Shown here piece by piece: positions 1-64,000 of a stretch of DNA of 64,000 nucleotides (positions are counted from its first letter, which is position 1; the number at the start of each line of letters is the position of its first letter). The notes beneath the pieces were generated by a model that worked only from the letters and a program-made list of their open reading frames with translations, was not told the origin of the DNA and did not search any database. Position numbers and translations under genes: made by a program. The stretch lies in assembly GCA_965200965.1 (NCBI GenBank), contig OZ241744.1, forward strand, positions 1,248,001 through 1,312,000. Reading direction: 5' to 3'. Source of the stretch: an uncultured Candidatus Binatia bacterium (GTDB lineage: Bacteria; Desulfobacterota; Binatia; Bin18).

Positions 1-83
1 CTTCTCCTGTTTATGCGGCCGGTGGGCCTGAACCTGCATCTTGATACGGCAACGCGGGCAGTGCATGACCAATCCTGTCTGGT

Positions 84-540
84 GTGTGTATGCCATACCG
101 TGGGGTCATGCCAGAGCCGGCCCGCCGCCAGCGGGGGATTTTCAGCCGCGGGACAGCCAGCTTTGCCACCGCCGAGGGCCGGTGTGCCCATCAGGCCGAA
201 ATCGACGCCGCCATCTCGACCTGGACCGGCCGGCAAGACGTGTTTGGGGCCGAGGCCAGGCTGCAAGGCGAGAAGGTTCCGGCCAGCGCGGTCCGAACCA
301 TGCACCAGTTGTACCAGGACCCCCAGTTGCTTCACCGGGAATACTTTGTTGACTTGGCGCACCCCCACCACGGCAAAACAACGGTCGAAGGCTCACGCTT
401 CAAGCTGTCCCGCACTCCGGTCCCAGGTCGGTGGCTCGGCGGCCACTCTGGGTCGTGACAATCAGTATGTGCCGGAAAAAATTTTGGGATCCAGCGAGGA
501 AAAGATCACCCAACTGGTGAGCGCCGAGGTGCTGGAGTAG
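84..540 (+). pseudogene. C-terminal remnant of a CaiB/BaiF-family CoA transferase, frameshifted near 421-424
   Basis: Frame 84-458 gives FATAEGR..EIDAAISTWT..VPASAV..DPQLLHREYFVDLAHPHHG..GSRFKLSRTP. The typical tail (ATLGRDNQYV..ILGSSEEKITQL..EVLE) continues in the frame of ORF 13-540. Confidence 0.7.
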
Positions 541-568
541 GCTTTCAGCCGGCCCGCACATTGCCCCC

Positions 569-1369
569 ATGCCAGCCCCGCCCAACAGCATCATTGAAAT
601 CAGCAACGCGACGGTCTACCGCCAGCATAACCGGGTTTTCGACGGGCTGTCGCTGCGCATTGCCGAAGGCTGTCATACCGCCATCCTGGGTCCCAACGGA
701 GCCGGCAAATCGACCTTGCTGAAACTCTTGTCGCGCGAGCTGTATCCGGTCCGGCAGGCCGGCAGCACAATCCGCATCAATGGCCAGGAACGCTGGGATG
801 TGTGGACGCTGCGCCGCCACTTTGGCTTGGTCTCGCACGACCTCCAGCGGGAGTATCTGGGCAGTGTGACGGGGCTGAGCGTAATCTTGTCGGGCTATTA
901 TGCCAGCAATAATATCTGGAGCCACCAGGATTTCAGCCCGGCCAACATTGCGCGGGCCTATGAGTTGATGGAGCGACTCGATATTACCACCCTCAAAGAC
1001 CGGCCCTTCTCCAGCCTGTCAACCGGCGAACAACGCCGCTTTCTGCTCGGTCGGGCGCTGGTCCACAACCCCGATACGCTGGTCCTGGACGAGCCGACCA
1101 GCGGCCTGGACCTCAAAACCTGCTTTCAGTACCTCGCCACCATTCGCCGGCTGATGCAGACCGGCAAGACCATTGTGCTGGTCACCCACCACATTCACGA
1201 AATTCCGCCAGAAATCTCGCGCGTGGTGTTGTTGAAACACGGGCGGGTGGTGGCCGACGGCGACAAGGCCAAGTTGTTCACCGACGCCACTCTGAGCCGC
1301 CTGTTTGACACCCCGGTCCACCTGCTCCAGGCCAAGGGCTACTATCAGGCGATTCCGGGCTCGGCATAG
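569..1369 (+). CDS. ABC transporter ATP-binding protein (ModF/YlmA-like)
   Basis: Walker A GPNGAGKST, signature LSTGEQRR, Walker B LVLDEP, H-loop VTHH. Confidence 0.9.
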   Translation: MPAPPNSIIEISNATVYRQHNRVFDGLSLRIAEGCHTAILGPNGAGKSTLLKLLSRELYPVRQAGSTIRINGQERWDVWTLRRHFGLVSHDLQREYLGSVTGLSVILSGYYASNNIWSHQDFSPANIARAYELMERLDITTLKDRPFSSLSTGEQRRFLLGRALVHNPDTLVLDEPTSGLDLKTCFQYLATIRRLMQTGKTIVLVTHHIHEIPPEISRVVLLKHGRVVADGDKAKLFTDATLSRLFDTPVHLLQAKGYYQAIPGSA

Positions 1370-1387
1370 CAGACACCCGTCCCAGCC

Positions 1388-3040
1388 ATGACGCCGCCGC
1401 CCGTCCAACACGTCCCAACCCGGCCCTTTTCCGACCAACGGCCCGGCACCTCGGGCCTGCGCAAAAAAACGCGGGTGTTTGCCCAAGCGCACTATGTGGA
1501 AAACTTCGTCCAGGCGGTCTTCATCTCCCTTCAGGACGACGCCCCGCTTGACCTCAGCCGCGAAAGCTTGGCCGTTGGCGGCGATGGACGCTATTACAAC
1601 CGCCAAGCCATCCAGCGGATTATCCGCATGGCAGTCGCCCACGGCTTCAGGCGCGTATTGGTCGGCCGGGGCGGCCTGCTGTCCACCCCGGCCATGTCCG
1701 CGGTCATCCGTCGCCACCACCTCTTAGGCGGGCTGATTCTGAGCGCCAGTCACAACCCGGGCGGCCCCCAGGCCGACTTTGGCATCAAGTACAATATGCG
1801 CAATGGCGGCCCCGCCTCCGAGCGCGTGACGCAGCGGATCTACGCCCACAGCCGGCGTCTGTCTTCATACCGGACCGTCGAGTGGCCAGATATTGATCTT
1901 GAGCGGGAAGGCTCAAGCCACATCGGCGGCACCGAGGTCCGGGTGATTGATCCGCTGGCCGACTATACCGCTCTCATGCAGGCTGTGTTTGACTTCGATG
2001 CCCTGCGGGCGCTCTTCCAGACTGGTTTTCGGCTGCGGTTTGACGCCATGCACGGGGTGACCGGGCCATACGCCCGGCATATTTTTGTGGACTGCCTCGG
2101 TGCGCCCGGGGCCAGCCTGCTGCACGCCACCCCGCTTGAAGACTTTGGCGGCGTCCATCCCGACCCCAATCTGGTCCACGCCGCGGGGCTCGTAGCCGAG
2201 CTGTCAGCGCCAGACGGGCCGGACTTTGGCGCGGCCTGCGACGGCGACGGCGACCGCAACCTCATCCTGGGCCGGGGCTGTTTTGTCACTCCCGGCGATT
2301 CGGTGGCGATTATTGCCCAACACGCGGCCAACTGCATCCCCGCCTACCGGGCCGGGCTGAGCGGTGTGGCCCGCTCCATGCCGACGAGCACCGCGCTCGA
2401 CCGCGTCGCCCGGGCACTCGGCATTGCGTGCTACGAAACCCCGACCGGCTGGAAATTTTTCGGCAATCTGATGGACGCCGGGCTGTGCAGCCTGTGCGGC
2501 GAAGAGAGCTTTGGCACCGGCTCAGATCACATCCGGGAAAAAGACGGGCTGTGGGCGGTGCTGTGCTGGCTGTCGATCCTGGCTCGGACAGGAAAATCAG
2601 TCGGCCAGATTGTCCATGACCACTGGCAACGCTTTGGCCGCAGTTACTACCAGCGCCACGACTTTGAACGCCTCGACGCCCAGGCCGTGAGCGGCGCGCT
2701 GGCGGCACTCCGCCACACCTTGCCCAGCCTAGTCGGCAGCCGGCTGGCCGGCTGCGCCGTCCGCCTGGCCGACGACTTCAGCTACACCGACCCGGTCGAC
2801 CACAGCCTAAGCCGCCGCCAGGGCTTGCGCATCGGCCTAGCCGACGGATCACGTCTGGTGTATCGCATATCGGGGACCGGGACGGACACGGCCACGCTGC
2901 GGGTCTATGCCGAGCGTTACACCGCCCAGTCCACGCGCAAGCCCCCCGAGGCCGTGCTGAGGCCGCTGGTGCAGGCCGCGGTCAAGCTGCTCGGGCTGCC
3001 CCAGCGTTGCGGGGTTGATACCGCCAGTGTGATTACTTGA
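1388..3040 (+). CDS. pgm: Phosphoglucomutase (alpha-D-glucose phosphate-specific)
   Basis: PGTSGLRKK, SASHNPGG phosphoserine loop, DGDGDR metal loop, CGEESFG. Confidence 0.93.
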   Translation: MTPPPVQHVPTRPFSDQRPGTSGLRKKTRVFAQAHYVENFVQAVFISLQDDAPLDLSRESLAVGGDGRYYNRQAIQRIIRMAVAHGFRRVLVGRGGLLSTPAMSAVIRRHHLLGGLILSASHNPGGPQADFGIKYNMRNGGPASERVTQRIYAHSRRLSSYRTVEWPDIDLEREGSSHIGGTEVRVIDPLADYTALMQAVFDFDALRALFQTGFRLRFDAMHGVTGPYARHIFVDCLGAPGASLLHATPLEDFGGVHPDPNLVHAAGLVAELSAPDGPDFGAACDGDGDRNLILGRGCFVTPGDSVAIIAQHAANCIPAYRAGLSGVARSMPTSTALDRVARALGIACYETPTGWKFFGNLMDAGLCSLCGEESFGTGSDHIREKDGLWAVLCWLSILARTGKSVGQIVHDHWQRFGRSYYQRHDFERLDAQAVSGALAALRHTLPSLVGSRLAGCAVRLADDFSYTDPVDHSLSRRQGLRIGLADGSRLVYRISGTGTDTATLRVYAERYTAQSTRKPPEAVLRPLVQAAVKLLGLPQRCGVDTASVIT

Positions 3041-3063
3041 GCGGCACCAGAAAGGTCTGAGCC

Positions 3064-4143
3064 ATGCGCAGGCATAGTGCGATCGTTGTTACCATTGTGG
3101 CCGTGCTGGGCCGGCTGGCACTGGCCGAGGCCGGGCCGCCCGTCGCCCGGGGCGGGCTGACCGATGTGGCCGGGGTCAAGCTCGGCCACTACACCCTCAG
3201 TCAGCGGCCGACCGGCTGCACCGTCGTTCTGGTCGAAGACGGGGCGGTCGCCGGGGCTGACGTGCGCGGCTCTGCCCCGGGCACGCGCGAGACCGACCTG
3301 TTGCGACCAGTCAGCCTAGTTGACCACATTCACGCCGTTGTACTGGCCGGTGGTAGCGCCTTTGGCTTGGCCGCGGCAGAGGGCGTCGTTCGATACCTGG
3401 AAGAGAGCGGCATCGGTTTTCTGACCTCGGCGGCAAAAGTCCCGATTGTCCCGGCCGCCATTCTCTACGATCTCGGCGTTGGCGACCCCAGCGTTCGCCC
3501 CAGCGCGGAATGCGGTTACTTGGCGGCCAAGGCGGCTACTAGCGGTCCAGTTGCCGAGGGCAATGTCGGGGCCGGAGTTGGGGCGACCGTCGGTAAGCTG
3601 ACCGGACCCGGCCGGGCCATGAAATCCGGCCTGGGAACCGCCTCCATCCGCCTGCCGAGCGGCCTGACCGTGGCCGCGGTAGTGGCAGTCAACGCGCTCG
3701 GCGACATCATTGACCCCCAGACCAACCAGGTTGTGGCCGGCCTGCGGACCGAGGACGGCCGGAGGCTGGCCGACAGCCGTGGCCGGCTGCGCTCCGCCGG
3801 TGCGACCCATAGCCAGGGCGGGCAAAATACCACTATCGGCATCATTGCCACCAATGCCCGGCTGACCAAGGTCCAGGTCACCAAGGTCGCCCAGATGGCC
3901 CACGACGGTTTTGCCCGGGCCATCAACCCGGTGCATACGCCGTACGACGGCGACACGATTTTTGCCCTGGCCACCGGCACCTACCAGGAGGATGGGCCCG
4001 CCCTGGCTGGGGTCCTGCATATTGGAGCCTTAGCCGCCGAGGTCATGGCCGAGGCGATTGTCCGCGCCGGGCGTGCCGCGGTCAGCATCCCCGGCTATCC
4101 CGCGGTGCGCGATCTGACCCCAACGGGCAGCCCACGGCGCTGA
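3064..4143 (+). CDS. P1/S58-family peptidase (DmpA-like), possible signal peptide
   Basis: LTDVAGVKLGH, RGSAPGTRETDLL, GGSAFGL, NTTIG, PVHTPYDGD. Confidence 0.88.
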   Translation: MRRHSAIVVTIVAVLGRLALAEAGPPVARGGLTDVAGVKLGHYTLSQRPTGCTVVLVEDGAVAGADVRGSAPGTRETDLLRPVSLVDHIHAVVLAGGSAFGLAAAEGVVRYLEESGIGFLTSAAKVPIVPAAILYDLGVGDPSVRPSAECGYLAAKAATSGPVAEGNVGAGVGATVGKLTGPGRAMKSGLGTASIRLPSGLTVAAVVAVNALGDIIDPQTNQVVAGLRTEDGRRLADSRGRLRSAGATHSQGGQNTTIGIIATNARLTKVQVTKVAQMAHDGFARAINPVHTPYDGDTIFALATGTYQEDGPALAGVLHIGALAAEVMAEAIVRAGRAAVSIPGYPAVRDLTPTGSPRR

Positions 4144-4391
4144 TGCCAACCGCTTTACCATGATGGGAATCTCCGCCCCGGCTAGGCCAAACAGCCCGGC
4201 CCTATCTATCCTGACCGCTTCCGCCGCGTGGCCGGGTTAAAGTGCAGCCACACCACTTCCGTCAGCGTCATCACCGTTCAGACAGGCACGGCCTGCCTTG
4301 CCGAGACCGACCTGACTTGGTAGAGGAAAGAGACCCACAGGCCGGCGGAGCAGTCATCCTGGAGGTTGCCACGGCGAGGAGGACAGGGCGC

Positions 4392-5621
4392 ATGATCGTC
4401 ATGAATGAACATTATCTCCAGCTCCAGGCGTCGTATTTGTTTTCGGATATCGCCAAGCGGGTGGCCGCGTTTCAGAAACGCCATCCAGACCGGGATGTCA
4501 TCCGGCTGGGGATTGGCGACGTGACCCGCGGTCTGCCGGCGGCCTGCATTGCCGCTCTGCACGCCGCGGTGGACGAAATGGCCAATGACGCGACTTTTCG
4601 TGGCTACGGCCCCGAGTTGGGCTACGAGTTTTTACGCCAGGCAGTCGCCGAGCACGACTTCCAGGCGCGTGGCCTTGATATCTCCCCGGATGAGGTCTTT
4701 ATTAGCGATGGGACTAAGTGCGATTCGGGCAATTTTCAAGAACTGTTCGCCCCGGACACCCGCATTGCCGTGCCCGACCCGGTCTATCCGGTCTATGTTG
4801 ACACGAACGTCATGGCCGGCCGCTCCACCGGCTGGCAGGACGGCCGTTACCAAGGGTTGGTGTATTTGGAATCGACCCAGGACAACAATTACATCCCCGC
4901 CCCGCCCCAGACCAAGGTTGACGTCATCTATCTGTGCTTTCCCAACAATCCGACCGGCAGCATGGTCACCGGGGACCAACTCCGGCCGTGGGTGGACTAT
5001 GCCAGGGACAACAAAGCCCTGATTCTGTACGACGCGGCTTATGTCGAGTTTATCCGCGACAACAGCCTGCCCCAGAGCATCTATGATGTGGACGGGGCCA
5101 AGGAGGTAGCGGTCGAGTTTCGCAGCTTCTCAAAGACGGCCGGGTTTACCGGCACCCGCTGCGCCTACACCATTGTGCCCAAGCCGTGTCGGGTCTACGA
5201 CTCGCAGGGTAGGGCCCACGCCTTGCATGCGCTGTGGGACCGCCGCCAATCGACCAAGTTCAACGGGGTGTCGTATCCGGTCCAGCGGGCCGCGCAGGCG
5301 GTGTACTCCCCACAGGGCAAACGGCAGGTCCGGGAGTTGAGCGATTATTACCTGGCCAACGCGGCCCTGATTCGTCAGACCATGAGCGGCCTCGGCTACG
5401 CCTGTGTGGGCGGTGAACACGCCCCCTATGTCTGGATCAAGGCCGCTACCGACTCGTGGGAGTTCTTTGACCTGCTGCTGAACAAGGCCGGGGTGGTGTG
5501 TACCCCGGGCGCAGGTTTTGGCAAGTGTGGCGAGGGCTACGCCCGGCTCAGCGCGTTTACCAGCAGGGAAAACGTCGAGACGGCCCTTGAGCGGATCAAC
5601 GCGGCCCTGCGCGGCCCATAA
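4392..5621 (+). CDS. dapL: LL-diaminopimelate aminotransferase
   Basis: YLFSDIAKRV, IRLGIGDVT, GYGPE.GY.FLR, CFPNNPTG, SFSKTAGFTGTR (PLP Lys). Start set at the ATG after a GAGGAGG SD. Confidence 0.93.
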   Translation: MIVMNEHYLQLQASYLFSDIAKRVAAFQKRHPDRDVIRLGIGDVTRGLPAACIAALHAAVDEMANDATFRGYGPELGYEFLRQAVAEHDFQARGLDISPDEVFISDGTKCDSGNFQELFAPDTRIAVPDPVYPVYVDTNVMAGRSTGWQDGRYQGLVYLESTQDNNYIPAPPQTKVDVIYLCFPNNPTGSMVTGDQLRPWVDYARDNKALILYDAAYVEFIRDNSLPQSIYDVDGAKEVAVEFRSFSKTAGFTGTRCAYTIVPKPCRVYDSQGRAHALHALWDRRQSTKFNGVSYPVQRAAQAVYSPQGKRQVRELSDYYLANAALIRQTMSGLGYACVGGEHAPYVWIKAATDSWEFFDLLLNKAGVVCTPGAGFGKCGEGYARLSAFTSRENVETALERINAALRGP

Positions 5622-5687
5622 AAAGACGCCCGGGGCACGAAACCCCAGTCTGTAGCCTTGTGCAGTGAGGGAGAGGGGGGCAGAAAT

Positions 5688-7907
5688 ATGGCGGTGATGT
5701 TTGCATCGGCCCGGCGGCGGGCGTGGTGGCTTGTCAGCCTCGTCTATGCGCTCGCCCGAGACGTGTTGCAACGACAGCACTCCCGTGAGCAGGGGCTGAG
5801 CGCCCTGTTGCTTATCAGCCTTGGCCTTGTTCACGCCCTTGCCCGGCCAGCCCCAGCCCAGAATGCTGCGCCGCCGGCAGAAGCCGGCGAAGCCGCCACA
5901 CTTGCACCGCTGACCGTTTCAGCCGAGCGCATCCTGCCCTTTGCGGGAGCGGGCGGCACGGTGGTGTCGGCCCGCTTGGCGCGTGAGCATCACGCCAAAG
6001 ATGTGGCCGAAATCCTCAAGACCGAAGTCCCCGGAGTGACTGGCAAACGCATCGGCGGGATGCACCTTGACCCCATCATCCGCGGGCTGCGCGAGGACCG
6101 GCTGAGCGTCATGACCAACGGCACCAAGATATGGGGCGGCGGGCCGTTTCGCATGGACCCGCCGACCTCGCTGCTGGAAATCGAGGATATTGAAGCCATT
6201 GAGGTCATCAAGGGGCCGTACTCCGTTACCCGGGGCCCGAGCGGCATCGGCGGCACGATCAACCTGGTGACTAAACAGCCCGAACTCGCAGCCGAGTGGT
6301 ACGCCAGCGGCTCGCTCGGCAGCCTGTACGCCAGCAACTACAAGGGCTTTGCCGGCTTGGCCTCGGTCAGCGCCGGTGGGCCACGCCTAGCCTTTCGGCT
6401 GTCGGGCAGCTACCGCGACTATCAGGACTATGACTCGGGCGATGGCGAGCAGATACAGTCCGGGTTTCAAAGCCAGTCTGTGTCTGGCGCGCTGCTGTGG
6501 CAGCCCCACGCGGCTCATCGCTTTCACCTGTCACTGAGCCGGGAGTCAGACCGCGACTCGCGCTTTGCCACCCTGCCCCTGCACCTCGAAGAAGACGATG
6601 CCTATCTCGGCTCGCTGACATATACCTTCACCGAGCCGCTGCCCTCGGTCCACAGCCTGAGCCTCACCGGCTACTACAACTATGTGCATCACCGGATGAA
6701 CAACGAGCATAAGCCCAGCCGGGTCATGCTGAGCAATACCCTGCCGCTTGACGCCCGGACCTTTGGCGGGCGGCTGAAGGCGACTCTAGGCCCGGCCTGG
6801 GGCGGCCGCCTGACGGTCGGCGGCGACGCCTACCGGCTGGAGCGCGAGGGCACCCACCGGATCAGGTTTCGCCTCGGGCCAAACGCCGGTCGGCGGGTGT
6901 CGTTTGCGACTTGGCCCGAGACCTCGATCATGGACGGCGGCATCTTTATCGAGTACGACTATCGGCTCGCTGCCAAGTGGCGGCTTATTGTCGGGGCTCG
7001 GGTGGATTTTGTCAGCACCACAGCCGACCCGGACGCGACAACCCAACTGCGCTATCGTAGCAATACCCCTGCCGGGGCTGATACGGATGACATTGACAGC
7101 TTTGAGACCAACGTGAGTGCCAACGGCCGGCTGATCTATTCACCCCTGCCGACGCTTGACCTGTTTGTCGGGCTAGGCCGGGCGGTGCGGACGGCCGATG
7201 CGACCGAACGCTATCTGGCCTTTGGCCCGGGCCCGGGCGGCTTCTATGTCGGCAACCCCGCCCTTGACCCCGAAGAGAGCCTGGAGGTCGATGTCGGCCT
7301 GAACGCCGGCTGGGGACGGCTGGCGGTGGACGGCTCGTTTTTCTACAACCGCGTGGACGACTACATCCTGCCACATGTCATCGATCCAGAGCGGGCCAAC
7401 CCGGTCCGCACATTCCTGCCGATGGCCCCTGGCACCACAATCCTGCGCGGCTTTCGCAATATCGATCACGCCTCGTTGGTCGGCGTTGAGCTCGGTCTCA
7501 GTTATGTCCTGCGGGAAGACCTGAGTCTAGTCGGCACCTTTGCCTATGTGCGGGGAGAAAATGAGCAGGACAACACCGCCCTGCCCGAGATTCCACCCCT
7601 GGAGGGCCGGCTGGGGCTGCGCTATGAGCACCCGGACTGGGGGCTGTGGCTGAACCCGACGGTCCGGCTGGCCCAGAGCCAGCACCGCATTGACACCGCG
7701 TTTGGCGAGGATGTCACGCCCGGCTTCGTCACCGTGGACCTCAACGCCGGCTGGCGTGCCCTCGGGCCCTACGAGTTGATTATCGCTGTTGATAACCTGC
7801 TCAACACGACCTATCACGAGCACATGACCCGGGAAAATCCGTTTAGTGGGCGGGAGGTGTTTGAGGCCGGCCGGGTGGTGACGGTCGGTATCAGAGCCAG
7901 CTTTTGA
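5688..7907 (+). CDS. TonB-dependent receptor, OprC (copper receptor)-like
   Basis: Plug with DPIIRG, RMDPPTS and IEVIKGPYSV; HxM (HHRMNN); LPEIPPLE; C-terminal NLLNTTYHEH..RASF ending in Phe. Start uncertain. Confidence 0.85.
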   Translation: MAVMFASARRRAWWLVSLVYALARDVLQRQHSREQGLSALLLISLGLVHALARPAPAQNAAPPAEAGEAATLAPLTVSAERILPFAGAGGTVVSARLAREHHAKDVAEILKTEVPGVTGKRIGGMHLDPIIRGLREDRLSVMTNGTKIWGGGPFRMDPPTSLLEIEDIEAIEVIKGPYSVTRGPSGIGGTINLVTKQPELAAEWYASGSLGSLYASNYKGFAGLASVSAGGPRLAFRLSGSYRDYQDYDSGDGEQIQSGFQSQSVSGALLWQPHAAHRFHLSLSRESDRDSRFATLPLHLEEDDAYLGSLTYTFTEPLPSVHSLSLTGYYNYVHHRMNNEHKPSRVMLSNTLPLDARTFGGRLKATLGPAWGGRLTVGGDAYRLEREGTHRIRFRLGPNAGRRVSFATWPETSIMDGGIFIEYDYRLAAKWRLIVGARVDFVSTTADPDATTQLRYRSNTPAGADTDDIDSFETNVSANGRLIYSPLPTLDLFVGLGRAVRTADATERYLAFGPGPGGFYVGNPALDPEESLEVDVGLNAGWGRLAVDGSFFYNRVDDYILPHVIDPERANPVRTFLPMAPGTTILRGFRNIDHASLVGVELGLSYVLREDLSLVGTFAYVRGENEQDNTALPEIPPLEGRLGLRYEHPDWGLWLNPTVRLAQSQHRIDTAFGEDVTPGFVTVDLNAGWRALGPYELIIAVDNLLNTTYHEHMTRENPFSGREVFEAGRVVTVGIRASF

Positions 7908-7945
7908 GCGCTTGACTCTTGCGCCCACACGGCCCACGCTTCGGC

Positions 7946-8722
<777 letters not shown>

Positions 8723-8805
8723 AAACCGCCTGTGCAATGGGCTAAGAGTTGCACGGCAAAACGCGGTTGATAAGGACTGCGGGCAGACCACACAAGGAGG
8801 GACAT

Positions 8806-9672
8806 ATGGCCAAAGTCATGATCGAGGCGGCCATTAACGGCAACGCCATGAGGGATCTCAACCCCCATATTCCGTACAGCCCGGAAGAAATCGCCAACGA
8901 CGCCATCGCCACCTGTCGGGCCGGAGCGGCGCTGATCCATTTTCATGTCCGCAACCCGGACACCGGGGCGTGGGTGCAAGACCTGCCCTACTACTCCGAG
9001 GTCTACACACGCACCCGCGAGCAGTGCAACCCGTTGCTGTGGCCGACCTTTCCGTTTGGCGATGATCCGGTCCGGCGGTTTCAGCACTTTTTTGAGCTGG
9101 CCAGAGACCCGAGCACCAAACCCGACCTGGGGGCCGGCGACATGGGCTCGGTCAACCTGGTGTCGTATGACCCGGTCACCAAAACCCTGGGCGAGGGGAG
9201 TTTTGTCTACCGGAACTCCTACGACACCATCAAACACTTCCTGGAGGGATCAAATGAGCTTGGCCTGCGTCCGACCCTCCAGATTTTTGACGCCAGTTTT
9301 TTGCGCGCCGCCCTGGTCTTCCTGGACAAAGGTGTGCTGAGCGAGCCCCTGTTGCTGAAGTTCTATTTTGGCGGCCCGGCACTGCCGTTTGGCCTGCCCC
9401 CAACTCTCAAGAGCCTCGAAGCCTATCTGGACATGCTCACCGGCGTGCGCTGCCACTGGTTTGCGGCCACCTTAGGCGGCGACAACCTGCCCTTTGTGCC
9501 GCAGATCGTCAGCATGGGCGGCCATGTGCGGGTCGGCCTGGAGGACCATCAGTACGCCAAAGAAGGCCAGCTCAGCAATGCCGAGATTGTGGGCCGGGCG
9601 GTGGGCATGATTACCGGGATGGGCCACGAGGTGGCGACGCCGGAGGAGACGCGGGCGATGCTGGAGACCTGA
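8806..9672 (+). CDS. Beta-keto acid cleavage enzyme (BKACE/DUF849, Kce-like)
   Basis: IEAAING..NPHIPYSPEEIA, IHFHVR, GGHVRVGLED; AAGGAGG SD. Confidence 0.9.
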   Translation: MAKVMIEAAINGNAMRDLNPHIPYSPEEIANDAIATCRAGAALIHFHVRNPDTGAWVQDLPYYSEVYTRTREQCNPLLWPTFPFGDDPVRRFQHFFELARDPSTKPDLGAGDMGSVNLVSYDPVTKTLGEGSFVYRNSYDTIKHFLEGSNELGLRPTLQIFDASFLRAALVFLDKGVLSEPLLLKFYFGGPALPFGLPPTLKSLEAYLDMLTGVRCHWFAATLGGDNLPFVPQIVSMGGHVRVGLEDHQYAKEGQLSNAEIVGRAVGMITGMGHEVATPEETRAMLET

Positions 9673-9677
9673 AAAGC

Positions 9678-10226
9678 TCACAGGTTCTCAGAAAAGTCCC
9701 GAATGACGAGGCGCTCCTGGGGCAGCAGTCCGAGTTCCGGTCTGGCCTCAAGGCCACACGCCTCTGCCAGCGCGGAGAGCAACAGCGCACTCACAACCCC
9801 CTCTTCGCCGCTCCGGTCGCGGCCGCCCTTGTGCAGGGTGAGGGAGCAGACCCGGGTGCTTGCCGCATTACACACCCCGATATGGGCGCGATGGTCGCCT
9901 TTCCTGGGCCGGTCGCTTGCCAGCGCTGCGGTACAGCCCAGGCCGATAAGCGGCCCTGTCGCATCCGCCCGGAGCCGGACCGCCTGCTGATAGGCGGCTC
10001 GGGCGAGGGCGGCCGCGGCCGCGGCTGTGACCGACTGCCTGACCGTTTCGCCCAGGAAGGCGCTTTGGGCGGCCTGACTGTAGGGGATGACGGCTTCCAG
10101 GACTGTACGCGAAGCGCCGGGCACAGCCAGGAGTTCGGCCACGGCTTGGCCGCCGCCGCCGGTGACGGCCAGGACTGTCATAACCGGGCTCGCGTGGATT
10201 TGGCTGATGAGAGCAGTCGTGTTCAT
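9678..10226 (-). CDS. CinA-like fold hypothetical protein
   Basis: VLAVTGGGGQA..LLAVPGASRTVLEAVIPYS, GLGCTAALASDRPRKGDHR, R..EE. Confidence 0.6.
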   Translation of the reverse strand: MNTTALISQIHASPVMTVLAVTGGGGQAVAELLAVPGASRTVLEAVIPYSQAAQSAFLGETVRQSVTAAAAAALARAAYQQAVRLRADATGPLIGLGCTAALASDRPRKGDHRAHIGVCNAASTRVCSLTLHKGGRDRSGEEGVVSALLLSALAEACGLEARPELGLLPQERLVIRDFSENL

Positions 10227-10246
10227 GGCGACCGCTTTGCCCTTCC

Positions 10247-10975
10247 CTATTTCATCCCGCCAAAAATTGCAAAATTCAGAAACTTCCAATAGCAGTCCAC
10301 CATCCTGAAGCCGGCTTCTCGCCACCAGTCCAACTGTGGCTCAAGTGCCGTGATGTGGCTGCTCCGGCCCTTGGGCCGCTGCATGACCGTGCGCGCCTCG
10401 CGGATTTCTTCCAGGGAGTGTTCCAGGCCGTGTTCGTGCAGGTGTTGCTGAGTTACCCGGTCGGCCAGCGGGGTAAAATGCTCGCGCATTTCCGGCGCGC
10501 CGCTCACCACATCGTTGTTGAGGAACAGGCCGCCGGGCAGCAGCAGCGCATACACCTCGGCACACAAGGCCCGTTTGCGCTGATCGCTCAGATGGTGCAG
10601 GGCAATCGCCGAGACCGCGGCCTCAAAAGGTCCCGGCAACTCCGCCGCCCAGGCGGGGTCGGCCAAGTCTCTGAGAAACATCCTGACCTGCTGACCGTAC
10701 CGGGCCAGGCGTGGCTCGGCATACTCCTGCATGGCCGCCGAGCCGTCCAGCCACACCACACTGGCCTGCGGATAGCGACTGAGAATGGTCTCTGTCACCG
10801 CCCCATAGCCGGCCCCTAAATCCAACACCCGAATGGGCCGGTCGGTCGGCCAGGGGAAGAAATCAACCAAGCTGCTCAGCTGTTCATAGCGCTTGGGAAT
10901 CAAGAGAGCACCGCGCGCCACAAAACAATCAACCCGCTCCTGCTCCCCCCAGCCGCACAGGGTATCGTATGCCAT
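10247..10975 (-). CDS. Class I SAM-dependent methyltransferase
   Basis: VLDLGAGYG, VSAIALHHL, LLPGGLFLNND. Confidence 0.88.
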   Translation of the reverse strand: MAYDTLCGWGEQERVDCFVARGALLIPKRYEQLSSLVDFFPWPTDRPIRVLDLGAGYGAVTETILSRYPQASVVWLDGSAAMQEYAEPRLARYGQQVRMFLRDLADPAWAAELPGPFEAAVSAIALHHLSDQRKRALCAEVYALLLPGGLFLNNDVVSGAPEMREHFTPLADRVTQQHLHEHGLEHSLEEIREARTVMQRPKGRSSHITALEPQLDWWREAGFRMVDCYWKFLNFAIFGGMK

Positions 10976-11090
10976 ACCAACCTCCCGACTGTAGCGAACT
11001 CTGCCAGACGCTATGGCATCTTTGGGCGTGGCGTGCAAGCCGGCGGCCCCTTGCGTCTCGACCCAGAAGCCTTTAGAATGCAGGATCCGT

Positions 11091-11669
11091 ATGAGAGTAG
11101 GCATCGTTTCCGATATCCACGCCGACGCCACCGCCCTGAGCCGCGCCCTTGAGGATATGCCCTCAACCGATATGCTGCTGTGTCCCGGCGACGCTATCAG
11201 CGAGTACCGCTTCTGCCCGGATACGGTCAATTTGCTCAGGCGGGCCGGGGTGGTGTGTATTCAGGGCAACCATGAACTCGTCCTGTTTGGTGGCCGCAAT
11301 CCGGCCTATCTGCAAAAATGTCGGGACACCTTTTCTTCGGAATCGCTCGACTTTCTGGCCCAGGCACCGCTCACGCGCGAGCTTGAGTGCGGTGGGGCAA
11401 CAATTCTGATGGTCCATGCCAGCCCGTGGGAGCCTTACGACGAGTATATCTACCCCGGCAGTGCCCGGCTCCAGCAGCTCGCCGGCCTGTCCTGCGACCT
11501 AGTGTGTTTTGGTCATACCCATGTCCCGTTTGTGCAGCGGGCCGGCGCTGTCCTTGTCGTCAATCCCGGCTCCCCCTCCCAGCCCCGCGACCAGGATAGA
11601 CGCGGGGCCTATGCGATTGTTGATACCGAGACCAAGCAGGCCGCCATTCACCGCTTTTGCCTGTCTTGA
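11091..11669 (+). CDS. Metallophosphoesterase (YfcE/MJ0936 family)
   Basis: SDIHAD, GD, GNHE, HASP, FGHTH, NPGS motifs. Confidence 0.9.
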   Translation: MRVGIVSDIHADATALSRALEDMPSTDMLLCPGDAISEYRFCPDTVNLLRRAGVVCIQGNHELVLFGGRNPAYLQKCRDTFSSESLDFLAQAPLTRELECGGATILMVHASPWEPYDEYIYPGSARLQQLAGLSCDLVCFGHTHVPFVQRAGAVLVVNPGSPSQPRDQDRRGAYAIVDTETKQAAIHRFCLS

Positions 11670-11744
11670 TTGTCTGCGGCTCGCCCCCGTGCTGACCTCA
11701 GTCACGATCAATTCCCCAATCCCCACTTGTTGAGGAGGCCACCA

Positions 11745-13007
11745 ATGCCCGCCAAGCAAATGTCCCGTTTGACCCCAGCCCCGGCCAACAGGCGCGCGTT
11801 CTTGCGCCAAGCCGCTATTGGGCTTGCCGGTGGTATGGCCGCCGGCTGTGAGTACCAGACCCAGCTCTTTTTGCTGCGGCCGGTCGAAGAAGAGGCGAGC
11901 CAGCACAACCCCACCTGGCAGGAGGCCAGTGTCCGTCAGTATCGCACCCTGGGCCGGACCGGGGTGCAGGTCTCGGACATCTCTTTTGGCTGCGCGGGCC
12001 TCCATGACGCTGGGGTCGTCAGGCATGCGCTGGAGCGCGGCGTCAATTATTTTGACACCTCGCCCGACTATTCCCGGGCCGGCTCGGAACGCACGCTGGG
12101 CGAAGGAATCAGGGGCTATCCGCGCGACAAGCTGTTTATTGTGTCAAAGTTCTGCACCCCCGGCGGTCATCTCAGCAACGACACCCCGGCCGGCGAGGTC
12201 ATCGCCGCGGTCGAAGCCAGCCTGCAACGGATTGGCACCGACTACCTCGACCTCGCCCACATCCACGCCTGCAACTCCATTGAGCGGCTGATGAACCCCC
12301 ACATCCATGAGGCCTTTGATCGGCTCAAAGAGCAGGGCAAGCTGCGCTTCCTGGGCGTCTCGTCCCATACGCCCCGGCTCGAACAGGTCATGCGCCACGC
12401 TGTGGACTCGGACCGCTTTGACGTTATCATGGTGGCCTATAATTTTCGGAACTGGCCCGATCTGGGCACAATTTTTCACGACGCCAGGCAAAAAGGGGTC
12501 GGAGTGGTGGCCATGAAGACGCTCAAAGGTGCCCGGCATACAGTCCTGTCGGACTTCAGTCCAAGCGAACGGGAATCCTTCTCCCAGGCGGCCTTCAAAT
12601 GGGTACTGTCAAACCAGGATGTCAGTTGTCTGGTGGTGACCATGACTTCCCACTCCCAGATTGACGAGTATCTGTACGCCTCGGGTCAGCCGGTGCAGCC
12701 GACCGATGTGGCGCTGCTCGAAAAATACGACCGCTTGGTTGCCAACGACTACTGCCCGCCGGGCTGTGGCGCGTGTCTGTCCTCCTGCCCGGCCGATGTG
12801 CCGGTCAATGATGTCCTGCGCTATGCCATGTACTACGAAAACTACGGCCAGCAGCGGGTCGGCATGGAAGAGTACGCCAAGCTGCCCGAGGCGCGCAGCG
12901 CCTCGCAGTGTGTGGCCTGTAGCGCGCCGTGTGAGCGAGCCTGCCCGTCCCAGCTGCCGATCAAGGCCAAGCTGCTGCGGGCGGACCGCTTACTCAGGTT
13001 TGTCTAG
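11745..13007 (+). CDS. Aldo/keto reductase with Tat-like leader and C-terminal Fe-S domain
   Basis: NRRAFL leader; YRTLGRTGVQVSDISFG, YFDTSPDY; CxxxCxxCxxxCP and CxxCxxxCxxxCP cysteine clusters. Confidence 0.88.
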   Translation: MPAKQMSRLTPAPANRRAFLRQAAIGLAGGMAAGCEYQTQLFLLRPVEEEASQHNPTWQEASVRQYRTLGRTGVQVSDISFGCAGLHDAGVVRHALERGVNYFDTSPDYSRAGSERTLGEGIRGYPRDKLFIVSKFCTPGGHLSNDTPAGEVIAAVEASLQRIGTDYLDLAHIHACNSIERLMNPHIHEAFDRLKEQGKLRFLGVSSHTPRLEQVMRHAVDSDRFDVIMVAYNFRNWPDLGTIFHDARQKGVGVVAMKTLKGARHTVLSDFSPSERESFSQAAFKWVLSNQDVSCLVVTMTSHSQIDEYLYASGQPVQPTDVALLEKYDRLVANDYCPPGCGACLSSCPADVPVNDVLRYAMYYENYGQQRVGMEEYAKLPEARSASQCVACSAPCERACPSQLPIKAKLLRADRLLRFV

Positions 13008-13017
13008 CGGGGCGCGC

Positions 13018-13497
13018 GTGAAAACCCTGCTCATCCTGCGCCACGGCAAAGCCCGGCAGGGCAGCCCTGAGGGCGACTTTGGGCGTGGCCTCAAAAAACG
13101 CGGCACCCAGCAGGCCGAGTGGGCCGGGGAAGAGCTCGGCCGCCTGGGAATTCGGCTCGATCTGGTTGTTTCGTCGGCCGCCCGACGCGCCCGCCAAACC
13201 GCCAAGCAGGCGGCCCGGACGGCCGGCTACGGGGGCGTGATTGCAACACTGGACAGCCTATATCTGTCTGGGCTGGCCCAGCATCTGGCCGTCCTGGCCG
13301 GGCTGGACGATGCCTGCCGGGCGGTGCTGCTCGTCGGCCATAACCCCGACCTTGAAGACCTGCTCAGTCGGCTGAGCGGCCACAACCTGCCCCTGCCAAC
13401 CGGGACGCTGGTTGGCCTTGAGCTCGATACCCCCTCGTGGAAAACCGTGGCCAGCGCCCCGAGCACCCTGCGGTTTGTGTCCAGCCCTACCAACTGA
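13018..13497 (+). CDS. SixA-family phosphohistidine phosphatase
   Basis: LLILRHGKA, SSAARRARQTA, LLVGHNP; GTG start. Confidence 0.85.
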   Translation: MKTLLILRHGKARQGSPEGDFGRGLKKRGTQQAEWAGEELGRLGIRLDLVVSSAARRARQTAKQAARTAGYGGVIATLDSLYLSGLAQHLAVLAGLDDACRAVLLVGHNPDLEDLLSRLSGHNLPLPTGTLVGLELDTPSWKTVASAPSTLRFVSSPTN

Positions 13498-13515
13498 CAG
13501 CGTGGGACCGCCCAG

Positions 13516-14076
13516 ATGGATAAACTCAGCCACACCGACGCCCAAGGCCGCGCCCGCATGGTTGATGTTGGCGACAAGGCCGTGACCGCCCGCGAGGCGC
13601 TCGCCAGCGGCACGGTCCACATGCGGCCCGAAACCCTGCGTCTGATCACCACCGGCCAGCTACCCAAAGGAGACGTGTTGGCCGTTGCCCGGGTCGCCGG
13701 CATTATGGCCGCCAAAAAAACCGCAGAGCTGATTCCGCTGTGCCATCCCCTGCCGCTGACATCGATCACGGTCGAGTTCACACCCCAGCCCCAGACCGGC
13801 CGGCTCGACATCACGGCACGGGTCGCGGTGCAGGGCAAAACCGGGGTCGAAATGGAAGCCCTGACCGCGGTATCGGTCGCCGCCCTGACGGTCTACGACA
13901 TGTGTAAAGCAGTGGAAAAGGACATGCGCATCTCAGACCTGTATCTCCAGCGAAAAACCGGAGGCAAGAGCGGTACCTATGTCCGCCCCACCCGACCGGC
14001 AGCCCAGCCGGGCCACGATTCGCCCAAACACGGGCGATGGGGGATTGAAACAGGGGCCAAAACGTGGGAGGCTTAG
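13516..14076 (+). CDS. moaC: Cyclic pyranopterin monophosphate synthase
   Basis: [32 protein letters not shown]. Confidence 0.96.
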
Positions 14077-14167
14077 AGGGTAGGCAATGCACGAGAGATC
14101 GCCAGCGCTCTTGTGTACATCCTGGCATACCGGTTTCGTCCACAAGAAGCGCGCACAAGGAGAGCAT

Positions 14168-14689
14168 ATGAGTCTGCGTCCTGCACGGCAGGAAACAAAT
14201 CCCAAAAAGCGCAGCGCCAAGCGGGCATCAAGCGGTCCGACCCCTCAGCCGCCAGCCATCGCCAGCGACGCCCCGTCAGCCGAGGCTGGCAGTCCGGCCG
14301 ACGACGAGGTTCAGGAAGGCGGTGTTCTGCCGCCAGTCAGGCCCACTTTTGTGCGCCGGGATCTGACCGCTCCAGACGGCAGCATCCGGCCCGGCTGGGA
14401 AATGTGGATTGGCGACCACTGCTTTGGTCGGGCCGACAGCAAAGAACTCCTCCTCGCCAGCTTTGAGCGGCTCCAGAGCCCGCCCAGCAGCTTCCACTGG
14501 CGTGAGGTCCGCAACCGTATGCCTCTGCACGGTCGGCCCAAGTCGGCAAAGCCGGAATCACCACAGGATAAACCCGTGGCGTCGGCACCCGACTCGTCCA
14601 ACCCAGCCCCGGCCTGGGACAAGAAAAAAGAACCCGTAGTTGAAGAGCCGGACGGCTTCCAGGAAATCAGCCTGGAAACCCCCGTCTAG
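14168..14689 (+). CDS. Hypothetical protein with disordered termini and a small globular core
   Basis: AAGGAGA SD; core TFVRRDL..GWEMWIGDHCFGRADSKELLL..FHWREVR. Confidence 0.6.
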   Translation: MSLRPARQETNPKKRSAKRASSGPTPQPPAIASDAPSAEAGSPADDEVQEGGVLPPVRPTFVRRDLTAPDGSIRPGWEMWIGDHCFGRADSKELLLASFERLQSPPSSFHWREVRNRMPLHGRPKSAKPESPQDKPVASAPDSSNPAPAWDKKKEPVVEEPDGFQEISLETPV

Positions 14690-14836
14690 CTCAGAGAGAC
14701 GCTCATCCCCCTTCCCGCTCGGACCGTCCCCGCCCGCCACGCCTGCCACGAGCCCTGCCTGCTCCCAGCTTGGTCCCACCGCGCCCTGGACAAGGCAGGG
14801 GCAGCAGAGTAAACAAGAGGGCGTTTCGTTGGCGCT

Positions 14837-15340
14837 ATGGAGACACTGCTTTCAAGATTGCAGCCCGCCTTCTGGGGTGTGTATCGTTCTGCCAGACCTG
14901 CCCGACTCGCCCAGCAAGAAAAGGTCTGGGCCCACCCGCGATGGCTTGGCGTACTGGGCTGGTGGTCCCTCCTCTCGGCGTCGGACGCTCCCACACTACA
15001 GCCGGCGGCGGCTGTCCTTGGCCTTGGACTGGTCTACTGTGGCTTCAACCACTATGCGGCCTGCCGTCTCTCCCAAGGGCGGTCCCTGTCCGTCCCGGTT
15101 CCGCTCCTTGACAAGTACGCCCATGCGCAACACGTTGAGATCGCCGTCGTCCAGGAACACACAGGGATGTCGCTGCTCATCAAAGACGACGGGCAAGGTA
15201 CCTGTCTCGATCAGCACCCGCACGGTCAGGAGAGCCTGCTGTATATGCGCGAGCGGGTAGAAGCCTGTGGGGGTACCTTGCAGGTTTCACGCGCCGGTGG
15301 GCAAGGCACCGAGGTCCGGGTGAGCGTGCCGATTGCCTGA
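14837..15340 (+). pseudogene. Degenerate NarX/UhpB-type sensor histidine kinase remnant
   Basis: C-terminal half resembles HATPase_c (KYAHAQHVEI, IKDDGQG, MRERVEACGGTLQV..GQGTEVRVSVP). No H-box or dimerisation domain is seen. Confidence 0.55.
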
Positions 15341-15365
15341 GCGCCGATCCCCCGAAGGAGGGCAG

Positions 15366-16496
15366 ATGAAATTTCACCTGTTTATCTATGCGACGCTCGG
15401 CCGCCGCCACGAGCTTGAAGCCGGCTTGGCCGGCAAGCGGCCGGAACTCTACCAACGTATGCTGGACGAAGTGGCCGAGTATGTCAGCTTTGCCGACGAG
15501 GCCGGCTATGCCGGCTTCAGCCATCCCGAACACCACCTCCAGATTGAGGGCTTTGAGGCCAGCAACGAACCCGGCCTGCTGTCGATGTGGATAGGCCAGC
15601 ACAGCCGGCGGCTCCAGGTCAACATGATCGGCTGGGTCGCTCCGACCCATAACCCGGTCCGCACTGCGGAGTATATCGCCACCCTGGACCATATGCTCAA
15701 AGGCCGCCTCGGCGTTGGCCTCGTCCGCGGCTACCAGGCCCGCTGGGTTCACACCTACCGGATTCGGCCCGAGATCAACGCGGTCGGCGACTGGAACCGC
15801 AACAGCCCCGACGACGCCATGAACCGCGAGTATTTCACCGAGTTTGTCGAGATTGTGCTCAAAGCTTGGCAGCACGATACCTTCAGCTACCAGGGCAAAT
15901 ACTGGACCATCCCGCCCGAGGACTGTATCAACCCCCACCCCCAATCGGCGTACACCGAGTACGGCCAGGGGGTTGATGCCAACATGCGGATCCGCGAGAT
16001 CGGCATCGCCCCCAAACCCTACCAGCAGCCTCACCCGCCGCTGTACGGCGGCTTCACCCACAGTATGCGGACCGCGCTGTTCTGGGCCAAGTACGGCGGC
16101 AAGCCGATTGTGCTGGCCTCAGACCTCGATTTCTGCCAACGCCTGTGGTCGGGCTATCACGACGAAGCCATCAAACACGGGCGGGATATTGAGCCGGGCG
16201 ACGAGGCGGCCTGGGGCGGCATGTTGATCTGCCACAAAGACCGGGCGGTCGCCCAGGACTGGCTCGCGGACCCGCTGTGGATGTGGGACAAATGGTTTGT
16301 GCCCTTCGGCCAGGGCCACCCCGAGCTGCTGGTCGGCGACCCGGACGCCCTGTGCCGGCGGCTGGAAGAGGCCAGCGCCAGGATTCCGATCAAAGAATGT
16401 TTCTTCCTGCTGCCGCAGGGCATTCATGACCGCGACCAGATCATGACCTCGCTCGAACTCTTTGCCGAGAAAGTCATGCCCCGGTTTGCCGACTGA
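15366..16496 (+). CDS. LLM-class flavin-dependent oxidoreductase
   Basis: [51 protein letters not shown]. Confidence 0.9.
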
Positions 16497-19400
16497 GCCG
16501 GCCGCCTGTCGGACCCGGCCCGGCTCGCCCAGCCGCCAGACAGCACCTCGGCCTGCTCCAGCACGGTCCGGGTGGCCCGCTCCTGCTTGTCGGGCGGGTA
16601 GCCGTGCTTGCGCAGGATGCGTTTGATCAGGCGGCGCAGATTCGCCCGCACACTCTCGCGCAGCGTCCAGTCGATCGTGACGGTAGTGCGCACGGTCTCC
16701 ACCAGCTCACGAGCGATGCTCCGCAGCGCGTCATCGCCCAGCACCCGCACCGCGCTGTCGTTGGTCTCCAGCGCGTCGTAAAAGGCCAGCTCGTCGTCCG
16801 ACAGCCCCAGCTCTTCGCCCCGGGCACCGGCCTCCCGCAGCTCACGCGCGAGCTGGATCAACTCCTCGATCACCTGGGCGGCTTCAATCGCCCGGTTCTG
16901 ATAGCGCCGTAGTGTGTCTTCCAGCATTGCGGCAAACGACCGCGCCTGAACGACATTTTTGCGGCGACGGGTCGACAGTTCGCCCCTCAGCAGCTTTTGC
17001 AACAACTCAACCGCCAGGTTGCGCTGCGGCATATCCCGCACCTCGGCCAGGAACTCGTCCGACAGGATCGAGAGATCGGGCTTGTCCAGGCCGGCCGCGG
17101 CAAAGATGTCAAGCATCCCCTCGGACGCCACCGCGTGCGAGAGAATCTGACGCACGGCGTGATCCAGATTTTCTTCAGGCCGCCCGTCGGCCGGCGCGCG
17201 TTTGGTCAGCACCGACCCGACGGCCTGAAAGAAGGCGATGTTGTCGCGGATGCGCAGCGCGTCTTCGTGCGGCACGGCCAGGGCAAAGGCTTGGGACAGG
17301 GCGCGGACCGCCCCCACGCAGCGTTCCTTGCCCTTGTCCTGGGCCAGGATGTGTTCCTGGGCGGCCGGCAGCAGACCCAGCCGTTGGGCGGGCGTGCCGG
17401 TGGCCCACCTGGAGCGGTCCAAGCCGTGGAACAGGCCGCAGCAGACTTCGTACTTCTCCAGCATGGCCCGTACGGCCTCGTCCTGGTCGAGCGCGGTCTG
17501 TCCCGTGCCGCCGCTCTCGGTGTAGGTGGCCAGCGCACGCTTGAGTTCAGGGGCGAGGCCCAGGTAATCAACGACGAGGCCGCCCGGCTTGTCCCTGAAC
17601 ACCCGGTTGACCCGGGCAATGGCCTGCATCAGCGCGTGGCTGCGCATCGGCTTGTCCAGGTACATGGTGTGCAAGCTCGGCGCGTCAAAGCCGGTCAGCC
17701 ACATGTCACGCACCAGCACCATGCAGAGCGGGTCGTCGGCGTTGCGGAAGCGGCCGGCCAGGGTCTCGCGCCGGGCTGTGGTACGGATATGCGGCTGCCA
17801 GTCGGGCGGGTCGGACGCCGCCCCGGTCATTACCACCTTGAGCCTGCCCTTGGCATCGTCCTCGTCGTGCCAATCGGGACGCAGGGCCACGAGTTGGCGA
17901 TAGAGGTCAATGCAGATGCGCCGGCTCATGCCCACCACCATGGCCTTGCCCTCCAGGGCTTCAAGCCGGGCCTCAAAATGGCTGACAATATCGCGGGCGA
18001 TGAGGGCCAGGCGCGTGTCAGTCCCGACGACCGCTTCGAGCTGCGCCCATCTGGTTTTGAGTTTTTCCTTGACCGCGCTTTCCTGGCCCTCGGTCACGTC
18101 CTCAAAGTCGGGGTCAATGCTGGGCCGTTGGCGTTCGTTCAGATTGAGCTTGGCCAGCCGGCTCTCGTAATAGATGGGCACGGTGGCCTTGTCCTCAACC
18201 GCGTGCTGGATGTCGTAGATGCTGATGTAGTCGCCAAACACCGCCCGGGTGTTGGCGTCCCGGAGTTCTACCGGGGTGCCGGTAAAGCCGATAAAGGAGG
18301 CCCGGGGCAGGGCCTCGCGCATATGGCGTGCATAGCCATCAATAAAGTCGTACTGGCTGCGGTGCGCCTCGTCGGCAATGACCACGATATTGCGCCGGTC
18401 CGACAGCAGGGGGTGGCGGTCACCCTTCTCTTGGGGAAAGAACTTCTGAATCGTGCTGAACACTACCCCGCCCGATGCTACCGCCAGTCTGTCCCGCAGG
18501 TCGGTCCGGCTCTCGGCCTGGACCGGCGGCTGACGCAGCAGATCCCGGCAGCGGGCAAAGGTGGCGAAGAGCTGGTCGTCAAGGTCGTTGCGGTCGGTCA
18601 GCACCACCAGCGTCGGGTTGTGCATGGCCGGCTCACGGATGACCCGCCCGGCGTAGAACGCCATGGTCAGGCTTTTGCCCGCGCCTTGGGTATGCCACAC
18701 CACGCCGATACGCCGGTCGCCCGGGCTCCCGCCGGGCCGGCGGCCAGACGCATAGCCCCGGCTGTCCTCTCTGACCGTCTCCCCCTGCATCTCCGCTGCC
18801 CGCAGGGTCTGGGTAAGCGCTGTCTCGACCGCGTGAAACTGGTGGTAGCCGGCCATTTTCTTGACCAGCCCGCCGCTGCCGCCGTCCTCAAAGACGATGA
18901 AGTCGCGCACCAGACTGAGGAAGCGCTTGGGTGTGCAGACGCCGGCCAGCAGGACGTGCAGTTCGGGCCTGGTCGGGTCGGCCAGGGTCTCGCCCGAGAT
19001 TGTGCGCCACGGCTTGAACCACTCCCGCCCCGCGGTCAGCGTGCCGATGCGTGCTGCCAGGCCGTCAGACACGATCAGCGCCGCGTTCAGGCCGAACAGC
19101 CCCGGCAGTTCGGCTGTATAGGTCTGCAACTGCTGCCAAGCCGTCCAGATGGTGGCGTCCTTGTCGGCCGGATTCTTGAGCTCGATGAGGCCGAGCGGCA
19201 GGCCGTTGACGAACAGCACCACATCGGGCCGGCGCTCGTGCTTGTTCTCGACCACGGTGAACTGATTGACCGCCAGCCAGTCGTTATTCGCCGGCTCGTC
19301 ATAATCAAGCACCCGGGCCTGCGCACCTCGGACATCGCCGTCATCGGCCCGGTACTCCACCGCCGCGCCGTCCACCAGCATACGGTGGAAGGCACGGTTG

Positions 19401-19654
19401 CGGGTTTCCAGGGTCGGTCCTTGCGGGCGGGTCAGCTTGCGGAAGGCATCGTCTAGCGCCTCGGCCGGAAGCTCCGGGTTGAGCTGGGCCAGGGCATGGT
19501 GCAGCCGCCCTTCCAGCACGACTTGGCCGTAGTCCACGCGCTCCGCACCCGGCGCATCGGGCGCGATATCCGGCCCATAGGCCACGCTCCAGCCCAGGTC
19601 CGCCAGCCAGGCGAGGGCGGCGGCTTCAACGGTGGATTCGGTGAAGGTGCTCAC
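16424..19654 (-). CDS. hsdR: Type I restriction endonuclease subunit R
   Basis: [20 protein letters not shown] nuclease motif, [40 protein letters not shown]. Confidence 0.96.
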
Positions 19655-20709
19655 CGGTCTTCGGGCTTGCCGAGAAGCGCAAGGCCCCTTTCCGCCCTGG
19701 CCGCAATGTCTTCGTCACCAGCCTCTCGGGCCAAGGCAAGCGCCTTCTTGAAATCCCGCCGAGCCCCGTTCACCTGCTCCAATTGAGCGTTAGCGACGCC
19801 CCGGTTGCCGTAGGCTATGGCGTAGTCCGGCTTGAGCCGGAGCGCCGCGCTGTAGTCCGCAATGGCAGCTTCATACTGGCCGAGCTTGCCCTTCGCGTTG
19901 CCCCGGTTGTAGTAGGCGGCGGCGTAGTCCGGCTTGAGCCGGAGCGCCGCGCTGTAGTCCGCAATGGCAGCTTCATGATCACCGAGGTCGCTCTTCGCAA
20001 TGCCCCGGTTGTAGTAGGCGGTGGCGTCGTCTGGCTTGAGCCGGAGCGCTTGGTCATAGTCCGCAATGGCAGCTTCATGATCACCGAGGTCGCTCTTCGC
20101 ATTGCCCCGGTTGTAGTAGGCGGCGGCGTAGTCCGGCTTGAGCCGGAGCGCCGCGCTGTAGTCCGCAATGGCAGCTTCATGATCACCGAGGTCGCTCTTC
20201 GCATTGCCCCGGTTGTTGTAGGCGGCGGCGTAGTCCGGCTTGAGCCGGAGCGCCGCGCTGTAGTCCGCAATGGCAGCTTCATGATCACCGAAGTCGCTCT
20301 TCGCAATGCCCCGGTTGTAGTAGGCGGCGGCGTAGTCCGGCTTGAGCCGGAGCGCCGCGCTGTAGTCCGCAATGGCAGCTTCATGATCACCGAGGTTGCG
20401 CTTCGCAATGCCCCGGTTGTTGTAGGCGGTGGCGTCGTCTGGCTTGAGCCGGAGCGCCGCGCTGTAGTCCGCAATGGCAGCTTCATGATCACCGAGGTCG
20501 CTCTTCGCAATGCCCCGGTTGTAGTAGGCGGCGGCGGCGTCCGGTTCAAGGAGGATGGCTTGGTTGTAGTCGGCAATAGCAGCTTCATACTGGCCGAGGT
20601 CGCTCTTCGCATTGCCCCGGTTGTTGTAGGCGGCGGCGTAGTCCGGCTTGAGCCGGAGCGCTTGGTCGTAAGCAAAAATCGCTTCTTCAATCTTATTGGT
20701 CTCCGGCAT
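19651..20709 (-). CDS. Tetratricopeptide repeat protein (9 TPRs)
   Basis: Repeats of [33 protein letters not shown]; AGGAGG SD before ATG 20709; stop overlaps the hsdR start (GTGA). Confidence 0.9.
19800..20670 (-). repeat. Tandem array of near-identical 102-bp TPR-coding units (about 8.5 copies)
   Basis: Recurrent gtagtccggcttgagccggagcgccgcgctgtagtccgcaatggcagcttcat at 102-bp spacing. Confidence 0.92.
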
Positions 20710-21450
20710 CTTCTCTCCCTCCTGCCCGCAAAAGATCAGCAACGGAAAGCCAGGCGCGGGCGGCAAGGTCATTATCGGTTCCCTCCGCCATGCTGGCAAT
20801 GGAGCGCCATTTTTCAATAGCTTCCTGAATCTTTCCCTCCCGCTCCAGTGCTCTGGCGTCGGTAACATCCCGGTTTATCGGAGAATCCGCAGGAAGCGTT
20901 TGGCCACTTCCCGCAGCTTCGGCAGCCTTACGCGGAGCGCCAGCGCTCGATGCGCCTGCCACCAATTGGTCCAAACGTCTCCTCTGTAACTTGGCTTTAT
21001 TAAGTTCCGCTCTGATCTCCTCAACGAGGCTCTTGGCTTCTTCTGCGTGTTGCTTGGATTTATCCACATTCTGGCGAGCTTCGGTCTCAATCTCGCGGAA
21101 TCTCCTGAAGCTGACGTAGCCGGCAAAGACAGCGATAACACCGAGCACGGTCAGGAATATGGCTATAGCGGTAAGCCACCAATCAACAAGTTTGGTACGG
21201 CCTGCAAGAAGCTCACGCCTGAGTTCGTTGAAACGTCGCTCCCATTCAACAGCAGTGGCGGCCTCGTTCAGCGCAGGCGATGGCTGATCGGGCCTGGGTT
21301 CGTTGCCAGGCGGTTGGGGTTCGGCGGTTGCATTCGTGCCGGTAGCGGATGGCTGCGCCTGCTGGGCGGGAAGGAGGCCGGGAGCTGTGGCCGCGGCGGC
21401 AAAAGCCAGGATGACGACCACAATCACGCGCCCAATCCGTGGGTATGCCA

Positions 21451-21454
<4 letters not shown>
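20693..21454 (-). CDS. Membrane protein (N-terminal hydrophobic segment, one TM, coiled coil); possibly the N-terminal part of the TPR gene
   Basis: Hydrophobic N-terminus, TM WWLTAIAIFLTVLGVIAVFAGYV, coiled coil, TPR-like end. Start overlaps the hsdS stop (ATGA). Confidence 0.75.
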
Positions 21455-23143
<1,689 letters not shown>

Positions 23144-23151
<8 letters not shown>

Positions 23152-23566
23152 CGCCCGCTTCCTCAATGGCCGCGGCCAGTGCTCTGGCGTCCGTGATGAA
23201 GGTCGGCAGAAGCCGCAGGGTGGTTTCTGCAAAATCCTCGCCGTAGTCGTGCGCGGTGTCGTTGCGGTTGTCGCGGTACTGGAGCCAGCGTTCGGCGGCG
23301 TCGGCGGGGATCAGGCCGTGTTTGGCGGCATGACGGAAGATGTCCTTGAAGATCAGGCGGTCGGCCTGCTGGTTGCTGGCGAACCAGGGGCGCAGGCGCT
23401 TCTTGAGCAGCTTGCCGCTCTGTTCCAGCACCAGTTCAAACTCTTTGACACAGGCGGCACGGTAGATGTCGTAGGCGAACCCCTCCGAATCAGCGCTTTT
23501 GAGCGTGTTGAAGGCGACATCCAGCGTATCAATACAACGCCTCAGATGATCGGTGTTGATGGGCAT
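23144..23566 (-). CDS. HEPN-domain protein (HI0074-like nucleotidyltransferase substrate-binding family), putative RNase toxin
   Basis: YRAACVKEFELVLE, FKDIFRHAAKHGLI, RNDTAH (Rx4H). Stop overlaps the MNT-hsdS start. Confidence 0.88.
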
Positions 23567-23645
23567 GGCCGGCCGTGATCCCTGTGCTCTCGTACATTTG
23601 TGTGATGATTGCGTAGAATCGGCAGAGTTCAGGCGTTTTGCGCCA

Positions 23646-23694
23646 AGGACCCATCGTGTCGCCTTCCGGTCAATATGATGACACGATGGGTCCT
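23646..23694. repeat. Hairpin repeat element, copy 1 (perfect 15-bp stem, 19-nt loop)
   Basis: aggacccatcgtgtc-gccttccggtcaatatgat-gacacgatgggtcct. Confidence 0.85.
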
Positions 23695-23711
23695 CACTCC
23701 CCTTGGTTGCT

Positions 23712-25352
23712 TTAATCTCCTCTGAGTGGAAACCCCAGGGCTTGCAGGTTGGCGGCGATGGCGTCGTCAAGCTTTGTCGCTTCGGCCTGCTGCTGGCGGA
23801 GCTGGGCGACGAGGCGCTGCATCTTGGCTTCAAACGGTTCGCCGTCCCTGGCCGGCGGCTCCGCCCCAACGTAGCGGCCGGGGGTGAGGACGTGGCCCTG
23901 TTTACGGATGGCCTCCAGGGAGACGCTTTTGCAGAAGCCGGGCGTGTCGGCGTAGGCGGAGACACCCTCACCCCTGCCCTCTCCTTTCTGAGACCGGGTG
24001 CGCCAAGCGTGGTAGGTGGCGGCGAGGCGGGCGATGTCTTGGTCGCTCAGCTCGCGGTGGGTGCGGTCAACCATGCGGCCCAGCTTGCGGGCGTCAATGA
24101 ACAAGATGTGGCCGCGGCGGTCGCGGAACCGGCCGTTTTTGCGGTCGCGGGCCAGAAACCACAGACAGGCCGGAATCTGGGTCGAATAGAAGAGCTGGCC
24201 CGGCAGGGCGATCATGCAGTCCACGAGGTCGGCCTCAACCAGGCTTTGGCGGATGGTACCCTCGTTCGACTGGTTGGACGACATGGAGCCGTTGGCCAGC
24301 ACAAAGCCGGCAACGCCGGCCGGGGCCAGATGGTGGACGATGTGCTGCACCCAGGCGAAGTTGGCGTTGCCCTTGGGCGGCAGGCCGTACTGCCAGCGCT
24401 TGTCCTCGGTCAGCCGCTCGCCGCCCCAGTCGGAGACGTTGAACGGCGGGTTGGCCAGGATGAAGTCGGCCTTGAGGTCGGGGTGGCGGTCGTTGTGGAA
24501 GCTGTCGCCGTGGGCGATCTGGCCCTCAATGCCGCGGATGGCGAGGTTCATCTTGGCCAGACGCCAAGTCGTATAGTTCCATTCCTGGCCGTAGATCGAG
24601 ATATCGGCCCGCGCGCCTGGGGGCAATTTGCCGGAAGGCGACACGTTCACTCCTCTGCTGCCGCTGGCGTGGGCGCGGATGAACTCTACCGACTGCACGA
24701 ACATGCCCGACGATCCGCAGCACGGGTCATAGACCCGGCCCTGGTAGGGCTCCAGCATTTCGACCAGCAGCGTGACCACGCAGCGCGGGGTGTAGAACTC
24801 GCCGTCCTTCTTGCCCTCGGCGCTGGCGAACTGTGACAGGAAATACTCGTAGACCCGGCCGAGCACATCCTTGGACCGGGCGTCCTCATCTCCCACCTTG
24901 ATGTTGCTGATGAGGTCAATGAGCTGGCCGAGCCGCTGCTTGTCGAGCGCCGGGCGGGCGTAGTCCTTGGGCAGCACCTCCTTGAGTGCCAGGTTGTCAC
25001 GCTCAATACCGGTCATGGCCTTGTCAACGAGTTGGCCGATACTCGCTTGCCGCGCCTGGGCCTTGAGCTGCGCCCAGCGCGCCTCGGGCGGCACCCAGAA
25101 AATGTTCTCGGCCCGGTACTCATCCGGGTCTTCGGGGTCAGCGCCCTGCGTTTGTTCGCCAAGAAGGCGGGTGTGTCTCTCCTCAAAGGCATCGGAGATG
25201 TATTTGAGGAAAATCAGGCCAAGGACGACGTGCTTGTATTCGGCGGCGTCCATGTTGCCGCGCAGGGTGTCGGCCATGCGCCACAGCTCGGCCTCATAGC
25301 CGGTCGTGGCGGCTTGGGCCGTATCGAGGTCGGATTGTCGGCTCTCGCTCAT
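23712..25352 (-). CDS. hsdM: Type I R-M methyltransferase subunit M (m6A)
   Basis: [41 protein letters not shown]. Confidence 0.96.
24631..24653. repeat. Hairpin repeat element, partial copy in-frame within hsdM
   Basis: ccggaaggcgacacgttcactcc matches 22/23 nt of the reverse complement of the 25376 copy; encodes GVNVSPSG. Confidence 0.75.
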
Positions 25353-25368
25353 ACGGCAGCCTCACTGC

Positions 25369-25851
25369 TCAGCATGGCGTGAACGTGTCGCCTTCCGGGC
25401 GATCTGATGACACGTTCATTCCTCCATCCACTACCGTCCAGGTGCTCGTCACTACCCCGACCAGATCGTCTTTGGCGTTGGTGATGCGGGCTTCCACAAA
25501 GGCCACGCGCCGGCCCTTGCGCAGCACCTTGCCCTGGCCGCGCAGCAGCCCCTTGGCCACCGGCTTGAAGAAACTGATCTTGAGTTCGGCGGTGGTGGCC
25601 AGCTCGCCGGTGTCCAGCACCGAGCCGATTGCACTGGCCATGAGTTCGTCGGCAAACACGGCCAGATAGCCGCCCGAGACATAGCCAAACGGGTTGAGCA
25701 CCCGCTCTTGGCTGGCCTCCCACTCCCAGACCGATTCGCCGGGACGAAAGGCTACAGCCCGCAGGCCGAGTTCCCTGTGCAAGCGCGAGAGATATGCGTC
25801 AGGCCGATTTTCACGCAGCGCTTGGTTGAGTTTTTCAACAGGAGACAGCAT
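25369..25851 (-). CDS. PaaI-family thioesterase (hotdog fold)
   Basis: NPFGYVSGGYLAVFADELM, TAELKISFFKPV, GRRVAFVEA. Confidence 0.88.
   Translation of the reverse strand: MLSPVEKLNQALRENRPDAYLSRLHRELGLRAVAFRPGESVWEWEASQERVLNPFGYVSGGYLAVFADELMASAIGSVLDTGELATTAELKISFFKPVAKGLLRGQGKVLRKGRRVAFVEARITNAKDDLVGVVTSTWTVVDGGMNVSSDRPEGDTFTPC
25376..25422. repeat. Hairpin repeat element copy forming the 3' end of the thioesterase gene
   Basis: ggcgtgaacgtgtc-gccttccgggcgatctgat-gacacgttcattcc. Confidence 0.85.
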
Positions 25852-26010
25852 AGTAAGCCCTCATGTTGTGGGTTGACCGGAGGATGGCATGGCTAGGGCG
25901 TTGGATGGCATCCAGATTCTTGATCCGTATACCGGGATGGTGCTCGCCAAGCAAGGCCGGGGTAGACAACCGGCTGGGCCGAGAACCGACGGAACGCTGG
26001 AGAAGCGCTG

Positions 26011-27186
26011 ATGCTCAAAGACGTTCTGGCAGACCGTTTGGCCGAGCTTGAACAGCGTGGACTGTACCGTCGGCTGCGCTTGGTTGAGGGTGCCCAGGCC
26101 GGTCGAGTCAGCCTGGGCGGGCGTGAGGTCCTGATGCTGTCGTCCAACAATTATCTGGGTCTGGCCAACCATCCGGCTCTCACCCGGGCGGCCCAAGACG
26201 CCCTCGAACGCTTTGGCTGCGGAGCCGGCGCGTCTCGGCTGATCTCGGGCAGCATGGAACTCCACCACGAGCTGGAAGACCGCCTGGCGCGGCTCAAACA
26301 CACCGAAGCGGCGCTGGCCTTTCCGACCGGCTATCAGGCCAATGTCGGCACCCTGTCGGCCCTGATGGAGCCCGGTGATACGATTCTGAGCGATGCCCTG
26401 AACCACGCCAGCATTATTGACGGCTGTCGGCTGTCGCGCGCCACAACGCTGGTCTTTCGTCACAACGATATGGACCATCTGGCCGAGCTGCTGGCCTCGT
26501 GCTCAGCCGCGGGCCGGCGGCTGATTGTCACCGATTCGCTGTTCAGTATGGACGGCGATATCGCCCCCTTGGCCGAGATGAGCCGGCTGGCCCGCGACTA
26601 TGACGCCTGGCTGATGGTTGATGAGGCCCACGCCACTGGTGTCTTTGGGCCGCATGGGGCCGGCGTAGTTGAGGAGCTGGGCCTCAGCTCGACAGTCGAG
26701 ATCCAGATGGGCACGCTGGGCAAGGCGCTGGGCGGCTTTGGGGCTTATGTGGCGGGCAGCCGTCACCTGATTGACTGGCTGGTGAACCGGGCCCGGAGTT
26801 TTGTGTACACCACCGCGCTTCCGCCGTCGGTGGCGGCCACGGCCATTGCCGCCCTGGACATTGTTGCTCAGGAACCGGAGCGGCGGCACCGGCTGTGGAA
26901 CACCACCGCCTTTCTAGCCGACCAACTCAGCAAGTTGGGCTATAAGCTGGGCAACAGCCGATCGCAGATCCTGCCGCTGATTATCGGGGACGCCGGCCAG
27001 ACCATGACCCTGGCCGCAGCTCTGCTGGAGCGCGGGATTTTTGCCCAGGGCATCCGCCCCCCAACCGTGCCGGCCGGGACCTCGCGGATTCGGGTTACCC
27101 CGATGGCGACCCATACCACACAGGATATGCAGCAGGCCGTCCGGGTCTTTGCCGCAGCCGGAAAGGAAGTGGGGGTGCTGCCATGA
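26011..27186 (+). CDS. bioF: 8-amino-7-oxononanoate synthase
   Basis: SSNNYLGLA, DALNHASIIDG, SMDGD, VDEAHATG, GTLGKALG, IRPPTVP. Confidence 0.95.
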   Translation: MLKDVLADRLAELEQRGLYRRLRLVEGAQAGRVSLGGREVLMLSSNNYLGLANHPALTRAAQDALERFGCGAGASRLISGSMELHHELEDRLARLKHTEAALAFPTGYQANVGTLSALMEPGDTILSDALNHASIIDGCRLSRATTLVFRHNDMDHLAELLASCSAAGRRLIVTDSLFSMDGDIAPLAEMSRLARDYDAWLMVDEAHATGVFGPHGAGVVEELGLSSTVEIQMGTLGKALGGFGAYVAGSRHLIDWLVNRARSFVYTTALPPSVAATAIAALDIVAQEPERRHRLWNTTAFLADQLSKLGYKLGNSRSQILPLIIGDAGQTMTLAAALLERGIFAQGIRPPTVPAGTSRIRVTPMATHTTQDMQQAVRVFAAAGKEVGVLP

Positions 27187-28550
27187 AGACGCCGAGTTAC
27201 GCCGACCTGAAAGCCTGGGATCACGCCTGTGTGTGGCACCCGTTTACCCAGATGCAGGACTGGCTGGACGAGGACCCGCTTGTCATCGCGCGGGGCGAGG
27301 GCAACTATCTGATCGATGTCCAGGGCAGACGGTATTTGGACGGCGTGTCCTCGCTGTGGTGCAATACGCACGGCCACACCCGGCCTGAGCTGAAGGCCGC
27401 GATTGCCGAACAGCTCGATCAGATCGCCCACTCAACCATGCTCGGCCTGTCAAATGTTCCGGCGACCGTGTTGGCCAAAAGGCTGGTTGAGATCACGCCG
27501 GACAGCCTGAGCCGGGTGTTTTATTCGGATGCTGGGGCCACCGCGGTAGAGATTGCCCTCAAGCTCGCCTTCCAGTACTGGCAGTTGAAACGCCAAGCGC
27601 AAAAAACGAAGTTTGCCTCGCTCGCTGAGGCATATCACGGCGATACGCTCGGCGCGATCGGGGTTGGCTACTCAGAGCTGTTTCACCACTACTACCGCCC
27701 GCTGCTGCCCGACACCGTGCGCCTCTCGCCACCCCATGTGTTCCGTTTTTATCGCGGTCTGTCCGAAGCCGCGGCCCTGGCCGCAGCCCAGGACGAGGCC
27801 GAGCGGGTGCTGACCGCCCATCATCCCGAACTCGCCGCCCTGATCGTTGAGCCGCTGATGCAGGGCGCGGCCGGCATGTGGGCCCACCCGGTCGCCTATC
27901 TCCAAACCCTGCGCGAGCTGGCTACCCGCTACGAGGTGCTGTTTATCTGCGACGAGGTGGCGACCGGCTTTGGCCGCACTGGCAGGATGTTCGCCTGTGA
28001 GCACGCCGATATTCAGCCCGACCTGATGTGCGTGGCCAAGGGCATCAGCGGCGGCTATTTGCCCCTAGCTGCAACGCTCAGCTCAGAGGAAATTTTTTCG
28101 GCCTTTCTCGCTCCCTACCACGAGTTCAAGACCTTTTTTCACGGCCATACCTATACCGGCAATCCGCTCGCCTGTGCGGCCGGCTTGGCCAACCTGGACA
28201 TCTTTGAGCGCGACCGGGTGTTAGACACCCTCACCCCGCGCATCGCCCAACTCAGCCAGCGCCTCCAGACCGAGTTTGCCGGCCTGGAGCATGTGGCCGA
28301 TATCCGCCAGTGGGGCACGATGGTCGGGGTCGAGCTGATGCGCGACCCGCAGCAACGCATCGCCTACGAGCCACACGAAAAAATCGGAACCAGGATCATG
28401 AGCGAAGCCCGCAGACACGGGGTGATTATCCGCCCGCTGGGCGGGGTGATTATCCTCATGCCGCCGCTGAGCATCACGGAGGACGAGCTTACCCGGCTGT
28501 TGGGCGTGACCGCTGAGGCCATACGGACGGTGACAGACCGGACGGTCTGA
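27183..28550 (+). CDS. bioA: Adenosylmethionine-8-amino-7-oxononanoate aminotransferase
   Basis: VWHPFTQM, DGVSSLWCNTHGH, YHGDT, DEVATGFGRTG, AKGISGGYLP. Confidence 0.95.
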   Translation: MKTPSYADLKAWDHACVWHPFTQMQDWLDEDPLVIARGEGNYLIDVQGRRYLDGVSSLWCNTHGHTRPELKAAIAEQLDQIAHSTMLGLSNVPATVLAKRLVEITPDSLSRVFYSDAGATAVEIALKLAFQYWQLKRQAQKTKFASLAEAYHGDTLGAIGVGYSELFHHYYRPLLPDTVRLSPPHVFRFYRGLSEAAALAAAQDEAERVLTAHHPELAALIVEPLMQGAAGMWAHPVAYLQTLRELATRYEVLFICDEVATGFGRTGRMFACEHADIQPDLMCVAKGISGGYLPLAATLSSEEIFSAFLAPYHEFKTFFHGHTYTGNPLACAAGLANLDIFERDRVLDTLTPRIAQLSQRLQTEFAGLEHVADIRQWGTMVGVELMRDPQQRIAYEPHEKIGTRIMSEARRHGVIIRPLGGVIILMPPLSITEDELTRLLGVTAEAIRTVTDRTV

Positions 28551-28553
28551 GTC

Positions 28554-28604
28554 AAGGCGTGAATGTGTCATCAGATCGAGAGGAAGGCGACACGTTTACG
28601 CCTT
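28554..28604. repeat. Hairpin repeat element copy at the bioA-bioD junction (opposite orientation)
   Basis: aaggcgtgaatgtgtc-atcagatcgagaggaaggc-gacacgtttacgcctt; 40/47 identical to the reverse complement of the 25376 copy. Confidence 0.85.
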
Positions 28605-29327
28605 ATGGACAGACAAGACATAGCAGGCGTGTTGATTACCGGCACCGATACGGGGATCGGCAAGACCGTGGTCGGCTGTGGCTTGGCCGCGGTCTTGACC
28701 GCCCGGGGCAAACGGGTTGGCGTGCTGAAGCCGGCCGAGACCGGCTGTCCCCAGCACCAGGGCAGGCTCTACCCCCAGGACGCCGCCCGGCTGGCCGCCT
28801 TTGCCCGCTCCTCGCTGCCGCTTGAGGACATCTGCCCCTACCGTTTTGCGCCACCGCTGGCACCGAGTGTAGCCGCCGCAATGGCCGGCCGGCTGATTGA
28901 CAGCGGCCGTATTGCCGAACATTTTCACCGCCAGGCGGCCAGCCATGATGTGGTGATTGTTGAAGGCGCGGGCGGCCTGCTGGTGCCCCTGAACGGCCGC
29001 TATTCGTTTGCCGACCTGGCGGTCGAACTGCGGCTTCCGGTCCTGGTTGTGATCGGCTCAAAACTGGGTGCCCTGAACCACGCCCTGCTGACCTTTGAGT
29101 GCGCCCAGGCACGCTCGCTGCCCCTGCTGGGCTATATCCTCAACCATCCCAGCCCTGACACAGACCTGGCCGTTCAGACCAACGCCCAGACCCTGGCCGG
29201 GCTGACCGATGTACCGTGTCTGGGCCGGCTGCCGTTTGTGTCGCTGAGCGGCGATGTGGTGGCGGACAGCGCGGTGCTCGGCCGTCAGTTCAACACCGCG
29301 ATTGATGTGCGGCGGCTGGTAGGATAG
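28605..29327 (+). CDS. bioD: Dethiobiotin synthase
   Basis: ITGTDTGIGKT, KPAETG, VEGAGGLLVP, LGALNH. Confidence 0.95.
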   Translation: MDRQDIAGVLITGTDTGIGKTVVGCGLAAVLTARGKRVGVLKPAETGCPQHQGRLYPQDAARLAAFARSSLPLEDICPYRFAPPLAPSVAAAMAGRLIDSGRIAEHFHRQAASHDVVIVEGAGGLLVPLNGRYSFADLAVELRLPVLVVIGSKLGALNHALLTFECAQARSLPLLGYILNHPSPDTDLAVQTNAQTLAGLTDVPCLGRLPFVSLSGDVVADSAVLGRQFNTAIDVRRLVG

Positions 29328-29348
29328 AGCAATACCGGTGGAAGGAGT

Positions 29349-30362
29349 ATGCCGATGACCGATTTTTCCGCCTTGGCCCGTACCTCGCTGGGGGGTGAAG
29401 CGCTGTCCCGCGCCGACGCCTTTGGCGTACTTCAGACCGCTGACGCCAGCCTGCGGCCACTGCTCAACGCGGCTTTCAGCGTCCGCCAGCGAACGTTTGG
29501 GCGTAAGGTCAAAGTGTGTGTCTTGCAAAATGCCCAGAGCGGCCTGTGCCCGGAAGACTGCCACTACTGTTCCCAGTCAAAAATTTCGACCGCGGCTATT
29601 CAAAAATACCGCCTGCTGCCCCACGACCGGCTGTTGGCCGGGGCGCGCAAAGCGGTCGCTGCCGGTGCCCGACGCTATTGCATGGTGGCCAGCGGACGCG
29701 GACCCCAGGTACGCGAAATCGCGCATATGAGCCGGGCCGCGCGCGCGATTAAAGCCGAGTTTCCCCAGCTCGAGATCTGCGTCTCGCTGGGCCTGATGGA
29801 CCGCGCTCAGGCTGCCGAACTGAAAGAGGCGGGGGTCGGCTGGGTGAACCATAACCTGAATACCAGCCGGCGCTTTTATCCCCATATCTGCACCACCCAC
29901 ACCTACGACGACCGGGTCGAGACGGTCAAAAACGTCAAGCGGGCCGGCCTGTCGAGTTGCTCTGGGGGTATTATCGGCATGGGCGAGAGCGATGAGGACA
30001 TTGTTGACTTGGCGTATGCCACCCGCGAGCTGGGCATTGACTCAATTCCAGTCAATTTCCTGTATCCGATTGCCGGCACGCCACTCGGTGAAGAGCACGC
30101 TGTCGAGCCGATCAAGGGCCTGAAAACCCTGTGTCTGATGCGCTTTCTGAACCCCCACAGCGAGATTCGGATGGCCGCCGGCCGCGAGCTGTATCTGGGC
30201 AATTGGGCCGGGCTGGCGCTGTATCCGGCCAACTCGCTCTTTGTTGAGGGCTATTTGACCACACCGGGCCAGCAGGCCGAGGCGGCCCGCAGTCTTATTG
30301 AACGGGCCGGCTTTGAGGTGGAAGAACTGGGCAAGCCGGCGCAGGCCGCGGCTGAGGGGTAA
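29349..30362 (+). CDS. bioB: Biotin synthase
   Basis: CPEDCHYCSQS radical SAM motif, NHNLNTS, CSGGIIGMGE, SIPVNFL. Confidence 0.96.
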   Translation: MPMTDFSALARTSLGGEALSRADAFGVLQTADASLRPLLNAAFSVRQRTFGRKVKVCVLQNAQSGLCPEDCHYCSQSKISTAAIQKYRLLPHDRLLAGARKAVAAGARRYCMVASGRGPQVREIAHMSRAARAIKAEFPQLEICVSLGLMDRAQAAELKEAGVGWVNHNLNTSRRFYPHICTTHTYDDRVETVKNVKRAGLSSCSGGIIGMGESDEDIVDLAYATRELGIDSIPVNFLYPIAGTPLGEEHAVEPIKGLKTLCLMRFLNPHSEIRMAAGRELYLGNWAGLALYPANSLFVEGYLTTPGQQAEAARSLIERAGFEVEELGKPAQAAAEG

Positions 30363-30364
30363 CA

Positions 30365-31381
30365 ATGAAGCACTTCCTCTCAGCCGTGCCGCTCTTTCTC
30401 CTGTGTGTGTCGGTCTGCGTTGCCGCCCAGTCCACCACCAAGCCGATTCGATTTGGCCTCCAGGTTGCCCAACAACAGACCACTGTCGCAGAACTCAAAC
30501 AGGTCTGGCAGGAGGCCGAGGCGCTCGGCTTTGATAGCCTGTGGACCAACGACCACCTGCTGCCCAGTGTAGGCCCCTCGGACAAGGTCAACCTCGAGGC
30601 CTGGACCCTGCTGGCGGCAATGGCAAGCGTCACCTCCCGGGTCCAGCTCGGCACCCTGGTATCGAGCAATACCTTTCGGCATCCCTCGGTCTTGGCCAAG
30701 ATGGCGACCACGGTCGATCATCTGAGCAACGGGCGGCTCATTCTGGGGCTGGGCTTTGGCTGGTTTGAGCGGGAGCACCGGGTTTTTGGCGTGCCCTTCC
30801 CCAAAATGAAAGAACGCAGCGAGCGGCTGGCCGAAGCCCTGCAACTCATCACCGCGCTGTGGGGGGCCAATCCGACCGCGTCTTTCAGCGGCACCTATTA
30901 CCGCCTGCGTGATGCCCCGTTCGAGCCCAAGCCTGTCCAGCAGCCCCACCCCCCGATTTTGATCGGCGGCATTGGCGAAACACGCACCCTGCCGCTGGTG
31001 GCCAAATACGCCAGCATGTGGAACATTCCAATGCTGACCCCCGACCAGATCAGGATAAAAAATCAGGTCTTAGAACGGCTGTGCCAGGACATCCAGCGGG
31101 ATTGCGACGAGATTGAGCGCTCCATCCTCACCCCGGTCTATATCCAAACCGACCCGGCTGAGGTCCAAAGCCTGCTTGAACGTATTGCCGGGCTGAGAAA
31201 CGTTTCCGTTGAACAGGCCCGCAAGATGATACTGGCCGGCACGCCAGAGGAAATCCGCCGGCAGATCAAGGCGTATATTGAGGTGGGCGTCACCCATTTT
31301 ATCATCAATCTGCGTCGTCCGGGTCTGTACGACAGGGATGGGGTGCGGACGTTTGCCACCGAAGTCATGCCTCACCTGTAA
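30365..31381 (+). CDS. LLM-class (probably F420-dependent) oxidoreductase with N-terminal signal-peptide-like segment
   Basis: GFDSLWTNDH, FRHPSVLAKMATTVDHLSNGR, GWFEREH, PKPVQQPHPPILIGG; leader MKHFLSAVPLFLLCVSVCVAA. Confidence 0.88.
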   Translation: MKHFLSAVPLFLLCVSVCVAAQSTTKPIRFGLQVAQQQTTVAELKQVWQEAEALGFDSLWTNDHLLPSVGPSDKVNLEAWTLLAAMASVTSRVQLGTLVSSNTFRHPSVLAKMATTVDHLSNGRLILGLGFGWFEREHRVFGVPFPKMKERSERLAEALQLITALWGANPTASFSGTYYRLRDAPFEPKPVQQPHPPILIGGIGETRTLPLVAKYASMWNIPMLTPDQIRIKNQVLERLCQDIQRDCDEIERSILTPVYIQTDPAEVQSLLERIAGLRNVSVEQARKMILAGTPEEIRRQIKAYIEVGVTHFIINLRRPGLYDRDGVRTFATEVMPHL

Positions 31382-31475
31382 ACGGCTGGAATCAGCGCGG
31401 CTCTTCTCTGAGAGAGCGGGAGTGTGCTATGATCTCAAGACAGTCCGCACCGCACGCAGATGAGGAGGATAGACC

Positions 31476-31925
31476 ATGTCGATCAAGGTTGTTGAACTCC
31501 ACCACCACGGGATTCGGATTGGCACCGAACCGGAGGAAGTTGAACAGGCGCGTCGCTTCTACTCCGATGTGCTCGGTCTCAATACCGACCCCGCCCGGCC
31601 CAATATCCCCACCATCCCCGGTTTCTGGATGTATGTGGGCGAGGGGGAACGGACAACCCAGATTCACCTGATGGGGGCCAGGGGCAAATCGCCGATGGCC
31701 AAAAGCGAAAAAGAAGACCCGACCCTGCCGCATGTCGCCCTGGCCGTTGAAAACATTCAAGCGGCCCGCCAGGAACTGGACGAACGCGGTGTCTGGTACT
31801 GGAGCATCCAGGGTCTGGTCGGCCAGAACTCCGATCAGGTGTTTGTCCACGACCCGTGTGGCAATGTGATTGAGTTGCACCAGATCGGTACCTGTACATG
31901 TAATAAGCTCGCGCTCAGTCAGTAA
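31476..31925 (+). CDS. VOC/glyoxalase-family protein
   Basis: LHHHGIRI, RRFYSDVLGL, QIHL, HVALAV, DPCGNVIEL. Confidence 0.88.
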   Translation: MSIKVVELHHHGIRIGTEPEEVEQARRFYSDVLGLNTDPARPNIPTIPGFWMYVGEGERTTQIHLMGARGKSPMAKSEKEDPTLPHVALAVENIQAARQELDERGVWYWSIQGLVGQNSDQVFVHDPCGNVIELHQIGTCTCNKLALSQ

Positions 31926-31963
31926 CACAACGACCGCGTGTCCCTATTTTGCCAGGAGGCCCA

Positions 31964-33088
31964 ATGACCGCAGAATACACCCAACGCTTATTGTCTTCCG
32001 ACTCCCACATTGTCGAACCCGCCGAGCTGTGGCTGACCCGTATGGATAAAAAGTGGCGGGACAAAGCCCCGCGTATTGAAGCGCTGGATGAAACCGGCGA
32101 CTATATCGTCATCGACGGGCTGCGCCCACGTCCACTGGCCTTTGAGGGCCCGATGGCCGATCTCAAGGCCCAAGGGCTGGATATCCCCAAACCAAAGGGC
32201 TTCAAGTATGCAGAGAACCGGCCCGGCTGCTGGGACCCGGACGAGCGGCTGAAGGACCAGGACTTAGACGGCGTGTCCGGCGAGGTCGTCTACCCGGGGA
32301 TCGGCCTGACCCTGGTGCGGGCCCCCGACGCCGAGTATCTGTACGCCTGCTGCCGCGCCTACAACGACTGGCTGGCCGAGTTCTGCCAGCCCCACCCCGA
32401 CCGTTTGAAGGGCGTGGGCATGATCCCGTGCCGGGGACCGATTGAGTGGGCGGTCGAAGAAACCGAGCGCTGCGCCAAGCTCGGGCTGGTCAGCGTAATG
32501 CTGCCGGCCTGGGTTGATGATCGCCCGTATAATCTGCCCGACTGGGAGCCGCTGTGGGCGGCCATGCAGGACATGGGGCTGATTGCCAGCATCCACATCG
32601 GCGGCCGCGACCCCTTTGGCCGTGCCCACGGCCCGGGCGCGGGTGGGATTATCATCGGCATCGTCAAGTTTGAGATGAACGACACCCTGCAACACCTGAT
32701 CTGGGGCGGCGCGCCGGTTCGGTTTCCCAAGCTCAAATGGGCCTTGGTGGAGAGCGGTATTGGCTGGATCGGGGCCGCCCTCGGCTTCATGGATCACTGG
32801 TGGCAGGACCACAAGGGCTGGATGGACCCCCGGCTGCCCGAACCGCCCAGCACCTATTTTCATCGTCAGTTCTACGCCACTTTCGAGGATGACCGGGCCG
32901 GCGTCCTGACCCGCGAACTCATGGGCGTGGAGAACATCATGTGGGGCTCGGACTATCCGCATACCGAGGGCGTATGGCCGTTCTCACGCAAACAGGTGGC
33001 CCAGAATTTCGCCTCAATTCCAGAAGCAGACACCCGCAAGATCGTCCATGACAACACGGCTAGGCTGTACGGCTTTCCGATGGACTAG
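31964..33088 (+). CDS. Amidohydrolase-2 family protein
   Basis: SSDSHIVEP, DQDLDGV..EVVYP, IHIG, VESGIGW, MWGSDYPHTEG. Confidence 0.9.
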   Translation: MTAEYTQRLLSSDSHIVEPAELWLTRMDKKWRDKAPRIEALDETGDYIVIDGLRPRPLAFEGPMADLKAQGLDIPKPKGFKYAENRPGCWDPDERLKDQDLDGVSGEVVYPGIGLTLVRAPDAEYLYACCRAYNDWLAEFCQPHPDRLKGVGMIPCRGPIEWAVEETERCAKLGLVSVMLPAWVDDRPYNLPDWEPLWAAMQDMGLIASIHIGGRDPFGRAHGPGAGGIIIGIVKFEMNDTLQHLIWGGAPVRFPKLKWALVESGIGWIGAALGFMDHWWQDHKGWMDPRLPEPPSTYFHRQFYATFEDDRAGVLTRELMGVENIMWGSDYPHTEGVWPFSRKQVAQNFASIPEADTRKIVHDNTARLYGFPMD

Positions 33089-33102
33089 GCGTCGGTCAGC
33101 CC

Positions 33103-33474
33103 ATGCGCGGTGTGTGGCAAAAATTGAGGGTATGGCTCAGCAGGTCGGCCGCATCTCCGCCCCGACTGGCCCGCACCTATACATTTCCCCTGTCGGACTT
33201 CCCCGACGGACAGGGCAGGCCACTGACTGTCGGGGGGAGGCGGCTGGCTGTTTTTCATCTGGGCGGGCGGGTGTTTGCGATTGAGAACACCTGCTCGCAC
33301 AACCGCTCACCCCTGGCCGACGGGCCGGTGTCGGGGACGCTTGTCACCTGCCGGACGCATCGGGCGCGTTTCAGCCTGGAAACCGGCCACGCTGTGCGTG
33401 GTCCGGCCCGCAGACCGCTTCGGACCTATCCGGTGACAGTCTCTGAAGGGCAGGTTGCGATTACGGTCAACTGA
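33103..33474 (+). CDS. Rieske [2Fe-2S] ferredoxin
   Basis: CSH..CRTH Rieske ligands, RFSLETG, LRTYPV; start uncertain. Confidence 0.85.
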   Translation: MRGVWQKLRVWLSRSAASPPRLARTYTFPLSDFPDGQGRPLTVGGRRLAVFHLGGRVFAIENTCSHNRSPLADGPVSGTLVTCRTHRARFSLETGHAVRGPARRPLRTYPVTVSEGQVAITVN

Positions 33475-33510
33475 GCGGCCGCCCACCTGAGCAGACCGAG
33501 GAAACAGGGA

Positions 33511-33960
33511 ATGCCAGCAACACAAGCGTTTTGGGAAACAAAGTCCCTGGCCGAAATGAGTCAGGCCGAGTGGGAATCGCTGTGCGACGGCTGCGGCCGC
33601 TGCTGTCTGCATAAAATTGTGGACAAGGACAGCGGCCAGACCTTTCACACCAACGTGGCCTGCCGTCTCCTTGACCCCCAGACCTGTCGCTGCTCCCACT
33701 ACGCCCAACGCCAACGCTGGGTACCGGAGTGCCGCATCCTCAGCCCGCAGACCGTCGGCCAAGCCGGCTGGCTGCCCCGCAGCTGCGCCTACCGCCGGCT
33801 GCACGAGGGGCGCGGCCTAGCCGGCTGGCATCCGCTCGTCTCGGGCGACCCGGAAACAGTCCATCGGGCAGGGATTTCGGTCCGCGGCTGTGTGGTGTCA
33901 GAAGAACTGGTCCCGCTCGACCGCCTGGACGATCATATTATTGACTGGATTATCTCCTGA
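33511..33960 (+). CDS. YcgN/UPF0260 cysteine-cluster protein
   Basis: FWETKSL..EWESLCDGCGRCCLHK, WLPRSCAYR, WHPLVSGD. Confidence 0.9.
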   Translation: MPATQAFWETKSLAEMSQAEWESLCDGCGRCCLHKIVDKDSGQTFHTNVACRLLDPQTCRCSHYAQRQRWVPECRILSPQTVGQAGWLPRSCAYRRLHEGRGLAGWHPLVSGDPETVHRAGISVRGCVVSEELVPLDRLDDHIIDWIIS

Positions 33961-33966
33961 GAGTGG

Positions 33967-34254
33967 CTAGCCCCGGGCCCGCCCGGCTTCCCATTCCCAC
34001 GGCAGGGCGTATTTCTTGCTGGTGTTGCAAGCTTTACAGGCCGGAACGATATTGCCCCTGGTTGATCTTCCGCCCCGCACCAGGGGGACTAGATGGTCCA
34101 TGGTCAGTTCGGCGGGCGGAAAATGACCCTGGCAGTAGTGACAGAGACCGGACGCCCGCCTGCGCTTCCACCATTCAGAGCGGCGCAACTCACGCGCCCG
34201 GTTTTTCTCCAGCACGATATCCGAGGTGCTCACCTCAGAAAAAAATGGCTTCAC
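33967..34254 (-). CDS. Small HNH endonuclease-family protein
   Basis: CHYC..LTMDHLVPLVRGG..NIVPACKACN. Confidence 0.88.
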   Translation of the reverse strand: MKPFFSEVSTSDIVLEKNRARELRRSEWWKRRRASGLCHYCQGHFPPAELTMDHLVPLVRGGRSTRGNIVPACKACNTSKKYALPWEWEAGRARG

Positions 34255-34256
34255 TC

Positions 34257-34580
34257 TCAGTGCGAGCTTTCCGACGCTGACCCCTCCGCTTGGCCGGCCA
34301 TTCCTCTCTCGCCGCCTTCGGGCATGGTGCCCTGGTCTGCGCCGGCGGTCCCTTCAGCTTGGCCGGCCATTCCTCTCTCGCCGCCTTCGGGCATGGTACC
34401 CTGGTCTGCGCCGGCGGTCCCTTCAGCCCCGGCCTCCTGTTGCGTAGCCTCGGCCGGTTTGGCCTCGCTGCCGACCTGATGCGCGTCAGAACCTTCGTGA
34501 TGCGCAGCCCACAGGGCCGGCGACGGCGCGCTGAGCCCCAGCACAACGGCCAGAGCGGTGACAATTTTTTTCTTCTGCAT
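34257..34580 (-). CDS. Small secreted low-complexity protein with a 23-aa tandem repeat
   Basis: GGAGG SD; signal peptide MQKKKIVTALAVVLGLSAPSPALWA; acidic Gly/Ala/Glu-rich repeat. Confidence 0.7.
   Translation of the reverse strand: MQKKKIVTALAVVLGLSAPSPALWAAHHEGSDAHQVGSEAKPAEATQQEAGAEGTAGADQGTMPEGGERGMAGQAEGTAGADQGTMPEGGERGMAGQAEGSASESSH
34288..34427. repeat. 69-bp tandem duplication (2 copies)
   Basis: gcttggccggccattcctctctcgccgccttcgggcatgg... at 34288 and 34357. Confidence 0.9.
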
Positions 34581-34851
34581 ACCTGCTACCTCCTCCAGGT
34601 TCTTTAATACACCCACTGCCCGGTTGCAGCCTCGGGTGCTCAGGGAAGCCAGAGATAGCCGATTTCCTGACGAGTAACAAGCCCCTTTTTTCCGGGTTGG
34701 TCTGTCCCACCGGCGGGGAAAAAGCCCCGGAGGTGCTGGTAGCGGCAGCACGCCCACAGTGCGGCAAGCCGGGCCTGTCTTCTCGTACTGCTTTTGCTAT
34801 GCTGGCGCTTACCCGCTCCTGATGACCCGCAGGCGGGCCACCGGAGCAGCA

Positions 34852-35985
34852 ATGGAGCACCACGATTGTATTGTTATCGGCACTGGCGGGGTAGGCAGCG
34901 CGGCACTGTTTCACTTGGCCCGGCGCGGTGTGCGCGCCCTGGGAATTGACCGCTTTACACCCGGCCACGACCGGGGCAGTTCACACGGCCACACGCGCCT
35001 CATTCGCTTGGCCTATATGGAACACCCGGACTATGTGCCACTGCTGCGGCGGGCGTATACCCTGTGGGCCGAGCTATCCGAACAGTGTGGGCAGCAGTTG
35101 TATACCGAGACCGGCCTGCTTGAGGTCGGGCCGGCTGATGGTTTTATGGTCCCCGGGGTGCGGGCCAGCGCCCGCGCCCACCGGCTCCAGGTTGATGAAC
35201 TGAGCGCAACGGAGGCCGAACAGCGCTTCCCCGGCTTTCGGGTGCCCCCGAGCATGACCGCAGTGTTTGAGCAACGGGCCGGCTATCTGCGTGTTGAGGC
35301 GTGTGTCCTGGCCCATATCAATCACGCCCAGCGGGCTGGCGCTCGGGTGCGCAGCAACGAAATCGTCCGAGCTTGGCGGACCGACGGGCGGGGGGTGATT
35401 GTCACCACCGACCGGGCCGAGTATGCCGCCGAGCGGTGCATTATCACCGCCGGGGCGTGGGCCGGCCAGTTGTTAGGCGAGCTGGGCATCCCCTTGACTA
35501 TCCGGCGCAAGTCGCTGTTCTGGTACGAGACCGACGATCGTGTCTATGGGGAGCCGGGCTGTCCATGCTATTTTTATGAGACCCCGGAGGGCAATTTTTA
35601 CGGTTTTCCGCCCACCGACGGATTTGGCCTCAAAGTGGCCGAGCACTCGGGCGGACAGTCCGTCAGCGACCCGCTCAGCCTTGATCGGAACGTCTCTGCA
35701 CACGACCAAGACCAAGTTGAGCGCTTTCTGGCCGGCTATCTGCCGGGGGTCAGTCGGCGGTGCCAACACCATGTGGTGTGCATGTACACCATGAGCCCGG
35801 ACGAACATTTTGTGCTTGATCGGCACCCTGAGTATACGCAGGTCGCTTTTGTTGCCGGCCTCTCGGGCCACGGTTTCAAGTTTACCAGCGCGCTGGGCGA
35901 ACTCCTCAGTCAGCTGGCCCTTGACGGTCAGACCTGCTCAGCGGCCGAATTTCTAGGCTGTCAGCGTTTTTTGGCTAGGCGCTGA
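34852..35985 (+). CDS. solA: N-methyl-L-tryptophan oxidase / monomeric sarcosine oxidase family
   Basis: IGTGGVGSA, GSSHGHTRLIR, CMYTMSPD (covalent FAD Cys), GLSGHGFKF. Confidence 0.88.
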   Translation: MEHHDCIVIGTGGVGSAALFHLARRGVRALGIDRFTPGHDRGSSHGHTRLIRLAYMEHPDYVPLLRRAYTLWAELSEQCGQQLYTETGLLEVGPADGFMVPGVRASARAHRLQVDELSATEAEQRFPGFRVPPSMTAVFEQRAGYLRVEACVLAHINHAQRAGARVRSNEIVRAWRTDGRGVIVTTDRAEYAAERCIITAGAWAGQLLGELGIPLTIRRKSLFWYETDDRVYGEPGCPCYFYETPEGNFYGFPPTDGFGLKVAEHSGGQSVSDPLSLDRNVSAHDQDQVERFLAGYLPGVSRRCQHHVVCMYTMSPDEHFVLDRHPEYTQVAFVAGLSGHGFKFTSALGELLSQLALDGQTCSAAEFLGCQRFLARR

Positions 35986-36437
35986 CGGCGCTTGGCCAAG
36001 AGAGCGGCCAACGCGGCTTCAAGCTCGGGCTTGCCCAGGTCGGGAACACGGAGCTCAGAAAACCGCGGCGGCGGCAGACCAGCCGGTTCTCTGGGTGGTC
36101 TGGCCATGTCTTGGGGGCGACCCAGCACGAAAAAAAGGGTCTTGACCGACGGCGCGCCATACTTGGCCAGCGCCTGGTTCAAGCTGCGCACGATACGGCC
36201 TTTGAGGAACTGGAGTTCCTGGATGACGGCCGGATGAGCGACGGTCACAAACAGCTTTCCGTGCTGCACCTTGCTCGGCCAAGCCCTCGCGGCCACCGCC
36301 CTACCAACCGCTTCCTCCCAGACCTCCCACACCCGGTAGTCCTCCACCCGACCCGCAATCGGCAGGTCTGCTACCAGGCTCTTCAACACCTCGGCGGCTG
36401 AATTCCAGCCCCCTGTGGGGTAGCGGGTGTTTTTCAT
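35961..36437 (-). CDS. DUF721/DciA-family protein
   Basis: WEVWEEAVG..VA..P..GKLFVTV..QELQF.K..I..LN. Confidence 0.75.
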   Translation of the reverse strand: MKNTRYPTGGWNSAAEVLKSLVADLPIAGRVEDYRVWEVWEEAVGRAVAARAWPSKVQHGKLFVTVAHPAVIQELQFLKGRIVRSLNQALAKYGAPSVKTLFFVLGRPQDMARPPREPAGLPPPRFSELRVPDLGKPELEAALAALLAKRRQRLAKKR

Positions 36438-36481
36438 ACGCGCTTGCAGTATACGCTGGAAATACAAGGAGATTCAATGAC

Positions 36482-36528
36482 ATACTACTATTAGTGTTTT
36501 TTTCTCTTGACAATACCAGATGTTGTGT
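36482..36528 (+). promoter_or_regulatory. Tandem NrdR boxes overlapping a TTGACA -35 element upstream of nrdJ
   Basis: ATACTACTATTAGTGT (36482) and ATACCAGATGTTGTGT (36513), 31 bp apart, resemble the consensus acaCwAtATaTwGtgt; TTGACA at 36507. Confidence 0.7.
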
Positions 36529-36546
36529 ATGTTGTGTATGTTGTGT
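36520..36546 (+). repeat. 9-bp tandem repeat (ATGTTGTGT)x3
   Basis: atgttgtgt atgttgtgt atgttgtgt read directly. Confidence 0.9.
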
Positions 36547-36595
36547 ATAGTGAGCCCATCTCATCCCACGGAGCGGAAAAGAGGAGGAGGTGGCT

Positions 36596-39394
36596 ATGGC
36601 GGAGCGAGAACCAAAGATGTGGCAGCAAGACGAGTTCTCAGGCGAGCAGGAGACGGGCGTGATGGGGGCCGAGCCCCCACGACACGCCTCCAGCGGCCTT
36701 CGCCTCAGCCGCCACTTTACCCGGGCGGGTGAGCATCCCTTATCAACGGTTGAGTGGGAGCGGCGCAGCGCTGTTATCTCAGGAGAAAACGGGGAGCGCG
36801 TGTTTGAACAGCACGAGGTTGAAGTCCCCAAAGCCTGGTCTCAATTGGCGACCAATGTCGTTGTCTCAAAATACTTTCGGGGGCCGCTCGGTACGCCCCA
36901 GCGGGAACACAGCGTGCGCCAGCTCATCGGCCGGGTCGTCAAGACCATCACCGCCTGGGGCAAAAAAGACGGCTATTTTACCGACGACAGCGCCCAGATT
37001 TTCAGCGACGAACTCAGCCATCTGTTGGTCACTCAAAAGCTGGCCTTCAACAGCCCGGTCTGGTTCAATGTCGGGGTTGAGCTGCAGCCGCAGTGTAGCG
37101 CGTGTTTTATCCTGTCGGTCAACGACCAGATGGAGTCGATCCTCGATTGGTATCGCAAAGAGGGCCTTATTTTTAAGGGTGGCTCGGGATCCGGGGTCAA
37201 CCTGTCCGGCATCCGCTCGTCCAAAGAGCGCCTGTCGAGCGGGGGGGCGGCCTCTGGGCCGGTCTCGTTTATGCGGGCGGCTGACGCGTCCGCGGGGGTC
37301 ATTAAATCGGGGGGCAAGACGCGCCGGGCGGCCAAAATGGTCGTCCTGAATGTGGACCACCCGGATATTGTCGATTTTATTCAGTGCAAGGCCGAAGAAG
37401 AGCGTAAAGCCTGGACGCTGATTGAAGCCGGCTACGACGCTTCAATTGACGGGGCGGCCTACAACTCGGTCTTCTTTCAGAACGCCAACAACTCGGTTCG
37501 GGTCAGCGATGCCTTTATGCACGCGGTGGTCGATCACCAGCCGTGGTCCACCCGGTTTGTCACCACCGGACAAGAGCACGAGACCTTTGCCGCCGAGGAA
37601 CTGTTACGCAAGATCGCCGAGGCGACCTGGCAGTGCGGCGACCCCGGTATACAGTTCGATTCCACGATCAACGCCTGGCACACCTGCCCCAACAGCGGGC
37701 GGATTAACGCCAGCAATCCGTGCTCGGAGTATATGCACCTTGACGACAGCGCGTGTAATCTGGCCTCACTCAACCTCCTGAAGTTCCTCAAGGACGACGG
37801 CGGATTTGACACCGCGGCCTTCAAACATGCGGTTGATATCAGTATGACCGCCCAAGACATCATCGTTGACAACTCCAGCTATCCCACGCCCCAGATTACG
37901 GAGAACGCCAGAGCCTTCCGCGAACTGGGCCTGGGCTATGCCAACCTGGGCGCGGTGCTGATGTCCCTGGGCCTGCCCTACGATTCCGAGGCCGGCCGGC
38001 AGTACGCCGGCGCGATTACGGCCCTGATGACCGGCCAAGCCTACCTCCAGTCGGCCCGCATCGCCCAACAGCTCGGCCCGTTTGCCGGCTATGCGAGCAA
38101 CCGTGAGCCCATGCTGGCGGTGATTGACAAACATCGCTCGGCCGCCCATCAGCTTGACCCGTCTCTGGTACCGCTGGAACTGTTATCCGAGGCGCGCAGA
38201 GCCTGGGATGAGGCCCTGGCCCTCGGCCAGCGTATCGGCTACCGCAACTCGCAAGCGACAGTATTGGCCCCAACCGGGACCATCGCCTTTATGATGGACT
38301 GCGATACCACCGGAGTTGAGCCGGACATCGCTCTGATCAAGTATAAACGCTTGGTCGGCGGTGGGCTGCTGAAACTGGTCAATACCACGGTTCCCCACGC
38401 GCTGGCGCGACTCGGCTACGCCAGCCGGGAGGTCCAGGCCATTGTTGAATACATTGATGAGCAGGAGACGATTGAGGGCGCTCCGGGATTGCGCGATGAA
38501 CACTTGGCGGTGTTTGACTGCGCCTTCAAACCGCTCCGGGGGAGCCGGACGATCCACCACCTGGGGCATTTGCGGATGATGGGAGCGGTCCAGCCCTTTC
38601 TGTCGGGCGCTATCTCCAAAACGGTCAATCTGTCCAACGATGCCACGGTTGAGGATATTGTTGACACCTATATGGAAGCTTGGTGCCTGGGGCTCAAGGC
38701 GGTCGCTATCTATCGTGACGGGTGTAAGCGGGTCCAACCGCTGGGGACGCATGCCGCGGACACACCGCCGCCCGCGGAATTCAAACAGGAACGGCGACGC
38801 CTGCCTATGGACCGCGCGGCCATCTGTCATAAGTTTGAGGTGGCCGGCCACGAGGGCTATATCCATGTCGGCTTTTATGAGGACAGGGCACCCGGAGAAA
38901 TCTTTATCCGCATGGCCAAGGAAGGCAGCACCATATCGGGCCTCATGGACTCAATCGCGACCCTGACTTCTGTGGCCTTGCAATACGGCGTACCGCTGGA
39001 AACTTTGGTGAACAAGTTTGGCCATGTCCGCTTTGAGCCGTCCGGGTTTACCAAGAACCCGGATATCCCCTACGCAAAATCGCTGATCGACTATATCTTC
39101 CGCTTTCTGGGCACCCGCTTTTTGTCAAGCGATCTGAAACAGGAAATCGGCTTGGCCGAAACGATGGACGCGGTGCAGCCGGCAGACCAGACCGCGGGCA
39201 GCGCCGCTGTCGAGCCGATGGCTGACCGCCCAGTCCTCGCCGAGGAGGCCAAGGTCTCACGCGCCTTCCCGCAGATCGTCCCTTGGCAATCGCAGGCGGA
39301 CGCGCCGAGCTGTGCCGAGTGTGGCTCAATCATGATTCGGAACGGGTCGTGCTACAAGTGTCTCAACTGTGGCTCAACGAGCGGCTGTTCGTAA
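36596..39394 (+). CDS. nrdJ: Vitamin B12-dependent class II ribonucleotide reductase with C-terminal TSCPD domain and Zn ribbon
   Basis: FNSPVWFN, PQCSACFI, NASNPCSEY, APTGTI, ISKTVN, YRDG; C-terminal CAECG..CYKCLNCG. Confidence 0.95.
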   Translation: MAEREPKMWQQDEFSGEQETGVMGAEPPRHASSGLRLSRHFTRAGEHPLSTVEWERRSAVISGENGERVFEQHEVEVPKAWSQLATNVVVSKYFRGPLGTPQREHSVRQLIGRVVKTITAWGKKDGYFTDDSAQIFSDELSHLLVTQKLAFNSPVWFNVGVELQPQCSACFILSVNDQMESILDWYRKEGLIFKGGSGSGVNLSGIRSSKERLSSGGAASGPVSFMRAADASAGVIKSGGKTRRAAKMVVLNVDHPDIVDFIQCKAEEERKAWTLIEAGYDASIDGAAYNSVFFQNANNSVRVSDAFMHAVVDHQPWSTRFVTTGQEHETFAAEELLRKIAEATWQCGDPGIQFDSTINAWHTCPNSGRINASNPCSEYMHLDDSACNLASLNLLKFLKDDGGFDTAAFKHAVDISMTAQDIIVDNSSYPTPQITENARAFRELGLGYANLGAVLMSLGLPYDSEAGRQYAGAITALMTGQAYLQSARIAQQLGPFAGYASNREPMLAVIDKHRSAAHQLDPSLVPLELLSEARRAWDEALALGQRIGYRNSQATVLAPTGTIAFMMDCDTTGVEPDIALIKYKRLVGGGLLKLVNTTVPHALARLGYASREVQAIVEYIDEQETIEGAPGLRDEHLAVFDCAFKPLRGSRTIHHLGHLRMMGAVQPFLSGAISKTVNLSNDATVEDIVDTYMEAWCLGLKAVAIYRDGCKRVQPLGTHAADTPPPAEFKQERRRLPMDRAAICHKFEVAGHEGYIHVGFYEDRAPGEIFIRMAKEGSTISGLMDSIATLTSVALQYGVPLETLVNKFGHVRFEPSGFTKNPDIPYAKSLIDYIFRFLGTRFLSSDLKQEIGLAETMDAVQPADQTAGSAAVEPMADRPVLAEEAKVSRAFPQIVPWQSQADAPSCAECGSIMIRNGSCYKCLNCGSTSGCS

Positions 39395-39431
39395 GCAACA
39401 ACAGTCGAAGGTGTTGAAGGGAGGATTGTAT

Positions 39432-40154
39432 ATGCCGATATTCGAACGTGGTGATATCAAGCTGTACTATGAAGAGCACGGGGCGGGTTTTCCGGTTTTG
39501 CTCATTGCCCCGGGCGGCATGCGTTCCGCGGTGTCCTTCTGGGATCAGGCCGCCTGGAATCCTATTTCACAGCTCGCCCCCCACTATCGCGTCATCGCTA
39601 TGGATCAGCGCAACGCCGGTCAATCCACCGCCCCGATCAGGGCAGGCGACAGTTGGCACGTCTATACCGAGGATCAGCTCGCCCTGCTCAACCACCTCGG
39701 TGTCGGTCGCTTTCACGTCGCCGGCATGTGTATCGGCGGCCCGTACTGCATGGGCCTCATCGAGGCCGCCCCGCAACGGGTAAGCTCGGCGATTTTATTT
39801 CAGCCAATCGGTCTGTCGGACAACCGTCAGGCATTTTATGACATGTTTGACGGCTGGGCTGAGACCCTCAAGCCGGACCACCCGGAGGTGAGTGCCGAGG
39901 TCTGGGAGACATTCAAAACGTCAATGTATGGTGGGGATTTTCTGTTTAACGTGTCAAAAGAGTTTGTCGCCCGGTGCTCAACGCCTCTCCTGGTCCTGCT
40001 CGGCAACGACCTCTACCATCCAGCCGAAACCTCGCGCGAGATCGCCCGGCTGGCCCAAAACGCCACCCTTATTGAACACTGGAAAGATCCCCCAGATCAG
40101 CCGGCGGCCAAACAGGCGCTAGCAGACTTTCTGGCCCACCACACGCCACGCTAG
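39432..40154 (+). CDS. Alpha/beta hydrolase
   Basis: YYEEHGAGFPVLLIAPGG, MDQRNAGQS, GMCIGG (Cys at the nucleophile elbow), D.YHP. Confidence 0.85.
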   Translation: MPIFERGDIKLYYEEHGAGFPVLLIAPGGMRSAVSFWDQAAWNPISQLAPHYRVIAMDQRNAGQSTAPIRAGDSWHVYTEDQLALLNHLGVGRFHVAGMCIGGPYCMGLIEAAPQRVSSAILFQPIGLSDNRQAFYDMFDGWAETLKPDHPEVSAEVWETFKTSMYGGDFLFNVSKEFVARCSTPLLVLLGNDLYHPAETSREIARLAQNATLIEHWKDPPDQPAAKQALADFLAHHTPR

Positions 40155-40167
40155 AGAGGAGCATACG

Positions 40168-40629
40168 ATGAGCGAGGCCAACGTTTCCCGACTTCCGCGA
40201 TGGATTGCCGACCACCTGCAACGCTATCTTGAAACCGACGGGACCAACGGCCATATGTGGGACTCCACCCCAGTCGGCGGCCCAGGGCTCCTCCCCACCC
40301 TCCTGTTGACAACCCGCGGCCGTCGCTCGGGCAAGCCCATCACCATGCCGCTGATCTATGGTGAGGCGAACGGCAACTATATCATTGTCGCATCAAAGGG
40401 TGGCGCACGACAGCATCCCGGCTGGTATCTGAACTTGGCTGCCAACCCCCGGGTTGAGGTGCAGATCCTTGACAGACACTTTCAGGCCACCGCCCGCACT
40501 GCTGCCGGGCCAGAGCGGGCCAGCCTGTGGCAACAGATGCGCGAGATATATCCTCCCTACGATGAATACCAGGCAAAAACAGATCGGCAGATTCCGGTGG
40601 TGGTCGTTGAGCCGCTTGGCGAGGGCTAA
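40168..40629 (+). CDS. Deazaflavin (F420H2)-dependent nitroreductase family (Ddn-like)
   Basis: LLLTTRGRRSG, VASKGGA..HPGWYLNL.ANP, YDEYQAKTDRQIPVV. Confidence 0.9.
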   Translation: MSEANVSRLPRWIADHLQRYLETDGTNGHMWDSTPVGGPGLLPTLLLTTRGRRSGKPITMPLIYGEANGNYIIVASKGGARQHPGWYLNLAANPRVEVQILDRHFQATARTAAGPERASLWQQMREIYPPYDEYQAKTDRQIPVVVVEPLGEG

Positions 40630-40650
40630 GCCACGGTCGGCAGGCTCGGC

Positions 40651-41196
40651 TCAGCCGACCTGCTGTTGGAGCACATAGAGGCCGTCGAGCTCGCGGTAAC
40701 GTTCTCCATAATCGGTGCCATAGCCAACCAGGAAGCCCCGGGGAAGCACAAACCCAATATGATCAACGCCAATTTGGCGCTGGGTCCGGTCTTCTTTTTT
40801 GACCAGCACGCACACCGTCAGCGATCGCGGCCCAGCCTGTCTCAGCCAGGGTATCACGGAGTCAAGCGTCAAGCCGGTGTCCAGAACGGTATCGACCAGG
40901 ATGACATCCTGGTCACGCAGGTCCTGCTCGGGGTCGTGCAACAACCGCACCCGGCCTGAGGAGTTGGTCGTCGGGCCATAGCTGGCGGTCCGGATGAAAT
41001 CAACCCGGACCGGGATATCCATTGCCCGGACAAGGTCGGCCACAAACATGAACGCGCCCTTGAGAATACCGACCACGAGCGGCTCGCGGCCGGCAAAGGT
41101 TTGAGACAGCTGCCGGGCCATGACCCGCACCCGGCCAGCGATCTGGTCCGGGGTGTAGACCAGGGCGAGAGAGGCGGGCAGGCGGGTCTGCATCAT
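40651..41196 (-). CDS. hpt: Hypoxanthine phosphoribosyltransferase
   Basis: GILKGAFMFVADL, ASYG, ILVDTVLDTGLTL, FLVGYG.DY.E.YR. Confidence 0.9.
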   Translation of the reverse strand: MMQTRLPASLALVYTPDQIAGRVRVMARQLSQTFAGREPLVVGILKGAFMFVADLVRAMDIPVRVDFIRTASYGPTTNSSGRVRLLHDPEQDLRDQDVILVDTVLDTGLTLDSVIPWLRQAGPRSLTVCVLVKKEDRTQRQIGVDHIGFVLPRGFLVGYGTDYGERYRELDGLYVLQQQVG

Positions 41197-41264
41197 AGCT
41201 TGTCTCTATCCGCACCGGCTCAGGCTATCCGGCCGGGATCACGAACCCCGACAAACTGGGCCGG

Positions 41265-41453
41265 TCAGTTGCTCCGGGTCAGGGCCATCTGCTCCGGGTA
41301 CATATACGAGATGGCATAGATCACACGCGGGCCAGGGGACTTCCGCATCGCGATCTGTTTGGGCCTCACCTGTGGCGTGATATGCAAAATAAAACCGTTG
41401 CGGGCGGTGAGCAGCCGGGATGGTTTTGGCGTCTGGGGCAGCTTGTCTTCCAT
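41265..41453 (-). CDS. Small hypothetical protein
   Basis: 62-aa ORF starting 4 bp after the upstream ORF; no recognisable motif. Confidence 0.4.
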   Translation of the reverse strand: MEDKLPQTPKPSRLLTARNGFILHITPQVRPKQIAMRKSPGPRVIYAISYMYPEQMALTRSN

Positions 41454-41457
41454 GTCT

Positions 41458-41676
41458 CTAATGCCCCACCTCTTTCTCAAAGGGATCCTCCGCTTCCTCA
41501 GCCTGATCGAGCAGATAGCTCAGTTCGCGGCAGGCTTCATTGACGTGATGGGCAACGGCCAGCAGCGAGCCGTAGGCCTCTTCGTCTGGCTCATACTGTT
41601 TGAGATGCTCGTTGACCATACGCAGGAGGTCGCGCATCTGCTCTTCTGCACTCCAAAGATGCTCGCACGAAGCCAC
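41458..41676 (-). CDS. Small helical hypothetical protein
   Basis: AAAGGAGGA SD before GTG; amphipathic helical sequence. Confidence 0.65.
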   Translation of the reverse strand: MASCEHLWSAEEQMRDLLRMVNEHLKQYEPDEEAYGSLLAVAHHVNEACRELSYLLDQAEEAEDPFEKEVGH

Positions 41677-41825
41677 GGCGTCCTCCTTTCAATATTACAG
41701 CGCAGGCATTCTAGCGGACAATCAGCGACCCGCCTAGAGCGGGCCACGGGCACGCCCTGGATTGCAGGCCGCGGCCAAGCTGGATATGCAGACAGAAACA
41801 CCTGCAAGCAAGATGGGAGGACACC

Positions 41826-42599
41826 GTGCGAACATGGCTGCTCAGCGGGATATGGCTCGGTCTGGGACTCCTGGGGCTGCCCGGGGCCGAGGCTCAGGAT
41901 CGGATGAGTCGGGGCATGGGCTACGAAGAGACCATGCGCTGGAGCGAAGCGGTCTCTGAGTACACAGAGTTGCTCAAGGAACAGCCCGAGCACATCGAAG
42001 CGCGCTACCGTCTGGGCGTGGTGTATGAAAAGCTGGGCGTAATTGACACCGCCCTGAACTGGTACCGGGAGGTCTTGAACCACACGCCCGATCATGCAGG
42101 TGCCCGCACCGCCCTGGCCGGCTACTATGTAAAGCGAGGGGCAGAGCTGCGGCGCAACAAGAAGCCGGTTGAGGCCGCCCGGGCGTTTCAGCAGGCCCTA
42201 CACTACGAGCCAGACTCGGCCTCGGTCCATTTTGAGTTGGGTCAGGAGTTGCTCAAAACCGGCCAACAGGACGAGGCGCTTGCAGCCTATCAAGAGGCCC
42301 TTCGGCTTGAGCCGGACATGAGCGCAGCCCATAACCAGCTGGCCAGGGTGTATACCGATAAGGGCCTGTATCAAGAGGCCCGGCAAGCGTATGAAGAGGT
42401 CGTCCGGTTCAACCCGGACGACCCGGAAGCCCATCATGGCCTGGGTGTGGTGTATAGCAAATTGGGCCAACGCGACGAGGCGATTGCTACCCTGGAGAAA
42501 TCGTGGAAGGGCTATTTGAAGCTTGGCCGCCGTGACTTGGCCCGGCCGGCGTTTGAGCTCCAGAAAAAGTTGATGGCCGAACGCCTAGCCGACCAATAA
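41826..42599 (+). CDS. Exported TPR protein
   Basis: Signal peptide ending AEA; several TPRs (ARYRLGVVYEKLG, AHHGLGVVYSKLG). Confidence 0.85.
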   Translation: MRTWLLSGIWLGLGLLGLPGAEAQDRMSRGMGYEETMRWSEAVSEYTELLKEQPEHIEARYRLGVVYEKLGVIDTALNWYREVLNHTPDHAGARTALAGYYVKRGAELRRNKKPVEAARAFQQALHYEPDSASVHFELGQELLKTGQQDEALAAYQEALRLEPDMSAAHNQLARVYTDKGLYQEARQAYEEVVRFNPDDPEAHHGLGVVYSKLGQRDEAIATLEKSWKGYLKLGRRDLARPAFELQKKLMAERLADQ

Positions 42600-42603
42600 C
42601 AGA

Positions 42604-43362
42604 CTAGGGCACGCGCAGAGCCGGCAGCAGAGTCCGGCACAGCCGGGTAATGGTCCGGGCAACCGTGGCTCGGACACGCCCTAGGGCGAGCAGGCCGGGC
42701 AGAGAACGGGGGTGGGTCAGAAGCCGGGAGGCCGCCTTGAGGGGGCGGATATCGCCCTCGGGTGTGGTTAGCCCTGTGACAGCCGGCAAGGACATCCCGA
42801 GCGGATCGAGAATCACTCGCAAGGGCAAAAAAGGCAGCGCCCGGGCCTGGGCAAACGCGGCATGAACCCCGCTTTCCATCTCGACCGCAACCGCCCCGGT
42901 GTGTCTGCCGTGGCCGGCTTTTTCCTGGCTGCTGAGCAGCGCCCGCGGGCTGCTCAAGAGCGGTCCGTCTACCACAGCAATGTCGGCCCGCGCAGCCTCG
43001 GCCCGCGCTTGACCCAACAAACCGGGATGGGTGGCAAAGCGGTCGAGTTGCGACGGTGAACCGACTGTAGACATCCGCACCTCGGGTGCCAGCACGAGTT
43101 GGCCCGAAACCAGTTCCGTCCGCAGCGCCCCGGCACAGCCGACGGACACCACGGCCAACAAGGGCGTATCCCAAAATCGCTCAAGGGCGAGCCGTGTCCG
43201 GTACGGGCCAACCCCGCCGGTCATGACCACCACCTCGTGTTGACCCGCCCTTCCCCGCCACACCCGTTTGTCTTCGCGCCTGAGCTGACGCAGGGCGACC
43301 AGCACAGCGTCACTCTCCCAGGACAGCGCGGTAAAAACGGCCAGGGGAAGTGTGTCGGGCAT
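42604..43362 (-). CDS. Nucleoside phosphorylase-family protein (HpnG-like)
   Basis: TAL..E, TGGVG, SVGCAGAL, AVEMES, LRVILD; adjacent to hpnAB. Confidence 0.75.
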   Translation of the reverse strand: MPDTLPLAVFTALSWESDAVLVALRQLRREDKRVWRGRAGQHEVVVMTGGVGPYRTRLALERFWDTPLLAVVSVGCAGALRTELVSGQLVLAPEVRMSTVGSPSQLDRFATHPGLLGQARAEAARADIAVVDGPLLSSPRALLSSQEKAGHGRHTGAVAVEMESGVHAAFAQARALPFLPLRVILDPLGMSLPAVTGLTTPEGDIRPLKAASRLLTHPRSLPGLLALGRVRATVARTITRLCRTLLPALRVP

Positions 43363-43423
43363 GGGCAGGGGCCAGAGGGTGCGGTCAATGCAGGCAGGTC
43401 TCAACTGTGATACAGCGCTGCTG

Positions 43424-44650
43424 CTAGGTATCCCGCCAGCCGAGCCGCCGGCCGGTCCAGGAACGCAGGGCTGAATCGACCGTCATCGCCCCGTATAGGC
43501 TTCCCGCCAGCGGCAGCGTCCACACCCAGCACCGGGGTAGTTCAAAGAAACGAATGGCCGGCCAGTAGACAACTGCGCTCAGTAGCAGGGCTGCGCTGCC
43601 TTGGAGGCTGAGCACTAGGGCTCGCGTGTCCGCTCCGCCCCACAGCGCCCCGCCCACGCACCACACCGGGGGCAGCGCAAACAGCAGCCCTAAGCCAACG
43701 AGGGCACCAAGCAGACGCAGGGCCGAGTGGCCCAGCTCGGTAAAGGCGGTCCTACGCACCATCGTCCAGATTGTACGGAGTTCGCCGTACACGCGTAAGC
43801 TGCTGACCTCGGTTCGGCTCAGGCTCAAACGCACCGCCAGGGGGCAGCGTTTGACCCGCAGGGCCAGATTCAGGTCGTCAATACTCTCGCCTTTGATGCT
43901 GGCAAAGCCACCGATTTTTTCCAGGCCGGCGGCCCTCAGCAACACACACCCGCCGGCCGCGGCGGCAACCCGGTGGTGGGGACTGTTCACCCAGCGCATC
44001 GGATACAAAAGGCTGAAGAAAAAGACAAAGGGGGGAATCAGCAGACGCTCAGCCGGCGACACACATCGCAAACGGGCCATACGGCTGTTGAGGGCCAGCC
44101 CTGCCCACTCGCTCTCGGCAACCAGCCGCCGGACGGAACGCGGAGCGTGATGAATATCGGCGTCGGTCAACAGCACATAGTCGGGACGCGGCAGCGAATC
44201 CCGCGGCTGGGAGGGTGCAATTTCGGTCCCAGGACTGCCCAGACCACAGGCTGCCGCGGCCTGCTCAAGCGCCCAGACTTTTCCGGCCCAGCCGGGCGGG
44301 AGCGGAGCGCCGGAGACGGCGACCAGTCGGTGTGGGGTGTTGAGCCGGTGGCCTGTCTGACGGGCGATCGCAGCGCTTGCGTCGTCCGAACGATCATCAA
44401 CAACAAGAACCGTCAGTTGGCCGGGGTAGTCCTGTTGCAGCAGGGCCGGCAGGGTACGGGGTAAGAGCTCGGCTTCATTGCGGGCCGGTACCAGCACACA
44501 AACGGACGGCCAGCGGTCTGATTGCGCGTCCTCACAATCGGCCGGCTCATCCTCGCCGACCGGCTGAAAATCCCACGGACGAGCGGGATGGAGGAGAATG
44601 CCAAGCCACCCAAGAACCGAGACAGCGCCCAACAAGAGGAGAATATCCAA
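43424..44650 (-). CDS. hpnB: Hopanoid-associated GT2 glycosyltransferase
   Basis: VPARNEA, VDDRSDD, GWAGKVWA, LTDADI, LIPPFVFFF..LYP, AAAAGGC, MVRRTAF; TTG start inferred. Confidence 0.85.
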   Translation of the reverse strand: MDILLLLGAVSVLGWLGILLHPARPWDFQPVGEDEPADCEDAQSDRWPSVCVLVPARNEAELLPRTLPALLQQDYPGQLTVLVVDDRSDDASAAIARQTGHRLNTPHRLVAVSGAPLPPGWAGKVWALEQAAAACGLGSPGTEIAPSQPRDSLPRPDYVLLTDADIHHAPRSVRRLVAESEWAGLALNSRMARLRCVSPAERLLIPPFVFFFSLLYPMRWVNSPHHRVAAAAGGCVLLRAAGLEKIGGFASIKGESIDDLNLALRVKRCPLAVRLSLSRTEVSSLRVYGELRTIWTMVRRTAFTELGHSALRLLGALVGLGLLFALPPVWCVGGALWGGADTRALVLSLQGSAALLLSAVVYWPAIRFFELPRCWVWTLPLAGSLYGAMTVDSALRSWTGRRLGWRDT

Positions 44651-44660
44651 GGCCCGCCCT

Positions 44661-45650
44661 CTATGTGATATAGCCAAACTGCCGAAACCAGGACACCGCT
44701 TTGCGCAGCGCCTCACGGACCGGGGTCTGGGGTAAGCCCAGTTCCTCGATCGCCTTGCTCGCATTAAAAAACATCTTCTTCCTGCTCAGTTGTACCCCAA
44801 CCGGGGGAATTGAGGGTTCACGGCCGGGGATCAGCCGCGCCAGCGCCGCATCTGCGTAGGCCGCTCCAAGGGCCAGCGCATACGGAACCTTGAACCCGGG
44901 GGCGGGCCGCCCGGTCAGCTCAGACAACAGCTCCAAGATCTGCCGCAGGCTCAGGTTCTCGTGGCCCAGAATATACTTTTCGCCTATCTGACCTTTCTCG
45001 GCCGCCAGCAGATGGCCCTCGGCCACATCTTCGACATCAACGAGGTTAAGCCCGGTATCAACATAGCCCAGCATCCGCCCGTTCAAAAAATCGACGATCA
45101 GTCGTCCGGTCGGCGTGGGTTTGAGGTCGCCGAGCCCGACCGGGGTACTGGGGTTGACAATCACCACCGGCACGCCCCGGCCGGCGTAGCGCAGGGCGAC
45201 TTGTTCGGCCAGAAATTTACTCCGCTTATAGTGGCCGAGCATATCGGCCAAGGACACCGGCGTATCCTCTCGGCCCGGGCTGCCATCCCCGACACAGCCC
45301 AGCGTTGCCACAGAGCTGGTATACACAATTCTCTCTATGCCGCATTCCTCAGCCGCCCGAAGAACGTGTTCGGTTCCGGTTACATTGCTGTCATACATCT
45401 CTTGCCGATGGCGGACCCACAGCTTGTAGAGGGCCGCCACATGGTAGACCCGGGCGCAGCCAGCCGTTGCCCGACGGACCGCATCAAGGTCGCGCAGGTC
45501 GCCAGCAACAGTCTCCAGGGGCAGCTCGGCCAGCAGGCGACGGTCGGCCCCAGGCCGGACCAGGGCCCGCACCTCGTGTCCGGCCTTGACTAAGGCACGG
45601 GCAACGATTCCGCCCACGAAACCGCTCGCTCCGGTCACCAGCACACGCAT
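44661..45650 (-). CDS. hpnA: Hopanoid-associated sugar epimerase
   Basis: VTGASGFVG, HVAALYKLW, YKRSK, VNPSTPVG..D.KPTPTG, YVDTGLN. Confidence 0.9.
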   Translation of the reverse strand: MRVLVTGASGFVGGIVARALVKAGHEVRALVRPGADRRLLAELPLETVAGDLRDLDAVRRATAGCARVYHVAALYKLWVRHRQEMYDSNVTGTEHVLRAAEECGIERIVYTSSVATLGCVGDGSPGREDTPVSLADMLGHYKRSKFLAEQVALRYAGRGVPVVIVNPSTPVGLGDLKPTPTGRLIVDFLNGRMLGYVDTGLNLVDVEDVAEGHLLAAEKGQIGEKYILGHENLSLRQILELLSELTGRPAPGFKVPYALALGAAYADAALARLIPGREPSIPPVGVQLSRKKMFFNASKAIEELGLPQTPVREALRKAVSWFRQFGYIT

Positions 45651-45793
45651 AGTCCCCTCCCCTAGAGGGCTTTGAGCGGGGAGTCAAGAGGCCGGGGCGG
45701 CTTGGTGAGGCGCACATTTTCCACGATCCACACTAGGTTCAGTCTGTCTTTTCTGGTATCTACAAGCAGACGCCTTAATGAAGGAGGAAACTC

Positions 45794-46117
45794 ATGGCTG
45801 AGGTGACGCATGTGTCTGATGAGAACTTTGATGCGGAGGTGCTGCAATCTGAGCTGCCGGTGCTGCTTGACCTGTGGGCACCCTGGTGTGGGCCGTGCAA
45901 GGCTATTGCCCCGACCGTCGAAGCCCTGGCCGGCGAGTACGCCGGGAAACTCAAGGTCGTCAAGCTAAATGTGGACGACAACCCCAAAACCCCGGCCAAC
46001 TACAATGTCCGGGGTATTCCCAACCTGATTCTGTTCAAGGCTGGGGAGGTCCAGGAGCAGATTGTGGGGGCTGTGCCTCGGGCCAAGCTTGAAGCGGCGA
46101 TTAAAAGCCTCGTCTAG
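45794..46117 (+). CDS. trxA: Thioredoxin
   Basis: WAPWCGPCK; AAGGAGG SD. Confidence 0.96.
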   Translation: MAEVTHVSDENFDAEVLQSELPVLLDLWAPWCGPCKAIAPTVEALAGEYAGKLKVVKLNVDDNPKTPANYNVRGIPNLILFKAGEVQEQIVGAVPRAKLEAAIKSLV

Positions 46118-47218
46118 TCAGAAGATCGCGCGCCTGGTACTCACATTGAGGGCTAGGCCGATCGCGACCATGACGGTTGACAGGGCCGACCCGCCATAGC
46201 TGACCAGGGGCAGGGGGATGCCGACCACCGGCAGGAGCCCGATATTCATCCCGATATTAAACAGGGTCGGCCAAAAGATGAGTGCCGCCGCCCCAACCGC
46301 GATCAGCGAGCCAAAACGGTCTCGGGCCCGCCGGGCGATGACCAGCAGCCGGATCAACACCAGTCCATACAGGACCAGCAGGCCGACTGCTCCGACAAAG
46401 CCCCACTCTTCGGCAAACACAGCAAACACAAAATCGGTATGGGTCTCGGGCAGAAAATCGAGCCGGTTCTGGGTGCTCTGCAAAAAGCCTTTGCCCCACA
46501 CCATGCCCGAGCCGACCGAGATGGTAGACTGCAACAGATGGTAGCCCGTGCCCAGCGGATCGCGACCCGGGTCAAGAAATGAGACAACCCGCTCTTTCTG
46601 GTAGGGTTGTATCACGAAGGACCACAGCAGCCACAGGCTCGCGCCCAAGAGCATGCCCAACAGGCTCAGCGCGCCCCAGCGTAGCCCCGCGGCAAAGCTC
46701 AGGCTGACAAACAGGAGGACGAACAAGACGACCGTGCCAAGGTTGGGCTGGTACAGGACCAGGGTGGCCGGAATGAGCACCAGGAGGGCGGGGAAGCATA
46801 GATCGCGCAGGACGTAGCCGTTCTGCGGCGCATAGCGGTGGAAAAAGTGGGCAATCACCAGCAGGAGGGCGATTTTGGTGAACTCGGACGGCTGAACAGA
46901 CACCGGACCAAAAACAAGCCAGCGCTGTGCCCCACCCCCAACGGAGCCGATCAGCAACACGAGGGCCAGGAGCGCGAGAGCGCCCGCATACAGCGGATAG
47001 GCCCAGGTTTCAAAACGGTGATAATCAATGCCAGACCCCACCGCCATGCCAATGCAGCCCAGCCCGATCCATAGCAACTGACGGACAAAGGTGGGGCTGA
47101 GTTGGGTACTGCCGGTATAGGTCGCGCTGTACACGGCCAGCACGCCAATAGCGAGCACCAGGAGCGTTAACAAGAGCAGTGGCCATTCAAAATGGGTGAG
47201 AAGCCGCCGGTCAAACAC
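46118..47218 (-). CDS. rodA: Rod shape-determining protein RodA
   Basis: GAQRWL, QPSEF.K, DPLGTGYH, LPETHTDF, PLPLVSYGGS; GTG start. Confidence 0.94.
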   Translation of the reverse strand: MFDRRLLTHFEWPLLLLTLLVLAIGVLAVYSATYTGSTQLSPTFVRQLLWIGLGCIGMAVGSGIDYHRFETWAYPLYAGALALLALVLLIGSVGGGAQRWLVFGPVSVQPSEFTKIALLLVIAHFFHRYAPQNGYVLRDLCFPALLVLIPATLVLYQPNLGTVVLFVLLFVSLSFAAGLRWGALSLLGMLLGASLWLLWSFVIQPYQKERVVSFLDPGRDPLGTGYHLLQSTISVGSGMVWGKGFLQSTQNRLDFLPETHTDFVFAVFAEEWGFVGAVGLLVLYGLVLIRLLVIARRARDRFGSLIAVGAAALIFWPTLFNIGMNIGLLPVVGIPLPLVSYGGSALSTVMVAIGLALNVSTRRAIF

Positions 47219-49052
47219 CTGCCCCCGCCTTCCGTTGCCGGGCCGAGGAAAAATACGCGCTGAGGACGCGCTGGACCACGGGCGCGGCCGCCTTCCCCCC
47301 TCCAAGGCCAGCGTGTTCAAGAAGACACACGACTGCTATCTGGGGCGCGTCGGCAGGCGCGAAGGCCATAAACCAGGCGTGATCGCGAAAGTGACGGGGA
47401 ACCTGCTGACTGCTCCCGCCGCGGCCGCTGATGGCCTGGGCTGTGCCGGTCTTGCCGGCAACGCGGATGCTTGGCGTCTGGGCCCGTCTCCCGGTTCCAG
47501 AGGCTTGATGGACGACATCAATCATCCCGTCGGTGATTACCTGCAGATGCTCGGCGGCAACTCCGGTCTGCCTGACGGCGTCGGGTGTCTGGCTCTCGAC
47601 CACCCGTCCATCGGTGGCAATGACCTGTTTGACAAGGAAGGGACGGTAGACGGTCCCGCCGTTGGCCACCGCGGCGGCTACCGCGGCCATTTGGAGCGGC
47701 GTTGCCGTGACATACCCCTGGCCGATCACGACCGAAATGGTCTCCCCCAGATACCACGGCTCCCCGACCTGTCGCTGCTTCCAGGCCGGGTCTGGAATAA
47801 TCCCACCGGCTTCATAGGCGAGTCCGATCCCGAGCGGCTCATCCAGACCAAAACGCCGGGCATAGTCGGCGAGGGTCTGAATGCCGAGCTGGCGGCCGAG
47901 TTGGTAGAAGTAGACATCGCACGACTCGGCCAGCGCCCGGCGGAGGTCCACGCTGCCGTGCCCGCCTTGCCGCCAGCACCGGAACCGACGCCCTGCCACC
48001 TGGAGGGAGCCCGGGCAGTAGACGCGGGTGTCGGGGGTGACCACGCCCTCTGAGAGTGCCGCCGCGGCGCTGATCAGCTTGAAGGTAGAAGCCGGCGGAT
48101 ACTGGCCCTGAATGGCTCTGTTTGTCAAAGGATGGAGTTGGTCGGCGCGTAAGGCCGTCCACTCTTCGTCCCGAACCCCACGGGCAAAAACGTTGGGATC
48201 AAATGTCGGGGCGCTGGCCAGGGCGAGCACCTCACCGCTGGACACGTCTAGGGCGACCACCGCGCCAGGCCTTCCGTCCAGTGCATCTTCGGCCTCGTGT
48301 TGCAGCTCAAGGTCAATGGTGAGAACGAGGCTGTGACCGGTCTGCGCCGGCACCTCTTCAAGCGTCGCCAAGTGTTTCCCGTTGGCGTTGACCTCGATCT
48401 GCTGTCCGCCGCTCCGTCCCCGCAGGGCCGCGTCCCAGGTTTTTTCGACCCCGAACTTTCCGATGATATCGCCACGCCGATAGTCGGCCGACTGGTCTAG
48501 CTCGCGCTGACTGACCTCGCCGACATAGCCCAAAAGGTGGGCGGCCAGATTCCCCCTGGTGTAGGCGCGCTTGGAACGCGCCTCAATGCTGACCCCGGGC
48601 AGGTCGTAGTGATGGGACTCGACCGCCAGCATGACCGGCCAGGCAACGTCCCGCGCTACGACGAGCCCCGCGTCGGCAGGCCGGCGCGAGTCGTTGAGCC
48701 AGCGACGCCCGTCCGGCAGGAGATGACCAACGGGCAGATAGCCGGCCAGCGCGTCGAGAGTCCGGTCCACATCGGGTGTATATTCGGGCCAGAGCACGAC
48801 ATCAAAGGAGGGCTGGTTATCAACCAGTGGCCGTCCGAGGCGATCATACAGATTGCCCCGCACCGCGGGGATGCGCTGGAAGCGCAGGCGGTTGCGCGCA
48901 GACCGCTCTCGGAAGTTCTCGCCCTCTTCCAGTTGCAGAAACCACAGACGAGAGAGCAACAGGACCAGCAGGCCGCACATGACAGTGCCCAGTACGCTTA
49001 GGCGAGACACCGCGATGCTGGGGGTATCAAACAGATTGGAAGGGCTGGCCAT
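47211..49052 (-). CDS. mrdA: Penicillin-binding protein 2
   Basis: YPPASTFK (SxxK), SCDVYFY, AGKTGTAQ; mre operon context. Confidence 0.94.
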   Translation of the reverse strand: MASPSNLFDTPSIAVSRLSVLGTVMCGLLVLLLSRLWFLQLEEGENFRERSARNRLRFQRIPAVRGNLYDRLGRPLVDNQPSFDVVLWPEYTPDVDRTLDALAGYLPVGHLLPDGRRWLNDSRRPADAGLVVARDVAWPVMLAVESHHYDLPGVSIEARSKRAYTRGNLAAHLLGYVGEVSQRELDQSADYRRGDIIGKFGVEKTWDAALRGRSGGQQIEVNANGKHLATLEEVPAQTGHSLVLTIDLELQHEAEDALDGRPGAVVALDVSSGEVLALASAPTFDPNVFARGVRDEEWTALRADQLHPLTNRAIQGQYPPASTFKLISAAAALSEGVVTPDTRVYCPGSLQVAGRRFRCWRQGGHGSVDLRRALAESCDVYFYQLGRQLGIQTLADYARRFGLDEPLGIGLAYEAGGIIPDPAWKQRQVGEPWYLGETISVVIGQGYVTATPLQMAAVAAAVANGGTVYRPFLVKQVIATDGRVVESQTPDAVRQTGVAAEHLQVITDGMIDVVHQASGTGRRAQTPSIRVAGKTGTAQAISGRGGSSQQVPRHFRDHAWFMAFAPADAPQIAVVCLLEHAGLGGGKAAAPVVQRVLSAYFSSARQRKAGAGV

Positions 49053-49058
49053 CGTTCT

Positions 49059-49664
49059 TTACTCGTTCAAAGGTGAATCGTCTTGTCTTCCTCTCGTCCG
49101 GTTAGGACGGTTCATCTTCAGTGGCTGGCGAGGGGCCAGCAGGGTAAAAACAAGCGGGGTCAGCAGCATGGTCAGGGCCGCGTCCCACGCGACCGAGCTG
49201 AGCTCCAGCCCGGACACTTCAGAGGCCAACGGTCCCAGCCGGCTGAGGCTGAACAGGGTGAGGGTTTTCAAGCCGATGGCCAGCAGAACCAAGCCAAGGA
49301 CGGACACGGGGTTGCTGAGCCACAGACCGCGGGACACGAGGACAACCGCGGCAAATACGACGCTCAGGGCGGCGGCGTGCCGGCCGGCCGGCATACCCGA
49401 ACCGCTGTCGAACAGGTAGCCCAGGAAGAAGACGACGGCCGCCCCGCCGGCCGAAGGATGGGAGAGGACGATGTAGACACACAGAATGAGAAGAATATCG
49501 GGGACAAGCGAAAAGCGGGGGAAAATACTGGTCTGCAAGACAACAACGCTGAAGCCGGTCAGCGCCAGGACACTGAGGGGGCGATCAGGAATCCCTTCAC
49601 TGTCGGGCCTGGTGGGAGCCACCAATGGTGACCAGAACCTCTTCCAGCTTGGCAAATTCAACAT
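49059..49664 (-). CDS. mreD: Rod shape-determining protein MreD
   Basis: Polytopic membrane protein (PDILLIL, GYLFD..SG) between mreC and mrdA; true start probably downstream of 49664. Confidence 0.8.
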   Translation of the reverse strand: MLNLPSWKRFWSPLVAPTRPDSEGIPDRPLSVLALTGFSVVVLQTSIFPRFSLVPDILLILCVYIVLSHPSAGGAAVVFFLGYLFDSGSGMPAGRHAAALSVVFAAVVLVSRGLWLSNPVSVLGLVLLAIGLKTLTLFSLSRLGPLASEVSGLELSSVAWDAALTMLLTPLVFTLLAPRQPLKMNRPNRTRGRQDDSPLNE

Positions 49665-50430
49665 TCAGCCCCACCTCCACGTCCTCAAACATCTCTCCGC
49701 CCTGCGTTCCAATCCGGATGATACTGCCGAGGGGATACCCTTTGGGAAATATGCCTTCCAGCCCAGAGGCAAGCAACACATCACCGACCCGGATATCGGC
49801 TCCTTTAGACACATACTTGAGTCGGGCCTGTCCATTCCCGGTCCCAACGACGACACCTCGCTCGCGTGTCCGCTGTACAAAAGTGTCAATTCCACTGCTC
49901 GGGTCAGGGGCCAGCAGGACCCATGCGGTATGGGTGGTGGTAGCAAAGATCCGTCCGACCACCCCCGCAGGAGCCAGCACCGCCAAGTCTTTTTTCATGC
50001 CACTTTGCACGCCTTTATCAAGGACAAGACGGTCGCCCCACGGCCCACGGCTACGGCCAACCACCCGCGCCGCAACCGTCGGGACCTCGGTTTTGGCCTG
50101 GAGCTCGAGAAGACGCCGGAGGCGTTGGTTGGCCAGTTCCATTTCGCTCAACCGCCGGACGTGCTGTTCCAGATCTTCCATCTTTTGGCGGAGCATCTCA
50201 TTCTCCCGACGAACGGAGCGCAGGTCAAAGTACTGATCCCAGACCTGCTCAACACTATGGGCGATCGTCGTCAGGCCAAGCTGAAATGGAAGCATGGCCT
50301 CGAGTAAGAGTGCACCGACCGGATCAGGCTGAGCCGCAGCGCGGCTATTGAGCACGGCCAACACCACAGCAATGGCCAGGAAAAATCCCCATGACAGAAA
50401 AACCTTGTGCTGACGGATCCAAACATACAT
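49597..50430 (-). CDS. mreC: Rod shape-determining protein MreC
   Basis: TM, coiled coil (RRENEML..NQRLRRLL), GVVGR, SGL.GIFPKG.P.G. Confidence 0.92.
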   Translation of the reverse strand: MYVWIRQHKVFLSWGFFLAIAVVLAVLNSRAAAQPDPVGALLLEAMLPFQLGLTTIAHSVEQVWDQYFDLRSVRRENEMLRQKMEDLEQHVRRLSEMELANQRLRRLLELQAKTEVPTVAARVVGRSRGPWGDRLVLDKGVQSGMKKDLAVLAPAGVVGRIFATTTHTAWVLLAPDPSSGIDTFVQRTRERGVVVGTGNGQARLKYVSKGADIRVGDVLLASGLEGIFPKGYPLGSIIRIGTQGGEMFEDVEVGLNVEFAKLEEVLVTIGGSHQARQ

Positions 50431-50462
50431 AGCAGGTCGCTCAGTCAATGCGGTGTCTGGGG

Positions 50463-51494
<1,032 letters not shown>

Positions 51495-51707
51495 TTATTC
51501 CTTGGACGACAACACCTTGGAGAGCAGGAGAGCCAGTACCTTATTAGCAAAATCAACTCCGAGGATCAAGTCTCACCCGTATAAAACATTTTTCTGTAAG
51601 CGGTCTTTGCAGGGTCTGGCCCGGCAGGTCAGTCTGTTTCGACACGCATGGACAAATCATAACGCTGTATCATAATGTAGGCTACGGAGAGCACAAAGGA
51701 GACAGGC

Positions 51708-53624
51708 ATGCTGGACTTCATGCGACGACGGACTCGCTCAATCGGGGTTAAAATCCTGTTTGGAATCATTGCTCTCGTCTTCATTTTCTGGGGAGTCGGG
51801 GGACAGAATGAGGGCCAAGCCATTGATGCGGTCGCCACGGTTGATGACCATCCGATATCGGCCCGAGACTTTCGGCGCGCCTACGAAAATGTCCAGGCGG
51901 CCTATCGTAACATCTACAAGGAGAAGTGGAACCCGGAACTGGTCCAGACCCTGAACCTCAAAGACCAGACCCTCCAGCAGTTGATCGACATGCGGCTCAT
52001 GGTGGCTGAGGCGCACCGGATCGGGATGACGGTCAGCGACGACGAGGTCCGCGCCTCAATTGCCAAGCTCCCCGCCTTCCAGGCCTACGGCTCGTTCAGC
52101 CCTGAGCGCTATCGACAGGTGTTGCGCAGGTTTCGGATGACGCCCCGCGAGTTTGAAGACGACCAGCGCGCCCAACTGCTGACCGAAAAGTTCCGGGCCT
52201 TCATTCTCAGCACAGTCCAGGTCTCGGAGGATGAACTGCAAGACCTCTTCGCCTCGCGTCAGGACAGGGTCAATCTGCGGTTCGCCAAAATCAACTCGGC
52301 GGCGCTGTTCGACGAGGTGTCGGCCGAAACCGACAGCCTCCGAGACTTCTACAACACTCACAGAGAGTCTTTTCGACAGCCAGAACGGGTCCGCTTTTCG
52401 TATCTGGCCTACCCGGACAATCACTTTCGTTCAGACCTCACGGTCTCGGCCCAAGACATCGAAGCCGTATATCAGCGGGACAAGGACACCCGCTTTGTGA
52501 CACCGGAACGGGTCAGGGCGCGACATATCTTGTTAGGTCTTGAGCCACACGCAAGCGAAGAAGAGAAGACCGTGGTTCGGATGGCGGCGATCGCGCTGCT
52601 CGAGCAGGTCCGCGAGGGTGCCGACTTCGCCGCCCTCGCCCAAGAGCACTCCGACGATACGCAGACTGGCACCAAAGGTGGCGATTTGGGCTACTTGAGC
52701 CGTGGCGCAATGGTCAAGCCGTTTGAGGACGCGGCCTTCAGCCTCGCTGTTGGTGAGGTCAGCGAGCCGGTCGAAACCGAGTTTGGCTTCCACATTATCC
52801 AGCTAGACGATAAACAGCCTGCCCAGCCGCGTCCGCTCGACGAGGTGCGCGACGAGATCCAACAGGAACTGACTGCCCGGCAGAGCCAGGAACGCGCCCG
52901 GCAGGCCGCCCGGGAAGACCGGCAGCGGCTTGAGGCGGACGCCTCGCTGGCCGACATTGCCGAGGCTCGCGGTCTGCAACTCGTCGAAAGTCCGTGGGTC
53001 AGCCGAAACGAAACGCTGCCCGACATCGGCTATCAACCGCAGATCCTGGTGGCCGCCTTCAACACCGAGCTCAACCAAGTCAGCGCACCGGTTGAGGTCG
53101 CCGAAACCACCTATCTCGTCCTGCCACACGAGAGGCAGCCGTCACGCCTGCCAGAGTTTGCCGAGGTGCAGGACGAGGTCGAGATCCGCTACAAGGCCGA
53201 GCGGGCCGAGGCTCTGGCCAGGCAAAAGGCCGAGGGCTGGCTGACACGCGTCACGCGGGACAAGTCTCTGGACCCGCTGGCCGAGGAGGAAAGCCTGGAG
53301 TTGGAAGAGACCGGAGAGTTCACACACCAGGGCAGCTATATTCCAAAGATCGGCAGCCTGCCGGCCCTGAAAAAAGCGGCCTTTCGGCTGACCGACGACA
53401 ATCCTATTGCCCCCGCCGTGTATGTCTGGGGCGGCAGCGCGTTTGTGGTCGAGCTGGTCGAATATATCCCGGCCAACATGGCAGAGTTCGAGCGAGAAAA
53501 AGACAGGCTCCGGCAAGAACTGATCGACCGCAAACAGGCTGAAGCGGACCAGGCATTTCTGCGGCATTTGAAAAAACACGCGGCCATCGAGATGAACCAA
53601 GCGGCCTTACTGCGTATTTCCTGA
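51708..53624 (+). CDS. ppiD: PpiD/SurA-type membrane-anchored peptidyl-prolyl isomerase chaperone
   Basis: N-terminal TM, SurA-N domain, parvulin (RARHIL, GGDLG, F.DAAF, VETEFGFHII). Confidence 0.88.
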   Translation: MLDFMRRRTRSIGVKILFGIIALVFIFWGVGGQNEGQAIDAVATVDDHPISARDFRRAYENVQAAYRNIYKEKWNPELVQTLNLKDQTLQQLIDMRLMVAEAHRIGMTVSDDEVRASIAKLPAFQAYGSFSPERYRQVLRRFRMTPREFEDDQRAQLLTEKFRAFILSTVQVSEDELQDLFASRQDRVNLRFAKINSAALFDEVSAETDSLRDFYNTHRESFRQPERVRFSYLAYPDNHFRSDLTVSAQDIEAVYQRDKDTRFVTPERVRARHILLGLEPHASEEEKTVVRMAAIALLEQVREGADFAALAQEHSDDTQTGTKGGDLGYLSRGAMVKPFEDAAFSLAVGEVSEPVETEFGFHIIQLDDKQPAQPRPLDEVRDEIQQELTARQSQERARQAAREDRQRLEADASLADIAEARGLQLVESPWVSRNETLPDIGYQPQILVAAFNTELNQVSAPVEVAETTYLVLPHERQPSRLPEFAEVQDEVEIRYKAERAEALARQKAEGWLTRVTRDKSLDPLAEEESLELEETGEFTHQGSYIPKIGSLPALKKAAFRLTDDNPIAPAVYVWGGSAFVVELVEYIPANMAEFEREKDRLRQELIDRKQAEADQAFLRHLKKHAAIEMNQAALLRIS

Positions 53625-53672
53625 CAGCGGAACAGTGATGGTCGTCTTGGTGTCCCCCACAGGAGGTCTTGT

Positions 53673-54122
53673 ATGCCGATATTACAGCCCGGCGATAGCG
53701 CCCCAGCCTTCAGCGTCTTGACCCACCGCGGCCAGGAACTCAGCTTGGCGAGTCTGCATGGTAAAAAGGTAGTATTGTGGTTCTCCCCCAAGGCCGACAC
53801 ACCCGGCTGAACCACCGAGGGTCGCGGATTCCGCGACTAGCACGCCGCGTTTCAAGACCACAACGTCGAAGTCCTAGGGGTGAGCTTTGACAGCGTAGCT
53901 GACAGCGCGGCCTCTGCCCAAAAGTTCGACTTCCCCTTCCCACTGTTATGCGATGCAGACCGCAGCCTCGACTTCGCCTATGGAGCGTGTGACGACGCAG
54001 CGGCCGCGTATGCCAAACGGAGCAGCTATCTGATCGACGAAGAGGGAAAATTTGAGCGCGTCTACGCCAGCGTCAGCGCCCGCTCGCGCCCGACCGAAGT
54101 GCTGGGCGACCTGGTATCGTAA
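53673..54122 (+). pseudogene. BCP/PrxQ peroxiredoxin with Sec (TGA) at the peroxidatic site and an in-frame TAG
   Basis: AGGAGG SD. Manual translation MPILQPGDSAPAF..VVLWFSPKADTPG(TGA 53808)TTEGRGFRD(TAG 53838)..VLGVSFD..FPLLCD..YLIDEEG. Confidence 0.85.
53821..53837 (+). promoter_or_regulatory. Putative bacterial SECIS hairpin
   Basis: GTCGCGG-ATT-CCGCGAC, 17 nt, starting at the 11th nt after the TGA. Confidence 0.6.
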
Positions 54123-54182
54123 CTATATGATTGTTATTTGCTCATTATTCAATGATGAATCTCGGACGGCTGGAGGTATTTG

Positions 54183-54542
54183 TTAGAGTTCATCCGGGCT
54201 TTTGCTAATCCATTCCGGAGCGTGCAGAATAACAGGTGCCCGGTCTTCTTTATTCCAGATTGCCGAATCCAGCCCCCAATAAAAGAAATGTACCTTTTTC
54301 CCCGATCTCAAATTCTCGTTGTCCCTTCCAGATTTTGTGTATAATACTACAAGATCGCCAGCCGAAACGGCTTTGTAAGGAAACCAATAGGCTTTGTACG
54401 TTTCAATAGTTGCTTCCCCATCACGGAATCCTGTTTGGATGATTAGGTAGTCTCCGATGTCGGTATTCGCTTTCACTCCCAAAACAAGGCGCTCCTTTTC
54501 CTCATTGCCTTTGTCCTTAATAGATCGAATTTCAACCTTCAT
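54183..54542 (-). CDS. Hypothetical beta-rich protein (possibly lamin-tail/Ig-like), low GC
   Basis: KERLVL..DIGDYLI..YWFP..V.AGDLVVLYTKSG..FFYWG..IWN; start overlaps the upstream stop (ATGA). Confidence 0.7.
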   Translation of the reverse strand: MKVEIRSIKDKGNEEKERLVLGVKANTDIGDYLIIQTGFRDGEATIETYKAYWFPYKAVSAGDLVVLYTKSGRDNENLRSGKKVHFFYWGLDSAIWNKEDRAPVILHAPEWISKSPDEL

Positions 54543-54970
54543 CGCTTCACCACCTTTGAAGCAATACCTCCTATGATAAGGGCCACTCCCAGCGTTAGCA
54601 ATATCCACCCATACGACCTGCCCGGCGACCATAGGGAAGGGGTGAGACCAATCAGCGCCGCGCCGACAGTTAAGCACCCTCCAAATATGATATCCTGCGC
54701 GATATTAGTCTTTAACTTTTCGTCTAGCACCGCGGCTCTTTTATCTGCTGCGTGGTATGAATTCTGGATATCTCTCAGATTTCCGTTTTCTTCTTCAAGG
54801 CGATCTATCTCAGCTATTAGCAAACGTTGCGTCGCTGGTGAGGATAGTTCTTCATCTGATAACTGGCGACGGATATTCTCGAATGCTTTTCTAGGTTTTC
54901 CTTTGGTCTGAGGGAGACCAGCCTCTCCCCCAGTATCCTCTGTAATTTCCTGGCTATCTTTCTCAGACAT
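54539..54970 (-). CDS. Hypothetical coiled-coil protein with two C-terminal TM helices, low GC
   Basis: Coiled coil LLIAEIDRLEEEN..VLDEKLK, then two hydrophobic segments. Confidence 0.75.
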   Translation of the reverse strand: MSEKDSQEITEDTGGEAGLPQTKGKPRKAFENIRRQLSDEELSSPATQRLLIAEIDRLEEENGNLRDIQNSYHAADKRAAVLDEKLKTNIAQDIIFGGCLTVGAALIGLTPSLWSPGRSYGWILLTLGVALIIGGIASKVVKR

Positions 54971-55155
54971 TTAACGCCCTACATTACTGCTTTCATCATT
55001 ATAACGCCTCAAGCACCAGCCCGTCCTTTTATTGGCCTCGTGCGCTTGCATATCGCGCAACACCACCTCCCCATAATTGGGCAAACGAGTTGGCGGAATG
55101 TCAGCCCCCAGGTTTTCTGCTTGGACACTACATAGAGACATCTCTCTCCCCGCCT

Positions 55156-56319
55156 CTATCCCTCTCGCGCCAGCCGCAGGGCCGCCTCATACACCATGCT
55201 GAGCGGCACATCGTGCTCCCGCGCGCAGCGTTTGCAGTCTTCATATTCAGGGGCGATGTGGATGCGCCCGTCCGGTCGGTGGGCCAGCTTGAGGCCCACC
55301 CGCCCATAGGGGGTCTCAAGGTCTCTGTGTTCGCGCCGCAACGCCAGCCGCTCAACCGGATAGACGCGGATGCCCAGGGTTGAGGTCTCGGCAAAAAGCA
55401 GCCCGCTCAGGCGTTCCCGGTCGGCGACCTCACACAACACCCACAGCAGAATCCCGGGCCGGTTCTTCTTCATGTGGATGGGACACAAAAAGACATCGCG
55501 CGCGCCCGCGGCCAGCGCCCGCTCCATGATATGCTCGTAGAACTCGGGGTTGAGATCGTCAATGTTGGTCTCCAAGACCAGCAGATGATCGGTCCGGGGC
55601 GGCTGATGGCTGTGACCAAGGACCACCCGCAGGACATTCGGACGATCGTCCAGCGTCCGCTCCCCCGCCCCATAGCCGACCGCCTCAATCTGTACGGCGG
55701 GAATGGTTCCAGGCTGGGCGACCGCGGAAAGAATTGCCGCGCCGGTCGGTGTCACCAACTCACTCTGGCCGTCAGCCAAACCCACCGGGAAGCCCTTGAG
55801 GAGTTCAAGCGTGGCCGGCCCAGGAACAGGCAGGATGCCGTGACGCGAGGCCACCAGCCCGCTGCCCAGCGGCAGGGGCGAGACATACACCTGCTCAACG
55901 CCCAGCGCGTGCAGACCGAACGCAGCTCCGACAATATCGACAATCGAATCAACCGCCCCGACCTCATGAAAATGAACCTCTTCGGGCGGGACGCCGTGGA
56001 TGCGGCCCTCGGCTTGGGCCAGGAGGGTAAAAATCCGTAGCGCCGTCTCTTTGACCTGGGGGCGCAAGGCGCTCGCCTGGAGCATATCGGCAAGAGCGCG
56101 AAAGCTGCGCTCGCCCTGCGGCTGCTGGACCTCAACCGCGAATTTCGTCGCCTGAATACCGCTGAGTTGGCGCACGGTCTGACGCAGGCGATAGCCCCTC
56201 AGATCGAGGCTCTCCAGCTCCTGCCGCACGGCCTCAAGCGATACGCCCAGATGCAGCAAGGCCCCGACCGTCATATCGCCACTGATCCCGGCAAAGGCGT
56301 CGAAATAGGCGATTTTCAT
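55156..56319 (-). CDS. larC: Nickel-pincer cofactor biosynthesis protein LarC
   Basis: FAGISGDM, VHFHEVGAVDSIVD, PVPGPAT, ELVTPTGAA, ETNIDD, MKKNRPG, PEYED. Confidence 0.93.
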   Translation of the reverse strand: MKIAYFDAFAGISGDMTVGALLHLGVSLEAVRQELESLDLRGYRLRQTVRQLSGIQATKFAVEVQQPQGERSFRALADMLQASALRPQVKETALRIFTLLAQAEGRIHGVPPEEVHFHEVGAVDSIVDIVGAAFGLHALGVEQVYVSPLPLGSGLVASRHGILPVPGPATLELLKGFPVGLADGQSELVTPTGAAILSAVAQPGTIPAVQIEAVGYGAGERTLDDRPNVLRVVLGHSHQPPRTDHLLVLETNIDDLNPEFYEHIMERALAAGARDVFLCPIHMKKNRPGILLWVLCEVADRERLSGLLFAETSTLGIRVYPVERLALRREHRDLETPYGRVGLKLAHRPDGRIHIAPEYEDCKRCAREHDVPLSMVYEAALRLAREG

Positions 56320-56693
56320 GGCGCTCTCTTTTGACCGGGAGCATCGCCAGACGTTTCAGACGGAACGACTCTCACTGCCACCAAGTACAAAGTCTGGGGT
56401 GTCCGCTCCAGCGTGAAGCGGACGCGCTGGCCGGGCACACAGACATCGGCCAGCGCCGGGGCGCGCAGCGCAAAACTGTTTGTTTTTGCTGGAAAGAAAC
56501 CGGGGATCGCCTCATGCGCAATCACCACCCGCTGGTCATGGCGCACGACCTGTTTCACCTCTCCATAGCCGACAAACACATCGGGCGGCGGGAGCGGCTC
56601 GCAGGCCGAGCCGCCGAGCGCAGCGAGCAGAAGCCCCAAACGCCAGACCCTCAGGCCGTCCAGACCTGAGGCGGTCCGTCGCTGGCTGGACAT
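56316..56693 (-). CDS. CusF-like OB-fold lipoprotein
   Basis: Lipobox GSAC; GEVK..VVIAHEAIPGF.PA.T..F..GQRVRFTL. Confidence 0.7.
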   Translation of the reverse strand: MSSQRRTASGLDGLRVWRLGLLLAALGGSACEPLPPPDVFVGYGEVKQVVRHDQRVVIAHEAIPGFFPAKTNSFALRAPALADVCVPGQRVRFTLERTPQTLYLVAVRVVPSETSGDAPGQKRAP

Positions 56694-56709
56694 GGGACAG
56701 ACTCCCATT

Positions 56710-57024
56710 TTACTGCATGGCCGAGAACTCGGTCGGAGAGAGCAGTTTATTGATCTGGCTGAGAATGATGCCCCGCAGCCGTTTGCCGACCTCGGCGCGA
56801 CGCGGGTCGCCTGCCCACTTGGCCCATTTCTCCTGGCGTTCGTTCAGGTCCCGGTAGGCCCACAGGTGGCAGACCTCGTTGAGCTGGCCGACCTCGGTGT
56901 ACCAGAATCCCACCGGCTTGAGGCCGTGCTCGGCTACGCCGGGCAGAATCAGGGTTTTCGCCACCTCCAGATATTCCGGCAGACCGCCAAACGCGAGCTG
57001 ATATGTCCGCAGTTCATAGATCAT
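56710..57024 (-). CDS. NIPSNAP-family protein
   Basis: MIYELRTY, GFWYTEVGQLNEV.HLWAY. Confidence 0.9.
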   Translation of the reverse strand: MIYELRTYQLAFGGLPEYLEVAKTLILPGVAEHGLKPVGFWYTEVGQLNEVCHLWAYRDLNERQEKWAKWAGDPRRAEVGKRLRGIILSQINKLLSPTEFSAMQ

Positions 57025-57054
57025 GGTCACGGCTCCTTGTCACCTCAGGCCCGG

Positions 57055-57915
57055 CTACGCCAGGGCGTTCTTGGCCAGGGCGTCCAACTCGGCCAGCGCC
57101 GCGGCTTCACCGTTGTCACACTCTTGCAGCCAGATGGTAACATGGTCAACGCCCGCGTTCCGGAGTTCGGCCAGCTCTTGGCGGGTCCGAAACTTGCCAG
57201 GAAACCCAAAGGCCAGGACCTTGATTGACTGCGGGTCACGGCCCGCCTGCTCGGCCATCTCGTTCAGGCGTTGGCGGCCGGCTTTGATATCTTCGACCGG
57301 CGACAGGACCGGCATCCAGCCGTCGCCCCACTCCACCACCCGCTTGAACACATACTGCGACGATCCGCCCATGTAGACCGGCGGGTGGGGTTTCTGGACC
57401 GGCTTGGGAAAAGACCGCACGGCCGGAAAGTCATAGTATTTGCCGTGATACTCGGCCTCGTCTTGGGCCCACAGTTCCTTCATGGCCAGGACCCCATCCC
57501 TGGTCTGGCCCCAGCGGTGATCAAAATCCCCGCCCATGATCTCGGTTTCTTCTCTGAGCCAGCCGGCACCAATCCCCAGAATAAAACGTCCGCCCGACAG
57601 CCTATCCAGGGTCGCCACCTCCTTGGCCAGCAGCAGAGGATTGCGCTCAGGAATGAGGCAAATGCCAGTCCCCAACTCAATTGTGCTGGTAACTGCCGAG
57701 GCTCGGGCCAGGGCCACGAAGGGGTCCAGAATGCGCCCGTACTCGTCAGGAATAATCCCGTCCTCAGCCCCCGGATAGGGCGAGGTGGTCTGTATCGGAA
57801 TAATCGGATGCTCTGGCACCCAGTACGAGGCAAAGCCCAGCTCCTCAGTCCGCTTGGCCACAACGGCTGGATCGACAGAGCGGTCAATGGCGAACTCAAA
57901 AATCCCTATCTTCAT
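57055..57915 (-). CDS. LLM-class F420-dependent oxidoreductase (Rv2161c-like)
   Basis: YWVPEH, LDPFVAL, LAKEVATLDRLSGGRF, GAGWLREE, PKPVQKPHPP, WGDGWMP. Confidence 0.9.
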   Translation of the reverse strand: MKIGIFEFAIDRSVDPAVVAKRTEELGFASYWVPEHPIIPIQTTSPYPGAEDGIIPDEYGRILDPFVALARASAVTSTIELGTGICLIPERNPLLLAKEVATLDRLSGGRFILGIGAGWLREETEIMGGDFDHRWGQTRDGVLAMKELWAQDEAEYHGKYYDFPAVRSFPKPVQKPHPPVYMGGSSQYVFKRVVEWGDGWMPVLSPVEDIKAGRQRLNEMAEQAGRDPQSIKVLAFGFPGKFRTRQELAELRNAGVDHVTIWLQECDNGEAAALAELDALAKNALA

Positions 57916-57949
57916 ACCTGTCTCCTTGTGTGTCTCTTCTGTATACCTG

Positions 57950-58711
57950 TCATAGCAGACCGAAGCCTCTGCCGGCCAGGGCCAGACCGAGCAGCCCGCC
58001 AACAAGCGTCAGCCCTATTCCGGTCCACCCCCACTCCAGCGGATAGGGATCGGTGAGGCGGGGGCCGGTAATCCCCGGAATGCTCGGCAAATCGCCATCC
58101 CCGCCGCCAACCTTTAGCTGGGCCTTCATCCCTTTTTCCATATGGTGCGGCACATCACAGTGGACCAGATACGTCCTGCTTCCCGGCGGCACGATAAAGC
58201 CGGCAGTTTTCTGCCCTTTTCCCGCTACCTCCAGGGTGAACATCCCCTGGTCATACAGATAGCGGGGCAGGCCGTGAAGCATCCACTGGTGGCGGACCTC
58301 GTCGGTATTGATCAGGCTGACGGTGAGCTGAGTACACGGCTCGACCGCCCACTCATGCTGATCGTAGGTGAACATCGTGCCCGCAAGCGCAAATTCTTTA
58401 CCGGCGCGGACGGTGATGTGGTGTTCGCCGGCGATGCGTGGACAGCCCCGGGGCAGCTCGTCGGTGTTCTCATTCATGACCATACCGGAGGCGTCCAGCC
58501 GCATAACATGGTGCTCATGCGGCTGGTGGTCGGTGTGGGGCTGCGCCTCCATCTGGCCCTGATGGTCGGCATGGTGGTCGGTCTTCGGCTCGGCCTCCAT
58601 CTGGTGGCCGGTGTGGCCCTGAGGCGCGTGGCTGGACGGCGCGGCGTCCTGGCTCACACCCAGGGCGGGAAACACACCCACGGCAAACACGGCCAGAAAG
58701 AAGAGCGCCAC
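57950..58711 (-). CDS. Exported, C-terminally anchored cupredoxin with His-rich linker
   Basis: Signal peptide, His-rich region, RHQWMLHG and HCDVPHHMEKGM type-1 Cu motif, C-terminal TM. Confidence 0.8.
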   Translation of the reverse strand: MALFFLAVFAVGVFPALGVSQDAAPSSHAPQGHTGHQMEAEPKTDHHADHQGQMEAQPHTDHQPHEHHVMRLDASGMVMNENTDELPRGCPRIAGEHHITVRAGKEFALAGTMFTYDQHEWAVEPCTQLTVSLINTDEVRHQWMLHGLPRYLYDQGMFTLEVAGKGQKTAGFIVPPGSRTYLVHCDVPHHMEKGMKAQLKVGGGDGDLPSIPGITGPRLTDPYPLEWGWTGIGLTLVGGLLGLALAGRGFGLL

Positions 58712-58714
58712 AAG

Positions 58715-60415
58715 CTAGACTCCCTGCAAACGTCGCACCACAGCACGCAGCCCAGCCGCCAGTCCGCCGAGCAAAAGTCCGCTCAGCAGCCCAATCAGCA
58801 CCGCCCGACCCCAGTTCAGGGTCCGGCTCGTAGCCTGTCCGAGTAGACCCGAGTCGTCGAGGGTACCCCAGATCGGGACTTTCCTCTGATAGTAGGCCGG
58901 GCTGAAGAACGGCGTCCAGTCCATGCCTTGCGTCTTTGGCCAGCCGGTTTCGGCCAGGAAGGACTCGTACACAATCGCGCTGATATTGCCGCCCGGATTG
59001 ATGCCGTTGGTGGTCACGCCCTTCCCTCTGTGGTCGTGCAACAGCCACACGCCCGGTCCGTAGTTGTGGAGACCATCGTTGACCGTCCGCAGGTGCAGAT
59101 CGAGCCGTTGAGCGGGTGCCAGCCAGACTACATCACGCGTAATCTGGGCGGCCGGATTATGCTCCACACCATCGTAATGGGTAATCCTGACCTTGTGGCC
59201 GTGGGTGTGCAGAGCAATCCCCTCAACCCCCCCGTTCAGCACGCGCAGTTTCACGTTCTGGTCGGGTTTGACGACCACTAGTGACTCGCGCATGGTGTAC
59301 GGAAACGAACGGCCGTTCAGAACAAAATAATCGGGCGTCTGATCGGTACTATCATAGCCCCGGTTGGTGGCCTCGGCCAGCAACCGGGGGTCATTGGCCG
59401 TCTGAATCATTTCGTGCAGGGTCTGATCCAGGTCCTGGTAGTGCAGGTCATACTCGCGGTCGTAGGTCTGCCGGACAGCCTGCGAAGGAAAGCGCACCTG
59501 TCCGGCACCAGGGTTGAGGGTCTGGACCCAGTTGTTGGGCTGGTTTTCCTCAACCACAAACATCCCCTGTAAGCCCATCACAATATGAACGTTGGGTTGG
59601 ACATGGCAGTGATAAAACATGGTCCCGGTCTGGCGTGGCCTCAGATCATAGGTTCGACTTTGGCCCGGAAGCACCGGTGGTTCACTGGCGACAGGCACAC
59701 CGTCGTTGCCCTCTCCAGCGCTATCGACAAAGGGGTGATCGACCCCGTGCAAGTGGATCGTATGGGGCAAATAGTGGGTGTTCTCCAAGGTAAGCCGCAG
59801 GCGGTCGCCCTGTTCCACCCGAATGACCGGAGCCGGAGCACGCAGGTTGGGGTGAGCCACATCCGTGTCAAAGTTTTCGGTTGCCATGCCACGCGTTTTG
59901 GGGGCAAAGACCCACAGCCCTGGCTCCACTCCAGGGGCGATGGCATAGCGCGGAAAGGGACCTGGAATATCCGGCGAGCGGCCGTTGAGTTCGGCCACTT
60001 CAAGGCGGATATGAATCACGTCAGGGTCCCCGTCTCCGTCCCGGTCTCCGTCTTTGACGACGGTCGTGGGGGTCAGCCGGGTCTGCATCAGGACCGCCAT
60101 CGGGACATTGTTGGTGCCTCTGACAAAGGCGGCCACCTCAGCCGGATTGTCCGGCTCACACACCAGCGATTCCTCAATCGGCACCCCGGCCACGATCTGG
60201 TGTTGGCGCCAGTCTGGATGAAGATTCGGGCAAAACGGCTCGGCCGTGCCGAGCTCCATATCTGCGGTGTCCGGCGGACGCTGATACGAGGATGCTCCGA
60301 GGGCGGCATATAGAAAGTCTTGTACAGTCTGCGGCAGCCACGAGCGCGGCAGCACCAGCACCACAGCGCCGAACCAGACCAGCAGCGACACCGTCAGCAG
60401 ACGAGGCGGAAACAT
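58715..60415 (-). CDS. Two-domain multicopper oxidase, membrane anchored
   Basis: HTIHLHG, YHCHVQPNVHIVMGL (T1 in domain 1), LHTHGH, WLLHDH; N- and C-terminal hydrophobic segments. Confidence 0.88.
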   Translation of the reverse strand: MFPPRLLTVSLLVWFGAVVLVLPRSWLPQTVQDFLYAALGASSYQRPPDTADMELGTAEPFCPNLHPDWRQHQIVAGVPIEESLVCEPDNPAEVAAFVRGTNNVPMAVLMQTRLTPTTVVKDGDRDGDGDPDVIHIRLEVAELNGRSPDIPGPFPRYAIAPGVEPGLWVFAPKTRGMATENFDTDVAHPNLRAPAPVIRVEQGDRLRLTLENTHYLPHTIHLHGVDHPFVDSAGEGNDGVPVASEPPVLPGQSRTYDLRPRQTGTMFYHCHVQPNVHIVMGLQGMFVVEENQPNNWVQTLNPGAGQVRFPSQAVRQTYDREYDLHYQDLDQTLHEMIQTANDPRLLAEATNRGYDSTDQTPDYFVLNGRSFPYTMRESLVVVKPDQNVKLRVLNGGVEGIALHTHGHKVRITHYDGVEHNPAAQITRDVVWLAPAQRLDLHLRTVNDGLHNYGPGVWLLHDHRGKGVTTNGINPGGNISAIVYESFLAETGWPKTQGMDWTPFFSPAYYQRKVPIWGTLDDSGLLGQATSRTLNWGRAVLIGLLSGLLLGGLAAGLRAVVRRLQGV

Positions 60416-60512
60416 AAGGACTATATGTATGGGGAGATGGCGGCCAGGAAAAGGGGGGCTGAGCTTTTGGCAGCCTGAGCTGGCGGTCCATCCCCCCTCC
60501 CCGACCGGCGGC

Positions 60513-61769
60513 CTAGGGCAGATACTGGGGGGTGAAGCGGGTTGGGACGAGGCTTGAGCGGACCGTGACCAACTCCTGGTCGCCGGCCGCGTTCTCAAAC
60601 TGGAACACACCGGCGATATACTGCTGCGGGGCGCTGAGCGGAATCAGGCGTTCGATGCCGAATAAGGTGCTCGAAATGCTGAGTCTCAACTCTTGAGTTT
60701 CGCCCGGTTCAATCGGAACGTTGGGGTCAACGTTGAGAGGCCCAACAAAATCGCGCGGCCCTGCCGCGGCCTGCTCGTGTTCGCCGCCGTTGACAAAGCT
60801 GGCCATCGCCATCGTGTATTTCTTCACACTGATCGGGCTGTCGGCAACGTTGGTGACCCGGACGCCCATCTCCAGCGTCTCGGTCCCCTCGTCAAAGGTC
60901 GCCCCGGTCGCCCGTACCTCGGCCATTTTCGGTCCTGATGAGATGAAGTCTGGCGTGAACCAGTCGGTCTGCTGCGGCCATCTGACCGGATAGCTCGTCG
61001 TTGCGTAGGTCCAGCCGACCACCAGCATAATAAGCGCAACCCCGGCGATCACATTCATCCACATATGGTCACGCGGAGTAATGAGACCAAGGTCGGGTGC
61101 GTCGTCGTTGGGGGGAATCTGGAGGGTCACGGCCAAGTTTGTGACTGTCCGTTTGGTGAGGGTCCAGTACAGCATCCAGATGATGCCCAGCCCAAAGCCA
61201 AGAAACGACCACCAGACGACAAAGCTGCTGCCATAGCTGCTCAGTTCAATGGTCTCGCCGCTCAGCAGGGTGACCGGAAACTCAAGCGGCGTCGGGCTTG
61301 ACGCGACTGTGACCCATTCAGCCGGGCCGATAAGGGTGCCGGTTCCGTGGATGGCAATCCCGGGATGCACATGCCATTCGCCGGGTTCTTTGCCGATGAT
61401 GACCATGCGGAACTCGTACATGCCACCCTTTTCAACAAAAAATGAGCCGATTGAGGCCTCTCCGTTGACCGTTCGCTCCTTGAGCATGAATACCGGTCCG
61501 GGGACCACCGGAATGATAGAGGCAATCTCCGGGGTGTAGAGCGTGTGCGGCCAAGTCTCCAGGATCTTGACCTTACCGGTGATGGTGACCGGGTCGCCGA
61601 CCTGAATTTCGGTCGGCGACACCGAAACATCGAAAAACGCGGTCGTCAGGTTTTTCAAGAACGGCTCATCCGCGGCCTCGCCGTGGGCAAAAACCCGAGG
61701 AACGCCAATGACGGCAGTCCAGCCGAAAAGCATCAGGCTGAGCAAGACCCGTCCGGTCGGCTTAGTCAT
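60513..61769 (-). CDS. Copper membrane monooxygenase subunit B (PmoB/AmoB family)
   Basis: Signal peptide then HGE (N-terminal His), WHVHP CuB motif, LIGP, two TMs, second beta domain (PIEPGET). Confidence 0.92.
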   Translation of the reverse strand: MTKPTGRVLLSLMLFGWTAVIGVPRVFAHGEAADEPFLKNLTTAFFDVSVSPTEIQVGDPVTITGKVKILETWPHTLYTPEIASIIPVVPGPVFMLKERTVNGEASIGSFFVEKGGMYEFRMVIIGKEPGEWHVHPGIAIHGTGTLIGPAEWVTVASSPTPLEFPVTLLSGETIELSSYGSSFVVWWSFLGFGLGIIWMLYWTLTKRTVTNLAVTLQIPPNDDAPDLGLITPRDHMWMNVIAGVALIMLVVGWTYATTSYPVRWPQQTDWFTPDFISSGPKMAEVRATGATFDEGTETLEMGVRVTNVADSPISVKKYTMAMASFVNGGEHEQAAAGPRDFVGPLNVDPNVPIEPGETQELRLSISSTLFGIERLIPLSAPQQYIAGVFQFENAAGDQELVTVRSSLVPTRFTPQYLP

Positions 61770-62049
61770 TGACCAGCCTCCTCTCTACCACCCGCAGGCG
61801 TGGTTTCTGCTTGATCCGAATGGCGTCGTCGGCCTGTCCGGTCGGCTCAAGCACCGGGAGCTTGGAGTTTCGACCCGCCGGCCACAGCACAATGAGCCAG
61901 TAGCAGGCCAGACCGAGCAGGACCGCGGTGACAACAGGAGGGGCCATCTCGTCCAGACCCATACCGTGGGCCTGCCCGGGTGACGGCAGGGCGAGCAGGG
62001 CGGCTAGGCTGGCCGACCCGAGCTTGCTCCATTGCGTTGTGCTTGGCAT
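61762..62049 (-). CDS. Small single-pass membrane protein between xmoA and xmoB
   Basis: Starts 7 bp after the xmoA stop and overlaps the xmoB start by 8 bp; signal-like GQA|HGMGLDEM, TM, basic tail. Confidence 0.7.
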   Translation of the reverse strand: MPSTTQWSKLGSASLAALLALPSPGQAHGMGLDEMAPPVVTAVLLGLACYWLIVLWPAGRNSKLPVLEPTGQADDAIRIKQKPRLRVVERRLVND

Positions 62050-62056
62050 GGCGATC

Positions 62057-62860
62057 TCACAAGGTTTTCAGGTAGCGTCTGATCGGCCACACCGCCAGAT
62101 AGCGGCCAATGAACTGGCCGATCCAATACCCCGCAAAGGCGACCGTGCCGCCAAAGACCAGCGAAACATACTGGGTTTCGCCCAAGAAGCTGCGCAGCGC
62201 GCCACGCTCAATCAGGCGCAGGTACTCCGGCGTCTGTGAGCGGATATAGGCGATGCCCTGGACATCGGCGACCGTCACCACATGGTCCATGAAATGGGCC
62301 GGCTGGAGAAAGGGCGACAGGGGCACATAGTTATAGGCCCACACCGCAATCGCCCAGACGTGCGCGCCAATGAGGGAGGTCAGGATAAAGCTCCTGGTTT
62401 TCATCAGGGTCCAGTCCATCAGGATGCCGGCCCCGACAATGGAGATCGGCCACACAAAGTTCATAGGATAGGTTTGGGCCATATCCCACTGAAAATAGCG
62501 CCCTACCCAGGTCGCCAGAAACATGCAGCAGGCGGTGTAGGTTGCCCCGGTGGGGAAACGCCAAGCCACCCACTGGATATATTGCAGGGCAGACGGGATG
62601 ATGATCGTGGCAAAAGCGGTGACTACCGGCCACCACTGGGGATCTTTCCAGTCGGTCCAGAAGTCCCAGTCACCGGCGAACAACTGCTTGGTGATATCCG
62701 CCGCCCCGGCAACGACAAAGATGGCCGTGACCCAGAAGATCAGGTCCCACTTCCAATCGATCCATTTATACTTTTTTTCCAGCAGGGCCTTGAGCTCGAG
62801 CCGTTTTTGGCGTTCGGCCTCGGCTGCCAAGTCTGCTACGGGAGCTGATGCGTCTGCCAT
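62057..62860 (-). CDS. Copper membrane monooxygenase subunit A (PmoA/AmoA family)
   Basis: AGDWDFWTDWKD.QWWPVV, RFPTGAT, YPMNFVWP, ADVQG..YIRSQTPEYLRLIERG.LRSF. Confidence 0.95.
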   Translation of the reverse strand: MADASAPVADLAAEAERQKRLELKALLEKKYKWIDWKWDLIFWVTAIFVVAGAADITKQLFAGDWDFWTDWKDPQWWPVVTAFATIIIPSALQYIQWVAWRFPTGATYTACCMFLATWVGRYFQWDMAQTYPMNFVWPISIVGAGILMDWTLMKTRSFILTSLIGAHVWAIAVWAYNYVPLSPFLQPAHFMDHVVTVADVQGIAYIRSQTPEYLRLIERGALRSFLGETQYVSLVFGGTVAFAGYWIGQFIGRYLAVWPIRRYLKTL

Positions 62861-62893
62861 GCGTGCCGCCTCTCTGTGCGGGTGATGAAGCGC

Positions 62894-63733
62894 TTAGTCA
62901 GCGGCGACAGGCTGCTCAGCCGGCTGGGCCGGAGCGCCACTCTCGGCGTCTTCCTCGGCCTTCTCAATCTCGAACAGATGGACAATGGTTTCTCCCCACA
63001 CGGCGAACATCCCGCTGGCCAGCCAGCCATAAATCACAAACGGCCAGTGGAACGGCACCGAGAAAATCTCCTCGGAGATCCATAGACTGTGGCCCCATTC
63101 GTTGGCCGCCACCGCCATACATTCCAGGGCCGCGGCCGCAATCAGCAGGGCAAACGACCACGGAAACCCTTTGTCGCGGCCATAGACGCTCGGAATACGG
63201 TAGCGCCCGTACAGATAGGTTCCCACGGCCAGGACAACGGTCAGCGGGAAAAAGAAATAGAACATCGGAATGTGGGTCGGGGTCAGCGCCGTATCACGCA
63301 CCATAGTCTGATGCCACGAAGCGTCCCAGTTCGGCCAGAAGCTGGCCTCCAGATAAATGGACAGGCTGGTCACGCCGACCAAACTCCACAAAATAGCAAC
63401 TCGTCGGACCTGTTCGGACCGGGCCACCGGCTGCCCCTCTATTTCCCGACCGGTGCGGATCAACCAGCCCAACCAGAGGCCGGCAAACGCGCCGATAATG
63501 ATCAACTCCGCCCAGAACAGCGAGCGGTAGTACAGGCTGAACTCCCAACTCGCCGAGTTCAGCCCAGCCGTGAACATATACCAGTAGTTCCAGAACCACA
63601 GAAAAATGTTGGCCGCCATGACCAACCCGCAGCCCCAGAACAGCGGCTTCCAGCCAACCGACCAGTCGGTCGGATTCATTGTCGCCCTATCGCCGGTTCC
63701 AGTCGATACCGATATTGCCTGTGTTTGAGCCAT
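62894..63733 (-). CDS. Copper membrane monooxygenase subunit C (PmoC/AmoC family)
   Basis: AGLNS..EF, DASWHQTMVRDTALTPTH (D-x3-H-x12-H), NEWGHSLWISEEIFSVPFHW; GGAGG SD. Confidence 0.95.
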   Translation of the reverse strand: MAQTQAISVSTGTGDRATMNPTDWSVGWKPLFWGCGLVMAANIFLWFWNYWYMFTAGLNSASWEFSLYYRSLFWAELIIIGAFAGLWLGWLIRTGREIEGQPVARSEQVRRVAILWSLVGVTSLSIYLEASFWPNWDASWHQTMVRDTALTPTHIPMFYFFFPLTVVLAVGTYLYGRYRIPSVYGRDKGFPWSFALLIAAAALECMAVAANEWGHSLWISEEIFSVPFHWPFVIYGWLASGMFAVWGETIVHLFEIEKAEEDAESGAPAQPAEQPVAAD

Positions 63734-63782
63734 AGCCTGTCCTCCTGTCCTTGCTGATATGCTACCTTGAATCTCCCGCGTT

Positions 63783-63998
63783 TCACGCCGGGGCTTCGCC
63801 ATGCTGCCGGGAAACAATCGTGTAGCGGATGGCGGAAAGCGCAACGAAGACCAGCACTCCACCCACAATCAGCCCCGGCACCATCAGGGCCTTATACCAT
63901 GCCGCGACCTGAATGGGAAAGGCCAACAGGTGTGATGCCTGGCCCTCGAGTTCAACCATCACCCGGGCAACATAGTCTGTGCCCTTGGCAAAGACTAT
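63783..63998 (-). CDS. Partial (3' end) PmoD/AmoD-like membrane-anchored protein
   Basis: Manual translation IVFAKGTDYVARVMVELEGQASHLLAFPIQVAAWYKALMVPGLIVGGVLVFVALSAIRYTIVSRQHGEAPA*; runs off the window edge and is absent from the ORF track. Confidence 0.6.
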   Translation of the reverse strand: MVFAKGTDYVARVMVELEGQASHLLAFPIQVAAWYKALMVPGLIVGGVLVFVALSAIRYTIVSRQHGEAPA

Positions 63999-64000
63999 CT

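Follow-up and report, generated by a model that had tools for sequence, protein, structure and literature searches.

From sequence comparison, the operon analyzed here would probably encode a monooxygenase that converts acetone to acetol (perhaps also acting on related C3-C4 compounds), convergently with verrucomicrobial PMO3. It is confirmed as an intact copper membrane monooxygenase (CuMMO) operon from an uncultured Candidatus Binatia bacterium. Its subunits and copper ligands are intact, its gene order was read directly, and across related genomes its clade is nearly always paired with either the glycerol/1,2-propanediol dehydrogenase GldA or the GmcAB pair. This pairing makes acetone a likelier substrate than methane or ammonia.

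The window is the whole stretch of 64,000 nucleotides that was analyzed. The cluster genes lie where a preliminary description had placed them, all on the minus strand, and Pfam matches, positions and strand confirm the D-C-A-x-B-MCO cluster that it reported. The cluster holds a pmoD-like gene, xmoC, xmoA, x, xmoB, a two-domain multicopper oxidase (MCO) gene and a cupredoxin gene. Features are listed below by window position or, beyond the window, by contig position (G000:C1).

63783..64000, on to G000:C1:1312355, minus strand: pmoD/amoD-family gene D1, 190 aa, start codon 355 bases past the window end (6CPD, E 7e-8)
62894..63733, minus strand: xmoC, 279 aa (PF04896, E 3e-42)
62057..62860, minus strand: xmoA, 267 aa (PF02461, E 3e-54)
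61762..62049, minus strand: orf x, 95 aa, 8 bp overlap with the xmoB start
60513..61769, minus strand: xmoB, 418 aa (PF04744, E 3e-77)
58715..60415, minus strand: two-domain MCO, membrane-anchored, start most likely at 60415 (closest solved structures 2ZWN and 3G5W)
57950..58711, minus strand: single-domain, His-rich, membrane-anchored cupredoxin-like protein (PF07731, E 4e-4)
57055..57915, minus strand: F420-dependent LLM oxidoreductase (TIGR03619)
G000:C1:1313049-1314164, plus strand, outside the window: gldA, divergent, about 1 kb off
G000:C1:1315297-1317084, minus strand, outside the window: lanthanide-type PQQ alcohol dehydrogenase, about 3.3 kb off
G000:C1:3390708-3392519: XoxF, same genome, over 1.5 Mb away from the operon

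The gldA gene and the lanthanide-type PQQ dehydrogenase beyond the window are part of the system described. A promoter scan of the locus gave no more than chance would, and we assigned no terminator. We set horizontal acquisition aside because the G+C content of the cluster (0.59-0.61) matches that of the genome (0.61) and the clade is family-wide.

The metal ligands had been described as intact, and they are. XmoB carries the CuB ligands H29, H133 and H135, and XmoC carries the CuC ligands D137, H141 and H154 and the CuD ligands N211, H215 and H229; with A, B and C homologues in one cluster, the operon has the features of the CuMMO superfamily. E212 of XmoA is conserved. The positions that we take to be the bis-His site of XmoB (Bath numbering) are not His. 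The predicted structure of XmoC (mean pLDDT 73) resembles PmoC/AmoC folds, best 7S4H_C (E 7e-10). Against the pMMO models TIGR03078-80, the subunits scored 137, 163 and 211 bits, with cut-offs of 281, 318 and 395, and they did not reach the cut-offs of the bacterial AMO models NF041557/640/641. Because all three fall below the curated AMO and pMMO cut-offs, XmoC, XmoA and XmoB are divergent, as had been claimed.

The clade forms its own long branch beside the actinobacterial hydrocarbon monooxygenases (HMO). In a three-subunit tree it is separate with full support and sister to HMO at a weak support of 89, and in an XmoA tree it lies in a polytomy; in neither is it nested inside the actinobacterial HMO clade. 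Few canonical pmo references were included in these trees, in which the Binatia clade falls on the HMO side. XmoA also lacks equivalents of what we presume to be the functional residues His38 and Glu100 (Bath numbering); since the Glu is also missing from HMO and pxm, we did not use this loss to infer the substrate. The closest characterized sequences are the HmoCAB proteins of Mycolicibacterium chubuense NBB4, Rhodococcus WAY2/ZPP and M. dioxanotrophicus PH-06, with XmoA 42-46% identical to HmoA over the aligned part. Binatia XmoC keeps the equivalents of HmoC D139, H143, D149 and A151, and the Ala at the A151 position (Ala149 here) occurs in 16 of 16 clade members, whereas pMMO has Asp; in HmoC, A151D impairs butane more than ethane oxidation (PMC13058606). 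Unlike the Binatia cluster, the hmo operons have contiguous C-A-B genes, and in three loci nothing nearby matched pmoD, the MCO or GldA; Binatia XmoC also differs in the segment that precedes the first CuC ligand.

The clade is biochemically uncharacterized but published. From host, layout and tree position, it is most likely the Actinobacteria/SAR324-type CuMMO clade with CAxB/CAxxB order and pmoD that the available text of Murphy et al. (2021; PMC8262859) describes in Binatota, and the clade named 'Putative pmoA Binatales' in a 2026 preprint (bioRxiv 10.64898/2026.02.02.703227). As far as those texts go, host class, gene order, pmoD, CuB histidines and a place near hydrocarbon monooxygenases agree with what we found, namely a Binatia host, CAxB order and an HMO-side position; x is only 'hypothetical' there. 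The layout is therefore not new, and the preliminary interpretation stands for a deep-branching CuMMO in a nonclassical host, its relatives being Candidatus Binatia, but not for an unusual gene order. Acetone, acetol, glycerol and GMC are absent from the main texts of both papers; an index lists one 'acetone monooxygenase' for PMC8262859.

Gene x is genuine: 33 of 33 related loci have it placed between A and B, and its mature N-terminus and helix have a dN/dS of 0.14 (209 close, non-independent pairs). A signal peptide is predicted to be cut between A27 and H28, so that the predicted mature N-terminus is His, followed by one predicted transmembrane helix (38-56) and a basic tail; on these features, x is a candidate fourth CuMMO subunit. 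A profile search returned 267 clusters; among the 120 listed, none had a Pfam domain, and those with organism names were hypothetical proteins from Binatia and one Methylomirabilota record. The ESM Atlas gave no usable match. As a truncated copy of XmoB or PmoD, x was rejected, with no significant HMM match. In four of four hmo operons, a small ORF with a similar His-Gly-Gly start and one helix directly follows hmoB. Aligned to x, it gave an hhalign probability of 43% (E 2.5e-4), with no significance in an HMM search, and other membrane proteins encoded in those actinobacterial hmo loci have starts like that of x too; homology between the two is suggestive only. By description, x may also be likened to the supernumerary helices described in pMMO and AMO; these small proteins cross the membrane once and have been put forward as additional CuMMO subunits (PMC11725843). 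Their ORFs have 23 and 46 residues, whereas x has 95 aa, is encoded within the operon and is predicted to carry a signal peptide.

D1 has the PmoD/AmoD features of a predicted signal peptide, a mature N-terminal His, a soluble domain as well as a C-terminal helix; the segment aligned to PmoD 6CPD keeps the Cys and His and has the Met replaced, and the protein is below detection in Pfam and NCBIfam. The MCO has a T1 Cys motif in domain 1 only, and 3G5W is, we believe, a Nitrosomonas protein. The cupredoxin-like gene just downstream, absent from the preliminary description, travels with the MCO among related loci, and a search for a solved structural relative of its product found none. Synteny of the LLM oxidoreductase extends to many relatives; being one of 66 paralogues, however, it is tied only weakly to the operon.

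We then considered which enzymes accompany the clade among 301 Binatia genomes, 64 with it and 237 without; these genomes are related, and the counts are not independent. GldA was found in 37 of the 64 at an identity of at least 80%, this genome included, and GmcAB in 26 (the GMC protein at 71% or more in 25 and at 57% in one). None had both and 63 had exactly one; the single genome with neither (G001) is 87% complete and has an unrelated gene in the partner slot. Genomes without the clade held one GldA orthologue and one GMC orthologue, with more distant homologues in 20 and 18 genomes, respectively. The partner was within 10 kb of xmoA in 54 of 55 same-contig cases (GldA, 32/32; GMC, 22/23). 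In one genome (G026) that looked TUSC-type-only with GMC, this clade is present as well, beside the GMC gene at the end of a contig. The GldA/GMC state changes at least six times on a 30-locus tree and varies inside three genera, and in one congener the GMC pair occupies the GldA position. With hardly an exception, then, the clade is accompanied by one or the other of two enzymes that replace each other and that both have characterized relatives acting on acetol. Within the open literature (figures, preprint supplements and paywalled papers lying outside that scope), we found no published link of the clade to acetone or GldA and no report of GldA/GmcAB exclusivity.

Over about 517 aa, eight full-length Binatia GMC proteins share 54-55% identity with GmcA of the Methylacidiphilum pmoCAB3 cluster, and the gmcB-gmcA order is the same. 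SolV GmcAB is described, in the accessible part of a preprint, as a purified acetol dehydrogenase (bioRxiv 10.64898/2026.06.11.731722). All eight copies retain SolV GmcA His297, His458, Met318, Phe194 and Cys187/193/197, and all eight have lost Cys190 of the Cu-4Fe-4S motif. The GMC family is very large (7999 of 8000 candidates at E<=1e-50), so 55% identity to an acetol dehydrogenase does not fix the substrate; relatives of the Binatia proteins at 75-78% occur in other bacteria, e.g., Azospirillum and Tepidimonas. The closest characterized GMC protein that we found is nonetheless the acetol dehydrogenase, the solved structures being much more distant. For the other partner, E. coli GldA converts acetol to 1,2-propanediol (PMC5697356). 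GldA also acts on glycerol, and its family includes glycolaldehyde reductase; the GldA of this genome scores 447 bits against that model, below the cut-off of 550.

PMO3 is an acetone-oxidizing CuMMO clustered with pmoD, gmcAB and a glyoxalase (PMC8630023). The Binatia loci likewise cluster a CuMMO with pmoD, a dehydrogenase that may handle acetol (GldA here, in a putative role) and, among relatives, gmcB-gmcA and a glyoxalase-type gene, and sigma-54 regulators lie near some of them. The two systems differ in that the PMO3 locus has no x-family match, this genome has GldA instead of GmcAB, and the Binatia GMC proteins lack Cys190. XmoA, XmoB and XmoC are not PMO3 orthologues; with an identity of only 29-31% and a different place in the tree, they would have arrived at any activity in common with PMO3 by convergence. 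A close homologue of the PMO3-cluster PEP synthase was not found in the genome (best, 25-27%).

In the pathway that we propose, acetone would be hydroxylated at the XmoC copper site in an O2-dependent reaction, giving acetol. In GmcAB genomes, periplasmic oxidation of acetol would yield methylglyoxal, and the adjacent cytochrome c would serve as acceptor. In GldA genomes, acetol would be reduced to 1,2-propanediol, which the neighboring lanthanide-type PQQ dehydrogenase could reoxidize in the direction of lactaldehyde and lactate. Of all the steps this one is the weakest, and no PQQ dehydrogenase was seen beside GldA in loci L074, L090 and L102 (8-13 kb, other genera). Glyoxalase I and GlcDEF, both encoded in this genome, would lead on to pyruvate. 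PmoD, the MCO and the cupredoxin may supply copper or electrons, and x would act as a small subunit in the membrane, its N-terminal His perhaps binding copper. Searches of the genome without a positive control gave no match to soluble di-iron monooxygenases or the acetone carboxylase family. Several points speak against the acetone reading: acetol reduction uses up NADH, an awkward expense in a catabolic route; the enzyme is sister to alkane-oxidizing HMO (89) and not close to PMO3; the genome has XoxF and formate-THF ligase; the GMC proteins have lost Cys190; GldA is active on glycerol too; and distant homologues of both partners occur in genomes without the clade.

The preliminary description had listed methane, alkanes and ammonia as substrates, omitting acetone, the best supported one. 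Of these, an HMO-like C2-C4 alkane or alkene monooxygenase, with acetone at most a side substrate, is rather unlikely but would suit the nearest characterized relatives, the Ala in common with HmoC at the A151 position, and the short-chain hydrocarbons that the available text of Murphy et al. favors for the clade (PMC8262859). GldA, GmcAB and the PQQ and Zn dehydrogenases would then oxidize alcohols or diols (e.g., propene to epoxide to 1,2-propanediol), and Zn alcohol dehydrogenases do occur in three loci of family f9. However, alkane oxidation does not by itself explain exactly one acetol-linked enzyme in 63 of 64 genomes, and the upstream hydrolase conserved in many related loci, missing here, is weakly esterase-like with no epoxide hydrolase match. 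We find it improbable that the enzyme oxidizes methane and feeds XoxF, as assumed for sponge Binatota, whose pmoA transcripts (paralogue not specified) were read as a methane sink in the available text of PMC9999580. No methanol dehydrogenase lies in the window, as had been noted, but the suggested genome search did find XoxF, present also in 47 of 51 other family members, together with PqqE and formate-THF ligase. Against methane stand the distance of XoxF from the operon, subunit scores far below the pMMO cut-offs, Ala instead of Asp at the A151 position, the place of the clade among hydrocarbon monooxygenases in the 2026 preprint (bioRxiv 10.64898/2026.02.02.703227), and the failure to find Fae or RuBisCO in the genome with positive controls run. 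Methanol dehydrogenase, found in 47 of the 64 clade genomes, also tracks the clade less well than GldA/GmcAB; the search for it came up empty in the other 17, of which 12 (89-96% complete) belong to family f9, where only 2 of 14 genomes have it.

Slightly less probable again is another small oxygenated or heteroatom substrate, such as acetaldehyde or ethanol giving glycolaldehyde or ethylene glycol with GlcDEF downstream. The GldA score against the glycolaldehyde reductase model and the glcDEF operon would agree with it, but the portion of the literature searched yielded no CuMMO with such activity, and the closest characterized GMC protein acts on acetol. Ammonia oxidation is very improbable. 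The best NCBIfam scores are to AMO models, somewhat above those to pMMO, and 2ZWN and 3G5W are the nearest structures to the MCO, but the AMO scores are far below the cut-offs and RuBisCO was not found. The hao search suggested beforehand gave no HAO-family match in the genome (without a positive control), and the only protein with eight heme motifs matches c-type cytochromes of other kinds.

Returning to acetone, we tentatively entertain a broader proposal, which we hold as possible but doubtful: that Binatia have a second, independently evolved CuMMO acetone monooxygenase with four subunits, the His-first microprotein x being in the complex (perhaps shared with actinobacterial HMOs), and that their 'pmoA' signals mark an acetone sink. 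In sponges, Binatia pmoA has been interpreted as a sign that methane is consumed, as stated in the accessible part of PMC9999580. One family has the clade in nearly all of its genomes (48 of 52), so if the proposal is true, 'pmoA' signals of these bacteria from sponges and soils would indicate a sink for acetone and not for methane. An x encoded in the operon would make the extra helices of pMMO and AMO structures accessible to genetics. The GldA-or-GmcAB pairing points to one candidate substrate and to two soluble enzymes amenable to study in E. coli, with no need for a culture of the host. If the substrate is acetone, CuMMO ketone hydroxylation evolved twice, methanotrophs are overcounted in marker-gene surveys, and the clade would provide a gene marker for a widespread microbial sink of a major oxygenated volatile.

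Our genome under study (G000), a single 3.62-Mb contig (C1), encodes only one CuMMO. On the minus strand of the window lie, in series, a pmoD-like gene (D1, cut at the window end), xmoC, xmoA, a gene designated x, xmoB, a multicopper oxidase (MCO) gene, and a cupredoxin-like gene. The gaps from D1 through xmoC, xmoA, and x to xmoB measure 49, 33, 7, and -8 bases, consistent with one operon. XmoC, XmoA, and XmoB were assigned by Pfam, and all score well under the NCBIfam AMO and pMMO cutoffs. The intact metal ligands claimed in the preliminary description are indeed there, as XmoB and XmoC contain all of the CuB, CuC, and CuD ligands, and the predicted XmoC structure shows a PmoC fold. D1 is a homologue of PmoD, and the MCO has two domains. 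The operon is a real, intact CuMMO operon, belonging to a Binatia clade that is published and biochemically uncharacterized. Downstream of the cluster, window positions 55156 to 57030 of the same strand hold NIPSNAP, CusF-like, and LarC-like genes, an arrangement shared only with the closest relatives.

We then compared 33 related loci from species genomes; several come from genomes that we also handled as whole genomes, and the two sets are not independent. All but four record titles read Candidatus Binatia or similar. G000 itself probably falls within the Bin18 group. Gene x sits between A and B in 33/33, and D1 is upstream in 32, the remaining contig being too short. By hand count, 29 carry the MCO and 28 a second pmoD after xmoB, which G000 does not have. 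The layout had been described as unusual, and this did not hold, because the CAxB and CAxxB gene orders, together with pmoD and a clade of the Actinobacteria/SAR324 type, were already known in Binatota from Murphy et al. 2021 (PMC8262859). In a 2026 preprint, 81 MAGs are recorded as having "Binatales" pmoA-like genes. One locus titled "uncultured Enterobacteriaceae" (L047, CAZBUD010000033.1) carries the full Binatia cluster with its neighbors, and that title is probably wrong. In genome G164, an upstream open reading frame (ORF) of 406 amino acids (L097:9649-10869), about twice the usual length, resembles D1 in its first part and is possibly a fusion.

The other structural claim, a deep-branching CuMMO, was supported by a separate clade near the actinobacterial hydrocarbon monooxygenases (HMOs) in two trees, both with sparse canonical pmo and amo references. 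In the XmoA tree (55 rows), the Binatia sequences form a well-supported clade on the HMO side, not nested within HMOs; in the concatenated C+A+B tree (23 loci), this clade has full support and groups with HMO as its sister (support, 89), subject to a long-branch warning. The Methylacidiphilum acetone monooxygenase PMO3 falls elsewhere in the latter, with another pmo-type operon of the same metagenome. Many family members carry a second, distant CuMMO of plain C-A-B order (35 to 40% XmoA identity). Examples are L061:7053-10018 (genome G002), L062, and L064, near which no pmoD, x, or MCO matches were seen; they too have Ala at the HmoC A151 position, and G000 lacks this enzyme. Further CuMMO types in other Binatia lie on the pmo side and are taken to be TUSC-like. 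Two of these C-A-B-D loci (L065:1019-7661 in G026 and L104 in G042) have the same MCO (60%), cupredoxin (54 to 62%), and esterase-like genes, an accessory module thus common to distant CuMMO clades.

Next, we examined the genes upstream of the operon, where two dehydrogenases lie just beyond the window.

Dehydrogenase genes beyond the window
C1:1313049-1314164, divergent, gldA (glycerol/1,2-propanediol dehydrogenase), about 1 kb beyond the window
C1:1315297-1317084, gene for a PQQ dehydrogenase that has the lanthanide-type Asp, 3.3 kb past the window end

Loci without gldA instead encode a Tat small subunit together with a GMC oxidoreductase (GmcAB), as at L050:2411-4563, and many of them also encode a cytochrome c. 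We profiled 301 genomes of the class, each at least 80% complete, and found the clade (at least 72% identity) in 64. GldA occurs in 37 of these, GMC in 26, both in none, and neither in 1; because the clade genomes are kin, these counts carry no P value. Among the 237 other genomes, one has a GldA orthologue and one a GMC orthologue, with more distant homologues in 20 and 18 further genomes, respectively. The partner lies within 10 kb of xmoA in 54 of 55 same-contig cases. On a tree of 30 loci, hand-picked from those available, its state switches at least six times, and both states occur within each of three genera (g1, g3, and g10). Two enzymes that occupy a single slot would be expected to be distributed in this way. 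Literature searches for published exchange of GldA with GmcAB beside this CuMMO clade returned nothing relevant.

The sole clade genome with neither partner (G001) has a 790-amino-acid P-loop protein in the gldA slot (L095:346-2718). G110, the genome with tandem x genes, has its GMC 43 kb away, and this copy is more divergent (57%). In most related loci, gldA and pmoD are separated by an esterase-like alpha/beta hydrolase gene (L032:4310-5155 and relatives); it is missing in G000 and L025, which both have an ADP-ribosylglycohydrolase beside gldA (partial in L025). A peroxiredoxin-like (AhpC/TSA) gene at G000:C1:1317131-1317799 (L001:17131-17799) is read as two consecutive ORFs, as in several congeners, possibly reflecting an in-frame stop read as selenocysteine.

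What substrate would such partners suit? Binatia GMC is 54 to 55% identical to GmcA of a Methylacidiphilum pmoCAB3 cluster (L083). SolV GmcAB, once purified, proved to be an acetol dehydrogenase (KM, 2.3 uM; bioRxiv 2026.06.11.731722), and the residues named in that study, Cys190 excepted, are kept in 8/8 full-length Binatia copies (two of these come from one record). E. coli GldA forms 1,2-propanediol by reducing acetol (PMC5697356). Acetol is thus the one compound documented, in the literature examined, for relatives of both partners. PMO3-expressing cells oxidized acetone and neither methane nor propane (PMC8630023), and PmoD of PMO3 enabled acetol formation in Methylomonas (PMC8764830); in the available portion of PMC12533140, acetol is mentioned only for an archaeal CuMMO. 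We lean toward acetone as the substrate of the Binatia CuMMO. However, the GMC family is huge, GldA enzymes are promiscuous, and a GldA route would require reduction first and then re-oxidation, which counts against over-reading acetol.

Methane and ammonia were weighed against the gene content. The preliminary description saw neither methanol dehydrogenase nor hao in the window; XoxF is encoded elsewhere in G000, along with PqqE and formate-THF ligase, and a genome search run with no positive control did not find the HAO family. Searches of G000 did not find Fae or RuBisCO, nor, again with no positive control, soluble di-iron monooxygenase or acetone carboxylase families. By hand count, 47 of the 64 clade genomes have a XoxF/MxaF-level match, as do 14 others, and 12 of 14 clade genomes in family f9 have none. 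In 16/16 members, the XmoC residue matching HmoC A151 is Ala, as in HMO and unlike pMMO (mutant data are reviewed in PMC13058606). Transcription of a sponge Binatota pmoA, which may be that of this clade or of another paralogue, was interpreted as methane oxidation (PMC9999580). Five G000 PQQ dehydrogenases exceed the TIGR03075 cutoff (C1 1315297, 1430112, 1510361, 3173227, and 3390708); all have the extra Asp of lanthanide-type enzymes, and three are close paralogues (68 to 72%). A 920-amino-acid protein with eight heme-binding motifs (G000:C1:869542-872304) matches c-type cytochrome models and not HAO.

Finally, we examined gene x. Its predicted signal peptide ends Ala|His in 44/44 distinct copies, which all have Pro38, Tyr50, Trp51, Trp56, and Pro57; one helix follows, with a dN/dS of 0.14. 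The family comprises 267 clusters; the 120 listed all lack a Pfam domain. In one locus (L100:7986-8604, G110), x-family genes stand in tandem as a pair, a C-A-x-x-B arrangement that would account for the CAxxB order in the literature. A conserved small ORF, annotated as hypothetical, follows hmoB in 4/4 actinobacterial hmo operons (L057:10101-10316, L058:8078-8359, L059:8077-8373, and L082:8076-8333); it has one helix and a start similar to that of x, with a weak profile match, and is a candidate extra HMO subunit. Because extra helices are seen on pMMO and AMO in structures from native membranes (PMC11725843), x is a candidate fourth CuMMO subunit. Two points merit testing: acetone as the likely substrate and x as a candidate fourth subunit.

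Follow-up and report, generated by a model that had tools for sequence, protein, structure and literature searches.

A described counterpart of the gene studied here was reported by Murphy et al. 2021 (PMC8262859), the available part of which presents CAxB and CAxxB operons of Binatota in 8 genomes, x being a hypothetical protein encoded between A and B; in that part x is named only as hypothetical, with its topology, His, selection, fusion and function not given. It is established that pMMO and AMO can have extra subunits consisting of a single helix; the accessible part of Tucci and Rosenzweig (PMC11725843) describes such helices, among them a 23-residue protein (PmoX) of Methylocystis sp. 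Rockwell and a 46-residue ORF of Nitrosomonas europaea, and also, for M. capsulatus pMMO, an unidentified density that extends between the membrane and CuB. These supernumerary helices, also treated in PMC13058606, have been proposed to mediate array contacts (PMC11725843, PMC13578624), and archaeal systems include AmoX, AmoY and AmoZ as well as Angelarchaeales C-A-X-B operons with a 61-aa X (PMC9038741; bioRxiv 10.64898/2026.08.31.748207), as stated in the portions of these sources that were available; PMC12533140 and PMC8784404 were also consulted.

The gene, here called X, was located on the minus strand of the window, that is, the whole stretch of 64,000 nucleotides that was analyzed, in an operon of the order xmoC (62894..63733, 279 aa), xmoA (62057..62860, 267 aa), X (61762..62049, 95 aa) and xmoB (60513..61769, 418 aa). 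The first-pass annotation had placed a 95-aa ORF between xmoA and xmoB and described it as tightly coupled to both neighbours, and both statements were confirmed: the ORF at 62049-61762 (minus strand) reads ...GQA/HGMGLDEMAPP... (the slash marks the predicted cut), followed by one hydrophobic helix and a basic tail, with a gap of 7 nt between the xmoA stop and the X start and an overlap of 8 nt with the xmoB start. The X start shows weak anti-Shine-Dalgarno pairing (-2.7 kcal/mol), its Shine-Dalgarno being weak or lacking; the xmoB Shine-Dalgarno, AGGAGG, lies inside the 3' end of X (61777..61782, minus strand; duplex -12.0 kcal/mol). A scan of the xmoA-xmoB interval for promoters and terminators returned only consensus noise, and the genome carries a single X copy. 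The x of Murphy et al. is almost certainly X, its doubled form included. Thus, X is already in print, drawn as 'x', and represents a variant on the CuMMO extra-helix theme, to which the present analysis adds the xmoB fusion and an actinobacterial look-alike. Literature searches found no description of the X His tip, the xmoB fusion or the actinobacterial gene, although one may exist in subscription papers or in supplements outside the searches.

The genes flanking X belong to the AMO/Monooxygenase_B/AmoC families (Pfam/NCBIfam), and XmoA, XmoB and XmoC align over the full pMMO subunits with the ligands of CuB, CuC and CuD present. The alignment of XmoA (PF02461, E 2.6e-54) spans all PmoA helices; XmoB (PF04744) has the CuB ligands H29, H133 and H135, both cupredoxin domains and both helices, with the bis-His residues replaced; and XmoC (PF04896) has intact ligands of CuC (D137, H141, H154) and CuD (N211, H215, H229). 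Because the three subunits are complete, X is not a patch for missing helices. The parallel with archaeal AmoX/Y/Z that the first-pass annotation had drawn does not extend to the role: XmoABC are full length, so that X has no truncated core subunit to compensate for, whereas the archaeal proteins stand in for helices missing from short AmoB/AmoC. The archaeal AmoX/Y/Z and the Angelarchaeales X are like the Binatia X, by description, in being extra small membrane genes beside the core, and in Angelarchaeales the C-A-X-B order is also identical. Two peculiarities of the core were also observed. At the N-terminus of XmoB (window 61600-61690), this clade has PFLK[ND]LT versus F[LM]RMR in most CuMMOs, with the bis-His residues missing, and actinobacterial HmoB is likewise without RMR. 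Residue 149 of XmoC (window 63289-63287, RDT-A-LTPTH) is Ala where methanotroph PmoC has Asp, as it is in NBB4 HmoC, which we take to suggest a hydrocarbon rather than methane as the substrate.

Protein X is predicted to begin with a signal peptide of residues 1-27 (61969..62049), variable in sequence and ending in G-Q-A, followed by His28 (61966..61968) as the first mature residue; residues 32-57 (61879..61956) form an E-x-[GA]-P-P start, a transmembrane helix and an invariant YW....WP end, as indicated by AlphaFold2, hydropathy and conservation, and a basic tail motif, IRIKQKPRLRVV (61786..61821), is kept in family f1 and eroded or lost in distant members and orphan copies (all on the minus strand). 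The first-pass annotation's single transmembrane helix and basic tail were supported by this tail motif, conserved in the close family, and by the AlphaFold2 model, which gave a single helix at 32-54 with a pLDDT of 73-88 by block and a disordered tail; the hydropathy peak was 2.1. Among 150 close sequences, a set biased by having been picked by score, A27, H28, P38, Y50, W51, W56, P57 and L85 are invariant, E34 is found in 149 and M30 in 138. More widely, among 95 representatives obtained by 50% clustering, His is present in all 87 that cover its column (8 are gapped), Met at its column in 60 and Glu/Asp in 81. The proposed A-x-A/H site and the conservation of its His, for which a test had been set beforehand, held up, as far as sequence can show, in this and in a sample of 82 diverse members; because Ala stands at -1 in 81 and Ala/Val/Gly at -3 in 77 of the 82, we infer cleavage at Ala/His. 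Mature X would then be 68 aa long and consist of His1, a loop of approximately 10 residues, one helix and a basic cytoplasmic tail, the net charge behind the helix being positive in 64/82.

The earlier description of a His/Met tip needed correction, as the His is invariant and the Met is optional, occurring at +2 to +6 in 54/82, with an acidic residue in 80/82; the tip is thus better described as His plus an acidic residue. LPMO and CopC are histidine-brace proteins, and X resembles such proteins, PmoB with its CuB site included, in that His comes first after the predicted cleavage, but differs in being without the second His. A second His in the periplasmic part was found in 0/82 diverse members; therefore, X has no self-contained histidine brace. 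His at +1 was uncommon in the genome: when ORFs >150 aa were scanned crudely, it occurred at 4/147 signal-like starts. Within the cluster, XmoB and the two PmoD-like proteins are also predicted to start with His.

With the supernumerary helices of pMMO and AMO, which are seen bound to the outer face of subunit C, X shares its small size, single helix and CuMMO linkage, and its predicted N-out topology is that of the Rockwell helix; it is unlike them in lying within the CAB operon and in its predicted cleavable signal and invariant His tip. To our knowledge, the known extra CuMMO helices were found only as cryoEM density. None of the solved supernumerary helices in the PDB matched X at E<=10, though chains of 23-46 residues give such a comparison little power. 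As for other origins, the idea that X duplicates the last helix of XmoA (profile probability 4%) or one of XmoC (0.5%) was rejected, and TAL-repeat matches of the X profile in the PDB were rejected as sums of a short motif in which no single stretch passes. The tail might also be likened to a ClpX-tether motif as in SspB; a literature search on such a tail found nothing, and the motif is lost in distant X members.

X is confined to one CuMMO clade and lies almost always between xmoA and xmoB. In the 251 genomes of the class, X was found directly behind xmoA in 46/47 Binatia genomes with this xmoA type (72-100% identity), the exception (G038) being a contig that ends inside xmoA, whereas an X match adjoins 0/34 places with other-type xmoA (31-41% identity); in 18 other-type loci inspected directly, A and B nearly abut or there is no X-like frame. 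All 75 metagenome loci with X carry xmo genes beside it, both xmoA and xmoB in 63, only A in 8 and only B in 4, the search pattern favouring close members. Four families share this placement of X within the structural operon. A phylum-wide sample contained X in 2/301 genomes, both Binatia, and no X was found in viral contigs. Tandem XX occurs in one genome (G121) and in 2/75 metagenome loci (L201, L206), and 18 genomes of genus g8, 8 of which were inspected, have a second, short-tailed X at a distance from any xmo gene; these stand-alone copies retain His and Glu and not Met. In the inspected genomes they are distant from both xmo clusters and lie near genes labelled by eye as FadB-like (~696 aa) and aminopeptidase-like (~430 aa) (L119, L121, L123, L125, L126, L131, L132, L135; ~4700-5400 in each). 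It was also observed that many f1 genomes have two CuMMO operons, that Binatia genomes contain further deep-branching xmoCAB types without X (L036-L050, L219-L225), and that in one locus (L054, G019:C26) xmoA, X and xmoB each look frameshifted, probably owing to homopolymer assembly errors.

Furthermore, X was found fused in frame to xmoB in 10/75 metagenome loci (L166, L178, L179, L181, L189, L191, L192, L193, L196, L197; e.g., L192:381-1958, plus strand), and the same fusion is present in protein P0139. Compared with unfused sisters, a deletion has removed the X end together with the Shine-Dalgarno of xmoB, and the tail motif now runs into the signal peptide of XmoB. The junctions are 77-99% identical among loci, and because they differ the fusion is not one assembly error. 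XmoB is complete at 390 residues in 5 fused loci, cut by the contig end in 2, shorter in 1 and frameshifted later in 2. In a quick tree of 109 rows, from which duplicates and loci with XmoB not covering residues 32-200 were excluded and in which 7 of the 10 fused loci were kept, the fused rows cluster together within the unfused ones (support 93), and the fusion is therefore one event and not repeated evidence. In the fused loci, translation might still restart internally at the old xmoB ATG, before which anti-Shine-Dalgarno pairing is -0.4 to -3.9 kcal/mol (8 loci) versus -8.1 to -9.5 in 4 unfused sisters; initiation at X itself would depend on the nearby xmoA stop. AlphaFold2 of the natural fusion gave confident XmoB domains, with the X part, covered by 8/37 rows, at pLDDT <50. 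The predicted fused product is a polyprotein containing two signal peptides, and its topology is consistent with signal peptidase cutting it at both, either cut exposing a His; such a polyprotein, if true, would be unusual in bacteria. Roughly 1:1 output of X and XmoB would be at least tolerated in the fused lineage. Taken together, the strict clade linkage and the in-frame fusion support the view that X may be a dedicated partner of this enzyme.

A gene resembling X was found in actinobacterial plasmids. A gene of 71-98 aa lies directly behind hmoB in 4/4 of the actinobacterial plasmid hmoCAB operons found (L214:5101-5316, L215:5078-5359, L216:5576-5833, L217:5577-5873), those of Mycolicibacterium chubuense NBB4 (MYCCH_RS28755), Rhodococcus WAY2, ZPP and M. 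dioxanotrophicus, in which the hmoA-hmoB spacing is 4-26 nt. The encoded protein has a short leader and a His tip reading AHGGQ[ML]T[GS]DE[MI]A, behind which come a single helix and basic residues; among 72,556 plasmids only these 4 match, and the His is kept in all 32 homologues. In common with X are the A-H-G-G-x-M-x-x-D-E tip with its spacing and the lone helix followed by basic residues, and distant X members (P0200, P0202) read HGGGM[TS]G[QE][ED]L. The post-hmoB gene differs from X in standing after B and not before it, in having 5-7 residues ahead of the His and no classical signal peptide, and in a helix without YW....WP. Between the mature X and post-hmoB profiles, only the 11-column tip aligns, with a probability of 48%, which was equalled by 1/100 column shuffles and 1/60 loop shuffles; PmoD starts gave 11% and XmoB starts 2% in the same comparison. 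The helices remained unaligned, the best cross-HMM E was ~1e-3 per 1000 sequences, and the full-length comparison, with 4 sequences, gave 15%. A pattern of Ala-His, short loop, helix, basic pair and short ORF matched 4/4 actinobacterial loci, 0/18 X-less Binatia loci and 8 places in a six-frame whole genome; among 8 further X-less loci there was one match, which by eye resembles a PmoD C-terminus. ESM Atlas gave no usable match for X and only sub-0.9 leads for the NBB4 protein, and a literature search on three locus tags of the post-hmoB gene found no description, though subscription papers and supplements may hold one. A second small membrane gene was observed behind the post-hmoB gene in L214 and L217.

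In a 30-taxon C+A+B tree, the X clade and the actinobacterial enzymes group together with an SH-aLRT of 95.7 (fast search, long branches). They are likely sister clades, in agreement with the Actinobacteria/SAR324 cluster presented in the available part of Murphy et al. (PMC8262859). It is plausible from these comparisons that X and the post-hmoB gene share descent, against which stand the differing helices and the missing classical signal peptide of the actinobacterial protein; convergence is a possible explanation of the likeness.

We put at about even chances the interpretation that X is a one-helix accessory subunit of the copper monooxygenase, the His tip of which would bind copper, the other ligands being supplied by the acidic loop of X or by a partner chain. 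This interpretation is favored because of the 46/47 linkage, the invariant His and helix Pro/Tyr/Trp, the fusion, the rarity of His at +1 and the actinobacterial look-alike. Translation of X would be coupled to that of xmoA, its export would use Sec, and cleavage would fall at A-x-A/H. Its helix, with small residues on one face and the invariant YW....WP, would pack on the outer side of those of XmoABC, as supernumerary helices do in pMMO and AMO, and the loop of 8-10 residues would place His1 just above the membrane on the periplasmic side. One copper could be held by the amine and imidazole of His1, the conserved Glu/Asp (with Met optional) and a ligand of a neighbouring chain, and this copper might help to load or retain copper in the enzyme. 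However, XmoABC are full length with their ligands, leaving no gap for X to fill; the other CuMMOs of these genomes manage without it; there is no second His, and no sequence match to the solved supernumerary helices; the fusion is a single event, and the X start has a weak or no Shine-Dalgarno; and the copy number is not strictly 1:1, given the tandem XX and stand-alone g8 copies.

The weak initiation site and these tandem and stand-alone copies would also suit a transient assembly or copper-loading chaperone, which would pass copper to XmoB/XmoC or escort XmoB insertion and be absent from the finished enzyme. The fusion ahead of the XmoB signal peptide would put X where XmoB inserts, and copper-handling genes fill the cluster, PmoD-like, multicopper oxidase-like and CusF-like genes being abundant there, with a multicopper-oxidase-like gene (PF07732/PF07731) at 58715..60415 downstream of xmoB and a His-rich cupredoxin-like gene (weak PF07731) at 57950..58711, both on the minus strand. 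We nevertheless consider a chaperone rather unlikely, as X holds its place in the structural operon across four families, its invariant helix residues are typical of a fixed packing partner, and the fused lineage would make X in step with XmoB. Less probable still is a purely structural helix for trimer or array contacts or lipid binding, in which the His would serve as a protein contact or as a favoured +1 residue with no metal; the single His and variable Met agree with it, as does the array-contact role proposed for known supernumerary helices in the accessible parts of PMC11725843 and PMC13578624, but the invariant His and its acidic residue at a fixed distance, retained also by orphan copies and by the actinobacterial look-alike with its different helix, argue otherwise, as does the rarity of His at +1.

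It is quite improbable that X is a remnant of PmoD that lost the cupredoxin-like domain and kept the signal, the His-Gly-Gly start, the anchor and the tail. According to the available part of PMC6189053, PmoD/AmoD have, like X, a signal peptide (in X with an inferred cleavage), a single membrane anchor and an N-terminal His, but they also have a periplasmic cupredoxin-like domain and two conserved cysteines, whereas X, with approximately 10 residues from the His to the helix, has no folded periplasmic domain and no cysteine pair. Binatia PmoD-like proteins begin A/HGGVG, and the C-terminus of some is a basic P-x-L-R tail resembling that of X. Against a remnant, the profile match covers only the signal and first residues, at 38%, which is close to the 37% given by XmoB, the mature parts reach 11%, the helices do not align, the cysteine pair is absent, and true PmoD-like genes adjoin X. 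One of these lies upstream of xmoC with its 3' part at 63783..64000 (minus strand) and extends past the window (G000:C1:1312355-1311783); its predicted mature N-terminus is also His, and a relative of its family matched PmoD 6CPD at E 1.5e-9.

Finally, a non-coding spacer or chance frame, to which the lack of a Pfam or NCBIfam family at E<=0.1 might point, is refuted because X shows the pattern of selection, namely, low dN/dS, variation concentrated at third codon positions (0.42 vs 0.10 at second positions), a reading frame maintained across many indels, and 335 homologous proteins at E<=0.1 in the X profile search, and we give it practically no credence. X is a real gene under purifying selection. 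Pooled pairwise dN/dS was 0.12-0.19 for the core from His28 to Pro57, 0.01-0.24 for the tail motif, 0.36-0.55 for the signal peptide and linker and 0.28-0.31 for the whole of X versus 0.03-0.05 for xmoA. The named proteins among 120 listed matches of the profile search are all 'hypothetical'. Conservation of the ORF in homologous clusters, for which the test had likewise been fixed in advance, was demonstrated in relatives, where X is intact with 93-146 codons in 30/30 of the best xmoA loci (own locus included; xmoA matches among 61 genomes).

If X is an accessory subunit, it bears on copper entry into and retention by membrane copper monooxygenases and on the role of extra helices. As a candidate, it is operon-encoded and carries a probable metal ligand, and a gene resembling it occurs in hydrocarbon oxidisers that can be cultured and genetically manipulated (mycobacteria); its role is testable because of the xmoB fusion and this look-alike from culturable hosts. 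More speculatively, and with a probability that we judge to be low, the hydrocarbon-type CuMMOs of Binatia and Actinobacteria may share a fourth operon-encoded subunit, the N-terminal His of which would form an inter-subunit periplasmic copper site, one Binatia lineage making it as an XmoB polyprotein cut twice into two His-tipped chains. If this were true, the 'hmoCAB' of NBB4, the expression of which was reportedly described in Coleman et al. 2012, would be a four-gene system, and heterologous expression may be affected if three-gene constructs miss a needed part.

Additional features were observed around the cluster. The run downstream of it (window 55156-58711) contains His-rich cupredoxin-like, F420-type LLM oxidoreductase, NIPSNAP, CusF-like and LarC nickel insertase genes. 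A second PmoD-like gene, found 3' of xmoB in most relatives, is absent here (window 60513-60415) and in G007, and it looks frameshifted in L035 (L031 compared with L032-L035). Approximately 3 kb upstream of the xmo cluster and outside the window, a gene labelled by eye as PQQ-dehydrogenase-like (G000:C1:1315297-1317015) is retained in close relatives.
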